A DNA stretch of 64,000 nt from Podospora anserina (GCA_017654855.1 CM030332.1:6262001-6326000), one strand, 5' to 3'; counted from the stretch's first letter, positions 1-64,000 are shown. Notes: a model not told the origin generated them from the letters alone. Translations and numbers: made by a program.

Positions 1-847
1 AAGCTGCAATTGAGAGCCAATGGCTTATCAGACCCACAGAAGAACCCCTGGTCTGTCACTTCAGCCTCACAACACTCCCAGACGACTACCTAAGGGCGAC
101 ATTGTATAGATGTCTAACGTTATGGCTCGACGGATACGGGTTGCCCTGAAATAGGTGCCTTACCGAATTGCCAGAAAGCTACCTATCAAGATGTCAAGCA
201 GCCAAAATACCCTGGGTGAGAGCATGAGAGGCATGGACAGCCCAGCACGACATATGACGCCTCAATGATATACAAACTAACCGATAGCTGACTGAGCAGC
301 TATCGAGAGATGTTCCGAATAACGCAAGACGACAGTCGTCAAGTCGACCAGGACAATCGAGATTCCCCATAACTCGGGGCTGGATGCTAGAGAAAGCAGT
401 ACGGAGCAGCCTCCTCCGAGGTCGAGTGGGAGAATAGAAATCTCGTCAGTTCCCCGCCACAGGCCGCTGCAGCACAAACCCAGATAGTGACTCTTTACGC
501 CTCTTGAAGCTGAAGACTGGTCATGATAATGTCCAATGCAGCCCCCAAGGCAAGCGAGTCACCCACTTGGCCGAGATGAGCTTGGCAGGGGGCAGAATGC
601 AGTGTCACTTCAACTGCAGATTCAACGGCGATGGCAACCAAAGATGAACAATTAGCCTGCATATCGGCCTCGACCTCCCGTGTTCCCCGTCTTCACCTCT
701 GGGCGGACCATTACTTCCATCAATGGGGACCGGTTCACGGTGAGCCCACCGTGGGCTGCTCAAGTATAAACATGGGCCTTCTTCCCGGCTTTACTCACGC
801 TCAGTTCTTCAAGCTCAGGTTGATCGTCACCCGAGCTCACCCTCAGA

Positions 848-2214
848 ATGTTGTCCTTGTCAAAACTGGCCGTCCTGGGCCTGGGACTCATCTCACAAGC
901 TTCGGCCGTGATCCTACAAAACGGCCAAGTCAGAGAGACCAACTTCCCCAACACCCGCCTGGACAGCTTTTCTCCCTCTTCCTACAGGACATATCCCGCA
1001 AACGCGAGTGAGATCTCCTATAAGGGACGCTGGGACTCCAAATATGTCTCCTGGTGGTCGTAAGTTTTCCCATCCACCCCCCATCTCAGCTCATTGTTTC
1101 TAACCCTCTCCTCAGAGCCCCCGGCATCAAATTCGGCTACACCGGCCAGACCGTCGCCATCACCTTCGGCAACTTGACCACCGACCGCGTCCTCGTCGGC
1201 TACCGAATCGGCGGCCTCGACTGGATCTTCACCAACATCACCGCGGGCGCCACCCACCTCCTTGTCTCCCCGGAGACCCCCGGCTCCTCCCTCACCGGCC
1301 CCATCAACCCCTGGACCTTTGAACTCCGAGTCTCCAACTGGGCGTACGGCATCCAAATCGACTCCGTCCACGTCGCCAAAGGAGAGAAACTGATCAAAAT
1401 CCCTGACCATGGCCGCCGCATCGAAGTCATCGGCGACAGCCTCTCCGCGGGCATGTACACCACCTACGAGGGCCTCACCAGCTGGGCCTACGGTCTTGGG
1501 GCTGGTTTAGGAAACACCGAGTACTCCGTCACCGGGTACCCGGGCATTTGCGCCGCAGATCAAGACTGCTGGGGCAACCCCCGAGGGCAAGTCCATCAGT
1601 GGTTTTACACCTCCGACACCAGCTGGAGAGCCTCCCAAATTTGGGGAGACAACCCTGAGCCATGGGACTTTTCCAAGCAACCCGCCGCTGACATCGTCGT
1701 GATAAACATCGGCACCAACGACCACAACCAACACAACAACGTCTCTACCGAGGCGTACATCGACGCGCTGGGTAAGATCATCCAGGGTGTCCACGGCAAG
1801 TGGCCCAAAGCACAAGTCATCGTCATGTCCCTTTGGCTAGGGTTCTACCAGCAGGGGAATACCTACCTCCCCAACGCGCCGGAGGGTTGGGTGAAAGAAA
1901 TCCAGGACTTGGTGAAGTACTTCAACTCGGACAAGTACCTCAGCCAGCCGGTGATCTATGACGGGGTGACGAAGAAGAGCACCAAGTTGAGGGTGAAGAG
2001 GAAGGAGAGCCCGTTTGTGCACTGGTTCAATACCAAGGGGATCTTGCAGCATAATGATATTGGGCCGCAGTGGCATCCGACTGATGTGGGGGCTATCAAG
2101 GTTGCTAGTCACTTGCAGCAGTTTATCAGGATCAAGTTTGGGTGGGAGTTGGAGGCTACGGGGCCGGAGGTGTGGCATGAGACGCTTTATTGGAATGATG
2201 AGAGTGGTTATTAG
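848..2214 (+). CDS. Secreted SGNH/GDSL-type esterase, carbohydrate esterase CE2-like; exons 848-1059, 1116-2214
   Basis: N-terminal signal peptide MLSLSKLAVLGLGLISQASA. Intron GTAAGT(1060)...CTAAC...CAG(1115) joins SWWS to APGIKF in frame. SGNH blocks IGDSLSAG, NIGTND and C-terminal WHPT. TATA-like TATAAA near 765. Confidence 0.85.
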
Positions 2215-5200
2215 GGGGGTAGAGGTGTTCTGTTCTGTGCATAAGGTTGGGTATGAGATTGCGAGACTGGAAATATATGAAATATATGTCTGGGACAGCT
2301 CGCAAGATTGAAAAGTGCCTGTATCCTGCGTTGTGTGCGTTTAGAAGCTCTTACGAACAACACATGGCCGTTTGGATACTGCTTCCTGGCTTGTTGTTGT
2401 TGTATGAACAGTCTCCGTAGGTACCTCACGCAAAAACAAAAACAAATTACCATTTCAGCACAACCAAAGCACTTGTCATTCTGATGCGAAGACCATAGGG
2501 GGCTTACAAGTTTTGGAAACCAAGAAAGTTCTCGCTAGACAGATGATATCAAAGTTCTACCCCTTTGAGTGTCAGTGTCAAGCTTTTTGAGCTTGATACA
2601 CAAAACCCGAGCTAGGCCACAATCCATACTCCTCAGATAAGCCGAGACATGATGCCTTGCATCATCCGCAAAAGCTCAGTCTATCTGATTTCACCTCATG
2701 ATGTTTGTTTGCTACTTTGAAACGCTTCACATCCCACGACCGTGGTGTCCGAAGACGGTGCGAGACGATCCTCCAGCGTCACTGTGGAACATGAAGTATA
2801 AGTAGCAAACAAAATCCCAAAATCCTCTCATAGCCTGTCGGGTTTGTGTTTCCTATTCAAAACCGAAACCGGTTTCCCGGGAAGGCTGTCGTGGTGTTCT
2901 GGAAGGGTCTGCGGTCTGGACTGAAGCTGAACCGGCAACATCACTTCGATACGATACGTAACTTGTTGGCCTCGGCGTTTAACCTCCTCCCTATGGTAGA
3001 TGATGATGGCGAATCTAGACCACAGGTGTGTTTTGATCCATCATACACCCCCTCGTGATTCAGAACAAGCCTAGGAACGAACTAACCAGCTTCAGGGGTT
3101 GCCCGTTTAGACTAGGGCCGCCCTGTGTCTCGATACACTGCCGCGGTTGAAGGCCCGGCCATAGTTCGCATGAAAAGTCTTCCGCGGTCCAGCCTCATCA
3201 ATGCGCGCATAACGCGGTTATTGACTATTACCTCCTCGCAGGATGCAGCTTTGCATGGAATTCTGTCCTTCTCCCCAAGCTGGCCGGCCGAGCTGAAGCA
3301 AGAATGGTGAAGCGGCCACATCCAGCATCGTGGCCGCCAGCAGGTCCAGACGTTCTCGTGTTGTAAGGTGGATATACCCTCATCAGCCCCCGTTGGAGGA
3401 AAGGTCTCGCCTCCAAGGTCTAGCCTCGTCGCCCAAGCTGATGAACCGATCTATCTTTATCAGCTTCACCATCTCCATATCTACCTCGGAGGTATGTCCG
3501 GACGACTTGAATGGCTGAGCCGGTCTGAACAACAACAAGTTCATCCCATGACGGCAAGGGATCCCACGTTGTCCTGAACCATCACCGTTGAACCGAGAGC
3601 TCAGGTGAGGGCCCTCGGAGACCCGGTAGGCCCAGCCTCATTGTTGCAGCCGACTCAGCCGAGCTGCATCACAGCATCCTCCCTGTAGCAGACACAATCC
3701 ACCACGTGCACGTGGAAGTTGAAGAAAAACGTTGAGATGTTCACGCAAGAAGCCGCATCACCAGGTTCGCCGCTGTCGAGATCACACGAAAAAGAAAAAA
3801 AAGCATGGACCAGGCTCACATACCAAACCAAAGAGCTAAGCCTTCGGGTGATTGCCGTGATTTTCCAACAGGCAGGCCGATCGATTCCCGGCCGCCTGTT
3901 AGAGCGGTGGATCTGGCTGTAACCCAGACCACCTCATCCCATCATCGAATCTTTCTTGTCAAGGGCCTGCTCCATGTTCAGAATTGCGCAAGATATCACC
4001 GAATCCGGCATCATACGAGGGACATGGTTTGCTAGTAGTTTGCAAGTGTCTTCGGCACTTGGGGCTCTGCTTTCTCTTCTCCACAGAGCACAAAGAAAGT
4101 TTTGCCTCTCCAGATTCACAAAAGTCTCGAGTTCGATAGACCCTCGATAGTTTTGCCATATCCATCGGAAATATTTGCTCCATCGCATGCTGAAAAAAAA
4201 CCACTGACTCGCGAAGCTTCTCAAACCCGACGCGATTTTTCCCCCTCTCTTCAACATAGCGGTTCCACCCGCTGAAAACTGAGTTTTTTGTTGGCCTTTT
4301 GGGGACTGTAGTCTCTTCGCCTTTCGCTCCAATTCATGATGTTTTTTTTTTTTTTTGTTTTTTTATATATATATTTTTTTTTTTTAACTCGCCTTCCCAT
4401 TACGGACTGACGGATTGTTTCCATAGTTTCCACACCCCAAGACAAACGTGATCGACGAACTCTGTTCCACTGTCCCATTCTCGGTATCGGTTCGGGGTCT
4501 GCTCGGGGATGCATGGATAGGGATTGTTTACTGTCTGGATTTCATGATGGGTTTTCCCCCCTCTGTGTCTGGGCCGATGATGAATAGCGGTGAGTTTGTT
4601 CGCCTTTTTGCAAAACCGCTTTGTCATGCTACTCCCCATCCCGCGGGAAAAGGTTTCATTCAACCCCAAAAGACCGTTGGACCGTTGAAAGCCGGCAGGG
4701 ATGGCCCATAGCTGATGATACACCTGCTCCGCATGTTCACCGCATTGCAAAAATGCTACCGTGTCTTGCATCGAGGTCGTCTTGTCGCTACTGTGGTAAG
4801 GTCGCAACCATCAGCCCCTTCTGTCCTGCCTTCCTCTGGTAGCGTTGCGATGTGATGTTTGGTGATGTTTTGGTTCGCCTGGTTGAACCAACCAAGCGTG
4901 TCTCGCCAATTCGGGATCTGGCCGAACCGTGTGTCAAAAAGGGGGTTGCGCGCCTGTGTTTGAAACACAGAGGCTTGTCCACACTCGGCCCCCAATCACC
5001 CGGCACTTTCAAGCCTTCGCCGTTCTGATTCCCCAAGATAGGCAACCCGACGCGCTGGCCAAGGGTTTGTTCAATAACAACAGCCGACAAGAAGCGAGGC
5101 TGAAATTTTATTGTTGATGAAGCTGCAGCCTCGCGCCAACCTCGCTGTATTCGTATGTGATCAGGCGAGAAGAAGCAAGGCGGCTCGTCTTGTCATAGCC

Positions 5201-8200
5201 CTAGGGACTCCTTCCCGGCCGCCACGAAAGATGATCATCGTCCCACTGTTCGTTTTGGCGTCGCCCCGTTCCCGCACAAGGGGTTCGTCACACACGGGAT
5301 TGCGGATGCGGAATTCGTGATGGGTGTTCACCCCATTGTCTCATCCCACGAGCCTCCTCTTCATCATCAGCGTCATATACCGCTGCGGCTGATGCAGGTA
5401 AGCAAGCCCAAGACAGGTTGAGAAACCATTCCTCTGAGACATACATACAGTCGAGATGAAAGTTCTCGAGAGGTGAGCAAAGTTCATGATTGGTAGGGCG
5501 AAGTCCCGGCAGCTGGGTAACGGGCCACAGCTTAGTGATTGCTTAGCGTCATGATCTTCATCCGCCTCAGCCGCCATGCAGAAGCACAGGGCACAGATCA
5601 CCACCAACCACCACTAACAAGAAGCCCATTGTTTCAGCCATTCCTACCGCGGCTTATCAATATTTTGCTCACGGAGGTGCCCGGGGCGTGCGTCCATCAC
5701 CGAATAAATCGAGCTAGCAGTTAGCAGCGGCAGCGGCAGGAAGGGACGGGCTGATCGAGATCAGATCATCTGATGATGGTTCTCGGGGAATGCCTGTGTG
5801 AAGGATTCGCCTACCCCGAGCCGGTATCTTGACTCTTTTCAGCTTGTCCGTTATGAGGATAGGCCTGCCACTCCGAGGAGAACCTCGCTGTTGACGAGAG
5901 GCTTCGTTATTGCCGGCGGTGAAGGCGAGACTGGGACAACGATGAGTGGGCTGATTGAGGGGATCGCAACGTTGCGTATCCCGCAGAGGCCAGCGCTCTT
6001 GGCAGTGTTGGTGGATAGGATGTCCCAACCAGGCGAAAAGTCGTGCTCAGCAGAAAGAAGCCAGGGTCACCGGTGAGGGACCGGTCAAGAGATCTTGCAT
6101 CATGGAAGGCAACCTTCAGGAACGCCAACCTGAAGCCCTCGACTACTTCCAAGATTTGGGCAATGATGCCGTGGAGAGAGGTGATGTATCGCAGAAAACT
6201 AAAATGGGGTCAGTGTCGATCCTGTGGTCGGTTGAAACTGTCAAACCACCTTGGGGAACCTTTACACTGCAGCTGCCATTTGCTTCTTTCCGGTGGTCTC
6301 CCCTCCTGCAATGCATGGTCGTGTGGCACATGGCACAGCCATCACCACAGCGCACTTGCGCATGGAACTTGCCAGAGGGCAAAAAGGGTCGTGGATCGTG
6401 TGGTGTATCCTGCACCGTGGCGCTGGATAATTGTGTCTCACTTTAGCATCTCGTCCAAGGCCAAATACTGGCAGCGGATATCTGCACAATGCTGTGCTCA
6501 CCTTCTTCATTCTTTTCCGCCCACCCTTCGCGATGTCCTCCACCAACAGAAAGCCTTCAGCAGCAACAACTTGACGCTTTCCTCCTAGTGCCATATCTAA
6601 TATAAGCAAGGCTGTGATCCTCGATCTGTCAATCTTGAGTGCCCCGAGTGATCTTCATGATCTGGTCCCCGTTCAATCGCATAATCCGCACAGACGAGCT
6701 ACTTTCCCCTTTGGTACTACCTCCCCAGCTGCTGATTCGCCGGTTGTCTCACCTTACCTAAATCAGCCGGCGCGGTCCGACACAACCCACTCCGCTGGGA
6801 AAATGACATCAACCACACACCAACCAGAACAGCACAGACCACCAACCGTGCCACACCCTCACATCCGGTGCTGTTGCTGATCATCATCGGAAATCTTGCT
6901 TTGCTTCTTTTCTCGCGTGAGAATGCCACATTCGAGAAGTTCTTCCAAAAGTTCCATCCACCACAACCTTTCTCATCTTGGCAGACGTGCAGTAAACGTG
7001 GTGATCGACAACACCCTCAACTTTGTCGCTCCCTCCAAAAAATGTGATGGATGACGTCTGACTCGCCCAATCCACACGCACGAACCACCACGACTTGCGT
7101 CCAGAAGCACGCTAGAACAAATCACCCCCCAACCAACTTCTGCATTGCTGGTCCCTGAAGATGGGATGGGCAAAAAGAAAAAAACCTTGGACGAAAGACC
7201 TCGTCTCACATGGCTCCACGGACATTGCAAGGAACATTGGCAACTGCAGATCTTGCGCACTCGGGTAGCTTTCCTTTCCACTAACGAACGAACCTGCTGT
7301 CGTCACTTTTCTTCTAGCCTTCTCCCGTTCCTTGGGATCGGGACAGACGAACTGGTCTCTGATAATTTCTTTTTTATATTGGCAAAAATGGCATAAACCC
7401 AACTACAAACCATGTGGCTGGTTCATGTCACCTGGTTACACAATGCATTGTAGTCAGTGTACCCTCAAAGTAACATTGCTGCCAGAGCACCGACCCCCAC
7501 CACAAAAGCCAAATGTTTTGTTTGCATAAACGGCATTTCCACCCCCCAATGCACCACCTCATACCTACCTTACACCACTGCAAGATTCGCTGTCATGGCT
7601 GCCGACCCGCCTTCAAGACTGAAGATCCCATCATCTACTGCCTTGCCCTATTCCTATTCAGTGCCCTATCTCCGTCCCCATGCTCACCAATTGATTTCCG
7701 CATTACAAAGACCGGGCCGGCTCGCCCGCTGTTGTGTTTTTCTCTCTGCCCGCCAGTGCCGGCCGAAACCTGCCAAACATTGCCTTTTACCCCTTGTCAT
7801 CAATCATCATGTCAGTGAGACAACCCCCCTCCGAACGCAGATCCAAGTGGAGTTTAAACCCATCATCCCATCTTCAACCCAAGCGGTGCCAAGGGACCCT
7901 GCAGAATAGAACATCATCGAAAGTAGTGTAGGGAATAAAGCGGCAAATGCAATTGAGGCAAATAGTACCTGCCCAAAAATCCCATCCACTCAGACAAACC
8001 CGACCATTCTCGCGAAGAGTTGAACTATCATCCAAACAGAATAATCGAGTCATGACCACCGAAAGGACCGATGACGCCCCTACCCATCCCCGTAAATCTC
8101 ATCTTCGCACTAAACCGTTTGACTTGTGGAGGATCGTCATCGTTCAACACACTTCCAGGTTGGCCGCCCGCGCTCTTCTTCGCCCAAAAGAAAAAAGCAA

Positions 8201-9350
8201 AAGCGGTAGTCACATCGTCAACGCTTAATTATTCCCACAACGCAACCATCAAGAATGCAGATCATTTCATCCTCATTCAATCAGGGGGAAAGTCATTCTC
8301 CCCAATGGGAATTCCCAAAGTGCCATCCGTATCCCCATTTACACAAGCGACAAAGAGTTCCATGTTTGTGATGCCAGCCCCGACTCGGAAGGATTTCCAA
8401 AAAACTTCAAACTTGTATCACCAAGTATCCTATTTCATCATCAATTTCGCCACACACACCTCCACCATAAAATCCACACAATAAACCCGCAAAAAGGAGA
8501 TAAACTCTCTTGTGTAACGACGATCTGTTTCCAATTTTTTGATTTTCAATTTTCCTTGTTTCTCCTCACCCAACTAAACTGTAGCTAGCGGGTCGTGACA
8601 GCTCCTCAAACCTAGCCCCCTAGAGAGGCCCATATTCCTCCTCCTCCTCCATCTATATACACGTAATTATTCCTTTTTTTTTGGCGTGTATATGTCTTCG
8701 CAACACAAACACACACCAGAAAAAAGAGAGGGGGAATCAGATCGTCAGATACATCATGCCGCACATAAAACAAAAAAGACTACCTCCAAAAGAAAGAAAG
8801 AAACGCCCCATGTAAATGCTTTGCCAAAAACCCCCGATGTTGTGAACCCACGCCTCCCCCCACCATTGATTGAACCCCAAAAGTTTCGCCGCAACCCCCT
8901 TCAACCCGCCATGGAACATCCCAGTTATGACGTTTGTGTTGTGTTCCCTTTCCCTTGCGCCAGAAGCAGTGGAGAAAGTCCAAAAGAGAAAAAATTCCTT
9001 TCACCCTCCTGTGTTTTGCGCCGACCCCAAAACCAAGCCGCCTTTCTTTGTTTTAGAAAAAAAATCCCAATTTGCGTAAGTAGTCTGATGCGAATCATGT
9101 CCTCGTCTATCAAGAAGAAAACTCTCGGCTGAAAAAACACCACCCAGCCAGAAAAAAATTAGAAACTAAAAAGTACCAGTAATTTTGCCATGGTGTGGGG
9201 TCGTTGTATGGTATAACGATTTTATCCTGCACCGCCAGGGTTTGGGATGTATTTTCTTCGGCTGGTTTGTGGTTGTCGAAAGGGAGGGGGGGTTGATATT
9301 AAAAGTAAACCAGCACTGGAGAGACCTGCTGTCCAAGCTCACACACGCAT

Positions 9351-10380
9351 TCAAGACCGGCTGGCGGTGCTGCCATTGCTGCTGCTGCTGTCATAGTTGT
9401 GGCAACCGCGCTCGTGGCGTTTCATGTTGCTTCGCACACTGAAGGCCTTGCCACAGCCGGCGACCGGGCACTTGAATGGCTTCTCGCCAGTGTGGGAGTG
9501 GCTGTGGATGCGGAGAGAGCTGGGACGCGAAAAGGCCTTGTTGCAGGTTGGGCAGATGTACCTGTCTTGGCTCTGGGGGAACGAGGCGGCCGAGGACGGG
9601 GCAATGTAGTGGTGATGTTGCCATGGGTTCGCACCGGCAGGCGCAAGAGTCATGGACAATGGTGGAGGGAAAGCCTGCGTCTATCAGTTAGCTTGGTGTT
9701 GTCCGGCTGTAGTGTGCAAGAAAGCAACATACCTGGGGAAGAGGCCGCTGGAAGTAAAGGCCCGACATGGGAGGAGGGGCGGCGGCGGGATAGTAGGCAG
9801 GAATGGTGGGTTGGGCAATGTAGGATGGTGCAGCAAAGTGTGGTTGGTATGCTGAAGGTTGAACCGACATTCTCGGGGCGGCAGCGGCCATCGGGGGAAC
9901 GCCAGATTCCATGGGCCCCAGTGGAGGAGTGGTCTCATAGTAGTAGTTGGAACCGTTCGAGACCTGGCTGGCTGACCTCGTGGGCGGCGAGTTGTATCCC
10001 TCGAAGGATTCTCCCGAGGACATGGGAGGACTTGGTGGGAGTCCCCTCAAAGCTGGGTTGCCATAGTGCGAGGAGTTGGGCCTGGCGTCGGACTTGGAAG
10101 AAGACGATTGGGCTGGGGATCTTGTTAGCACCGGGTTCCATGCAGTCGTGCTGCCAAAGTCCATACATTGTTGTTGCTGTTGCTGTTGCTGCTGCTGTTG
10201 AGCCTGAGCGTGTGTCTCAGCGGTGGGAGACCCTTGGTCGGCAAGTCCCAAAAGGTTGGAGATGGAAGGCAACGAGCATCTCGAGCTGTCGTCCATTGGT
10301 GGTGATGGTGGAGGAATGTATCCATAGTGAATGCTTTGCTGAGGTGCAGCGTACTGGGTGGTGACCATTGTGCCTGCCAT
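9351..10380 (-). CDS. mtfA: C2H2 zinc-finger transcription factor, MtfA-like; exons 10380-10167, 10112-9733, 9674(or 9680)-9351
   Basis: Two C-terminal C2H2 fingers YICPTCNKAFSRPSSLRIHSHSHTGEKPFKCPVAGCGKAFSVRSNMKRHERGCH, closely matching Aspergillus MtfA as I recall it. Also a LPSISNLL motif and a polyQ tract. Two GTATG...CTAAC...AG introns restore the frame. Confidence 0.85.
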
Positions 10381-13300
10381 TTTGTTTTCTGGTGTGTGAA
10401 AATTTATCCCTTGTTGGTGGGGAAAGAGCGGTCTTGTCGTCGCAACTTGAAGCTTCGAAGCTTTGATCAAGTGTTCTTCTTGTGTGGCTGGAGTGGTCGA
10501 GGAGGTCGAGTATCGAGTGCCAGCTGGATATATTATGCGGTGGGTCTTGTCTCTGTCGACGACGAGTGATGTGATGGTATGATATCAAAGATCAGGATGT
10601 CCAAGTCAGGTCGGTAATCCGGGAGTGAGAGGGGGGGGTGTGGCGGTTTAAGTATGTGCATCACAGCAGAGGCTTGTTGACGTCGGGATGGGGAGGGCAG
10701 GGTGTTTTGTACCGTCAGATCTCCCGGCGGTACATCCATGGAGACTGTATGAATGATCAAGCGCAAATCCACCAGCATCCACAAGTTGATCCCCGGACCA
10801 AGGCGGCCAGTGAGTGTTGTCACAAAGTGGGTGGGTCGGCCTTGGGGTGCTGTGCCAGGCCAGGGATCAGGGCATGGGGCCGATGGTGATCAGAGGGGTC
10901 TCCCCCGTTGTCGCCGGGACCCCCAGTCCGGTACGTACCTCAGACTCGAAATGCTCGATACCCTTCAGAGCATGTCACCCGTGCACCCATCCGTCCAATT
11001 CCATAGAGTTATAACGCCTCCTGTTATATGTTCATACGGGGCTCTGACTGCCTCATTGTGCATTGGTGCTGGGTGCCCATCTCTTCTGCCTGGCTGGGCC
11101 TATTATTCTCCTTCACAACCTTGGTCAGTGTTTTATTACCTACACTATCAAAAAATAGGCCGACTCTCTTCACTTCATCCTTCAAGAAGGATGCTCTCGA
11201 GGTAAGGTCCAGCCAGTGTCATTGCATGACCAGGTTCCGTAGATAGGTACATATCTCACATTGTGTACGTGCCGTAGTTACCCAAGGTCGGTTATGACTG
11301 GCTGTCTTTTTTCTACAGTACCAAACTGCCAGCCGGGCGCTACACAACAACGGGTCGGAAGGTCCCAGGAGGGGTCTGAATGATATGATTGCCATTGATC
11401 TGCCGAGTCCAAACGTCTGAGGCTCATGCACAGAGACTGGTCATTCGACTGGCGAAACCAGTGCTTTGCTATGCATTCCGAAGTTTGCTGTTCACGGGTG
11501 TACAGCGTACTGTCTGTGTAATTACTCCAGGCTCAACTGGCGTCAACAATCTGAATGGCTTCGTCGTGCTACCAACCCGACAGATCCTTTGACGAGGGTG
11601 GCATGGCAACCCAAAGAGCGGAGAGCGGTGCACACATTTGTGTGGCGCGAATGCTTCTCCGGTCTAACCCAAAGGGGGAGGGTGTCTTCTTCACTTCTCC
11701 CACTTCCCACACCCATTTCGCTGGGCTCGTGCATCCTGCAGAGCCCGCGGCGCACTATCCCAAACAGGAACTGCCCCCCGGCCCCAAATGCTTGGCTGTT
11801 GACGATGTCGAGTACGTACCGAACACCCTGGTCTGTCACGGACGCTTGGGCGTATGGGAGACGGGCCCCTGAGCCCGGACGCGTGAAACTTGAGACGAGC
11901 AGCGACTCCGGATCCTTGTGCCTGAGCTTGCACTGCGACCGGATTCTCGAGCTGATCTTATGCCGTTCATCGTTACCGCCATGTCAACAGCCCTCTCGAA
12001 ACACCAGTCTACTATGATTCGCATCGGCTGCTGTGCACATCGTGATGTCTGTCACCCGTGTTCCAGAACCCTCCCCAGGAGCCGTTGTGGGCGATCATGA
12101 CATGGAAGCAAATATGCCACTCATCATGGACTCTTGATCTCACTGCCGCTAGTTGTCCTGCCCTGTATATGGGCCTGGAGGAGCATCGGTAAACTTCCTG
12201 CTGCGACCATCAGGCTCCGGTTTCCAAGATCGAGACTAGCAAACAATTAATGTGCTCAGTGGAACGGTACTGCAGAACCAGACTCATCAGACCGCTCTTG
12301 CCATCAAGATGGCCACCCAACTTTGCAGACAGAGTTCCAGACTCCTGTCCAGGACGGAATGGCTGGCGGTCATGCAGGGGCATTCCCAAGAACCGAACGT
12401 TTTGGACATATCGGCAGCCATGATCTGTGGCCCTACAGGCACAGCAGAGCAGATCTTTTGAGGGTGTGCCGACAGTCTCAGAGCCTTTTTGTTTCGCGTA
12501 TTCTTTTGGATACTACTGTTGCGATCGCTTGAAGGACATGCCCGGCTATCAGCATGTTGGCCACCGCATCCCGTATGTGAATCGCATAAACCATGCAGTA
12601 GTATGTTTTAGTCAGCTCTTGTTGATACTGGTCGTCCTATACTGACGGGATGATATGGGCTGAGCACAGTGTACATGGCGCAGGGAATGACCCTGGCATA
12701 GACACCCCAGCGTGGAACTTGGAGCATGTTTCTTGACGAGATATCGGGGGATTTCCAGAAACAAAGGCTAATCTCAAAAGATCCTTTCCAGCCGGGAATG
12801 GCGATAGCTTCTGGCATCAAGCCGAGATTCGCATCGGAGGCCAAGGGGATTTGATCTCCAGCGGAAGCGAGTCTTGAGAGCTGTCTGGGCCCTTGCCCTA
12901 CCTATCTGTCTGGCGCTGCCGTTGTCATGTCTGGTATGCAGCAGGGGCTGCTGACAGATGGATCTTCCGCACTCTCTTGAAAATCCGGTACTCGAGTGCT
13001 CGGTGCACCTCTCGGGACGCTTGGTGCACGCTTTGGGCTATGGACTGGCCAGAACAGGCAGGGCGTCCAAAGGCATGACAACGGGATGAAGTTTCCGAGG
13101 GTAGCGTTGGCAGTCTGTCACCGACCTTAAACCCACCGGCCCCTCTGTAGGCGCTTGGGCTTCGAAGTTGACGATGGTAAGCTTCAAAACTTGGGATGAC
13201 ACTCGAGCACCGCCCTCGACAGCTGCAGCCACCCGCGATGAAGGTCCTCGTGGCAGTTTGGCTCTCTAGGGTTTCCTGATGTTTCGATCCTGTTGTGACT

Positions 13301-16300
13301 CTTTACCAAAAAGGGAGCCGTAGTCTGAACAGCTGATGCCGCGGGGTTGCGGAATAGGTAGTATTCGACGAGAATCCGTGTTTCGGGCAACAGCTTGGCA
13401 AGACACCGGACACAGGGCTTTCCGAAAGCTTCAAAACAGCCTTGGGTCCAGGGGCTCTTCTCAGGTAGATGGACTTTTGGACTTTTGGATATGCCTTCAA
13501 AGTGGAATATCGTGTGGAATATCGTGTGCAAATAGAAGTTGCACAAGACCTCAGGTCGAAACCAGAAGGGCAAGAATTGCCCCGCATGTCGTTGCTCCTT
13601 CCGAGACAACGAACATGATGTGTCACGGGAGGTTCATTCCATTCCCCACATTTTACGGGAGTCTGAACCTTATTTTCCTCAGCCACAGTTTGCAGAACAA
13701 GGTGTTCCTTTCTATTTGCCCTATCTTGCGGTAAATAATTTTGCACATGAATTGATCCCGACACTGCGGCACCCGAGCTTGGGGTATTCAGCTGTGCCTC
13801 TTCATCCCATCACCACTGCCGCCATCCCCCGCCTTTTGACACCTTTGCATCTGAACTCTTCCCACTCTCCGTGAGCTTCGCCGCCGGGATCACGGTCGGC
13901 GGTTGGGTGAGGCGGTGCGGAGCCGGTACCCGCCCCGACCGGCCGACAACCCCGGCCAGACAGGTCCCACAAACGGCCACTAGATTCATTCAACGCCCGC
14001 TAAACTTCCACACTTGGACAGCCGAGTTCCAGGCCACCTCGCCGGCCAACTCTGCTGCAACTTGCGGCACGGAACCTTATCCCCCCATGTCTCTGTCTTG
14101 CTGTCATCGTTCATCAATCTTTCTGTCCGCCCCCCGTGCCGAGCCTCGAACGGATGGTGGGAGCGGTCCGGTCTCGCCAGCAGCTCGGTTGGCGAGAGTC
14201 GTCGTCTTTAATCATCACCTGTCACTCTATTGATGATTGATATTAGCGTTCCCGACTTTTCGACGGCGGTAATCCCACGTCAAACCAGGATCGTGAGGCT
14301 AGCCGGCGCCCCGTGGAGGCCATCTTGACGGATTGGTTCAGGGATAGCCGTAAACGGAAACCGAGCCCATATTGCCCGACCTCCAGCGAGCAGCGCCCTG
14401 TGGCATCGCTGTGGTGCCGTGGGAGTCGCGTCCCAGCCACTGGAGTATTACCTCGATCCTACCGCCCGCCGCCCTCGTTTTGTGGTAACGGGCTGGAGTT
14501 TGCTGCTGGTGTGTGGTGAGGAGCGGTGGTACCTCGGGCACTCTTTGATTGCCTGCCTATATGATGGCTGCTATATACCAGGCTCTCCAGCACTTCTTCC
14601 ACAGCGGGGTTACATTCAGCGTTCCCTGGTGTTCCCTGGCTTGTGCTCAAGCTGTTGCTCCAGCTCCAGCCAGATGGACCGTCCAACGTCACACGCCGAA
14701 CCTCTGCCCCCCCTGCGAGCAATACCGGTTCCCAGGCGGATATTATCCGACTTGCGGGCAGATCGACGTGGCGCACGTCTTGGTGCCCCTCGCTTAGCAC
14801 AGTCAAAGCATTGGTGCCTCTTTAGGAATGGTTGATGATCGACGAGCGTTTTCGACGTTTCTGGGCTCGGGGAATATGCCACGCTGCCCTCGCATGCCAT
14901 CGTCATGGTCTTAACCAGCTTCCTCTTTGGGCCACCGCACCACCATCCATATCGTCATGAGGAGAGCTGCATCGCTGACTTGATTGTCCGCCATTCGGGG
15001 CGATGCAACGTAGGCATCTGGAGCATGCCAGTGTACCGTTGTTTTGTTTCCCTTTCGATGGCGGTGGCCTTGTTCTCGTCGTGCCCGCCTCCGAGTCAAT
15101 AACGAGCGCTGCCATCGCTCCGGTCATATCACCGCCGCAGTATCGATAGAAGACGCCAGCTATCAGACCATGATGCTTACTACGCCGCAGTATCCAGTTC
15201 CGCCTGCCTTTTTTGAAGCCCGAGCCACATCGCTTCGCTCAGTGTGGTAGACGAGATCTGGGTTCGGTCAGACAAATAGGTACAGCGGTCACTGTCTTTT
15301 ATCACGAGCCAAGCTGCAGCACGATCGATCCAGGCATGCTCGGCGGGCAAGCCAAAGGCTTTGTCATGCTTTGTTGAGAGTGTCTCTCCGTACCAGAATA
15401 CCTGGATATCCGTTAAGGTGGAAGTCACCTCATTGCAGCCTTATTCCATCGAATATCTACGCCAGTAGTGACGAAAATATGTTGACACTTCAGCTTCCCG
15501 ACGTTTGCCTTGCGTAGCTAAGCTCCATCATTTGAGACATAAACGGAGTCACCAGTGGTGCAGCCAGATACCTACGTTACCAATGACGACTGCACGAATA
15601 GTCGGGCTTGCTTCTACCAGTCACGACTGCAGCTCCGTCACTAGAAGCTTGCCTCGCATGCAGAGAGCTCTTGAAGGCTGTTGGAGGTCGTCCCTATGAT
15701 CTTCGGCTTCCCATGTCGATCAGCATGGTACCCATGCCTGACCTGAGCTTGATGGGAGGTGTGACGGCAACAGGGGAAATCAGCAAGTGCAACGTTCATC
15801 TGCTCCTCCACAGGCTCTTCATCCCTTCAGCCCGGATTGCTACCCAATCTAGTTTGGCGCACAACGGGGCAGCCCTGCATCTGCCAGGGTGTTATTATCG
15901 ATCTCCCAGTACCAAACCTCTGGCAAACCAACCGCAAGGCAGGCTTTTGGAATTGTCCTTTGTCGCTGCTCAGGCGCGGGTACAAAGTAGCGTACGTAGC
16001 CTACCAGCCCTTCTCGCCGCCTTTACCGCAGTATGGATGTCCTTCATGCATTTCACATTTGTGGCGTCCTGTACCGCCATAGCCGAATGCGAGTTGCAAT
16101 TTACCGCAACTCTGCCGCCGAGCAACCCCTCCTCCCCATATTATCGATATGATAGATATCAAGACCATCACAAGCAATTAGCGCGCCAAGGCCCCCAAGC
16201 TTTTGTTTAGAGCGCCAGGAAATGACATCTTTTGGACAGGATATGACAAACTGAGCTCTTGGTGCGAAGCTGCTCCAACACAACCTTAGTTGTCTCCTGG

Positions 16301-19300
16301 CCTCTATCTAAGCACGATGCCCTCTGGCGCCAATGGACCAAACCACAACGTAACATCGTACTGAGTTGTGAGCCTAGTGAGCAGCGTCACTCAGTGTGGC
16401 GCAGACAGCTCAGGAAGCAGTCAGGATCGTACTGTGCAAGCTCTGGAGGGATTGACGTTATCTTCACTTCCGAAGACATATCTCGGTAATTTTTTTTAAA
16501 AAAAAAATGCTGGAACAACTGGTACTGATACTCGGGGGAATTTGCGGCCGAGATTTCGTATCAAGGTCCCTCACGGTACCTTCACCTCACGCCTCTTGGG
16601 CCGCCCTAAGACGGAACATCGCTCGTGGTATCCGGTGGTTAGGGAAATTTCGCACCTTGGCAACGCTTTGTTGGGTCACCGACGCACTACGGCTGGAGGA
16701 GAAGGAAGCGAGGCCGTTAGTGTGGCGGTTGGCGAGATCGTGCTCCGGCTGGCAGTGGCTGCTGACCCAGGCTGTATATCAGTGTGGTGACTGCGATCTT
16801 TGGGTCTTCGATATTGCGACCCTGAAAGCCTTTTATCTACGCCACACAACCGAGCTTCCGTCATGTTCAAAGCTCAAATAGGAAGCTCAGTAGCGAGACC
16901 ACCACCAATTCAAGTTGCTAGCCGTCCTAGCCGTTGGATTATCACCAGTCCACCAGCAGTGGAGGTGCTTCAGGGTACACTCGCGACTTGCTTCTGGCAC
17001 CTCGTCGGTTTGGCTGGTGCAAGCGGGTCCTTCAGGACCTTCTCCCACACGTATTCCGAAGAATGACGGAAACATCTCATGAAAGTGTGGAGCGCGGGAG
17101 GATGGGCCTCGAGATATGGCCACTCTTAGCTCCCCAGCAACAGCATGCTTCTTCTGGCCTTGAAGCAAAAGACTGTCTCGCGAAACTTGTCGTCGGAGCC
17201 AGCGATGGGAGGATGCGTTGCCTAGGAGCTTACTCGCTGATGGTACATCTGTCACCTGCATGTCGACGACGTCTTGCTGGCACCTCAACATCACGAGTTC
17301 CCAGGTTATCCATAGCGATCCCTGCGATCGAATACATTGGGGACCCGCAGACGCACGTTTGCACCGCTCTGGCCATTTCTCAGTATCTCTACTTGTGCAC
17401 CTGGCAAAACTCACAGAATGGTAGGCTGGAACAGATCTATCATCCATGTTGAGGCACAGAAAGGACAGTTCTTGCCGCCAACTGAGATGAAGCGCCGAAT
17501 GTGATTCAGGACTATCGCAAAGAAGATGACGAGCTTGGTACATGTGGTCCGGCTTGTCTGTGTCTCGCTCCTCTGGTCGAACAAGCCCATGGTGACAGAG
17601 GAACCTTCTCCTCTGGACCGGGCCTTTTTTTGCTCGTGTCACCGTAATCCACGCTCGAAGTTCCGGCTGGAACAGAAGTGGAGTGATAGCTGATTCGGGA
17701 GATTGGATCTACTGAAGCATCGACAATACCAGAGAAAGCTCATCGGCCATACGTACGTCCCTTGACCCTGACACCGTGAGCCTGCTGTCGTCGAATGAGC
17801 ACGCGACGTCTCGTGTTCGCAACGTAAACATTACATTCGCGCCACAGGAACAACGACGATGGTCTAGGCATGTGGCAACGAGCCAAAAGAACAATAGCCT
17901 GTGTATCACCCCGACGTCGGAAGAAGGCTCAATGAACACCACTGAACAAACTCGGAGTCTGCACAGCTGGCGCGCAGTTGCTGCCAGCCTATATCCAAAG
18001 AAGAAAATCATCTTGCAGTAACCAACCAGACCCGATGCTACGCAACTCAGCCCTCCCTCCCCAATGCGGGAGTCGCACCGGCACTTGGACGGTCTTGTCA
18101 TGGGCCTCCTGTGATCGCTGTTACCCTCGGGAGTGTCACTGTGGTCAGGGGTGAGCACACGCTGCCGGCTCTGGAAACGGAGACGGGGTTTCATTCTCCA
18201 TGAAGATGACAGTCACTCCCGGCACTTTCATTTTGCAGAGAAGGCTACAACTGACTGGGTTCTAGTGATTCAAGACTAAGGATAGAATCAGTTCAATCGT
18301 ACTTTTCTCACCAGCGACGTTGGCGTCGTTGCTCAAGACGTTTACGATTAAGCCTCAAGGGTTTTACCTGTTTGGACTAGTCTCAACGTTCATTGGGCCA
18401 AATCAGCGCCGTTTTCTTGACCGTTGCAAGAAATGTCTCACTTTGTTTCCATCGCTTCTGGGGCAGGCGTCAATCTCTAGTCTCCCCCAATCAAACCCCC
18501 CTGACGACAGAGCAGCCGATCCTTTCTCCACTTTTCCCATCTTTTGATTATTTCCCTTCTGGGCTCATTTTTTCTTCTTCTCCTTCTCTCGGTGGCTGGG
18601 GAGAAGAGCTGGGGATCAAGATTCTGGCCAGCGCCAGTGCCACCCCCCTGCTGTTGCCCACTGGCAACTTGGAAACTGTGGCTGACACTTCCAGGTTCTT
18701 AACCCGCTGCCTAGCGTGAAAAAGAAAGCAAAGATCGTTCGATTATCTGCTGCCAACATCGAAAACGGCTTGGCTTGGGAAGAGACCCTGGAACATCGGG
18801 GGTTCCCCACGGACGCTTGTGAGTAGCCACACCCACGCAGTGCTTTTCACATTCAGCACAAACTCGATGACCACAACTTTTTTCTGTCATCTTGAGTTGC
18901 ACTGCTGGCAAGGAAACAGTCATGATCGACACTTTTGAGCTCGTCTAGTGACGTGAGGAGCCGGCGGCCGACAGACCTAACACATATCTTATACCTGGCA
19001 AACAATCAACATCCAGACCTGTTGGGTACAGAACTGCATGATTATTTGTGTTGCCCAAGGGACGGGCTGGCGAGATCCTGATGCATGGACAGCTAGATAG
19101 GCCTCCCTATGCAGCAGGTGCATACTGTAGGTACGGAGGATATGAGGTCTATCTGGTTGTTGCTGCTGCTGCTGGACTCACCGTATTTCTGACATGATCG
19201 TGATGTACTCTGTGAGGGCGATCAAGTTTAGGGGGGTGGGGGGGGGCACAGCTGCAAGCCTCTTGAGCCCAAACCCTGTTTATTCCACCCCCGCTCAATC

Positions 19301-22107
19301 ACAAGACGGACTTTTTTCCCCTGGCCCTCGGTTTCCGATACGAGCTTGGAGAGGTGGTCTGGCATATGAATATGGGGGTTTATTTTGATGGTTTGATCAT
19401 TGATATCAAGATTGGGTGGGGAGGATTGTTGATGGCAGGTGGTTGTTATCTTTCTTGATGTGTACAACATGCAGCAATCTATCAGGATGCCCTTGACACA
19501 TAGAGGATGCAGGCCAGGATGAACACAACAGCAACAACAACAAGTCAGAAATCATCAACGAGATTTCCACAAAGTCAGCGGCGGGCGGCAGATCGGCGCT
19601 CGCATGCCGGGGCGAGACAAGGGCAGCGACAGCCGAGACATGACAGGGGTTGTGAAAGGTCCGTGGAATTCGATGCAATATGGGGTTTTTCTGGTCGTGG
19701 ATCCCGCGGATCTTCTTTTTCTCTCTCATCAGTGAGTGGTGAAGTCGTTGGCTGCACGGCAGGGCCGTGAGATTAATCGCTCCTCTCGTCTCCTCATCCA
19801 CTTTTTGTCATCACTTTCACACACACACACTTACACATACACACTCGTTGCTTTTCCACATGGCTGCTGCTGCAGTGTTCTCGACGCCTCAATGAAAAGG
19901 GGGTTACTGATGAGGGATGGATTGGGGCTGGAACGCTGGGTGATCTACAGGATATCGATTTCTTTGGATTTTGATCGATATCACTATGCGCGGATGGTAG
20001 GTTGTGGCTTGAGAAGGGGATGGTACGGAGGAGATGGGTTTCATTCCTGCTGTTCTTGCTGCCCAAGTGTGACGACACTGGACTTTGGATGATGAATATC
20101 CCTCGGTAGGTAGGTAGTGTCGGTAGGTAGGTAGGTTGCATTATTACTCCCGCTGATGACTTTGATCGGTAGGTTTCAATCTAGATAAAGTGGCCATTTC
20201 ATATCCAATATCCGTAGACGATATTGCACCCTGCCTGTTTGAACACGAGTCTGACGAATAGACGAGAAAAAAAAGAAAAAACCTGGCTAGAACCTTTTTT
20301 CAAGGTCCCAAAAGTACCGGGTCGGCCCCTAAGCTGGATCGCCCATCATCGTCATTATCGTTCGAGAATCCACTCCTTTGATATGATGGGGAAGTGATTG
20401 GCGTGCATGTGTGTATGTACAGTATAAACCTATCGAGGTTCGGGACAAGACAAGAAACGACGATGATCATGCCCCAGGCTCGGAAGTCTCATCCGAAGCT
20501 AATGTAACCTTTTGTGTGTCACTGTCGGAGTAGTGTATCTTTGCTAGATGACATATACAGCAAGTGATACGTCAAGATCAACGGGCTTTTCTATCTGGGG
20601 AAGCTAGAACTTGGGTTCTAGGATGTTCTTTCAGAGTGGGAAAGGTGATGGGCCAATAAATCCCGGATGGGGGTTACGCTTGAAGGATAACGGTTACAAC
20701 GCTTGGAGACGTCATTGTCGATCTTTGGGGATCTTTGACGGGGTTGATCATCACCGCGACGGGGTTGGGTTCTGGATGAATGGGCGATTTTGAGGAAGTC
20801 TAGGTGGCATGGGTGGTGGGAATGTGATATATGTAAGCGGCCACACAGCGGTGAAGGGGGGAGCTGGTTTTGGAGGGACTTGGGGAAGGGGAAGTAAGAG
20901 CTAGACAAGGGAGTGGCGTAGGGATTGCGAGGAGCGAGGGTTGGCGGGTGGTCATGTGATTGTGGGTGAATTGGGGGTGATATGGATTTTGGAAAGGGGG
21001 TGGGGGAGAGGAGAGTGTTAGTAAAGGGGATATAAACATTGAGTGATATGGGGTCAGCGACACTGACAAAGTATGTATCTGAGCTGAATGAAAGCCCGGT
21101 AAGAGGGCGAGTACTACTCAACTTCTTCTTCTTCTTTGCCGATGTTCTACCTATGTACGTCACATCATCAGCATCACTCACTTGTATTTCTGTTACCCAT
21201 CCTCCCATTCTGTCCTCTCCTTGATAATACCTACATGGCAAAGATGAAGATTCCCTAGACCACTTCTACAATCACATCTGAATATAAAGGCTTGATACCC
21301 GTTTCCACTATTCCCTCGTTCGTTCCCATGATAGCTCGCTGAGGAGGCTTGGAACCTCCAATACCTGACAGGTGAAATAGAGGGTAAATGCATATCTCAA
21401 AGGACCTCCTTTCGCTTTCCTGGCCACTCCCTGGCATCTAAAAATGCGTGGACCAGCCCAACCACAAACACTCAAAACCCCATCAACATCAAGGAATGTA
21501 CTTCTAACAGTATTCTCTACCTGTACCTGACCAATATATGCTAATGATGGCGATGAATGAGAGGTGTCTTCCCAAACTCCCAACTCCGCGTGTGCCCCTT
21601 TGAACGAGGCTGCTATAGGTAAATTAACAACTGTGTAGTCCAAACAACTTTCATAAACACACCAAACACCCCACCATTTCCTCCCATTCCAAAAGAACGC
21701 CCTTTCGTTTCTTGCTCCTAAGAGATTGTTTCCTGAAATCGTATCATCCAACATGTGTGCACCTCCCACAAAGAAAGCCCAACAGCAAAAGAAAAAACTC
21801 CAGACGCTCCATGCCACACCCCCTTGTTTTCTTCCCCCTCCATCTCCTGTGAAGTTCTGACAAAGGGAAGTGAAAAAAGCAATGTAAACGAGCGACTTGG
21901 GTATCAATCCACCTCACCCCTCGGAATATACATAACCAACACCCACACATCTACCCACTCTCAGGAATTAATCCTCCATTCCATCCCCATTTCCACCAAC
22001 CTCCCCACCCCCGCATTCAACACCGGCGGGAAATACGCATCGGCCTTGCCGCCATGCTTGCCCCCCGCCGCCGGACAATTGTCAGTCGCCCTTCTGTCAA
22101 AAGCCTT

Positions 22108-24495
22108 CTAAGCCTTGACAATCGGCTTCCTCCTCACCAAAAACGGACTCGGCATCTCGTCCGTCTCCGGATTCCACACAGCTGCCGGCTCAGCGCCCAA
22201 CCCCCTATTAGCAGCAGCAGCATGCTCCCTAAACGCCCTCACCGGACTCCCTCCCCCTCCCATCCCCCCCGTGTTCGCATTCAACCCGCTGCTGAACCCC
22301 TCCCCAGTCATGATCCCGCTCAACGGCCTACCCCCAGCCCTAGCCTGCTGAAGCTCAACCAGTGTCCTACCCTGGATATTTGACCTCATCCCGCCAGAAA
22401 TCTTGTTAAGACCCGTCATACTGACCGTTGTATGCAGCTCCCCTTCCTTCTTGGCGTCAGAGAGATTCTTGTTTAACCCCGCCGCACTAGGAATCTTGCT
22501 CAACCTCCTCAACCCGGGGCTGTTTCCTTGTTGCTGCTGCTGTTGTCCAAGAGCACCATTGCTCCCCGCCTGCCTGAGCGTCAACCCCCCAGTTCCAAAG
22601 TCAGGGTTGCTCGCCACCGCCCCAACAGTCTTGCTTTGCAAGGTAGTCGTCTGCTTGCTTTGCAGCCTATGCACAGGCATACTCTTTTGCGCATGCAACT
22701 GCGGCCTCCCCTTGCTGGTAAAGGGGTTCTTGCTCGAGGCCTTGATATTCCTCGTCGGGCTGGGCATATCCTCATCATCCGAGTCACTCCCATAGTTTAC
22801 CGGTGACGGAGGCCTGTCGCCCGAAGCTTGCGTGTTAGCCGCCGCAGCAGCAAAGATATTCGATGGGTTGTGTGGAGCCTTGGTCTCGATTTTCCTTCGG
22901 GGAGAAAGAGACAAGTGGGCAATAGCGACAGGACTGGCATCAACATCCATTGGTGTGCCAACCGGCGGCGCCATCACAAACATGGTCTGGGCTCTCCCAA
23001 AGGGAGTGCGCGCCGTCTTGAAGGACGGTTGCGTCATGGAGGTATCGGCCGGCGATTCAGGCTCGGTGATATCGGTCGTCGAGGGGAACTCGTCCTCTGT
23101 CGGGCTGATAGAGGAAATCGACGAGTGCTGATATGAGTCCTTGGAAGAAGAGAGCTCCGCAGGGCGGTGCTGTTCCTTTTCCTCGAGCTGCTTTCGTCGT
23201 TGGAGTTCGACTTCGAGGCGGGCCTCAACCTTGGCTTCCGCCCTGGCCTCGACTTCCCTCTCAAACTCCTTCTTGAGCCTCTCAATCTCCAACCCTACCA
23301 GCCGGTCAATCTCCAACCTCGCCTTGACTTCCCATTCCCTCCTCAGGGAAGCGTCGATCTCCTGCCTGATCGCCACCTTGTCATGATCCAACAAGGCCAA
23401 CTTCTGGTCCACCTCCCGAATCCGCCTGTTGAGCGAGTCCTCCTTGGCCTTGAGCGTCTTGCTGAACTCGACCACCTCCTTTTCCTTTCTCATCAACCTA
23501 ACCACCGGGAGGTTCAACAATGCCGCCGTGTCCGGTCTCCTATCCGGATTCACCCGGAGGCAGTCCTTGATCACCGCGAAAAGCTCCGACGAATAACAGG
23601 CCGGAAGCGGCGCAATCTTCCCCTCCTTGATCTTCTGGACGAGCTGAAAGTGCGTCTTGGCGTTGAACGGTGGTTCCCTAGTGCAGAGTTCGTAGATGAT
23701 GCATCCCAATGACCAAATGTCGGATTTCAGTGTGTATTTCTCGGCGGCGCAGATTTCGGGGGACATGTAAAAGGGGGTTCCGACGTAGGTGGAGGCGAAG
23801 TCGTGGGAGGCCATCACTTTGGAGAGGCCAAAGTCGCCGAGTTTGACCGAGTTGTCCTCGCCGAGGAAGACTGGAAAGGTTAGTGACGACACCTTATGGA
23901 CAAGGCACTTTTACCAAAAACTTACCATTCTCTGGCTTCAAATCACGATGAAGAATGATGGTGCCACCCGACGGCGCCTTAGGCCTCGCTGTCGTTCCCA
24001 AACCCAACACGGTCTTACCAACTTCTGGTGGGTCGACGCCGTAGTGGCAGCGGTAGAGGGCCGAAACGAGCTGCGAGAAGATGCTCCACACAAACGACTC
24101 CTCAGCATACTGGTTCTTTTGTTGCAACTCCTTGATGACCCGACCGAGATCTCCATTCCCGCAGTATTCCATGTACAGGTGCAAATCTTGGGTCGCCTTG
24201 AGGTGTTCGCGGTGGTAGTAGCCGACAATGTTGGGATGGCGCAGCGTCGAGAGGATCTGGAACTCGGCGTGTAACTGTTCGCGCTCCTTTTGGGACATTT
24301 TGAGGTAGCTGATCTCTTTCCGGCAGAGGATCATGCCGTCCTGCTTGCGGCGTACTCGTCGGATGACGCCAAACGAGCCATGGCCTGTTTGCGGGTGTCA
24401 GACAGAAGAAAACGGAGGACGACGAACAGAGCAAAAGCGACAGGGAAGGACGTACCAATCTTTTCAAGAACTTCATATTTGTCGCTTTCCGACAT
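22108..24495 (-). CDS. nimA: NIMA/Nek G2-specific Ser/Thr protein kinase; exons 24495-24456, 24384-23926, 23870-22108
   Basis: MSESDKYEVLEKIGHGSFG start; kinase motifs HRDLKPEN, VKLGDFGLSK, YVGTPFYMSPE, KSDIWSLG; coiled coil after the kinase domain; C-terminal DEMPSPFL motif; canonical introns 24455-24385 and 23925-23871. Confidence 0.93.
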
Positions 24496-25265
24496 TTTGG
24501 CTTTTTTTATTTATTTTTTTGGATTCTGGATTCCGGGACAGCAACTCGCAGAGCAATTGTCGAATTAGAAATTCCCTCGCTCCATGCGCCGGATCGATTA
24601 ACAAGAGATGATTTGCGATTAAAAAAAAAACAGAACAGATCAGGCACTCAGGGTGCCCTTTTGCTTTCTGCTGCTGCTGTTGGAGAGGGGGGGGGTTAGT
24701 AAATTCGTTTTCTGTCGTTGGGCGGGTGGTTGTCGAAGAATGGGGTGGCAATGGCTGGCTGCACAAAAAGGAGCGAGTTCGAAGATGTGCGTTGCGCTGG
24801 CTGGTCGGGTTCAGAGTCCAAGAGTCAACAGACCCCAGCGGTTGCCTAGGCAGCGGCTACCCAATTTGGACAGCCAGATGCACCATCCCCCATAAAAAAC
24901 GTCAGGGGTTTAACGACCAAGGGGAGCGTGCCACGCCATTGGATGGCGGGGCTTTCAACAAGCGCCTTAGGTAACCCGGCCTATCGATAAGGCTTCGCCC
25001 TCTCTTGGCCGGAGGGGTGCGGGGCGGGCACTGCGGGATCTCAACGGCATCACCAAATGCCGGGGGCCGTGATTGGGAACAGATGGAGATGGATTGGCTT
25101 GGCTCGTGCATGAATCTGAAGGCGCCCGCCACCACCAGTGACCAACATCGCCTCTCACCATTTGAATGGTATTTTTGTGATCTTTTTTACATGGTGGTTT
25201 AGAGCATCGTTTTCTTCTCATAGAATCCCCTCGCATATAAACTGTACAGAAAAGATAGATAGACC

Positions 25266-27396
25266 ATGGTGCTCCGAAAGTTCGAGCTTGAGGCTAAGCT
25301 CAAAGACGACAACCAGCTTATTCAGACTGGAGTCTTGCGAAATGAGCACCCCTTCGACACATCGCCAGAATTCCACGATTTTTTGATGGCATGTCGCCGC
25401 GGTGATTTGAAGCGGTGTCAGGAACTGATCTCTGAGGGCGTTAACATCAACGGCAAAGACGCTTACGATTATACCCCGCTCATCATTGTAAGTCATCATT
25501 CTTTCTTCCTTGGTGTCCCAACCCCAAACACATCATGCATTCCCTCCCATCTTACATACAACTGACTTGTAAAGGCCAGTCTCTGTGGTCATTATGAACT
25601 GGTTCAGCTGTTGTTGGAAAGCGGTGCGTCAACATCTCAGTCAACAAGCTCATTAGTCGAAATACTGACATCATTCAGGGGCCCTGGCCGACCCAGACTC
25701 GTTTGAGAGAGAAAGAGCTGTATACAACGCCTTGAACAACAAGATTCGGAATTTGCTGCTTTCATATGATTACACCAAGACAGCGGATCCGTTGCAGTAC
25801 TGGTCGACCCATATCACATCTCTGCTGTCTCGTGAGATTCCACCAACATCAGACATTACCCTGTCAGCACCCAACGAGGACTTTCACCTGCACAAGTTCA
25901 TCCTGTCAGCGAGGTCACCATATTTCAAGAGAAAGTTTGCGGAAGCGCCCGACACTACCACCTGGAAACTGTCTCACAACGTTCCTGTTGAGGCCTTCCG
26001 GATAGTCCTTCGCTATCTTTACTTGGGTGACCTCCCCCGAGATTTCGTCACCCCACGAAGCACCGTCACTGAGGAAGAGGTCTTCAAAGGCATCGACAAG
26101 CTCTGCAAGCAACTGGAAATCGACAAGCTCTGGGAAGCCGTCCTCTCCAATGACCGCCGACTAGCCCGCCAACGCCAGCAAGACGAAGTCGCCCGCGCAC
26201 AAGATCAGATCTCGGCCTTCTTCCGGGACACAGTTCTAAAACACAAAATCGAAGTAGACACTCGCAAAGCCGGCCAGGTAAAATGGCCCCAGCACAACGC
26301 CATCTTTGCCAATGTATTCCTTCAAGCCGATGAGGAGCTCCCAGAGGATGACACCCCAGAAGAAGAAGAAGAAGAAGATGATGATGATGAATCTCACCCC
26401 CCAACTCCAAACGGAGGCGGCATCCCCATCGGCCCAGCCGGCTCTTCCAAACCATCCACCAAAACCCCAAAGAAACCCCGGCGCTCAACCCTCTACCCAG
26501 TCCACAAACCCTTCCTGATCCGCTCCCCCTACTTCGCAACAATGTTCGCCTCCCCCTTTCTGGAGTCTCAACCCTCCTCCCACCTCCACATCATCCACAT
26601 CGACTGCACCCCCCCAGTCCTAGAAGTAATCCTCTCCTACCTCTACACCGAAGTCTCCACCTGCCCCCTCGAGCATGCCCTCGATCTCCTTTACGCCTCC
26701 GACATGCTTCTGCTCGACGCACTCAAGTCAAAGGCCGCGGTCACGATTTCAACCCTCGGATCAGGCAACACCAACGCTTTGGTCGACCGCACGCACCACC
26801 ACGATGATGGATCGACAACAAAGGAAAAGGTAGAGCAGGAACCGATCAACGTCTATGATGTCATCCACGCGGCGTGGGACTTGTCAGTTCAGCGGCTGGA
26901 GGAGTTTTGCGCGAGGTATCTGGCGAGCAGGCTTGAGGATTACATTGACGAGAAGGAGTTTCACGACTTGATCGCGGAGAGTGCGAGTAGGCTGAAGGCG
27001 AGGCAGGAGACGGACACGATCGAGTTGTTGGATGATATCAGGTATTATCTGGGGGAGAGGTTCAGGTTGAGGTTTGAGGGGGAGGGGTTGGAGGAGATGT
27101 TGGATGATGAGCAGTTTGCGGAGGAGGAGTATCAGGGGTTGGACCTGGAGGGACCGGATGTTGGGTTGGAGGAGTTGGCGATGACGATGGGGGGAGGGGA
27201 GGATGCGGGTTATGTGGGGAATGGGGATGAGGCCGTTGTTGAGGGGGTTGATAGGGGGGATGAAGGGGAAAGGGGGGGGGTGGTTACCTTGGGGGGGGAG
27301 GTGGTGGAGGATGAGTTTGCGAGTGATGCGGTGAATTATCATATTTTGGTGGAGAAGATTGATCGGATGTTGGAGAGTTTGAAGTTGGATGCCTGA
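25266..27396 (+). CDS. Ankyrin-repeat and BTB/POZ domain protein (Btb3/ABTB1-like Cul3 adaptor); exons 25266-25487, 25575-25623, 25679-27396
   Basis: Ankyrin repeats (ACRRGDL...GVNINGKDAYDYTPLIIASLCGHYELVQLLLESGA) reconstructed across two canonical introns; two BTB-like segments (SDITL...FHLHKFILSARSPYF and YPVHKPFLIRSPYFATMF). Confidence 0.88.
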
Positions 27397-28998
27397 GGAT
27401 TATATATATACGAGCAGATATTGTATCATACTGTTGTGTCCTCGTCAATATGGACGACTTTTTTTTTTTTTTTTGATGCTGTTGAAGATAACTATGGGTG
27501 AGGAATTGTGACTGCAGGCTTGATTCAACTGGCGTAAAGCTGTAACTCTCCCAACCAGTTCAGGTCGTATAATCGATCTAGACCTTGTTGAGCTGTCCTC
27601 TCGGCCTACATCATTGGGCGTAAAGTCTCGGTTAAACTGTCTGTGGTGTACCTCGGGGCTGAGAAATACAAGAGTACATCGACACTGGACTCAAACATTT
27701 CTCCGGGAATCAGCAGGCGAATGATTCGGTCAACTGTTGTGTAGTGGACACAAACGAGGGATTTTTATTCTTTTCAGTGTTTCCTTCTCCAGTCCGTTTC
27801 ACGGGTACTGTAGGCGAAGCAGATCGAGAAGGTTCAAGCCACCGAAAGAGGCGCAGAAGAAGAGTCCGGATTCCACAACCCGGAGAACCGGATAAGGCCC
27901 ACGGATGGCGTCAACCGGTGGATCTTTGATAGTCTTGGTTTTGGCCTGTTCCTGCCGCGAAGCCGATTCACCAGTGTGACATCTTATCAGCTGTGATATG
28001 CCGCATGTTTGGTCGTTTCTGTTCTGTTGTACCTGTTGGTTGGTTGGTTAGTTGGGTGTCAATATTCGTTGTCCTCAAAGGGAAAACCATGTCCAAATCC
28101 CATCCAGGCACTCCTGGGTATCTCCCTGACAGGTGACACGCAACCACACGCACCGATGTGTTGGTGGTCCCGGTGAGCATCCAGAGCTGCCGCCAAGATC
28201 AACAGAAGGGGAGCTTGTGGGGGAAAGAGGTTCGGTTCCCGCCAAGTGCTCCAACTGGAACCCCGCACATGTTCCATTTCTCAGCACCGAGACCCCCAAA
28301 TCCGAGAGAACACACCATGGAAGCTGGGGATATCAACCAGTAAGGGATGGCTTCTATCTTCAGCCGTCTGCATGCTGCACACGCCTAGTAGCTGCTGCAG
28401 GTTGAAGAGGTGGGTGGGTGCCCTTTGTGCTTCCCGGGCACCCCCCTCCTCAGAGAGCAAAGAACACGAACACCTGCCGTCTTGAGACCCAACCTCCCAC
28501 CCCCCCCCCTCCACCGCTTCTGCCCTGATCTCCATGCCTCTCGGTGGTTACACTTGTCTTGGGTCTCACGTGTCCGCATATCTGTGGTTTTTTATTTCCT
28601 TGCTTTGAACGTTTCGAAGCTCTTTTGTGAACAATCAAGTTCCAAAGCTTAGCTTCCTGTTCACGATAAACTAGCTACATAGCTAGCGGCTTCATCCCAT
28701 CTCTTCCCACCCATTTGCGGTCAAGCAGCTTGTTGTTCTTTGACCTTTTGCCTTCCCTCTTTTCCCCGCGCGCGCGCGCTGTCATAGCCACCCTTCAAAA
28801 GGCTGGGTGGTCTTCGCTGTCACTGTACAGCATTGTTGTTGTTGCTGCTGTTGCTGTAGCTATTGCCGAATCTATCTTATCGTCAAGGTACCTGACCGTT
28901 TGCCGTGATACAAGTGCGAGCTTGTTGAATTTCTTGAGCTTTGCCATTCTCGATACCGAATTCCCTCGTCTCTCTCGCCAGCTCTCAGCTCCTCTAGA

Positions 28999-29825
28999 AT
29001 GGCAACCATGATCGACAACGACACCATCCCCTCCTACAGCCGAACAACTCTCGACGCCCTCTCCCCCGAAGACTTCGAAACAGCCTCCATTCGCTCCGCC
29101 GCTCCCTCGTACAGTAAGTCCCTCAGCTTTCCCCCCACCCCTTCCCTATTCCCCCAGTACTAACTCTCCCTTCAGCTAGCGACGCTCCCAGTTATCACAC
29201 CTTAAACCCCCACCCAGACCCAACACCCCCCTATTCCCCCCCTCCCCCATCCTCCTCCTCCACGTCCCCTTCTTCCCTCCCCCCCTTACTCCCCCCATCA
29301 ACCTCCCCCACTCCCACCCGGGGCCTCCCCCCGGTGCCCACCGGCCCAATCCCCTCTCCCTCCCTATCCCTATCCTCCTTCCGCATCCCCTCCTGGTCCC
29401 CATCCAACCCCCAAGCGCGTCACTACCACAACGTCGCCCTCCGCCGCGCCGCCTCGTCGTCGACCTCGTCGCCGAACAACGCCTCCCAGGAGACACTGAG
29501 AAGAGTCATGCTGGAGCGCATAGAGGAGGAGGAGTCCCGCCGGAGAATCAGACCGTTGGAAGACCCGTATCTGGTTGGGGAGGCAGCCGCCACGAGGGCG
29601 AGGCAGGAGAGGTTGGCGAGGGAGAATGGGGATGATATCCTGATTAGGGAGAACAGGAGGTGGGATTGGTTTCTGAGGCAGATGAAGGAGCGGGAGGAGC
29701 GAGAGGAGAGGATAAGGCGGTTGGGGGGAGGGGGGGCAAGTGGAGAGGGGAGCGGTGGGAGGACTGGGTTTGGCATTGTTGGGAGGGGGGGGAGGTTGGC
29801 CTTTAGGGTTGGGGGGAGGTCGTGA
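28999..29825 (+). CDS. Hypothetical fungal protein, Pro-rich N half and Arg/Glu/Gly-rich C half; exons 28999-29113, 29176-29825
   Basis: Intron GTAAGT(29114)...CTAAC...CAG(29175) gives in-frame ASIRSAAPSYTSDAPSY and continues into the 29334-29825 ORF (RPLEDPYLVGEAAA...ENRRWDWFLRQM). Confidence 0.75.
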
Positions 29826-30624
29826 TTGATTGGTGAGGTGAAGGCGGCGGTTTCCATCATAAAAAAGGGGGGGGTACACGGCCCCCCTTTTCATGTTGCC
29901 AAGGATTGTGGTCTTTGGGTCTCTTGCTTCGTTTCTTTTACCGTTCATTTCGGGATGCCAATTTTGGGAAACATTTTTGGGTTGCATTGGGTCGGTATCC
30001 CTCTCTTATTTTTCTGTTCTTTTCTTCTCTCGTAAACGAGAAACATTAGAGACGGCGTTTTTTTGGAGGCATCTGGCATGTGCTTCGGAACGCATTTTCA
30101 TCAACATCATCGCTGGGTTGGACGATGGAACATTTTGCTGCGTATTTCTGGAGGAAACACTTTTTCTTCTTCTCTGTTTGGGGTGTAAAAAGTTAGGTTT
30201 AGTCTGTATCCCGAGGGGGAGAGCTCTTCTAGTTAGTCTGGCTAGCCAGGAAACTCAATTTGAAAGCAATGGGTTCTACTTTGTTTGGTGTCTGCTAGTT
30301 CCCAGAGTGACGGGTGCTCGAGCCGACTTACGAACCAGACTAGGGTGACACTATTGTTTGATGAGGATAACGGACTTGCTCAAGGTCTAGTGTATTTCTT
30401 ACACTCCAAAAAAGTGGCAGGGTCTATTTCTCGTATCGAATTCTGTAACCCTGTTTGTCGCCTCCGTCATTCATCCCATGATGCCTATATAAACAAGTAA
30501 ACATCCGTCAACGCCGGGCCAAATGCTACCGATAACCGCCTCTCACCAGCCGCGTCTCGGCATGTTATACACTGTTGTTGTACAAATTGTACCTTCGCTC
30601 GCTTCTCCGGTAAACAAATGACAC

Positions 30625-31322
30625 TTAGCCCTTGCTCTTGGTGTTGAGAATGAGACCGACGATGAGGCTGGAGATGATGGTTAGCACTAGCAGAGTCAGT
30701 TGTTGAGAGGTAGAACATACCCATAAAGACCAAGAACTTCTCCGAAAATGAGAATAAGCACCATGCCGACAAACACTCTCGACTGTTGCATGTACGATCT
30801 GACACCCTTGTCGCCAACAACGCCAATGCAGTAACCGGCGGCGAGACCTGTGAGTCCGACTGACAGCCCACAGGCAAGATGCATGAAGCCGTTGAACAGG
30901 CTGTAGTTGGCACCCCCGGCATCAGGTGGCGCAAGGTCCTGGGCGATCAGGACTGAGATGACGAGGGCGTAGACGGCGATGATACCCGACATGACGACGG
31001 GGATCAGACACTTCATGATCAGGTCTGGCCTGAAGGTGCCCACACCCGCGATACCAATGCCGGCCTTTGCGGTACCATATGCTGCACCCATGCCTGTGAT
31101 GACGATGTCTTGTTAGTATGTCTTCGGATTCGCTGAGGATATTTCGGTGGAGAGTTCGAGAGATGGGTTGAACATACTGCCAAAGATCATGGCTGCAGCG
31201 ATGCCGGCCTGGAAGAGAGTCTGTCAGCAAGCTTGCGATATGCGACAGCCAACAACACCGGGAACTGGACTTACCATTCCGAAGAAGGGCGCGAACTTGG
31301 GGGAGAGCTCCGAGTCAGCCAT
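30625..31322 (-). CDS. VMA11: V-type ATPase proteolipid subunit c' (Vma11); exons 31322-31275, 31208-31178, 31093-30721, 30667-30625
   Basis: [56 protein letters not shown], and the proton-carrying Glu in [20 protein letters not shown]; three canonical introns. Confidence 0.92.
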
Positions 31323-32597
31323 GGTGAGATGTCTCCAATTCAAGACGGATTCGGGTTGTAGATGACGGCTAGAAGCGAATGGGCGACGATAAAGGTGGAC
31401 GTCGGCCAGGCGTAGGGGTTTGGGAGAGCTCGACGTTGTTGTCTCTGCCTCCAGTGCACGACAAACAGCACGGCACAGCTTGGATGTTACGAAGCCGCCA
31501 AGGCCAAGCACCACCCGCAGCTTGGGGGAGCCGTTCAGTGCTAACCTGCCAAGATCAGTCTTCCCTTTGCTTCAGGTGACGGCGCACGTGATATTTCAGT
31601 TGGCTTGGAATACCTTGTTTACCGTTACACAGGGTCACAGTGCCACAGAGCTTGATTTGGGGCCACCTGCATCATCGCCAACCAGACGCGATAAGCAAAA
31701 CAGTCCGGAAACTCTCGCTCCCCTGGTTGGATAAACACGCGTCGTTTTTTTTGTTTTTTTTTTGCACCTGTGTCTGTGAGACTCACCAAAACTGGTTCAG
31801 CTGACCACATGGAATATACGGGATAATGCGAGAAATTAATCATGAGGTGCTTATCATGTTGACCTAAGGTAAGGTAACTAACTGTAATTCGAGATGGCCT
31901 TGAAATTTAGGCCCAAGGTGGAAGAGACAGACAGGGGCGGCGGGATGCTGCGCCCACTCTCCGGCATCCACCCTTGAGGCCCTGTAAGGACCACTTTGGC
32001 CTCGCTGGGTGTGAATGCTCTCCTTTCTGTCGAGAGATTGATCGTGTCGCCATCTGATATCGTGTCTGCCCATTTCCATTCTCTTGAACAGTCGGTGAGG
32101 GATGCGTCCGTACATCTAATCGGCCGCTGTGCACCCCCGAGCCAGCCACTCAGAAGCTACCGGCTCCTAGGCCCATCCGGCCAAAAATTGTCGTTAGGGG
32201 GCAACGTCCAATAACGTCAGCTCTGGCCGTCCGTGACACCGACCGGAAACAATCTCGACGAACGGCAGCCCTTCTCCGACGACACGTTCCTTTACCTGCC
32301 ATTACCTACAATACTCCAGCGATAGCCAGCCGTTGGCAACGGATACACCGTGGTTGTCAGGAGCACGCTGGGCTTTTGTAGCTGGCCGAGACCATCGTTT
32401 GCCTGCCCTGTGAGGTGCGACATCTAGACCAGACCGTTCCCCGTCGAGGTAGCCGGCGAGACGTCGACACCGAGATACGAGTAAGTTTATTTCCTTCCCC
32501 ACTTTTTGCTTCCATTCTCGAACAGGAGGGCATCCCGCCGCCCATCTACTAGAATACCCAACCCAGATTCGGCTGCTGATGGGATACACACGCAGAT

Positions 32598-35500
32598 ATG
32601 GCCGATTATCAACCGGACCGAGTGCCACAGTCGAGGCATCACCAGCAGGGACATGCCGACACCTACCAGCGAGATGCCGCCTTCTCCAACATCTTTGGCG
32701 CCGCACCGCCCCCGGGCCGTTCGCAGACTATGACCTCGTCCGTCCACCCGCCCGAATTCATGCAACCGGGTCGCACCCAAACTATGACATCCACTTCGGG
32801 CATGTCGGACATGCAGCGACCTCCGCCTCAACGGCCACCTCATGGCGGGGGAGGAGGAGGAGGGGGAGGAGGATACGGCGGGCCTATGCCGCGACAGCGG
32901 CCGAACGACCGAGGAGGGTACGACTACTACCAGGCGCAAGGTCAACCGCGCTCGGCTTCGACCGGAAACCAGGTCCCGTCGCCCCAGTTTCTTCAGCAAC
33001 AGCAACAACGGCGCCCCTTCCCCGGAAGCCCGCCGCCGCAGCAGGGGCAACAGGGCTACCCGCCTCAGCACTATAACCAGCAATATCAGCAGCAACCGCC
33101 GCCGCGCAGGCCACCTCAGGGGTCGCCGCCCCAGGACTATCACAGCCCTCAGCAAACCGCAACCCAACGGTTCTACCAAGGCGGCAGACCCGCTCCGGCG
33201 ATGAATGCCGACCCCTATCGATCTCAGTCTCTGGCGAGCTATCCGAGAGGACCCCCGATGTATCAACCTCCTCCGCAACAATACCAGCAACAAGCCCCAT
33301 CTGCCAACGCCCTTCGCAATGCTCAGTATAGTAACCAGCACTCGGCGCGGACCACCGCACAGGGCCGGGTTGTGCCCGAGAGACACTTTGAGGATCGTTC
33401 CAATACCATGACCGGTTATCCCTCCCACGATCGAGATTCTCACCAGACGATGAGTGGCCGCGTGATTCCGAATAGAAGGCCGGCGGGGCGCGACAGTAGC
33501 GGTGGTCATTCGGTGACGGCAGACTATCTGGCCAATAGCTCGCATAGCTCGCCAAATCCAGGGCATGCTATGGGGTACGGCCCCCCCGGATCTCAGACAA
33601 GGACGGTCAGTATGGCCTCCTCAGTTGGAAACGACAGCCAAAGGACAATGTCGATGGCCAGCACCATCACACCTTCGATAGCCCCAACAGACAGAAGCGA
33701 CACTACGATTGTTCAGAGGTCATCTGTAGGCAGTGAGAGACCACCGACAGCCAGAATTCGGCCACCAATTGTGTACCCGGCTCTCCTATCTCGTGTTGCC
33801 GAGTGTTTCCGGCGAAAGATCGTGGTGGGAGACAGGACCAAGAACGAACTGACATACACCAACGCCTTCAGCGGTGCCGAGGCGGTTGATGTTTTGTCTT
33901 ACATTATCAGAACCACAGATCGAAACCTGGCTTTGCTACTGGGGCGCGCACTCGACGCACAAAAGTTCTTTCACGACGTCCAGTACGAACATAGGTTGCG
34001 CGACTCGACCTACGAAATGTACCAGTTCCGCGAGACGATGTCGGACGAAGCGAACGAGGAACCGGGGGTGAACGGTGTCTTTGTACTGCTCTCCGAGTGT
34101 TACTCTCCAACTTGCACCAGAGATCAACTGTGCTATTCTATTGCATGCCCAAGACGACTGGAGCAGGTGTCTAGGCTCAAGCTGACTATGGGTCCTGGTC
34201 TCAAAAGAGAAGGAGAGGCCACGGTTGGTGACGATGATGTTGATCAAACAGACGAACAAAGACTCTGGATCAACACCGTTCCCAAGGAAATTGCTGACAG
34301 CATCGGAGATCGTGAAAAGAAGAGACAGGAGGTTATTGCGGAAGTCTGCTACACGGAAAGAGATTTCGTCAAGGACTTGGAGTATCTTCGTGACTTTTGG
34401 ATCTTCCCACTGCGTGGAAAGATCAACGGCATGTCGCCACTTCCACCACAGAGACGAGAAAAGGTGGTCAAGACGATTTTCAGCAATATCATCGATCCGC
34501 CAAGTATCCACGCCGTCAGCTCCAAGTTTGCCAGGGCACTTACGGAGCGTCAGCAAAAGACGCCGGTTGTCAAAAACATTGGTGACGTGTTCCTGGAGTA
34601 TGTGCCGCACTTCGAGCCGTTCATTCACTACGGTTCCAAGCAGCTGGAGGGCAAGCACGAGTTCGAAAATGAACGGGCCATAAACAAGGACTTTGCGCTT
34701 TTTGTGGATGAAATTGAACGGCGGAGGGAGTCGAGGAAACTGGAACTGAACGGTTACCTGACAAAACCGACGACGAGGCTGGCCAGGTATCCGTTGCTGT
34801 TGGAGAACGTCTTGAAATACACTGAAGACGGCAACCCTGATAAGGAGGATATTCCCAAGGTGCTGACCTTGATCCGTGATTTCCTCAGCAGGGTGAATGC
34901 CGAGTCTGGAAAGGCTGAGAATCGTTTCAACTTGCGCAGACTTCACGAGAACCTCAAGTTCCGTCCCAACGAAAGGGTCGACTTGAAGCTCACACATGAG
35001 GGCCGTGAGATGGTGTACAAGACTCAGTTCAAAAAGACGCCGACGGAAACGACAGCCGATATCACTGCTTACTTGTTTGACCATGCTATCCTTTTGGTTC
35101 GGATCAAACAGGTGGGCAAGACGGAGGACATTAAAGCGTATAGGAGGGTAAGTGATCGGGACAGGATGTTCTTAGACACAGGGCTAACATGGCTCTAGCC
35201 GATTCCGCTGGAGCTTCTTTCCATCAAGGAGATGGACGAGGTTATTCCGCAGTCTGGTTCCGTCAAGAGGACATCGTCTAGTTTACTGCCTCTTCGCGCG
35301 GCCAATGACACCAAAAAGGGCGAATGGCCCGTCACTTTCCGGCATCTAGGCAAGAACGGTTACGAGCTGACGCTGTATGCTTCGAGCCAGTCCGGACGAC
35401 AGAAGTGGCTCGAGTTCATCGATGCTGCGCAGTCCAAGCTGAGAGCCCGTGCCGACTTCTTCAACACGACTGTCATCTCGTCTGGCTTCTTCTCGCCCCA

Positions 35501-36673
35501 GAACAAGATCAACTGCATCACGCCTTTCGATGGCGGTCGTAAGCTTATTTACGGTACCGACAGCGGCATCTACATGTCGGATCGTCGCGCCAGGGACGGA
35601 AACGCAGCACCGCGCCGTGTGATAGACGTGACGGGTGTGACGCAGGTTGATGTCCTGGAGGAATATCAGCTTCTGCTGGTTCTCTCCAACAAGTCGCTGT
35701 TGTCGTATCAGCTCGGCGCGCTGGATCCCAACGAGCCGCTCTCGTCCAAGAGGGCCAAGAAGATTCAGAACCACTGTAACTTCTTCAAGTCGGGTATCTG
35801 TCTGGGGAGACATCTTGTCTGCTGCGTCCGAAGCAGCGCGCTGTCTACCACGATCAAGGTCTACGAACCGAACGACGCCATGTCCCGCACCAAGAAGCAA
35901 AAAGGTCTCTCCAAAATGTTCAACGCCGGCCAGGACGAACTCAAGCCGTTCAAGGAGTTTTACATCCCCACCGAATCGACGTCGGTCCACTTCCTCAAAT
36001 CCAAACTGTGTGTCGCCTGCGCTAGAGGGTTTGAAGTTGTTTCTCTCGAAACGCTGGAAACGCAATCGCTGCTCGACCAAGCCGACACGTCACTGGATTT
36101 CGTGTCGAGAAAGGAAGGGGTCAAGCCTATTCACATTGAGCGCCTTAACGGGGAGTTTTTGCTGAATTACAGCGAGTTTTCGTTTTATGTGAACAGGAAC
36201 GGGTGGAGGGCGAAGCCGGAGTGGAGGCTGGACTGGGAAGGGTCACCGCAGGCGTTTGCGTTGAGCTACCCGTGGATTCTGGCGTTTGAGCCGAACTTTA
36301 TCGAGCTGAGGCATTTGGAGAATCTGTCGGTGCATATTGTGCCGCATAGGAACTTGAGGATGCTGCATTGCAGCACGCATGAGGTGAGTTTCAACTCTGG
36401 TGACACTTGACATTGAACTTTACAAGTTTGTGTTGAGAGAGAATGGCTGGGAACTAACGGGTTGTACAGATCTTGTTTGCGTACGAGGATGAGCAAGGAC
36501 AGGATGTGGTTGGGGCGATTGACTTTTGGAAGAGCCAGAGGGGGAGTATGTACCCTGTTGATGGGGCGGCGCCGGCAGCGTTGCCGTCGATAGAGGGGGG
36601 TGGCCAAGGGGCGGCGTCGGGTACTTCGGGGCAGCAGCAGCAGCAGCCGCCTAGGTTGACGGTGAATATTTAA
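32598..36673 (+). CDS. Rho1 guanine nucleotide exchange factor (Rom2/Rgf1 type; DEP-DH-PH-CNH); exons 32598-35147, 35199-36383, 36470-36673
   Basis: DEP region (NAFSGAEAVDVL...DRNLALLLGRALDAQKFFHDV), DH domain (KRQEVIAEVCYTERDFVKDL...KPTTRLARYPLLLE), PH and CNH regions; canonical introns 35148-35198 and 36384-36469. The start codon is less certain because a GTAAGT donor at 32481 suggests an upstream intron. Confidence 0.92.
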
Positions 36674-39600
36674 GTTTATCAAGAAGGGAAAGGGAAAGTA
36701 ATATTCCGGTTTGGAAGTCTTTGAGTTCAAAGTAGGGGGGGGGGAGCGGTTTGCAGACGGGGTTTGAAGGAAGAGGAGCAGTAGCAGCAGGGTTGGAATA
36801 TCTGGAAGAGTTTTCTTTTTCTTCAAAATTTCGGGAAGTTTCTATTGTAGTGTGGTTGGGATCGTGTAGTGATGTTTTTGTCTGTCTAACTTTTTTTTTC
36901 TGTTTGTTTTCTACATAACTCACAAGTCCAAGGTATTGTTACCTTTTTAACATGAGCAAGAAAGTTTTTGTTGGAAAAGTTTTGGGGGTATAACTGGAGA
37001 AACAAGGGGGCAGGGGGGTTTTTTGAGTTGGGTGTAATGCTAGGAAGGTTTGAAAGACAGATGGGGTTTTTTTTTTTCGCGTGTGTTGCGATGTTGTTTT
37101 TGCTTTGTGTTTACTTGGGAGGGAAAAGCATTTAGTTTATTTGTTAATACCTATGTGTTTAAAGTTCTCAAGGGGGGGTGATGGCTTTTTGTCTGTTGAG
37201 ATAGTTTTGGGTGAGAATATAAGGGTGTCGAAAGTCAGTTTGTGTATTGTGCAGAATGTAGGGTTTGTTGATGACTATGTGGTACAATGATGAATGCAAG
37301 GGGGTTGGGAGGGTAGGTAGCCGATGTCATTATCAGAAGGAGGCTTGCATTCATTCAGCTTTGGTGGTGGTGTGAAGTGGGAGGTAGACATGGTACGGCT
37401 AAACTGTAGAGTTAAACAGGACGGAGGATCATGACGAGTGCTACTACCGATGTCCACGATGGGGGAGGTTGAAGGAAGCTTTTGGGAAAGTGAACCCCCG
37501 AGAAAGAGATTATGGACGTGATGTCCGCAGATTTGGCATCTGTGCGGTTTGTTGTGGCAGAATTGATCATCACCACCCTTGGTGATTCTTGGTTGGGTTA
37601 ACGGGAATTCATGCACCGGATCGACCGATTGATCGGCTTCTGGGATTTGTGGATGGTGTGGTTGACTCTAGAGAAATCTTTCTTTTTCACTTCGAGGAGT
37701 TGGGAGAAAAGGATTGGGTGGTGTTGTTGGGTCGGGAAGCAGGGGGGGACGGACGGTTGATCCGCTGTCACTTTGCAGGTGATGCATGTTGATGATGCAT
37801 GGTGACCTGACGGGAGACATAGGTAGGTACGAAGCTGATTTGACAGATCAAGGGAGAGGTCAAAAGAAAGGGAAATGCCACCGATATCGCTGTTGAGGAG
37901 GGAGGAGGGGGTTGGATTGTGAGACTTTTTCCTGTTTGCCATGTTAATAGACACACTGAGTCTTGTCGTAGTTGAGACGGGTACAGAAAGGGAAAAGGTC
38001 TGGGTTGTCTTTTGATATGTTATATTTTTTCTTCTTCCTGTCGTCGATTTCTCGATGAAGCCAGGAGAAGGCCAACGGGAGTGCCGAACAGCCAAGTTGT
38101 CAGTGTCTCTAGACGAATGCCAGCGTAGCTCTCGCTTGCTTTTTGGTTCTCGAACGGACCGATCTTGGGCAGTTTGCAGTCCGGTTGCTGCTGCGGTGCA
38201 CCACTGCACCTCTGCCCTGTTGATGAAGCAGAAAAAAAAAGATATTGCACAGACGCCCAAAGTGGGAAGACGAGGGATCGACGTTGTCCAAAAGGGGGTT
38301 TTGGTCCTGGTTTTGCATTCCCAAATCAAGAATAGGGTTTTGGTTAGCCTAGCGAATGGACATGCAGCTACTTTGTCTTGCCGGTGAGGGCATCTCGATG
38401 GGTGTTCAACAAACGTCGTTGGACATTGTCCTCCCCTCCTAAATGGAGGATTTCTTGTGAGACTCCGTAAACGCGCGTCATGTTGCACTCAATCGACAGG
38501 CAAAAAAGTGATAATCAGGGGATCAATGGAGAGGTGGACGGTGGGAGATACCCCGCTATGAACTCACCATGGAGCCATGTTGGTGTCTCTCACTGTGACT
38601 TGCAGTAGTGCTGAGATAGCTCTCAGGTGTGATTGTGATGTATGCCGAGTTGATCCGTCTGTCTTGGAGGAGGCTCAACTTCTTGTTTTGCATCAACGCA
38701 TATCTCTCATCACATTGTTATGAAGATGATGCAAAAGCAGCAAGACAGAGTATTGGTGACAGCTGTCAACCCCCGAGCCGTCGAACGCCGTCACAGTGCA
38801 CTTGTAACCGTTACCGAATGTTACGGTGACCATACCCAACCGTTGCCCAGTCCTATCCGCTAACAAGGGTCTCCCCAGACTCGAGATATTGTGGGGTATC
38901 AGTAACGGGGGGATGCTGGGGAGTGAGAAGCGGGAAAGGGGTCTCGCGGACAGGGGCATGTGACGATTTCAAATGTGAAATTGACATGTGTCGGGTACGG
39001 GAACAACGGGATCTTTTTATTTTCCCTCTTGCTCTCTAAATTCTCCTACCGGGCGGTGGCGGCAACAAGGAAAAGGAAGAATGCGCTCGGGCTCTTCACA
39101 GACACAGACAACAAGAATTCGGATCGAAGGGAGATCAGGGCCGAGACCTTGTTGGAGGGGGGAAAAAACCCAGGATCTACGCCAGACAGGAACGGGTGGA
39201 GGAGTGACTGGGGGAGAGATGAGAGTCGGCTGTCCCCGGTGACATGACCCTTCGGAGCAACTCTGCGAGACATTTCACTGTTCTCCCTTGACTCTATCTG
39301 AGCGATAGACGGTGATGATGTGGCCATGGAAAGAAAAAATCCCGACAGCCTGGTTTTTGTTGGATTTGGGGCGGTGGAGAGCTATCTGCTGTGCGACTCG
39401 AACTGCAAAAACCCTTATGAGAATCCTGGCAGCTGAACCCCCAGATAAACAGTTTGAGGTCATTCTCTCCATCATTTGCGGGGAGAATGAGAGAAAAGAG
39501 AAGGTTTCTGCGCTCATCATGTATCATCTAGAATGCAGGAACAGGGGTGTGTGTGTAGGTGGTGTGTCGCTAAGATGGGCGTGTGTATGTGTGGGTAGGA

Positions 39601-41227
39601 TTTGGACCCGCGTACTGCGTCCAACAAGTTAGACAACTTTGGCATTTTTGTCGAGTGTGGTGGTCCAATCAGAAGGACAGGATTGGTGGTTCAAGACAGA
39701 TTTCTCATATGACTTCTTTTTCCTTTCCGTCTGATCTAACGTCGTGGTAGATCTCCGCAAGCCAAGCAGCCTGGCGGATCTGACGGGTGGACGGATGAAG
39801 CTTATCTCAACTTGGAAAGGAATGAAAAACCTGACGGGGAACAATGAGCTAACGGCCCGGCCGCTTGGACAACCGCTCAGTCTAGCCCCGACTGGGGGCG
39901 GAGGGGGAGACAAGGCCATCAGGTACTTGTCTTGTCTCTTTTCTTACCCTCTCTTTCGGTCGTCCGAGATGATTGATTGATAGCTACCCGGATCTAAGTA
40001 CATAGATACAACATGATGGGAGAGGCTAAGACAAGCTATGCATTTCTGGGTCTGGGTGACCGACTGATGGTGATGTATTAATATCCCTCTGACGTCTCCC
40101 TCACATGCTTGCCCTCGGCCGTTCTTTTTTCTCTTATTATTTGCTGCGTGGACTATTACTTTTTGTGCTCCTATCCACTGCACATCGTCGTCATAAGCTG
40201 TCATAATCAATACATCTCGACGACCGCTCTTATATGGTCTGATATCAGTTGTTACTACCACCGGCAGCTACCTCCACAACCACTCTGTCTACGAGGTATC
40301 GGTATTTGTGTCCATCTACCTACTCCCGACCGCCAAAATGAACGCCTGCCCATGTGCAAACTATTACAATGTATGCTTTCGCTATCGTCGCTTGAATCTT
40401 GGTGACGGATATTAACGGCTCTGACTTACATAGAGACCCAACCCGAACCGTTGCACAAATTACGTATCCAAGTTCGGCGAGCGGTGTAAGCTCTGCGTCG
40501 TGAGTCATATCCCCATTCCTCTCGGAATTTGTCAAATGTGCAATTTCTAATCAGCTCTCACAAATTCTCAGACAGTCAAGGACGGCCAGTCAATGACGCG
40601 AGGCTTGCTGCCCGAGGATGAGCTGTGGATGACTGCCACACCGGGGTACAATGACCAAGCTTATGGCAGTGGCGGCCAGGGATCCAAGAGTGGCAATAAG
40701 AAATCTGGGAGCAGCAGTGGCGGGTACATATCCTCGTGGTTGAGGAAGTGACTGAGGAAGATGAAGTGACTTTTGGCTTTTGTCGGAATATTGGTGCTGG
40801 ACACCATGGCGCATGGGAAAGCCTTACTATAGGCTGGAGTTCACGGGGAAGGGATACTGGAGTCTTGGAGTTGTACTTGGTTTCGTGATGGGATGGGAAA
40901 AGGTACAGACTGAACTTTGGGATTTGGCAACTTTAGTGGAAGGGGCATTCAACTGGAACGATACCAAATATACTATAGACGGGGTAGGAACAATCAACAC
41001 AGGACTTTATCATATACAATAACGGTTCATCAAGCATCAAAGCTATGCTCCCTCTTTACAATCCAAAAGTGATACCCCCATGCGCCGCCCCGTACCTAAC
41101 TCCAAAAAAAAATGATCATATCTCATACTCAAAAGAAATGGTGGGCTTTTTTTTTTTTCCATCACACGCGTGAAGTTGGACCCCCCGGCCCTACCCAGTC
41201 TCAGTTCCCGCCAGCACGCCTAGACAA

Positions 41228-41906
41228 TCAGTACAACCTCCTCTGATACCACCCCCTTTCTTCACCTTGCGCCAGTCTCATCAGCTCCTCCTTGATCCTC
41301 TTCCGTCTCTCCGCTCTGCTGATTGGTTTCTGTGGCCCTTCCTCCCCGTCTTCCCCTTCTTGCTCACCATCGTCTCCTTCTGTCTTCTTCTCAGCCTTCT
41401 TACCAGTCCTCATCCACCCAAGCAGCCCCCCCTCCTTCTTTTCCTTCTCCTCCACCTGCTTCTTCTCAGCCAGCACCTCCTCCTCAGTGGGAACAGTAGG
41501 AACAACAGAGATCACCACCTCCCTCTCCCGTTCCAGCTCCTTTTCCTTCTCCTCCTCCAACAAGATTTCTTTCAGTGGTCTCGGCGGGCGGGAGATATTC
41601 TCATCCTCGATGATCACTATCGTCCCATCCTCGAGCTCAGTGGTCGATTGCTTGAACCGATCAGGGAGGAAGATTTTGGGGGAGGGTTTAGGGCGGTTGA
41701 TGCTCGCTCTAATTTCGCGGAGGGTGCGTTGTTGGATTGTGTACCCTGACAGGAAGAGAGCTAAAGTGAAGAAGAATACTATTTTGCGGAGGGGGTGGGT
41801 GGGTGGAATGTTAGTGACATGGAACATGGGACACGGGAAGGACGGGTAGGTGCATACCGACGCCGGAGGAGACGGCTATGGAGACTTGGCTGGAGGTGAG
41901 GAGCAT
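41228..41906 (-). CDS. Hypothetical fungal protein with an N-terminal transmembrane anchor and charged C-terminus; exons 41906-41858, 41778-41228
   Basis: MLLTSSQVSIAVSSGV joined by intron GTATGC...CTAAC...TAG to VFFFTLALFLSGYTIQQRT; C-terminus SRAERRKRIKEEL...YQRRLY. Confidence 0.78.
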
Positions 41907-41908
41907 TG

Positions 41909-41942
<34 letters not shown>

Positions 41943-42060
41943 TGGGTATGTGTGTGTATGTGTGTGTGTCGTCTGTCCCTCGTTGCTCGTGTGTGCGTGT
42001 GTGCTTGTGGTTCCCGAGAGGGTGAGGTATATATATATATATATTTATATGTATGTATGT
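41907..42060. repeat. Compound microsatellite: poly-T, imperfect (TG)n, (TA)n
   Basis: Visible directly: ~20 T, then TGTGTG... to ~42003 and TATATA... at ~42028-42045, in the divergent intergenic region between the hypothetical gene and prp38. Confidence 0.9.
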
Positions 42061-42473
42061 ATCAATAGAGGATGTTGTTGCTACAACAGCTCAACAGAGA
42101 AGTCATCCATGGTTTGTTGAAGAGAGAGTGGTCACACTTGGATTTTGTACCCATCCACGCCAACCTTGGCTTGCCCCTCCAACCAAAGAGCGAGGCGGCG
42201 GCGTGCCTTGGAACACCCCCGGTCTCAACACCATGAACCGCGGTTGGACGGGCAACAATCGGTTATCAGCTGTGTCTTGATCAACGCCGCCGCGCCGCGC
42301 GCGCCAAGCAAAAGCTGGGGGAAGCTCTTCTTCTTGGCACCCTCTTTCCCCAAAGCCCCACATAAATTTCAATGTGGGGCACCATCTTTCGCGGCGCGCT
42401 CTGCGTCCTTCTCCAACAAATGTTCGCGATTCAAAACATCCCAATCCCCTCAAGCCGACCACACACAATCACA

Positions 42474-43313
42474 ATGACCGACCGCAAACCCAAAACGTCT
42501 GAATTCCACCGCGCCGACGAACGCCGCTTTCTCGACGAGCGCGGCTCCTCGGGTCCCCTAGCCCCCAACGGCCTCAACCCAGCCACCATCCTCGAAAAAG
42601 CCGTCCGCGAGCGCATAGTCGATTCCTACTTTTACAAAGAGCAATGTTACGCCATCAACGAAGCGGACATTGTTGACAGGGTAGTCGAGCACGTCGACCA
42701 CATCGGCGGTGTAACCGGGACGGTCCAAAAGCCCACGCCGTTCCTCTGCCTTGCCTTTAAACTCCTGCAGCTTGCACCAAACGATGATATCTTGAACGAG
42801 TATCTCAATTTCGGGGGTGAGAAGTTCAAGTATCTGAGGGCGTTGGCGGTGTTTTATATTAGGTTGACGAGGCAGGACAAGGATGTTTATACGAGGCTGG
42901 AGCCGTTCTTGGAGGACAGGAGGAAGTTGAGGAGGAAGGGGAGGAACGGGGTTAGTTTGACGTACATGGATGAGTTTGTGGATGATTTGCTGGTCAAGGA
43001 CAGGGTGTGTGCGACGAGTTTGTGGAAGATGAGGAGGAGGGATGTGTTGGAGGATTTGGAGCTGTTGGAGCCGAGGGTTAGTCCGTTGGGGAGTTTGGAG
43101 GATTTGCTTGAGGAGGAGGATGAGGAGATGAAGGATGGGGGAGAGGATAAAAATGGGAGGGGTGGGAGTGGGGGTGAGAGGTCGAGGTCGAGGTCATATT
43201 CGAGTTCGAGATCAGCGGACAGGCGGGATTCAAGGTCGAGACCAAGGGACAGGCGGGATTCAAGGTCGAGGTCATATTCGAGGTCTAGGTCGAGAACGAG
43301 ATCGAGATCGAGA

Positions 43314-43350
<37 letters not shown>

Positions 43351-43502
43351 CTAGGTCTGGGAGGTATAGGTCACGGTCCAGGTCGGGATCGAGGCACAGG
43401 TCGCCATCACGCTCGAGGTCGAGGGGAGAGCGGTCAGATCACGACAGGATGGATATTGACAGGTCTGACAAGGACCGTGAGGAGGGCGAGGCAAGTCCTT
43501 GA
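42474..43502 (+). CDS. PRP38: Pre-mRNA splicing factor Prp38 with C-terminal RS domain
   Basis: EKAVRERIVDSYFYKEQC, KPTPFLCLAFKLLQLAP, FKYLRALAVFYIRL, LEPFLEDRRKLR and MDEFVDDLL motifs; (RS)n tail encoded by TCAAGG/TCGAGA repeats. The first ATG is at 42474. Confidence 0.93.
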
Positions 43503-43639
43503 ACTCTGGAATCAAGGCAGGGGTGGAAAGGTATCAGGGTGGGTATCTTGAGGGTCTAAAGGACCGATCTGCATCTAGGCACAAACAACATGCATACATG
43601 TACAATAATACCTTAAATCACATATTCGTACAAAGTGCC

Positions 43640-45163
43640 TTATGTTCTGACCTCCTTGGCCACAGCATCCGCAACATCCAGCAGCCTTGCATCGTCCCAG
43701 TACTGCCCGATCAACTGCAGTCCTGCTGCTCCTTCGGTCGCCACCTTCATCGGCACGCTAATCGCTGGCAGGCCCGCCAAGCTGGCCGGCACAGTAAACA
43801 CATCATTCATATACGCATCCACCGGCTGCTGCTCCATCACCCCCTTCAGCTTAGGAGCCAATGTCGGCGCTGTAGGACACAGCAGAAAGTCCACCTCCTC
43901 CGGTCCCCATTTGTCCTCCATCTCCACCTCCTCAGGCAGATCACTCAGCTCGAACGTCTCCCTCTCTTGCAGCGGGTTCTCCAGCGCAAACACCCTGTTG
44001 AAATCCCTCCTCACCAGTCTCCGCACTCGTTGCGCCTTTATAAAGTAGTTGTCCATCGCCTCTGAACTGAGGGTATATGAGCCCAGCAAGATCCGCCTCT
44101 TGACCTCCTCACCGAAACCCTTTCCTCTTGTCGAGGCGTAGAGAACACCTCCGGCTGATGCATCACTTGCTCCCTCAGCGTCCCTCGCTCCATAGCGTAC
44201 CCCGTCGTATTTTGCCAGGTTGGAAGACGCCTCGGCCGGAGCAATGACGTAGTACGCCGCGAGGGCATGTTTAGTTGTCGGCAGCGACACTGGTACGATC
44301 CTAGCACCGGCATCTTGTAACCTCTTCGCAGCAGCAGCCCAGGCATCCCGGATCTCGGGGTCGAGCTCGGCGATGTTGTACTCGAGTGGGATACCAAATT
44401 TCAGCCCTTCCAACTCTGTAGTTTGACCTTGTCGGCTGCGATACCCCCTTCGCTGAGCAGCGCATCTTTTCCTGGCCGCCGTAGTCAAACTCGTCGGATC
44501 ATTGCTGTCGTGTTCCTTCCACAGCCCTCGCTCTCCAATAATCAACTCCTTTAGTGGGTTGATCTGCTTGCTGAGAAAGCCCACTGTGTCTAGGCTGTTG
44601 GCGTAAGGAATGACTCCATAGCGTGAGATCATTCCGTAGGAGGGTTTATACCCGATGATACCGGTGTATGCCGCTGGTAGTCTTACCGATCCACCCGTGT
44701 CTGTCCCGAGAGCAAGTTCTACCTCCCCGTTGGCTACTGCTACGGCGCTGCCTCCTGAGCTGCCACCTGCTGATGTTTCTGGGGGGGTGTCTTGAGATAC
44801 TGGACCATAGTGGGAGTATATCGAGTGGCTTCCCATGCCGAACTCATCGAGGTTAGTCTTGCCCGTAATCACTGCGCCGCGGGCGCGGAGCTGGGTAATG
44901 ATTGTGGCTTCGATGGGGGAGACGTAAGATTTGGAGAGGATGCCGGAGGCGCATGTTGTTGGGAGGCCTGGGATTGTGGTGGCTATGTTGTCTTTTACGG
45001 CGAGAGTGAATTGTTTTGGACTGGGAGAAGAAGACGGAGCCGGTGGGGGTGGTGGTGGTATTGGCTCGGGGGGGTGTGTAATGAAGTGGTTGAGAAGACG
45101 GCGTTGTGAGGTGAGGCTCACAACGCGCAGCCGGGCACCCCGGAGACCCGACCGGGATAGCAT
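43640..45163 (-). CDS. Mitochondrial glutamyl-tRNA(Gln) amidotransferase subunit A (GatA/Her2), amidase signature family
   Basis: Arg-rich presequence-like MLSRSGLRGARLR; AVKDNI, GKTNLDEFGMGS, GGSSGGSAVAV, LGTDTGGSVRLPAA, EASSNLAKYDGVRYG, GEEVKRRILLGSY and DVFTVPASLAGLPAIS. Confidence 0.92.
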   Translation of the reverse strand: MLSRSGLRGARLRVVSLTSQRRLLNHFITHPPEPIPPPPPPAPSSSPSPKQFTLAVKDNIATTIPGLPTTCASGILSKSYVSPIEATIITQLRARGAVITGKTNLDEFGMGSHSIYSHYGPVSQDTPPETSAGGSSGGSAVAVANGEVELALGTDTGGSVRLPAAYTGIIGYKPSYGMISRYGVIPYANSLDTVGFLSKQINPLKELIIGERGLWKEHDSNDPTSLTTAARKRCAAQRRGYRSRQGQTTELEGLKFGIPLEYNIAELDPEIRDAWAAAAKRLQDAGARIVPVSLPTTKHALAAYYVIAPAEASSNLAKYDGVRYGARDAEGASDASAGGVLYASTRGKGFGEEVKRRILLGSYTLSSEAMDNYFIKAQRVRRLVRRDFNRVFALENPLQERETFELSDLPEEVEMEDKWGPEEVDFLLCPTAPTLAPKLKGVMEQQPVDAYMNDVFTVPASLAGLPAISVPMKVATEGAAGLQLIGQYWDDARLLDVADAVAKEVRT

Positions 45164-45803
45164 TGGGCTAGCTTTGAATATTACAGCCAACGATTTGTCG
45201 ACTCCAACTGGCTCAAACGGGGGCGTGGTCCGGCATCATTGAAGCTTGTCGTGATCGGGTTGATGCGTTGGTGGTGTTGAAGATTGATAAGATTCATGAG
45301 CTCCGATAAGGGTTAGGGTGTGGCCCAAGCTCCTCAACCTTGGCCATCAAGGTTGCATTTCCACCGGGCATGACGTCGTCACCGAAACCCGATCTTGAGA
45401 ATGGAGAGCCCGCGGGGGGACGGATGAATAATCCATCTGACAGGAAACGGCCAGGAGCTTTCAGTTCAGCCGCTTGATAGATCACAAGCCACCAGGCGGT
45501 CCCCATGTGAAATTTGAGTTTGTGCCATTCCAAATCGTTTTGAGTGCTGAGGTCATCCCAGCTGCCGAGGTCAATTTCCAAATTCAGGGGACCTTTTGCA
45601 CCCTTGATCGCATTAACCTCACTCCTGCGATTGCGGCATCCCCGTCGCAGTTGTACGCATCGAGACTCTATTGGTAAAATATCCGCTTCAAAATTCGAGA
45701 AAGCTGTTCTTTGTCGTTCCATGCGCGTGATTTGCAACCGCCAGGCACTCCGTTTGTAGTGAGGCGCAGCTTTGTTCACACCACCTCCCAATTACTAAGT
45801 GCC

Positions 45804-47021
45804 ATGCCAAGAATCGTCCCATCACCATTGCGCTTTCTCAAATACGGCCTTGTAAGTGACGATGTCATACCATATAAGAGTGGAAACACATCATCTGTTC
45901 TCTTGGGCTCATTAATTGACTTCTCGTTTTCACAGCCAAAACAACATTACCATCACCAGCAACCACTTAGAGCTTTATTCAGACCAACCCACCAATACCA
46001 ATCTCTCAGACATCAGTCTCAAGGCCCGCGCCAGTCTCGCGGCGGTTACAACTACAACTACGACCACAACTCTTACCGTCAATACAGGCCTCCAAATCGC
46101 TGGTCTATCAAAAGACACATCGGCAAAGGCTACTTGGAAGCTCTCATCCTCATCTTCTTCCTCTACAAGTACAAGTACCCCAAAGCAATCATGTCCTCCT
46201 CCCTCATCCCCGACAACCCCGACGAGGTAATGGTCATCCGCGACCTCACGCCCAACGTCGCCATCTTTTCTGTACCCTTCTCCCGTTTCGGTAAAATCCC
46301 CATCGGCGGCCGCGGCACCGCTGTCCGCCTCACCTCTGGCTCCATCGCAGTCTTCTCCCCCGTCGCGCTGACGGAAGCCACCAAAGCCAAGATCGCTTCC
46401 TGGGGAGGTCAAGTCAAGTACCTGGTCGCGACGGACATTGAACACCACATCTTCCTCTCGGAATGGAAAAAAGCCTACCCCGCGGCGAAATTAATCGGCC
46501 CAGAAGGTCTCCCCGAAAAGCGCCTCAAGGTGAAGAACGACCCTAAAATCGGCCACGAACCGTTTGATGTTGTCATTGGCAAAAACACACCCAGGCCGTA
46601 CTCGGTAGATGCCGAGTTCGACAAAGACTTCGAGGTGGAGTATATCGCCTCCCACCCCAACAAGGAAGTGGTGTTTTTGTATAAACCGGACAAGGTGCTC
46701 ATCGAGGCGGATTTGTTGTTTAATTTGCCTGCGACGGAGCAGTACTCCAAGGTACCGGAGGAGAAGAAGCCGAAGCCGGGGTTGTTGGGGGGATGGTTTA
46801 TGGGGATGAACAGTACGGAGGGAGAGGCGAAGGGGATGAAGAGATTTTTGTGGTGGGTTGTGAGCAGGGCGGATAGGGAGGGGTTCAATGAGATTGTGGG
46901 GAGGATGTATAGGGATTGGGATTTTGAGGTGATTGTGCCCTGTCATGGGGAGGTTATTGAAAAGGGGGCGAAGGAGGTCTGGGGGAGGGTGTTTGAGTGG
47001 CATTTGGAGGGGAAGAAGTGA
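45804..47021 (+). CDS. DUF4336-like metallo-beta-lactamase-fold protein; core ORF from ATG 46191, possible N-terminal extension from ATG 45804 with intron 45852-45935
   Basis: FSVPFSRFG...GGRGTAVRL...VFSPVALT, DIEHHIFL, EVVFLYKPDKVLIEADLLFNLP and WDFEVIVPCHGEVI match this family as I recall it. Start choice is uncertain. Confidence 0.75.
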   Translation: MPRIVPSPLRFLKYGLVSDDVIPYKSGNTSSVLLGSLIDFSFSQPKQHYHHQQPLRALFRPTHQYQSLRHQSQGPRQSRGGYNYNYDHNSYRQYRPPNRWSIKRHIGKGYLEALILIFFLYKYKYPKAIMSSSLIPDNPDEVMVIRDLTPNVAIFSVPFSRFGKIPIGGRGTAVRLTSGSIAVFSPVALTEATKAKIASWGGQVKYLVATDIEHHIFLSEWKKAYPAAKLIGPEGLPEKRLKVKNDPKIGHEPFDVVIGKNTPRPYSVDAEFDKDFEVEYIASHPNKEVVFLYKPDKVLIEADLLFNLPATEQYSKVPEEKKPKPGLLGGWFMGMNSTEGEAKGMKRFLWWVVSRADREGFNEIVGRMYRDWDFEVIVPCHGEVIEKGAKEVWGRVFEWHLEGKK

Positions 47022-48725
47022 GTGCTTTTCTGGCTGTCTTTTGGTAAATAGTGGTTGTTAATATGGAGGGGTTTCTCTTTGCAGGGGGTCACATTTGTAA
47101 GATAGGTGGCTAATGGCCGTGATTAGGAAGAGTCTTTTGTGTTTTTGATGAAATAATGGGCGAGTGATTGTTTGTTAACACACCTGGAATTGGGCATTTA
47201 ATGGGAATGCTATGTGGTTGCGAAACCTCGACATTGGGCAAGTGTGACAATCCGTCTTTGAGGATATGTTGGCTAGTGAGTTGATCGTCTGAGACATTGA
47301 TGCAGGTACCGTCATCTCGCCACTCGGGTGTTGTACCCGGACTGGTGACACATATCAGATCTCAAAAATACAGTGGCAACTAAAGCATCATTGACAGGCT
47401 TGGGCTTACCAGGCTACGAAAAAGGGTTGGCTAGTGTTAGGCTTGGTTCTCACGGTTCTGTCCTTGTTGTGGACTTTCTGGATCACTGTTGCAGTTTTGG
47501 TGACAACCTGGCCCATCTGCGGTCTCGCAGTTACTACAGTTTTTGCTGTTGGGCCTAGGGTGGTCCTTATCCATATTGCCGTCGTCCTGGCGATGGCCAG
47601 CCCTGCCCCTGAACAGGGCACCCGCTTCTCCGGTTGTCCTGCCGGTCCTGCAGCCAGGACCGGTGTTGATATTGCTACTGCCACCCTTGCTGCCGTCGCC
47701 GCGGCAACTCGCCGTTCCTGCGTTACGCAACCCAATTCTAGCTCCGTAGTCTCCATCACATCTAGTCAACCCGGAACTTCTAGTCAACCCGGCATTTCTA
47801 GTCAACCCCAACACCTGTAGTTAACCTTGCACTTGTAATTGTATGACCCTAGCTATTCGGAGTCTTCTAAAGAGAACAACACAACAGAACATCTACAGTT
47901 ATTATACATATCGACCGCCTTGGACTGCAGACTCGCTTGCCATGTCTTCTAATAAAACCAGACGGAACTAGAAGTAAAGTAGAGTTACTCACTGCTGCTT
48001 TCCTTGAAGCTCGGGGCATATCTCATATCAAACGCTACTAGCTTATGATATGGTTGAAGGAAGTTGAACACACATCCTCTTGGAACCATGGAACTAAGAT
48101 ACAAGGTCTTTCCGTTAAGTCTTGGTTAATTCTGTCCTTGTTAGAGTACTTAACTATGAAGTCTTTAAATCGGATCCACGCCCTCTCTCAACATCCCTGA
48201 TCTAAGGTCGACGAGAAGTTAGAGCAAATAAGGCCCTTGTTAGTATTCATTTACACAGCTCTAGCTCCGCTCTACAGATTCTTCCCGATTCATTAGCATT
48301 ATAGTTATTCTATTAACTAGCATCGTGTATTTACTTTCCATCAGCTCATCAATAAATGTCTTTATATTCTACAGACAAGAATAAAGCTCAGCAGTGCTCA
48401 CAAGTGTGAAAGGTACCAACTTGATAGTGTTTGCTAATGCAAAAAGAACTGAAAGCAGCGTTCACACATAATGTCTTCGTGAGAATAAGATAGGGGATTC
48501 TTTGAGGAATATTGTATGTTGAGAGGGCTGTTGTCCTTGGGGGCTCATAGCTCATAGAAAACAACCATGATTTCCCCTTTAATTTGATGACTTACTGCTA
48601 CACACCTTGCGACATGAATCCATCCAACTGACCTGCAATATAGTCCGGGAGCATGGACACATGAATGTCTTTGTCGTTTCTGACAAAAGTGTTTATCAGT
48701 ATTTGCACATACCTAAGTTAAACCT

Positions 48726-49165
48726 CAACAGCGCTTACAAACAAATATCTTTATCGTTTAAAATCAAAAGAAATAAAACTCAGCAGCACTCACACACAAA
48801 TATCTTTATCGTTTATAAACGAAAAAATAAAATTTAGCAGTGCTCACAAGTTCAAAATGCATAATCCAGCAGTGCTTACACATAAATGAATGTCTTAAAT
48901 CGTTTAAAAGAAAAAAACAAAATACTACTCACCAGCACTCACACACAAACATCTTCTCCGTCTACAAACAACAAAACAAAACTTAGCAGCGCTCACAAGT
49001 GTAAAGTTTAGAATCCAGCAGCGTTACATATGATGTCTCGATCGTTTAAAAACGAAGAATAGCGCTCACAAGTGCAAAACGCATATTTAGGCAGCGTTTA
49101 CAAATGATGTCTTAGTCGTTCAAAAACAAAAAACAAAAACTCAGCAGCGTTCACAAACGATCTCT
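48726..49165. repeat. Degenerate AT-rich tandem repeat array, core YAGCAGYRCTYACA, with higher-order structure
   Basis: Cores at about 48726, 48781, 48835, 48867, 48930, 48984, 49016, 49058, 49089 and 49142; outlying copies near 48389 and 48453. Confidence 0.85.
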
Positions 49166-50062
49166 CATGTTAAAGCTTGGATGACGATTGTTCAAACATA
49201 ATTACCTTTAAAAAATCTATGCAAATGCCATGTAGACTTCATTCAAAAGACTTCAAATGCAGCATTTTTGACCAGTTTGGGGGGGGAGGGGAGGTAATGC
49301 AGGGCTTTGCAGGGCTGTGTGAGACCCCTTTTGGCCCCCATGTCAAGCAGGCAAAACTCCATTTTGGTCGACTCTTACAGCCTCAGTTGTGAACATGGCG
49401 TGTTTGAAGCTTGGTATTGAGGTTTTTTGGCGTTGAACTGAGGTTGAAGGGCTGTATTTCTGACTGTGTTTAATGTTTTAATAGCCTCAAACAGGTCTAT
49501 ATATGGGATTTGAGGCTCGGGCAATGCATCATCCCACACAAGAAGGCCTCAAAAGCCATTAAAATGTGGATCTCTATGCATTAATATGCAACATTATGTT
49601 GTTGAAGGACATCCAACTACATCCTTCTAACCTCCCCTGAAGCGGAGAAAACAGATTTCTGTGATGTTTTCAGACCTCGGTTGTGGAAACCCTTGGATTT
49701 GATGCCTACAATCGACAATAACGCCCACAGCCAAGGATCACAGGTCTCAAACGTAGGACTGGACGTCCAAATAGCTACATCAAGTCACAAAAAGACCTCA
49801 AAAAGTCATAGATAAATGTCCGCATGTATTTGAATGTCTACAACGCTATGATTTCCCTCCCCCCCAAAACTCCTCGCCATTTACCCCCTATAAAAACAAA
49901 AGCAACATGTCCACGAATATTGCGCCCAAGTCGACGTGCAAATTACCCCCTAAGATCTCCACGATATCCTCCGAGGCCTCAGAATAAAACTATCATGCAT
50001 GGGAAAAACGAAAATTGCACGAGAAAGCCCAAAAGAAAAGGCGACAACAACTTGGAAACGGC

Positions 50063-53000
50063 TCAGAAGCCGTCGTACTCGAAAGCAGCGGCGTATTCGG
50101 GGATGGTGCCCTTCATAAGGGCGTCATCTCTGTCCGCCTGAAGCTCCATCTTCTCCGGGTCGATGAAACGGGCGGTCAGAGCGAACCGTCGCTTTCCCTC
50201 GGGGGTGACGGCGTGCTGTAAGGCTGAGTGTTAGAGATAGGTACACAAGTTGCGGTCAGGGAAGGAAGAGCGCACCTCATACAGCTTCTGGATGGTGCAC
50301 CCAGCCATCACCATCATATCACCGTGCTTCATCTCCACCTCCAGAATATCCTTGTGGTTTTTCTTCCCACCGGTTTTGGTGAAACCATTGGTTTCGAAAC
50401 CCTTGTTTCGCTTGGGGCGAAACCTCATCGTGCACGGCGACCCAAGTGATAGAGCGGCGACAACAGGGCCAAGCTCCTTTTCACCATCATCATGATACTG
50501 TGGAATGATAGGTTAGTACACTACAGTAACGTCGCCAGCAACGGTAACATACATTAATCTTATCATCCTCCATATAGCCCAGGGCGAGTAGCTCATTGAA
50601 GCTTTGGCTATGAGCGTCAAGGTTGGTGATGGTTTCATCACCAATCTCATGATCAGCCGGGAAGTTTGCCGTGGCAGAAGACACAGCAACATTCTTGGCC
50701 CAGTCAAGACGCTTGAGAGCCTTGAGAATGGCAGCGGGGGCCTCGGCGAAACCCTTGGACTGTACCGAGACTCCAAACTTGTAGCGGGCACCCTTGGAAA
50801 TCATTGTGAGTTTGATACCCAACAATCTGACATAAGTGTTGGACTTACAAAGTTTTGCTGGAAGTGGCGGGTCAAACCTTCAAGCTTGTCTGGAAGAGGG
50901 TCAGTATGGTCTCCCTACTGGAAACGACATGGAATGAGTATGACTTACGACCAGCGACGGCAGCGGGGTTCCTCTTCAGACCAATATCCTCCACCTCCAA
51001 AGACCTGAATAGCTCATCTGGGCCACCAGGCCTGGCGTTGATGACATCATTCGACTGGAAAATTGTGAAGGAGCCAATAATACGTTCCTGGGCGTCGGTC
51101 AGGAAGAACTGACGAACGTTATAGCCTCCAAGGCCCATAACAGATGATCGAATGGCATATTTCTCAAGCCAGATGGTGGTGAGGGCATCGTTGGCTTGAT
51201 GGCGTGATCTTCTGGACGCCATCTGCTTTGTGAAGGCCTCAACCTCAGCCTCAAGCTCTGCCTGAGGGAATGGAGTCATGGGGGCTGCCTTCTTGAACCC
51301 GCACCCTGGGATCTCGCACTGCAGCCAGTTCCAGTACCGACGTCTGCAGGCATGATGGCACTGGGGGCAGACAAACCCTCCGCGAAGGCCCAACTCTGTG
51401 CCGTGGTGCTGAGAATTGACGGCGGGCAACTCGGGCATGAGCGAGGGAATGGTTCCCGTGAAAGGCTGGCGCTCGTCAAGAAAGGCTTGGCTGTAGGCCA
51501 GAGCATCGAGGTCGACCAGTTGGTCGGGCAACATCCGATAGTACATGTTGCAGCCGTATTGGAGGCAGAACCATCCAATGGTAAAAATTTGTTTACTCTC
51601 CTGGTGACAGGAAGAGCAAACTCTCATGGGACAAGTGACCGGAGTCACGATCTCCTCCTGCCCAGCAGGAATCCACCAAGACGGCGTGAAGGGGTTGGCT
51701 TTTTCGAACCGAATACGCCAGACTGAAAAGATCCTCTGAGTCTCAGGGTTCCTCAGAATTTCTTTCCACATGTATGTGATGTGGAACCAGTCGAGAACAG
51801 CGTAAGGGGCAGGCGGCTGGCAAGGGTAAAGCGGATGATTCTCACCTTCAAAGTGGGTTAGCATGCTCTAGTTCATGGAAAACCTGAATTTCACTCACCC
51901 GCAATGATAGCAATCAAAGTACGTTGCTCGTAAGCGTTCTTGATGGATCGAACGTTGGTGGCGTTGTCATCGGCGTCGCGACCACGAACCATTACGCTTC
52001 CTTCCCTCACTCGGCCACCCCCACTGTACCTAAGTTAGCAACCATAGTAAACACTACAAGGGCCTACGGACCCGAAGAAGGTGGACGAGGATGAGAGTAC
52101 TTACACAGCCGAAATGACAACGCTTTGGTGGAAGACATCGCCCTTTTCGACCTCCAAGTCAATCAGAAATCCCTTGGCAAGCAGACCGATGTTGTAGAGA
52201 CTGCTCTTGTAGGACTTGTAGTAAGGGAGGGCCTCGCATAACCCCCCCCGGAACCTCGAGTGAATTGGAGGCGGGCCACGAGGGGCAGGCCTGGCAACAG
52301 GGACACGAGGGGCGAGCTTGACAACAGGGGCAGTCTCTTCATCCTTGTCGGCGACAGGCGCGATAGCCAGGTTAATCTTGATGTTGGCGGCCTGGGGGAT
52401 GATGTCGTCAATGTCTGGGTACTGAGCCACGTCCAAGATAGGACTGTGAGGGTCAATCGCGGGTAGGCCGACCACGGGAGAGCCCACCGCAGGACGACTG
52501 GCGACAAATGGGTAGACACTCGAGTCCCAAATTGGGATCTGAGAAGCCAGAGCACCACTGTTGTGGTTGTAAAAAGGCAGCGGCTGTCCGGCCTGATGGG
52601 CGGGGTCGGGATGGACGAAAGGGTCGACCATCGGAGGGTTAACCAATGGAGAGTTGGCCGCGAGAAGGTTGACCACGGGCGGGATAGCGACAAAGGGGTA
52701 GGCGGCGGGATGATAGCTTTGGGTGTGAGGGTTGTACCAGTTCTGGTCAAACACCGGTTCATTCATAAAAAATTGCTGGTGGGCTAAGAAGGGGTCGACG
52801 GCACCATGCTGAGTTACGGCTTGATGGTTAACGATGGCCCTCAGGTTGAACATGATCTTTTCAACGTAATATTCCAAGGGCACATTGGCCAGCTGCATAT
52901 CCATTGCGTCTGCTTGCATGTGGAACGGAATGACGGACTTGGCCTCGTGGTTTTCGGGTGCAGCTGGGTAGAGAGGCACGTTTTCGCGCTCCAGGTTGGG

Positions 53001-53477
53001 GTCAATGTTATTCTCGACATTGGCGCCACACTCGGCATTGACGACAAAGTCAGCGTTCATGTCATTCTTGACGACAATCTCATGCTCGGCGTCAACTTCG
53101 TGTTCGGCATCAATTCCGTGCTCGGCATCGATGTCAGTCTCAGCCTCGTCATTGACATCCTTGGAGTGAATCTCGGAGAATTCCCGAGTCCGCAAGCGCT
53201 TGCTGATAGATTTGGTAACCGCACGCGAATCCTCAAACTCGGGAGTGTCTTCCCGGGACCGCTTGTTGGCCCGCGGGAAGTCGTCAAAGGCACCAAACCC
53301 CTGAATGATGCTCGTCAACTTCTCTGTGGCTCGCAAGGCAGCCTGGCGCTTGGGCCTGCCAGAGACAGGCATGACAGGAGACGAGGGAGCTGAGCTCAGG
53401 GGCGAGGAGACGCCGGAAAAGACACCGTCAGCCTCAGGGGAGCTTGTGCCGGTCACCTCGGTGGTCATGTCAGACAT
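50063..53477 (-). CDS. Fungal AlkB-family 2OG-Fe(II) dioxygenase with a putative SRA/SAD-like domain and two Cys clusters; exons 53477-52105, 52023-51899, 51845-50949, 50889-50849, 50792-50553, 50497-50276, 50215-50063
   Basis: Six canonical GT-AG introns give one continuous frame. The C-terminus reads FNELLALGYMEDDKINYHDDGEKELGPVVAALSLGSPCTMRFR...HGDMMVM...KLYEHAVTPEGKRRFALTARFI (HxD, distal H, RxxxxxR). Cys clusters CSSC...CLQYGC and CPQC...CEIPGC. Confidence 0.85.
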
Positions 53478-56346
53478 CGCTGTCAGATGTGTGCAAGTCA
53501 GCTCTGCGAGGTCGGCGAAGTAGGTAATTGGGCTGGTTAGAGGTTAGTATATAGACTCGAACAAAAAAGGGGAGCCAATGAGAGGAAATTCAGGTGCTCG
53601 CAGGCATCGCGATGAACCAAAAAAAACACTCTCCGTTGACGTCCCCAATGTGAAAAGAAGAACCAAGACTTGCCTTGTGAGCCCTGTCGCGGGTTAAGAA
53701 TAGGGAATAAGACTGATTGATGGGCAGTCGGGGCCTGATGGCTGTTTGTCTCTTGCTTCTGCTGGCTCTTGTCAAAACAGACTCTGAACAGTACCAATCA
53801 TTTGGCAAAGCAGAAAAAAAGATACTGAGACTTTCGCAAGAGTTTGAACCGCTCCACGCAGGGAGAAAATCCTGAGTGGTCATGTAGTTGCTCTGCCCAT
53901 CTCTGGCCATTTCTCATTGGCTGAGGTCTTTGAGATGATATTGGATGGTATAGAAGGTGGAATGAGGAGTTTTCTCGAAGCAAAATGACTTACCGCAAGG
54001 TCCGATTGTGCTGGGAGGATCTGGGGGACTGTAAGGTTGCGCCGTGTTAGCCGCCAAGATCAACTGTGGCTTAAATACTGTTGTGCAGAGGGTATCATCC
54101 ACAGAAGTCAAAATGAACCGTCGAAGACATTTTGAATTCACGATACTTCGTGACGACGCGCGCGATAATCGTGGAGGAGTGTAGGGGAATTCAACTTACT
54201 CGACGTTCACGAACGGTGCTCGCAAGCGAGCAGACGGAGGTGGGAGGGTTCGGTGGTGTTGAGGAGAAGTAATAGAAAGGGAAAGGAAAAGGAATCAAAT
54301 AGGTTGGGGAGGGTAGAGGAGTAGGGAGGTGGTCCAGGCCCCAGGTCCTAGGCACCACTCGTGCCTTCCGTCTTCACTAGCAGATAACAATGAAGAAAAA
54401 CTCTTCGAGCCTCGTGGATAGCTGTGGAAGGTGGGAGGGAAGGAGGAAGGACTCTGGTACTGTGTAGACTAAGAGCTGGGGGCTGGCTATCTATCCTATG
54501 GACGACTGAGGAAAGGTTTGCTCTTGCTGCTCGTCCCATCCTGAACATTACAGGACAGCAAATCTCTTCAGCAGATATGTCTATCTCGGACGCGTCTTAG
54601 AGACTCAGAAGATTAGACGAGATGATACTGGTGCTGTGATGTGTTGTTTGAAAGTAAGTAATAGTGACGAAGGTTGTTTGTTAATATATTGGTTTAGCTG
54701 ATCTCTGTTTGATTACTTTGAACATATTGAGTCAGTTTCCTTATCAATTCACCCCCCAAAGTGTCTCCGGGCCAAGTACTCCTGCGTCCTCTTTGATAGT
54801 CTTGAGTCTATGGAGACACGCAAGAAGTCGAGCATAAGATCACCCGTCCTCTACGCGCAGGGAAAGAGGTGGGTTCCTCCCAAGGTCTTTGAATTGTGTG
54901 CACTGTGCCATGATCGCCGCCGAAGTAAGGACCGACCCCTTCTCCTGAACAGGGAGCAAGAGCGACTGGGCTCAACGGCACCGAATTACGTCATTCCGCT
55001 CCTTACTTTGCCAGGCAGCCACGGATTGCAATGCGCCTTTGAAAATCGAGTCAAGTCCCAGAATCATTCACCTATATCTATATTATTGTCTCTTTTCTGC
55101 TAGGTGCTGTGAGAAGACAAAAGATAATGGAGGGAGTATGCGAAAGGAACGGACTGCCTACATTGTAGGTGTTGCCTGCTCTGTGAGACATGACCAGAGC
55201 GGAGTTTCAGGCACATGGAAGCCTCGTGTGAGAGGAGTCGTCTGAAACCGTAGCCCTGTAGAACTTGAGGCTCTGCGGGAGATCGAAACCAAGCTTTTTC
55301 ATATCTCGGATCATCCGATGTGGAAGGAGAGATGGAGCCCTGCTACCAACTCACCTCATATGTGAAGTTTGCCCTCTTGGTGAGAGCATACCAACAACTC
55401 ACTTGTTATCTTCTTTCAAAACGGTAGAGCTTGAGAATCGGCCCAGTTCCCACCAGCTCAACTCTCTACCTGGTTTTAAATCCAATCAGAGAACCACAAT
55501 AGTCGTGGAGAGGTGACGAAGGCGGGCAATTGTTTGTGTATTGTACCTGCCTGGCAAGTTTTTTTCCCCAAATAAAGCGGCGATGACGTATGTTGAGAGA
55601 AATTAGGATTACGGCGACGGAAGGAACGGACTGAGGTGGCACCATGGGGCATCTTGTGGATTCGAACACGTAGATTGGCCATCTCACTCCCACACAGTTT
55701 TGTATGTACTTTTGAATTGCCCAATAACAAACCTATTGTTCCTGAAAACGTCATCCAAGTGCCACAGAACACCGGCAATGACTCGATGTTAGCCAAATGC
55801 CTTCCGAAAGACTTGATAACCGAGGGGAGACCGGAAGTTGAGCAGTTGGTAGAACTGGTTCGTGCATGTCTCGCGGTCAGCTACCCCGCATGTCAAACAG
55901 CGCTAGAAGGGGGTTTACCGAGGAGCTTGGGGCAAATGCGGGGGAGACTGCGGGGAAGCCTCGCAAGCGAGCAAGCGTTGGTGGGAATGGAAGCGCCAAG
56001 TCCTCAATCATGGGGAAAGTGGGCCAGAAACGGGATCATGAACGGTTCGGGGACCCTTGTCAACTGTGTCCAAGACGGTGTAGAAGGGATCGAGGATGGC
56101 TGGGTCGTCGCCTTGTCTCAGCATTCGCATGTTATCACAGCATTGCGTGCTGTCAAAAACCCCTTCTCCTTTTCTTTTACCTCACCGACTGTGCTGCGCT
56201 GAAAACCGGTTTCGTTGACGCTGAGTGGTTGAGACAGCACCACTGATCAAGCGCTGTTGTATCAAGAACAACATTCCCAGCTAACAGGTTCGGCCGTGCC
56301 AGTTTAACAACTGAACACACTACAACCGTGACAAAACTACGTCAAG

Positions 56347-58396
56347 ATGGTCTTTTACCCCCCTCCTTGGGTCCCGAAGCTCCCATTCGGTGAGGCTTAC
56401 CCCAGAATCCGGTTGAGATGTAGGCAAACATGGCTAACTGGTTCATACACAGACCCCCCTGATTCGATTACCATTGGAGAGTTTATGAAGAATGAGATCT
56501 ACGGTCGTCGCCCAATCGCAAAGAGCCGGAATCCCTTCACCTGCGGCTTGACAGGCAAGACATATGGTGTAACCGAGCAGCACAACCGCACCGAGCTTCT
56601 CGCGAGGGCCTTGTCTAAGGTTATGGGCTGGGAGCCAAATGTTGATTCGCCGTGGGACAAGGTCATTGCTGTTTTCTCTGTCAATACTGTAAGTAAACGA
56701 ACAAAAGGAGTTCAGGGTGCAGAATCAGGGGTGCGCGCCGAGCTTTTCGCTGACTTATCGCGTGCGTCGCCGACAGATTGACTACCTGTCTGTGCTTCAT
56801 TCAGTCCACCGACTGTCCGGTATCGCTACACCTGCCAATGTCGCCTACTCAGCCGGAGAGCTTGAACACCAGCTTCGTTCCTCAGGAGCCAAGGCACTGT
56901 TCACCTGTGTGCCAGTTTTGGAGACCGCCTTGACGGCTGCAAAGGCGGTAGGAATTCCAGATGACAAGATCTTTATCATGGATGCGCCAGTGCATTCAAA
57001 GAAACTCCCCTACAAGACTGTGGATGACTTGATTCAACTGGGTCAGTCCGTACCTGAGCTCGAGCCCCTGAAATGGGTTAAGGGTCAGGGTGAGAGACAA
57101 GTGGCATTTTTGTGCTACTCCAGCGGTACTTCTGGTCTGCCAGTAAGTCGAAACAGTTGAGTCTTGGTTGGATATGGGTTCAGCTAACTGGGGGCCAGAA
57201 AGCTGTCATGATCTCGCACAAGAACGTTATTGCGAACACCATGCAATTTTGCATCTACGACTCAGTCTCAAGAGAAAAGTTTGGGGTGGAAACACAAACG
57301 GCTTTGGGATTGCTGCCATTCAGCCACATTTATGGGCTGGTGGTCATCGCTCATTCTTCAGTTTGGAGAGGCGATGGCGTCATTGTCCTCCCCAAGTTTG
57401 ATCTAACAGAGTATCTCCAGGCCATTGAAAGGTTCAAGATCAACTATCTTCCTTTGGTGAGTGTGCTTTTCGCTTCGTTTTCTGCATCTGCTAACAAACG
57501 TAGGTTCCTCCAATCGTCATCCGTATGTTGAGTAGCAGAGACATCCTCAAGAAATATGACCTGAGCAGTGTCAGACTTCTCTTTACCGGAGCAGCGCCTC
57601 TTGGAAAGGAGACAGCTGAGGAGCTCCTGAAGATCTACCCAACGTGGCATGTGGGTCAGGGATACGGCATGACTGAATCGGCTACCGTCGTATGCACCAC
57701 CAGCGAACACGATATCCACCAAGGCACATCTGGGTCTCTGGTGCCAGGCACACGGGCCAAGATCATTGATCAAGACGGCAAGGAGATCACCGAGTACAAC
57801 AAGCCGGGGGAGCTTCTGGTTCAGTCACCCTCCATCACTCTTGGATACCTGAACAACGAGAAGGCTACCGCCGAAGCTTATGTCTGGGATGAGGATGGAA
57901 GATGGCTGAGGACCGGCGATGAGGTCATTGTCACCAAGGCGCCCAGTGGGTATGAGCACATTACCATTGTGGACCGGCTCAAGGAGTTGATCAAGGTCAA
58001 GGTGAGTTCATCATACCGCCTTGAAAATATCGACATTGAAACTCACAACGTTATTCTGAACAGGCCCACCAAGTCGCCCCAGCCGAACTCGAAGCCCACC
58101 TCCTCACCCACCCAGCCGTCGATGACTGCGCGGTCATTGCGGTTCCTGACGAGCGCGACGGCGAAGTACCCAAGGCTTTTGTGGTAACACCGGCGTCCAT
58201 GGCCGGGCGGAAGGACGAGGACATGGCGGCTGAGATTCTCAAGCATGTCCAGGATCACAAGGCGCACTACAAGTGGCTCAAGGGCGGTATTGAGTTCATC
58301 GATGCTATTCCCAAGAGCCCGAGCGGCAAGATCCTGCGTCGCTTGCTTCGGGATAAGGAGAGGGAGGCAAGGAGAGCGGCGGGCGCGAAGCTTTGA
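56347..58396 (+). CDS. Peroxisomal AMP-dependent acyl-CoA ligase (4-coumarate/phenylacetyl-CoA ligase-like); exons 56347-56389, 56453-56688, 56777-57142, 57199-57456, 57504-58001, 58064-58396
   Basis: AMP-binding motifs YSSGTSGLPKAV, LPFSHIYGL, GQGYGMTE, WLRTGD, DRLKELIKVK and PKSPSGKILRR; C-terminal AKL PTS1; five canonical introns. Confidence 0.9.
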
Positions 58397-59954
58397 GTGG
58401 TGGCTGTTTTTGGATATTGAGTATTGTTTTGGAAAGCCATGGTAGTGTTTGCGTGTTGGATAGTAATGGAAGCTAGTATTTCGGAGAATCTTCAACCTGT
58501 TAGCCAAATTCTGGAATGCTTGTCGTTCAGAGTGGTTGAGGACTTGATCTCTACCTACAAATCATGTCGCCATCATTCAACGCTGCAGCTGATAAATCTT
58601 GCTTGCCGGTAGAGAGAGACTCTGTACAAGGACTCCGCAGAGCTACAAAAAGGAGATCTGGACGAGAGAGCCATTGCATGTTGAAAAGTTGCAGTTGCTT
58701 TACTGGGATTTTTTTACTTTAGGCCAGTTCCCAGAACAGGGCACATTCCATCACCTAAGCACCACTTACACGACGTCTCCACCTTCCCAATTCGACCACC
58801 CAATCTCACCTCTCGCCATAGGTACCAGGTATCTTTCGACATCGTCTCGTAAGGTAAGCTATGCAAGTTGACTACCATCCTCCTCATTAGGACTTGGCTA
58901 ATGACTGGCTTGGTATGGTTGGTGCAGGAAACATGTTGCACTTCCTCGGGTCCGGTGTGCCTTTTGTCAGACCATTAACAACCGACCACCCTTGCCCAAC
59001 CCTCTACGCCAGCCAGCAAGACTCCCAAGTATAAGATTCTTCACCATGCAGCTCCATGTCTACCAGGCACTATTGCAGTCTTGTCAGCATGTGATGGGGT
59101 GGATCATCTGACGGGAGAGCAATCAAGCTACACCCTCGAGGCCATGTAGACTTGTTTAGCTACTTCACAGGGTGGGGGAGACGGGGTGAGATGCCTCTAC
59201 AGGGGATTTCCATCGGCCGGCAAAGAACAAGAGTGTGACAGGAGGGATTAGCCGGCGATGCTGCATGAATTCATAAACGATGAAGAGTAGGGACCGGCGA
59301 CCTCGGCTGGCTACATCCCCGGCCTCGCCGTTGACTCCCCTTCCGCTTCGGTGGCGAGATCAGCAAGGGGTTCCCGTGTAACAAGCTGGAGGATTTCTCG
59401 ATTTTCGAAGGGTAAGGCAGTGTCTTGTCATCTGCCATGCCCTTATCACGACGGGGATGAGATGGGGTTTTTGAGGATGGCCATCGGGAGTGTGATCTTG
59501 ACTTGGTGGATAGAGGCCGTCCAAATCACCAGGCAGCTCATAGTCATCAGGAGGTTCACCTCCTAATGTCGTGGAGACGGGGTAGACAAAGGTATCCTTA
59601 CATTGAAGGAAGGCAAGGAGAGAAAGCAAGCATAGTTGCTTGGAAGGATCAGTCGGTGAGTGAAACCGTCGAAGAGCAGGTTTGAGAGGTTGTATCGGAG
59701 GGTGCAAACGAGGGCTGCTCGACTGAGTACCCCTTTGTGACGGACCTCAGGAGTGATGTCTCCGGGAGATATGGCCCAAAGCCCCCTGTGCTCCCCAGCA
59801 AGAACAGTTGTGATTGGCAGAGAGGGTCTTTTTAGGTTTCCATAACTCAGCCAAAGGAACGCCACCCACCTCATTGCCCGGCGCTACCCTTAACACCAGC
59901 CAGACCTCACTCCCTCGAGCCTATATGATCTGAATTTCTCTGGACAGTTTCCGT

Positions 59955-60025
59955 GGCGCGGTAGTATAGCGGTTCTTACATTCCCAAGTTAGAGCGAAGA
60001 TTCAGGTTCGACTCCTGGCCCGCCA
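59955..60025 (+). pseudogene. Degenerate tRNA-like element (tRNA pseudogene or tRNA-derived Pol III RNA)
   Basis: A box TAGTATAGCGG (59962), B box GGTTCGACTCC (60005), T stem TCAGG/CCTGG, D stem GTA/TAC, bulged acceptor stem GGCGCGG/CCCGCC and T6 at 60067-60072. The anticodon arm is aberrant. Confidence 0.6.
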
Positions 60026-60400
60026 CACAGCCTTTGATTTCTCAGGGAAACGTTTCCAGCGTTTCCTTTTTTATGAGCAATAGTTTTGGTTTTATTTGTT
60101 CACCACCGCTATACCCAAGGTATAGATCTTGAGCCATCCAAAGAATAGATAGCTTTTGCCACATCAACAACACCCACACAGTTCACTCATGTATCGGTCA
60201 GGGGTATATGACAGATCCGCTCTCCATCTTGGTACATTGCAAGTCCAGAATCTTCCTCAACTTCTCGTGCGGCCCGACATCCCGTGATAATCGCCTTACA
60301 TTTTGCAAATCCTTCGTCGCGAAAAAAACATTTACATCCTGGTCTTGGCTGTGTTGTCGCTAGTCGCGTTACATAGTCCGGTCTGTTGGTAGTTGGGCGG

Positions 60401-60534
60401 CCAAGGTCTTCTTAAAGCCGTTGTAGTTGAACAGGCATGTCTGCGGCAAACCAACAAACCACAGCCAAGGTCTTCTTAAAGCCGTTGTAGTTGAACAGGC
60501 ATGTCTGCGGCAAACCAACAAACCACAGCCAAGG
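60401..60534. repeat. Perfect 64-bp direct tandem duplication
   Basis: CCAAGGTCTTCTTAAAGCCGTTGTAGTTGAACAGGCATGTCTGCGGCAAACCAACAAACCACAG occurs at 60401-60464 and 60465-60528, followed by a third CCAAGG. Confidence 0.95.
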
Positions 60535-60868
60535 GTCACGATCCTTTTCATATATCGCTTCACCATTGCTAGGGAAGGTAACAATGCTCCTACTCGACAT
60601 TGTTTCATTCGACATCACCAAAACCTTCACCGACATGCCGGATAACCGTCGAGGGAGCCATGACACGCCACAGGCAGGTTTTGCCAGAGCTGCGGTACAG
60701 GAGCCACTGCATCGTGAGTTGGTGATCGACTGATCATTTCGAAGGAGTAGGTCAGGGAAGTGGGTATAAGTATCGCGACTCGTCGGCCTCAACTCCTGCT
60801 CATCTTTCACCATCATCCTCCCTCATCAACAAACCTCAAAAGCCAAATCCAAAATCTCCTCTGCAAAG

Positions 60869-61242
60869 ATGCAATTCTCGGTCACTCTCATTTCCTTGCT
60901 GGCTTCCCTGGCCATGGCCGCGCCTGGGAACAGTCCCGCCCCCGACTCCATCCACCTCGACCTGCCCGCTCTCAATGATGGTCTGGGATACATGATCAGC
61001 CCGGAGTTGAAGCCCGAGACCGACCAAACCATTGTCAAGAGACGCGAGGGTTGTGTTGCGTGCCAGTGGTGAGTGCTTCATCGACCCATCACACCAAAGA
61101 GAAACTCACTGACAACGAACCCAGGTGCGGTGGATGTGGTGTGAACCAGGGAATGTGCTGCATGCCTATCTGCTGCCAGAAGAGCTCTATTTCGAAGGAG
61201 AGCTGCTTGAGCAGCGGATGGCGCTGGTCGACCAACTGCTAA
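60869..61242 (+). CDS. Small secreted cysteine-rich prepropeptide (105 aa; predicted 46-aa mature peptide with 10 Cys); exons 60869-61068, 61125-61242
   Basis: Signal peptide MQFSVTLISLLASLAMA, acidic pro region and KRR Kex2-type site. Intron GTGAGT(61069)...CTGAC...CAG(61124) joins the two halves in frame. TATAAG near 60765. Confidence 0.8.
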
Positions 61243-62291
61243 AGTCACGGGACATTTCCACAGGGTGTGCGAGCTGGGGAAAGGTATGGTGGTTCATCCT
61301 TTCAAGGTGTTCTGCGATATCGGTGTTATTTCGGTGAAGCAGTTTGAGCTAGAGATAGGAAGAATACGTAGGAATAGATCCTGTGATCACTTCAGCCTCC
61401 AGCAACCCAGATCATCACCCTGAGAAGAGGATCCACCTCCACTTGGAGTGGAAACTGGGATTTGCTTGTGTACTTCTCTCCACAGGTAGCTGACATTCGC
61501 GGGGGAACGCGATTCGTGGACGAACCGGTGGATTCGAGGTGACGCAACAGAGATGTGTGACAGAATTACTCTAGCTGAAGCTATTTCTGGTTGGATGTGT
61601 TTGTATGGTTCAGGACAGGAGATGAAGAAATCTGGAAAACCGGTATCGAGCCGCTTGAGACTTTGCATGCGACAACAGCAGCTATATGGCCCGTGCAGTG
61701 CTCTGCTATTCCATTATCAGTGATATGAACATATCTAGTATGAGGGCACTCTCACTAGGTAACCCATGCTGCAAACGGAGCTGCCAAGATTGGCTTTGCC
61801 AAGCGCGGGGTGAATTGCAGATCCAAGCATCTTCCCTGGGCGCACAAATGTTGAGAAGGCCGAACATGTGCTCGTCTCTCAAGCAGTTGAGGCTTGGGGG
61901 GAGAGGATAACGATCAGAGCAACAAAACACCAAATATACCGATTAGGAGATAGACAGTAAGGACATACGATGGAGACGGATCTACGGATCTCAGAAGCTC
62001 AGAAGCTAGGAAGAAAGGGGATTTTTTTTCAGGGCCCCCGAGAGTGGCAAGCCCGGAGGACGAGATGCTGGATGCAGTTGCGGATGCGGGGGTGGTTGGC
62101 TTCGGCATGCCGCGGCAAAACAACTGACAGCCTCCGCTCGAGCGATGGTGTAGCTCCCTGTGGCAGCTCGCGGCTTACTTGAAGAGAAGATCTCCTGTTG
62201 CATTTTCTTATTTTTTCTCTCTCGAGTTGTCCCGTCCCTAATCAACAAACCCACCGTCAGCCATTGCCAGGTGCCATTGCTGCCATTGACG

Positions 62292-64000
62292 ATGTCTGCT
62301 GTCAACCGTGGGTTGCGCCAGGCCACCAAGTCCCTGCACACACGCCTTCCCCAGCGCATCTCGCAGCGCTCCGCTCTGCCATTGTTGAGCAGCACATTTA
62401 AGACGGCTGCCCCCCTCACTCCCGCCGCCCTCCACGCCCGCAGAAGCAACTTCTCCACCATGGCCTCTCTTCAGTCCGCCGCGACCACGGCCCCTTCCCC
62501 CGCCGGGCACAAGGGCTACGATCCTGAGATCCAGGACATCGCCGACTATGTGCACAACAAGCCCATTGACTCTGAGCTTGCCGTGAGTTGAGCCTCCCGG
62601 AGCTAGCCCCGCTTTATCCCATCTTTGGCTGATGTTGACCTTTCCCCCCTGAACAGTTCGACACAGCGAGATGGGTGTTCCTCGACACTCTCGGCTGCGG
62701 TCTGGAGGGTCTCCAGTTCAAGGAGTGCACCAAGCTCCTCGGCCCTATCGTCCCAGGGACCGTCGTGCCCAACGGCACCAAGGTTCCCGGCACACCCTAT
62801 CAGCTCGACCCCGTGAACGGTGCCTTCAACATTGGTGCTATGATCAGATGGCTCGACTACAACGACTGCTGGCTCGCTGCTGAGTGGGGACATCCCAGTG
62901 ACAACCTGGGCGCTATCCTGGCCGTGGCTGACTGGATCACCCGTACCAACAAGGCCGGCGGTAACCTCGCTGGCGGCAAGATCTTCACCATCCGCGATGT
63001 TCTCGAGGCTATGATCAAGGCGCACGAGATTCAGGGCTGCCTTGCTCTGCTCAACTCGTTCAACAAGGTTGGTCTGGATCACGTAGTTCTCGTCAAGGTT
63101 GCCAGCACGGCTGTTGTCAGCAAGATGCTCGGCCTCAACGAGAAGCAGACTGCCGATGCCATCACCCAGGCGTGGGTTGACGGCCAGAGCTTGCGTACCT
63201 ACCGCCACACCCCCAACACCATGTCCCGCAAGTCGTGGGCTGCCGGTGATGCCTGCCAGCGCGCCGTCAACCTGGCCCTGAAGGTTCTCAAGGGCGAGAG
63301 CGGTGTTCCCACCGTTCTCTCCGCCCCCGTCTGGGGCTTCTATGATGTCCTCTTCAAGGGCAAAAAGTTCGAGTTCCAGCGCCCCTATGGCAGCTACGTC
63401 ATGGAGAACGTCCTGTTCAAGGTGTCCTACCCTGCCGAGTTCCACTCTCAGACCGCTGTCGAGGCCTCTGAGAAGATCCACGCCCAGCTGAAGGCCATGG
63501 GCAAGTCTGCCGCCGATATCAAGGAGATCACCTGCAGGACACACGAGGCCTGCGTCCGCATCATCGACAAGCAGTTCAAGCCCATGGACAACTTCGCCGA
63601 TCGTGACCACTGCATCCAGTACATGTGCTCCGTCATGCTCGTCTTCGGCCGTCTTACTGCCAACGACTACGTTGACGGCAGCGAGGCTGCCACCTCCCCT
63701 CTGGTCGAGTCTCTTCGCAAGAAGATCAAGTGCGTTGAGGACCCCCAGTTCACCGCCGACTACCATGACCCCGCTCTCCGCACCATCAGCAACGGCCTCA
63801 CCGTTGAGCTCAACGACGGCACCGTCCTCCCCGAGGTTGTCATTGAGGCTCCTCTCGGCCACCGTCTCCGTCGTGAGGAGGCCAAGCCAGTGATCATGGC
63901 CAAGTACAAGCGTCACTTGGAGCCTCACTACAGCGCCGAGAAGGTGCAGGAGCTCCTTGAGCTCGGCCAGAACCCCAAGAAGCTCGAGGCTATGGAGGTT
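62292..64000 (+). CDS. prpD: Mitochondrial 2-methylcitrate dehydratase (PrpD/Pdh1), 3' end outside the window; exons 62292-62582, 62657->64000
   Basis: Presequence-like N-terminus; YDPEIQDIADYVHN, LDTLGCGL, RWLDYNDCWLAAEWGHPSDNLG, GLDHV, SRKSWAAGDA, FKVSYPAEFHSQTAVEA and DRDHCIQY; intron 62583-62656. Confidence 0.95.

Follow-up and report, generated by a model that had tools for sequence, protein, structure and literature searches.

Fusions of a divergent SAD (SRA) domain to an AlkB domain were described in several fungi by Iyer, Zhang and Aravind in 2016 (PMC4738411), who placed them near the AlkBH3 clade, cited their own 2009 paper as the source and conjectured m6A as the target of the fungal fusion. 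The accessible part of that paper mentions neither two Cys4 clusters nor pocket residues nor catalytically dead paralogues. We found no functional study of the SRA-AlkB family in the literature searched, which largely leaves out subscription journals, and a 2026 review of fungal methylation (PMC13297926), in its accessible text, lists two characterised demethylases, Dmt1 and CcTet, and leaves the family unmentioned. CpALKBH (PMC11708048), Dmt1 and CcTet are, like the protein studied here, 2OG-Fe dioxygenases acting on methylated bases, but CpALKBH has 350 aa, Dmt1 is a relative of NMAD-1, CcTet is a TET enzyme, and none is described with an SRA domain in the accessible texts. In SUVH5, KYP/SUVH4, UHRF1 and TagI the SRA domain is paired with SET, RING or HNH domains, whereas here it is paired with a dioxygenase. 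A preliminary description of this locus, made from its DNA sequence, had stated that such fusions were predicted but barely characterised, and this statement is right (PMC4738411).

We analyzed a window of 64,000 nucleotides from Podospora anserina (GCA_017654855.1 CM030332.1:6262001-6326000), and all positions below are counted from its first letter. The gene studied is Pa_1_17260 (XP_001907175, CDP24105), and its protein has the architecture predicted in PMC4738411, a divergent SRA domain and an AlkB 2OG-Fe dioxygenase in one fungal polypeptide. Seven exons on the minus strand join from 53477 to 50063 into 1016 codons and a stop, with no internal stops. Exon 1 (52105-53477) encodes residues 1-458, comprising the disordered N-terminus and the first third of the SRA domain; exon 2 (51899-52023) encodes SRA residues 458-500; exon 3 (50949-51845) encodes residues 500-799, with the end of the SRA domain, both Cys clusters and the start of the AlkB domain. 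Exon 4 (50849-50889) is 41 nt long and is followed by exon 5 (50553-50792), by exon 6 (50276-50497), which starts with Tyr-His-Asp-Asp-Gly-Glu and carries the Pfam PF13532 match, and by exon 7 (50063-50215), with the distal His, two Arg and the stop codon. All six introns (81, 53, 59, 56, 55 and 60 nt, in order) are GT..AG, and five contain a CTRAY branch motif.

From Met4 onward, the spliced product aligns without gaps to P0001, a database protein from a Logan contig (3463 nt), with 1012 of 1013 residues identical, and the match crosses all six exon junctions. The remaining Logan entries in the P0001 cluster are fragments about as long as one exon (135-460 aa) and lie on long contigs, which makes a spliced contig the most likely source of P0001 itself. 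The cluster also includes PODANS_1_17260 and orthologues from four further Podospora species, and an annotated Podospora orthologue, also 1016 aa long, shows 97% identity in an alignment without gaps. Introns 3, 4 and 5 are exactly skipped by contigs from two of the four public runs compared, whose RNA nature is the tool's guess and whose patchy coverage is uninformative on expression level; the runs listed as containing the sequence included none recorded as RNA. Run X2 joins all three introns, with the intron 3 joint at 50889/50949, exons 4 and 5 joined on either side and exon 6 joined at its start; run X3 joins intron 4 only. The contigs of the four runs contain no splice joint for introns 1, 2 and 6, and one contig of run X5 reads through intron 6 unspliced. 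The Pa_1_17260 record agrees with the spliced product at 98% over 1020 columns, and the alignment is gapped at introns 3 and 6, where the XP_001907175 model splices differently; the contigs favor intron 3 as given here. These observations confirm a real, spliced, seven-exon gene with an open reading frame of 1016 aa, in line with the protein of about 1000 aa from seven exons read earlier, and the protein motifs then quoted are all present in the product; of its introns, 3, 4 and 5 have joints in transcript-type contigs. The surrounding genes look, by translation, like unrelated housekeeping genes and form no cluster. Current annotation calls Pa_1_17260 AlkB-like or unknown only.

To place the gene among its relatives, we built a profile from 26 close relatives and ran it on a set of 1.84 billion representatives (50% identity). 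The number of matches was 623 with a threshold of E <= 1e-30 and grew to 1350 with 1e-10 and to 2166 with 1e-3; the two looser bands will include plain AlkB proteins. Thirty proteins were looked up by cluster, and 19 could be named; the named members come from Sordariomycetes, Dothideomycetes, Eurotiomycetes and Lecanoromycetes, with one Mycena, and include Sordariales, Xylariales, Colletotrichum, Venturia, Aulographum, Baudoinia, Aspergillus, Penicillium, Elaphomyces, Xylona and Agyrium. One member is labelled 'YDG domain-containing' in UniRef. The SRA-AlkB architecture is not new: its prediction is in print, and many filamentous fungi have it. In a profile search for orthologues from named model organisms, which yielded 10 proteins, none from Neurospora or Aspergillus nidulans was identified. 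Conservation was read from alignments of 143, 129 and 94 of 171 proteins, from which short or partial sequences were dropped first and long ones afterwards to limit the size.

A paralogue on another contig (C2, L017:3404-5400) has every part of the architecture (profile probabilities 98.5 and 99.9) and, by DNA reading, an intron where Pa_1_17260 has intron 2. Its dioxygenase has neither the HxD motif nor the distal His, and of the two Arg the first is absent. The three relatives found for it, all from Cladorrhinum at 42-48% identity, lack the same residues, which suggests that this paralogue has been conserved as a pseudo-enzyme and is not a copy in decay.

Three proteins from other reports were compared with the family and set aside. 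The genome contains a second AlkB protein of about 1000 aa, whose N-terminus we take to be isochorismatase-like. Fusarium graminearum ALKBH2 (933 aa, induced during ascospore formation, PMC10826363) was not accepted as an orthologue because its Pfam E of 1e-29 is far stronger than that of the family and because of this second protein. FOXG_21009 (PMC12310939), modelled over residues 4-208 with a Pseudomonas dioxygenase as its nearest match, and CpALKBH both differ in architecture, as judged from their published descriptions, not by sequence comparison.

The middle of the protein contains a divergent SRA (SAD/YDG) domain at 51670-52274 on the minus strand (residues 402-558, P0001 399-555), located by profile and structure matches. 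Modelled alone, the middle module of 302 aa behaves as one folding unit (pLDDT 95.7, pTM 0.92), and its structure superposes on the SRA domain of SUVH5 with Z 13.6 and an rmsd of 1.8 Å over 130 residues. TagI (Z 14.3), KYP (13.6) and UHRF1 (13.4) match similarly, and all 37 of the structure matches listed for the module are SRA-containing chains. In a wide structure search, SRA chains top the matches listed, all 13 at Z >= 5 are SRA or SRA-like DNA binders, the next match falls to Z 4.7, and the 50 matches listed contain no chain of the YTH, EVE or ASCH type. The profile built from 26 close relatives reached no SRA structure; the 143-protein profile was needed, and it matches solved SRA chains of SUVH5 at E 4.7e-7 and SUVH6 at E 0.0024, with the SUVH4 SRA matching at sequence level at E 5.7e-4. 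Language-model neighbours of the segment, which serve as a lead only, are SAD/SRA at 0.89. The middle domain is an SRA fold. It shares with SUVH5, KYP/SUVH4, UHRF1 and TagI the fold (Z 13.4-14.3), a base-reading Asp and a Gly-rich loop, but only 13-17% identity. None of 12 family proteins passes the curated cut-off of Pfam PF02182 (SAD_SRA); the best, P0101, reaches E 2.8e-5 and 24.4 bits against a cut-off of 30.7, and P0001 gives no match. Annotations therefore miss the SRA domain. Against the genome's own canonical SRA protein, the family profile gives no significant alignment (E 0.069).

Two Cys4 clusters follow the SRA domain, and each has the family pattern CxxC..WxCxNxxC. The first consists of Cys576, Cys579, Cys593 and Cys598 (51550-51618, minus strand) and the second of Cys659, Cys662, Cys676 and Cys681 (51301-51369, minus strand). 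Six of the eight cysteines are invariant in 21 diverse rows and the other two are conserved at 90% or more, and both clusters probably bind zinc. A language-model search of the Cys region gave no named family (best 0.76), and its likeness to ribosomal eL43 is weak and not significant (E 0.58-1.6).

An AlphaFold2 model of P0001, built with 94 aligned sequences, has ten-residue pLDDT means of 87-98 over residues 390-1013 and a disordered N-terminal part of about 380 aa. This low-complexity, predicted disordered N-terminus (52329-53477, minus strand, residues 1 to about 383) varies widely in length among relatives, and its short basic clusters may be nuclear localisation signals. The whole-chain pTM is 0.69 despite 340 of 1013 residues with pLDDT below 50, which suggests a rigid mutual placement of the SRA, zinc and AlkB parts, the docking of the halves being read from the pTM.

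The C-terminal part is an AlkB-family 2OG-Fe(II) dioxygenase with a nucleotide-recognition lid (50156-51189, minus strand, residues ~719-986). Its Pfam PF13532 score is 68.6 bits against a cut-off of 31.2, and when six exon pieces were searched separately, PF13532 on exon 6 was the only Pfam match. Residues 716-983 of the model match ALKBH3 with Z 17.9, an rmsd of 2.8 Å and 195 aligned residues; ALKBH2 (17.2) and FTO (17.1) follow, all three within 1 Z of each other. ALKBH3 also heads a search of 48,161 representative chains (Z 17.8, rmsd 3.2 Å, 202 aligned), above ALKBH2 (16.0), FTO (15.2), OsALKBH1 (13.9), AlkB (13.5) and ALKBH5 (12.2). Membership of the TET/JBP group was rejected, as the TET enzymes in that search reach Z 11.0 at most (NgTET1; TET2 9.7, CcTet 9.1) against 17.8 for ALKBH3. 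At sequence level, the only AlkB matches at E < 0.01 are ALKBH3 chains.

The iron ligands His894-x-Asp896, with Glu898, are at 50480-50494, and His967 (the third iron ligand) with Arg976 and Arg982 of the 2-oxoglutarate site are at 50168-50215, all on the minus strand. The HxD..H triad is present in 20 of 20 family rows, and at least 90% of 143 proteins keep the HxD motif, the distal His and the two Arg. Arg976 and Arg982 form the R-x5-R of the last strand, which aligns with ALKBH3. The Glu at HxD+2 is invariant in the alignments of 143, 129 and 94 proteins and aligns with ALKBH3 Glu195. The equivalent acidic residue of AlkB, Asp135, is reported to be required for 1mA repair (PMC3985658) and ALKBH2 Glu175 to bond the amino group of 3mC and 1mA (PMC12295762); FTO and ALKBH5 are described as having an acidic residue near the active site too (PMC3985658). 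In the N-x-Y strand before HxD, the Tyr is kept and the Asn of the ALKBH3 2-oxoglutarate site is replaced by Leu, so Pa_1_17260 is not an ALKBH2/3 orthologue proper. A canonical ALKBH2/3 gene is found elsewhere in the genome (L009, E 5e-24 to ALKBH3). Compared with ALKBH3 and ALKBH2, Pa_1_17260 has the same fold, the HxD..H..R..R residues and the Glu at HxD+2, but identity is only ~20% and the human proteins have neither SRA domain nor Cys clusters. These comparisons establish an ALKBH3-like dioxygenase domain that, by its sequence, should be catalytically competent. The preliminary description had anticipated most of this layout: the long low-complexity N-terminus, both four-Cys clusters and the intact AlkB catalytic set are present, and the segment near 52300-51650, then likened to an SRA fold, gives SRA structure matches over 52274-51670.

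Its further idea of methyl-DNA reading depends on the SRA pocket. Tyr416 and Tyr428 of SUVH5 are reported to stack on either side of the flipped base, and Asp418 to read it (PMC4740795). HMMER alignments place Lys442 and Ser453 of P0001 at the two tyrosines and Asp444 (Asp447 here, 52137-52139, minus strand) at the aspartate; this mapping is a sequence alignment through a loop, and nearby aromatics might rebuild the pocket. The Asp is found in 16 of 20 diverse family rows. An aromatic residue stands at the Tyr416 column in one of 20 relatives and at the Tyr428 column in one of 19 aligned, never at both, and a one-column register shift at either column, judged by eye over ~20 rows, brings in no Phe, Tyr or Trp. 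The two tyrosines thus appear to have no counterpart in the Pa_1_17260 SRA domain, which agrees with the remark of Iyer, Zhang and Aravind on distinct features of the fungal version (PMC4738411, accessible part). These differences weaken the case for a classical 5mC reader. Of the methyl-DNA reading first proposed, the SRA fold stands and 5mC reading is left unsupported. The lineage background invoked for it fared likewise: RIP is present in P. anserina, but DNA methylation is described as absent or very low (PMC6709928). The genome contains three C5-methyltransferase loci, a canonical SAD_SRA gene at a separate locus and one MT-A70 locus.

The sole paper found that names Pa_1_17260 (bioRxiv 10.1101/2024.12.09.627484) calls the gene AlkB-like, with no SRA domain mentioned in its accessible text. 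There, expression increases between Tm24 and T12, coinciding with the PaRid peak, and increases again over T24-T54, a span that includes karyogamy and meiosis, but it stays flat when RIP takes place. The co-expression with PaRid comes from one study and is a correlation only.

We tentatively favor the reading that Pa_1_17260 is a DNA-anchored N-demethylase of the 3mC/1mA type, specialised for the sexual cycle, while giving it somewhat less than an even chance. The SRA and zinc module would pack on the catalytic domain, clamp nucleic acid, most likely duplex DNA, and help present a flipped base to the dioxygenase. The enzyme would oxidise an N-linked methyl group on a base that retains its exocyclic amino group, as in 3-methylcytosine or 1-methyladenine, and the oxidised methyl would be released as formaldehyde. 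On this view the SRA domain, its pocket altered, would help to bind DNA and flip the base instead of reading 5mC in the classical way. The main use would be in sexual development, where the enzyme could plausibly clear off-target 3mC left by C5-methyltransferases such as RID; these methyltransferases are reported to produce 3mC off-target, and ALKB2 to co-evolve with them (review PMC9246332). The points in favor are ALKBH3 and ALKBH2 as top folds, ALKBH3 as the source of the only significant sequence-level matches, the invariant Glu at HxD+2, DNA binders of the SRA type as the only middle-module matches at Z >= 5, and the rise with the PaRid peak. Against it, FTO, an m6A enzyme, ties with ALKBH2/3 in one of the two structure comparisons and has an acidic residue too, the Asn of N-x-Y is Leu, expression is flat at RIP, and the canonical ALKBH2/3 gene means that plain repair is already covered.

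A second reading, which we consider rather unlikely, is that the substrate is N6-methyladenine (6mA in DNA or m6A in RNA) and that the altered SRA pocket reads methyladenine. The pocket is unlike that of 5mC readers, FTO is a near-tied structural neighbour, and there is one MT-A70 locus. However, m6A readers of the YTH type cage the methyl group with aromatic residues, and the pocket of Pa_1_17260 has lost its aromatics; the invariant Glu at HxD+2 is, moreover, the pattern of ALKBH2/3 and AlkB. N6-methyladenine is also the conjecture of Iyer, Zhang and Aravind (PMC4738411), although 6mA signals in Dikarya are described as low and disputed (PMC13297926).

RNA is among the substrates of ALKBH3, and proteins are among those of some AlkB homologues. 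It is conceivable, but in our judgement quite unlikely, that the substrate is a structured RNA (m1A or m3C in tRNA or mRNA) or a chromatin protein, with the SRA and zinc parts as a docking surface. A histone activity of ALKBH1 is mentioned in PMC10826363, and the PUA-like group to which SRA belongs is stated to include RNA binders (PMC4738411), but every solved SRA match above Z 5 binds DNA.

Distinctly unlikely, in our view, is a 5mC-targeted enzyme whose SRA domain binds 5mC, perhaps transient and laid by RID, while the AlkB domain oxidises 5mC or a neighbouring base in RIP or methylation resetting. The true SRA fold, the base-reading Asp in 16 of 20 relatives, the three C5-methyltransferase loci and the expression overlap with PaRid are consistent with it, as is the in vitro oxidation of 5mC by AlkB, ALKBH2 and ALKBH3 cited in bioRxiv 10.1101/2024.12.09.627484. 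They are opposed by the loss of both stacking tyrosines, which persists after a one-column register shift, by the reported lack of DNA methylation in P. anserina (PMC6709928), by the separate canonical SAD_SRA gene and by flat expression at RIP. An artefactual SRA likeness or an inactive relic, to which the failed SAD_SRA cut-off and the E of 0.069 against the canonical SRA protein would point, is largely refuted and scarcely credible given the SUVH5 match (E 4.7e-7, Z 13.6), catalytic residues kept in at least 90% of 143 proteins, and the spliced contigs.

More speculatively, and with only a slim chance of being right, Pa_1_17260 may be a partner of the RID pathway, in which the reshaped SRA domain reads a fungal base mark not yet described, for example the RID product or its 3mC by-product, the AlkB domain oxidises that mark, and the dead paralogue has a reader-only or regulatory role. 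If so, the enzyme would supply a missing step of RIP and dikaryon development, or safeguard them, in a fungus that has no stable 5mC. Knockouts and RIP assays are routine in the genetic model Podospora anserina, whose fertility depends on RID even though 5mC is not seen. With the gene located in such a model and up-regulated in the sexual cycle, the old prediction of an SRA-AlkB enzyme becomes directly testable.

The public model of Pa_1_17260, XP_001907175, splices introns 3 (window 50890-50948) and 6 (50216-50275) differently from the gene model used here. Our form of intron 3 is backed by contig joints, and the public form of intron 6 would remove 12 conserved residues immediately N-terminal of the distal His, an AlkB iron ligand. 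In the part of the protein encoded by exon 1, a six-residue unit of D-A-E-H type is repeated imperfectly three to four times (window 53139-53086). Directly downstream of the gene lies an AT-rich region (window 48000-50000, GC of 0.40 versus about 0.52 in the surroundings), in which no long frames were found.

Short decayed pieces of Pa_1_17260 are located in the searched genome (G000) at C1:2005738-2006003 (locus L015, 89% DNA identity), C1:2217408-2217841 (locus L016, 78-85%), and C7:2363640-2363801 (70%). These pieces are DNA-level captures, not retrocopies. The L015 piece contains two stops. The L016 piece consists of part of exon 3 fused to the exon 5-6 region, with intron 5 retained and 19 nt spanning the codons of the HxD iron ligands missing. 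The changes in these pieces include transversions and so do not plainly point to RIP, the repeat-induced mutation process of the host lineage.

The genome also contains a second AlkB protein of ~1000 residues (L008, minus strand, C5:264464-265084 and upstream), whose N-terminus is unlike that of the Pa_1_17260 protein and appears isochorismatase-like. The host fungus, which has been described as lacking DNA methylation, carries a canonical SAD_SRA gene (L007, C6:118207-118614, 92.9 bits).

Profile comparison identified a divergent paralogue of the SRA-AlkB gene on the plus strand (L017:3404-5400; C2, about 395400-397400), which contains the SRA-like part, both Cys clusters, and the AlkB fold, without the iron ligands. 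This loss is shared by three Cladorrhinum relatives. Cladorrhinum sp. PSN332 encodes its dead and its intact protein on equally long contigs and with close locus numbers, hinting that the pair arose by local duplication.
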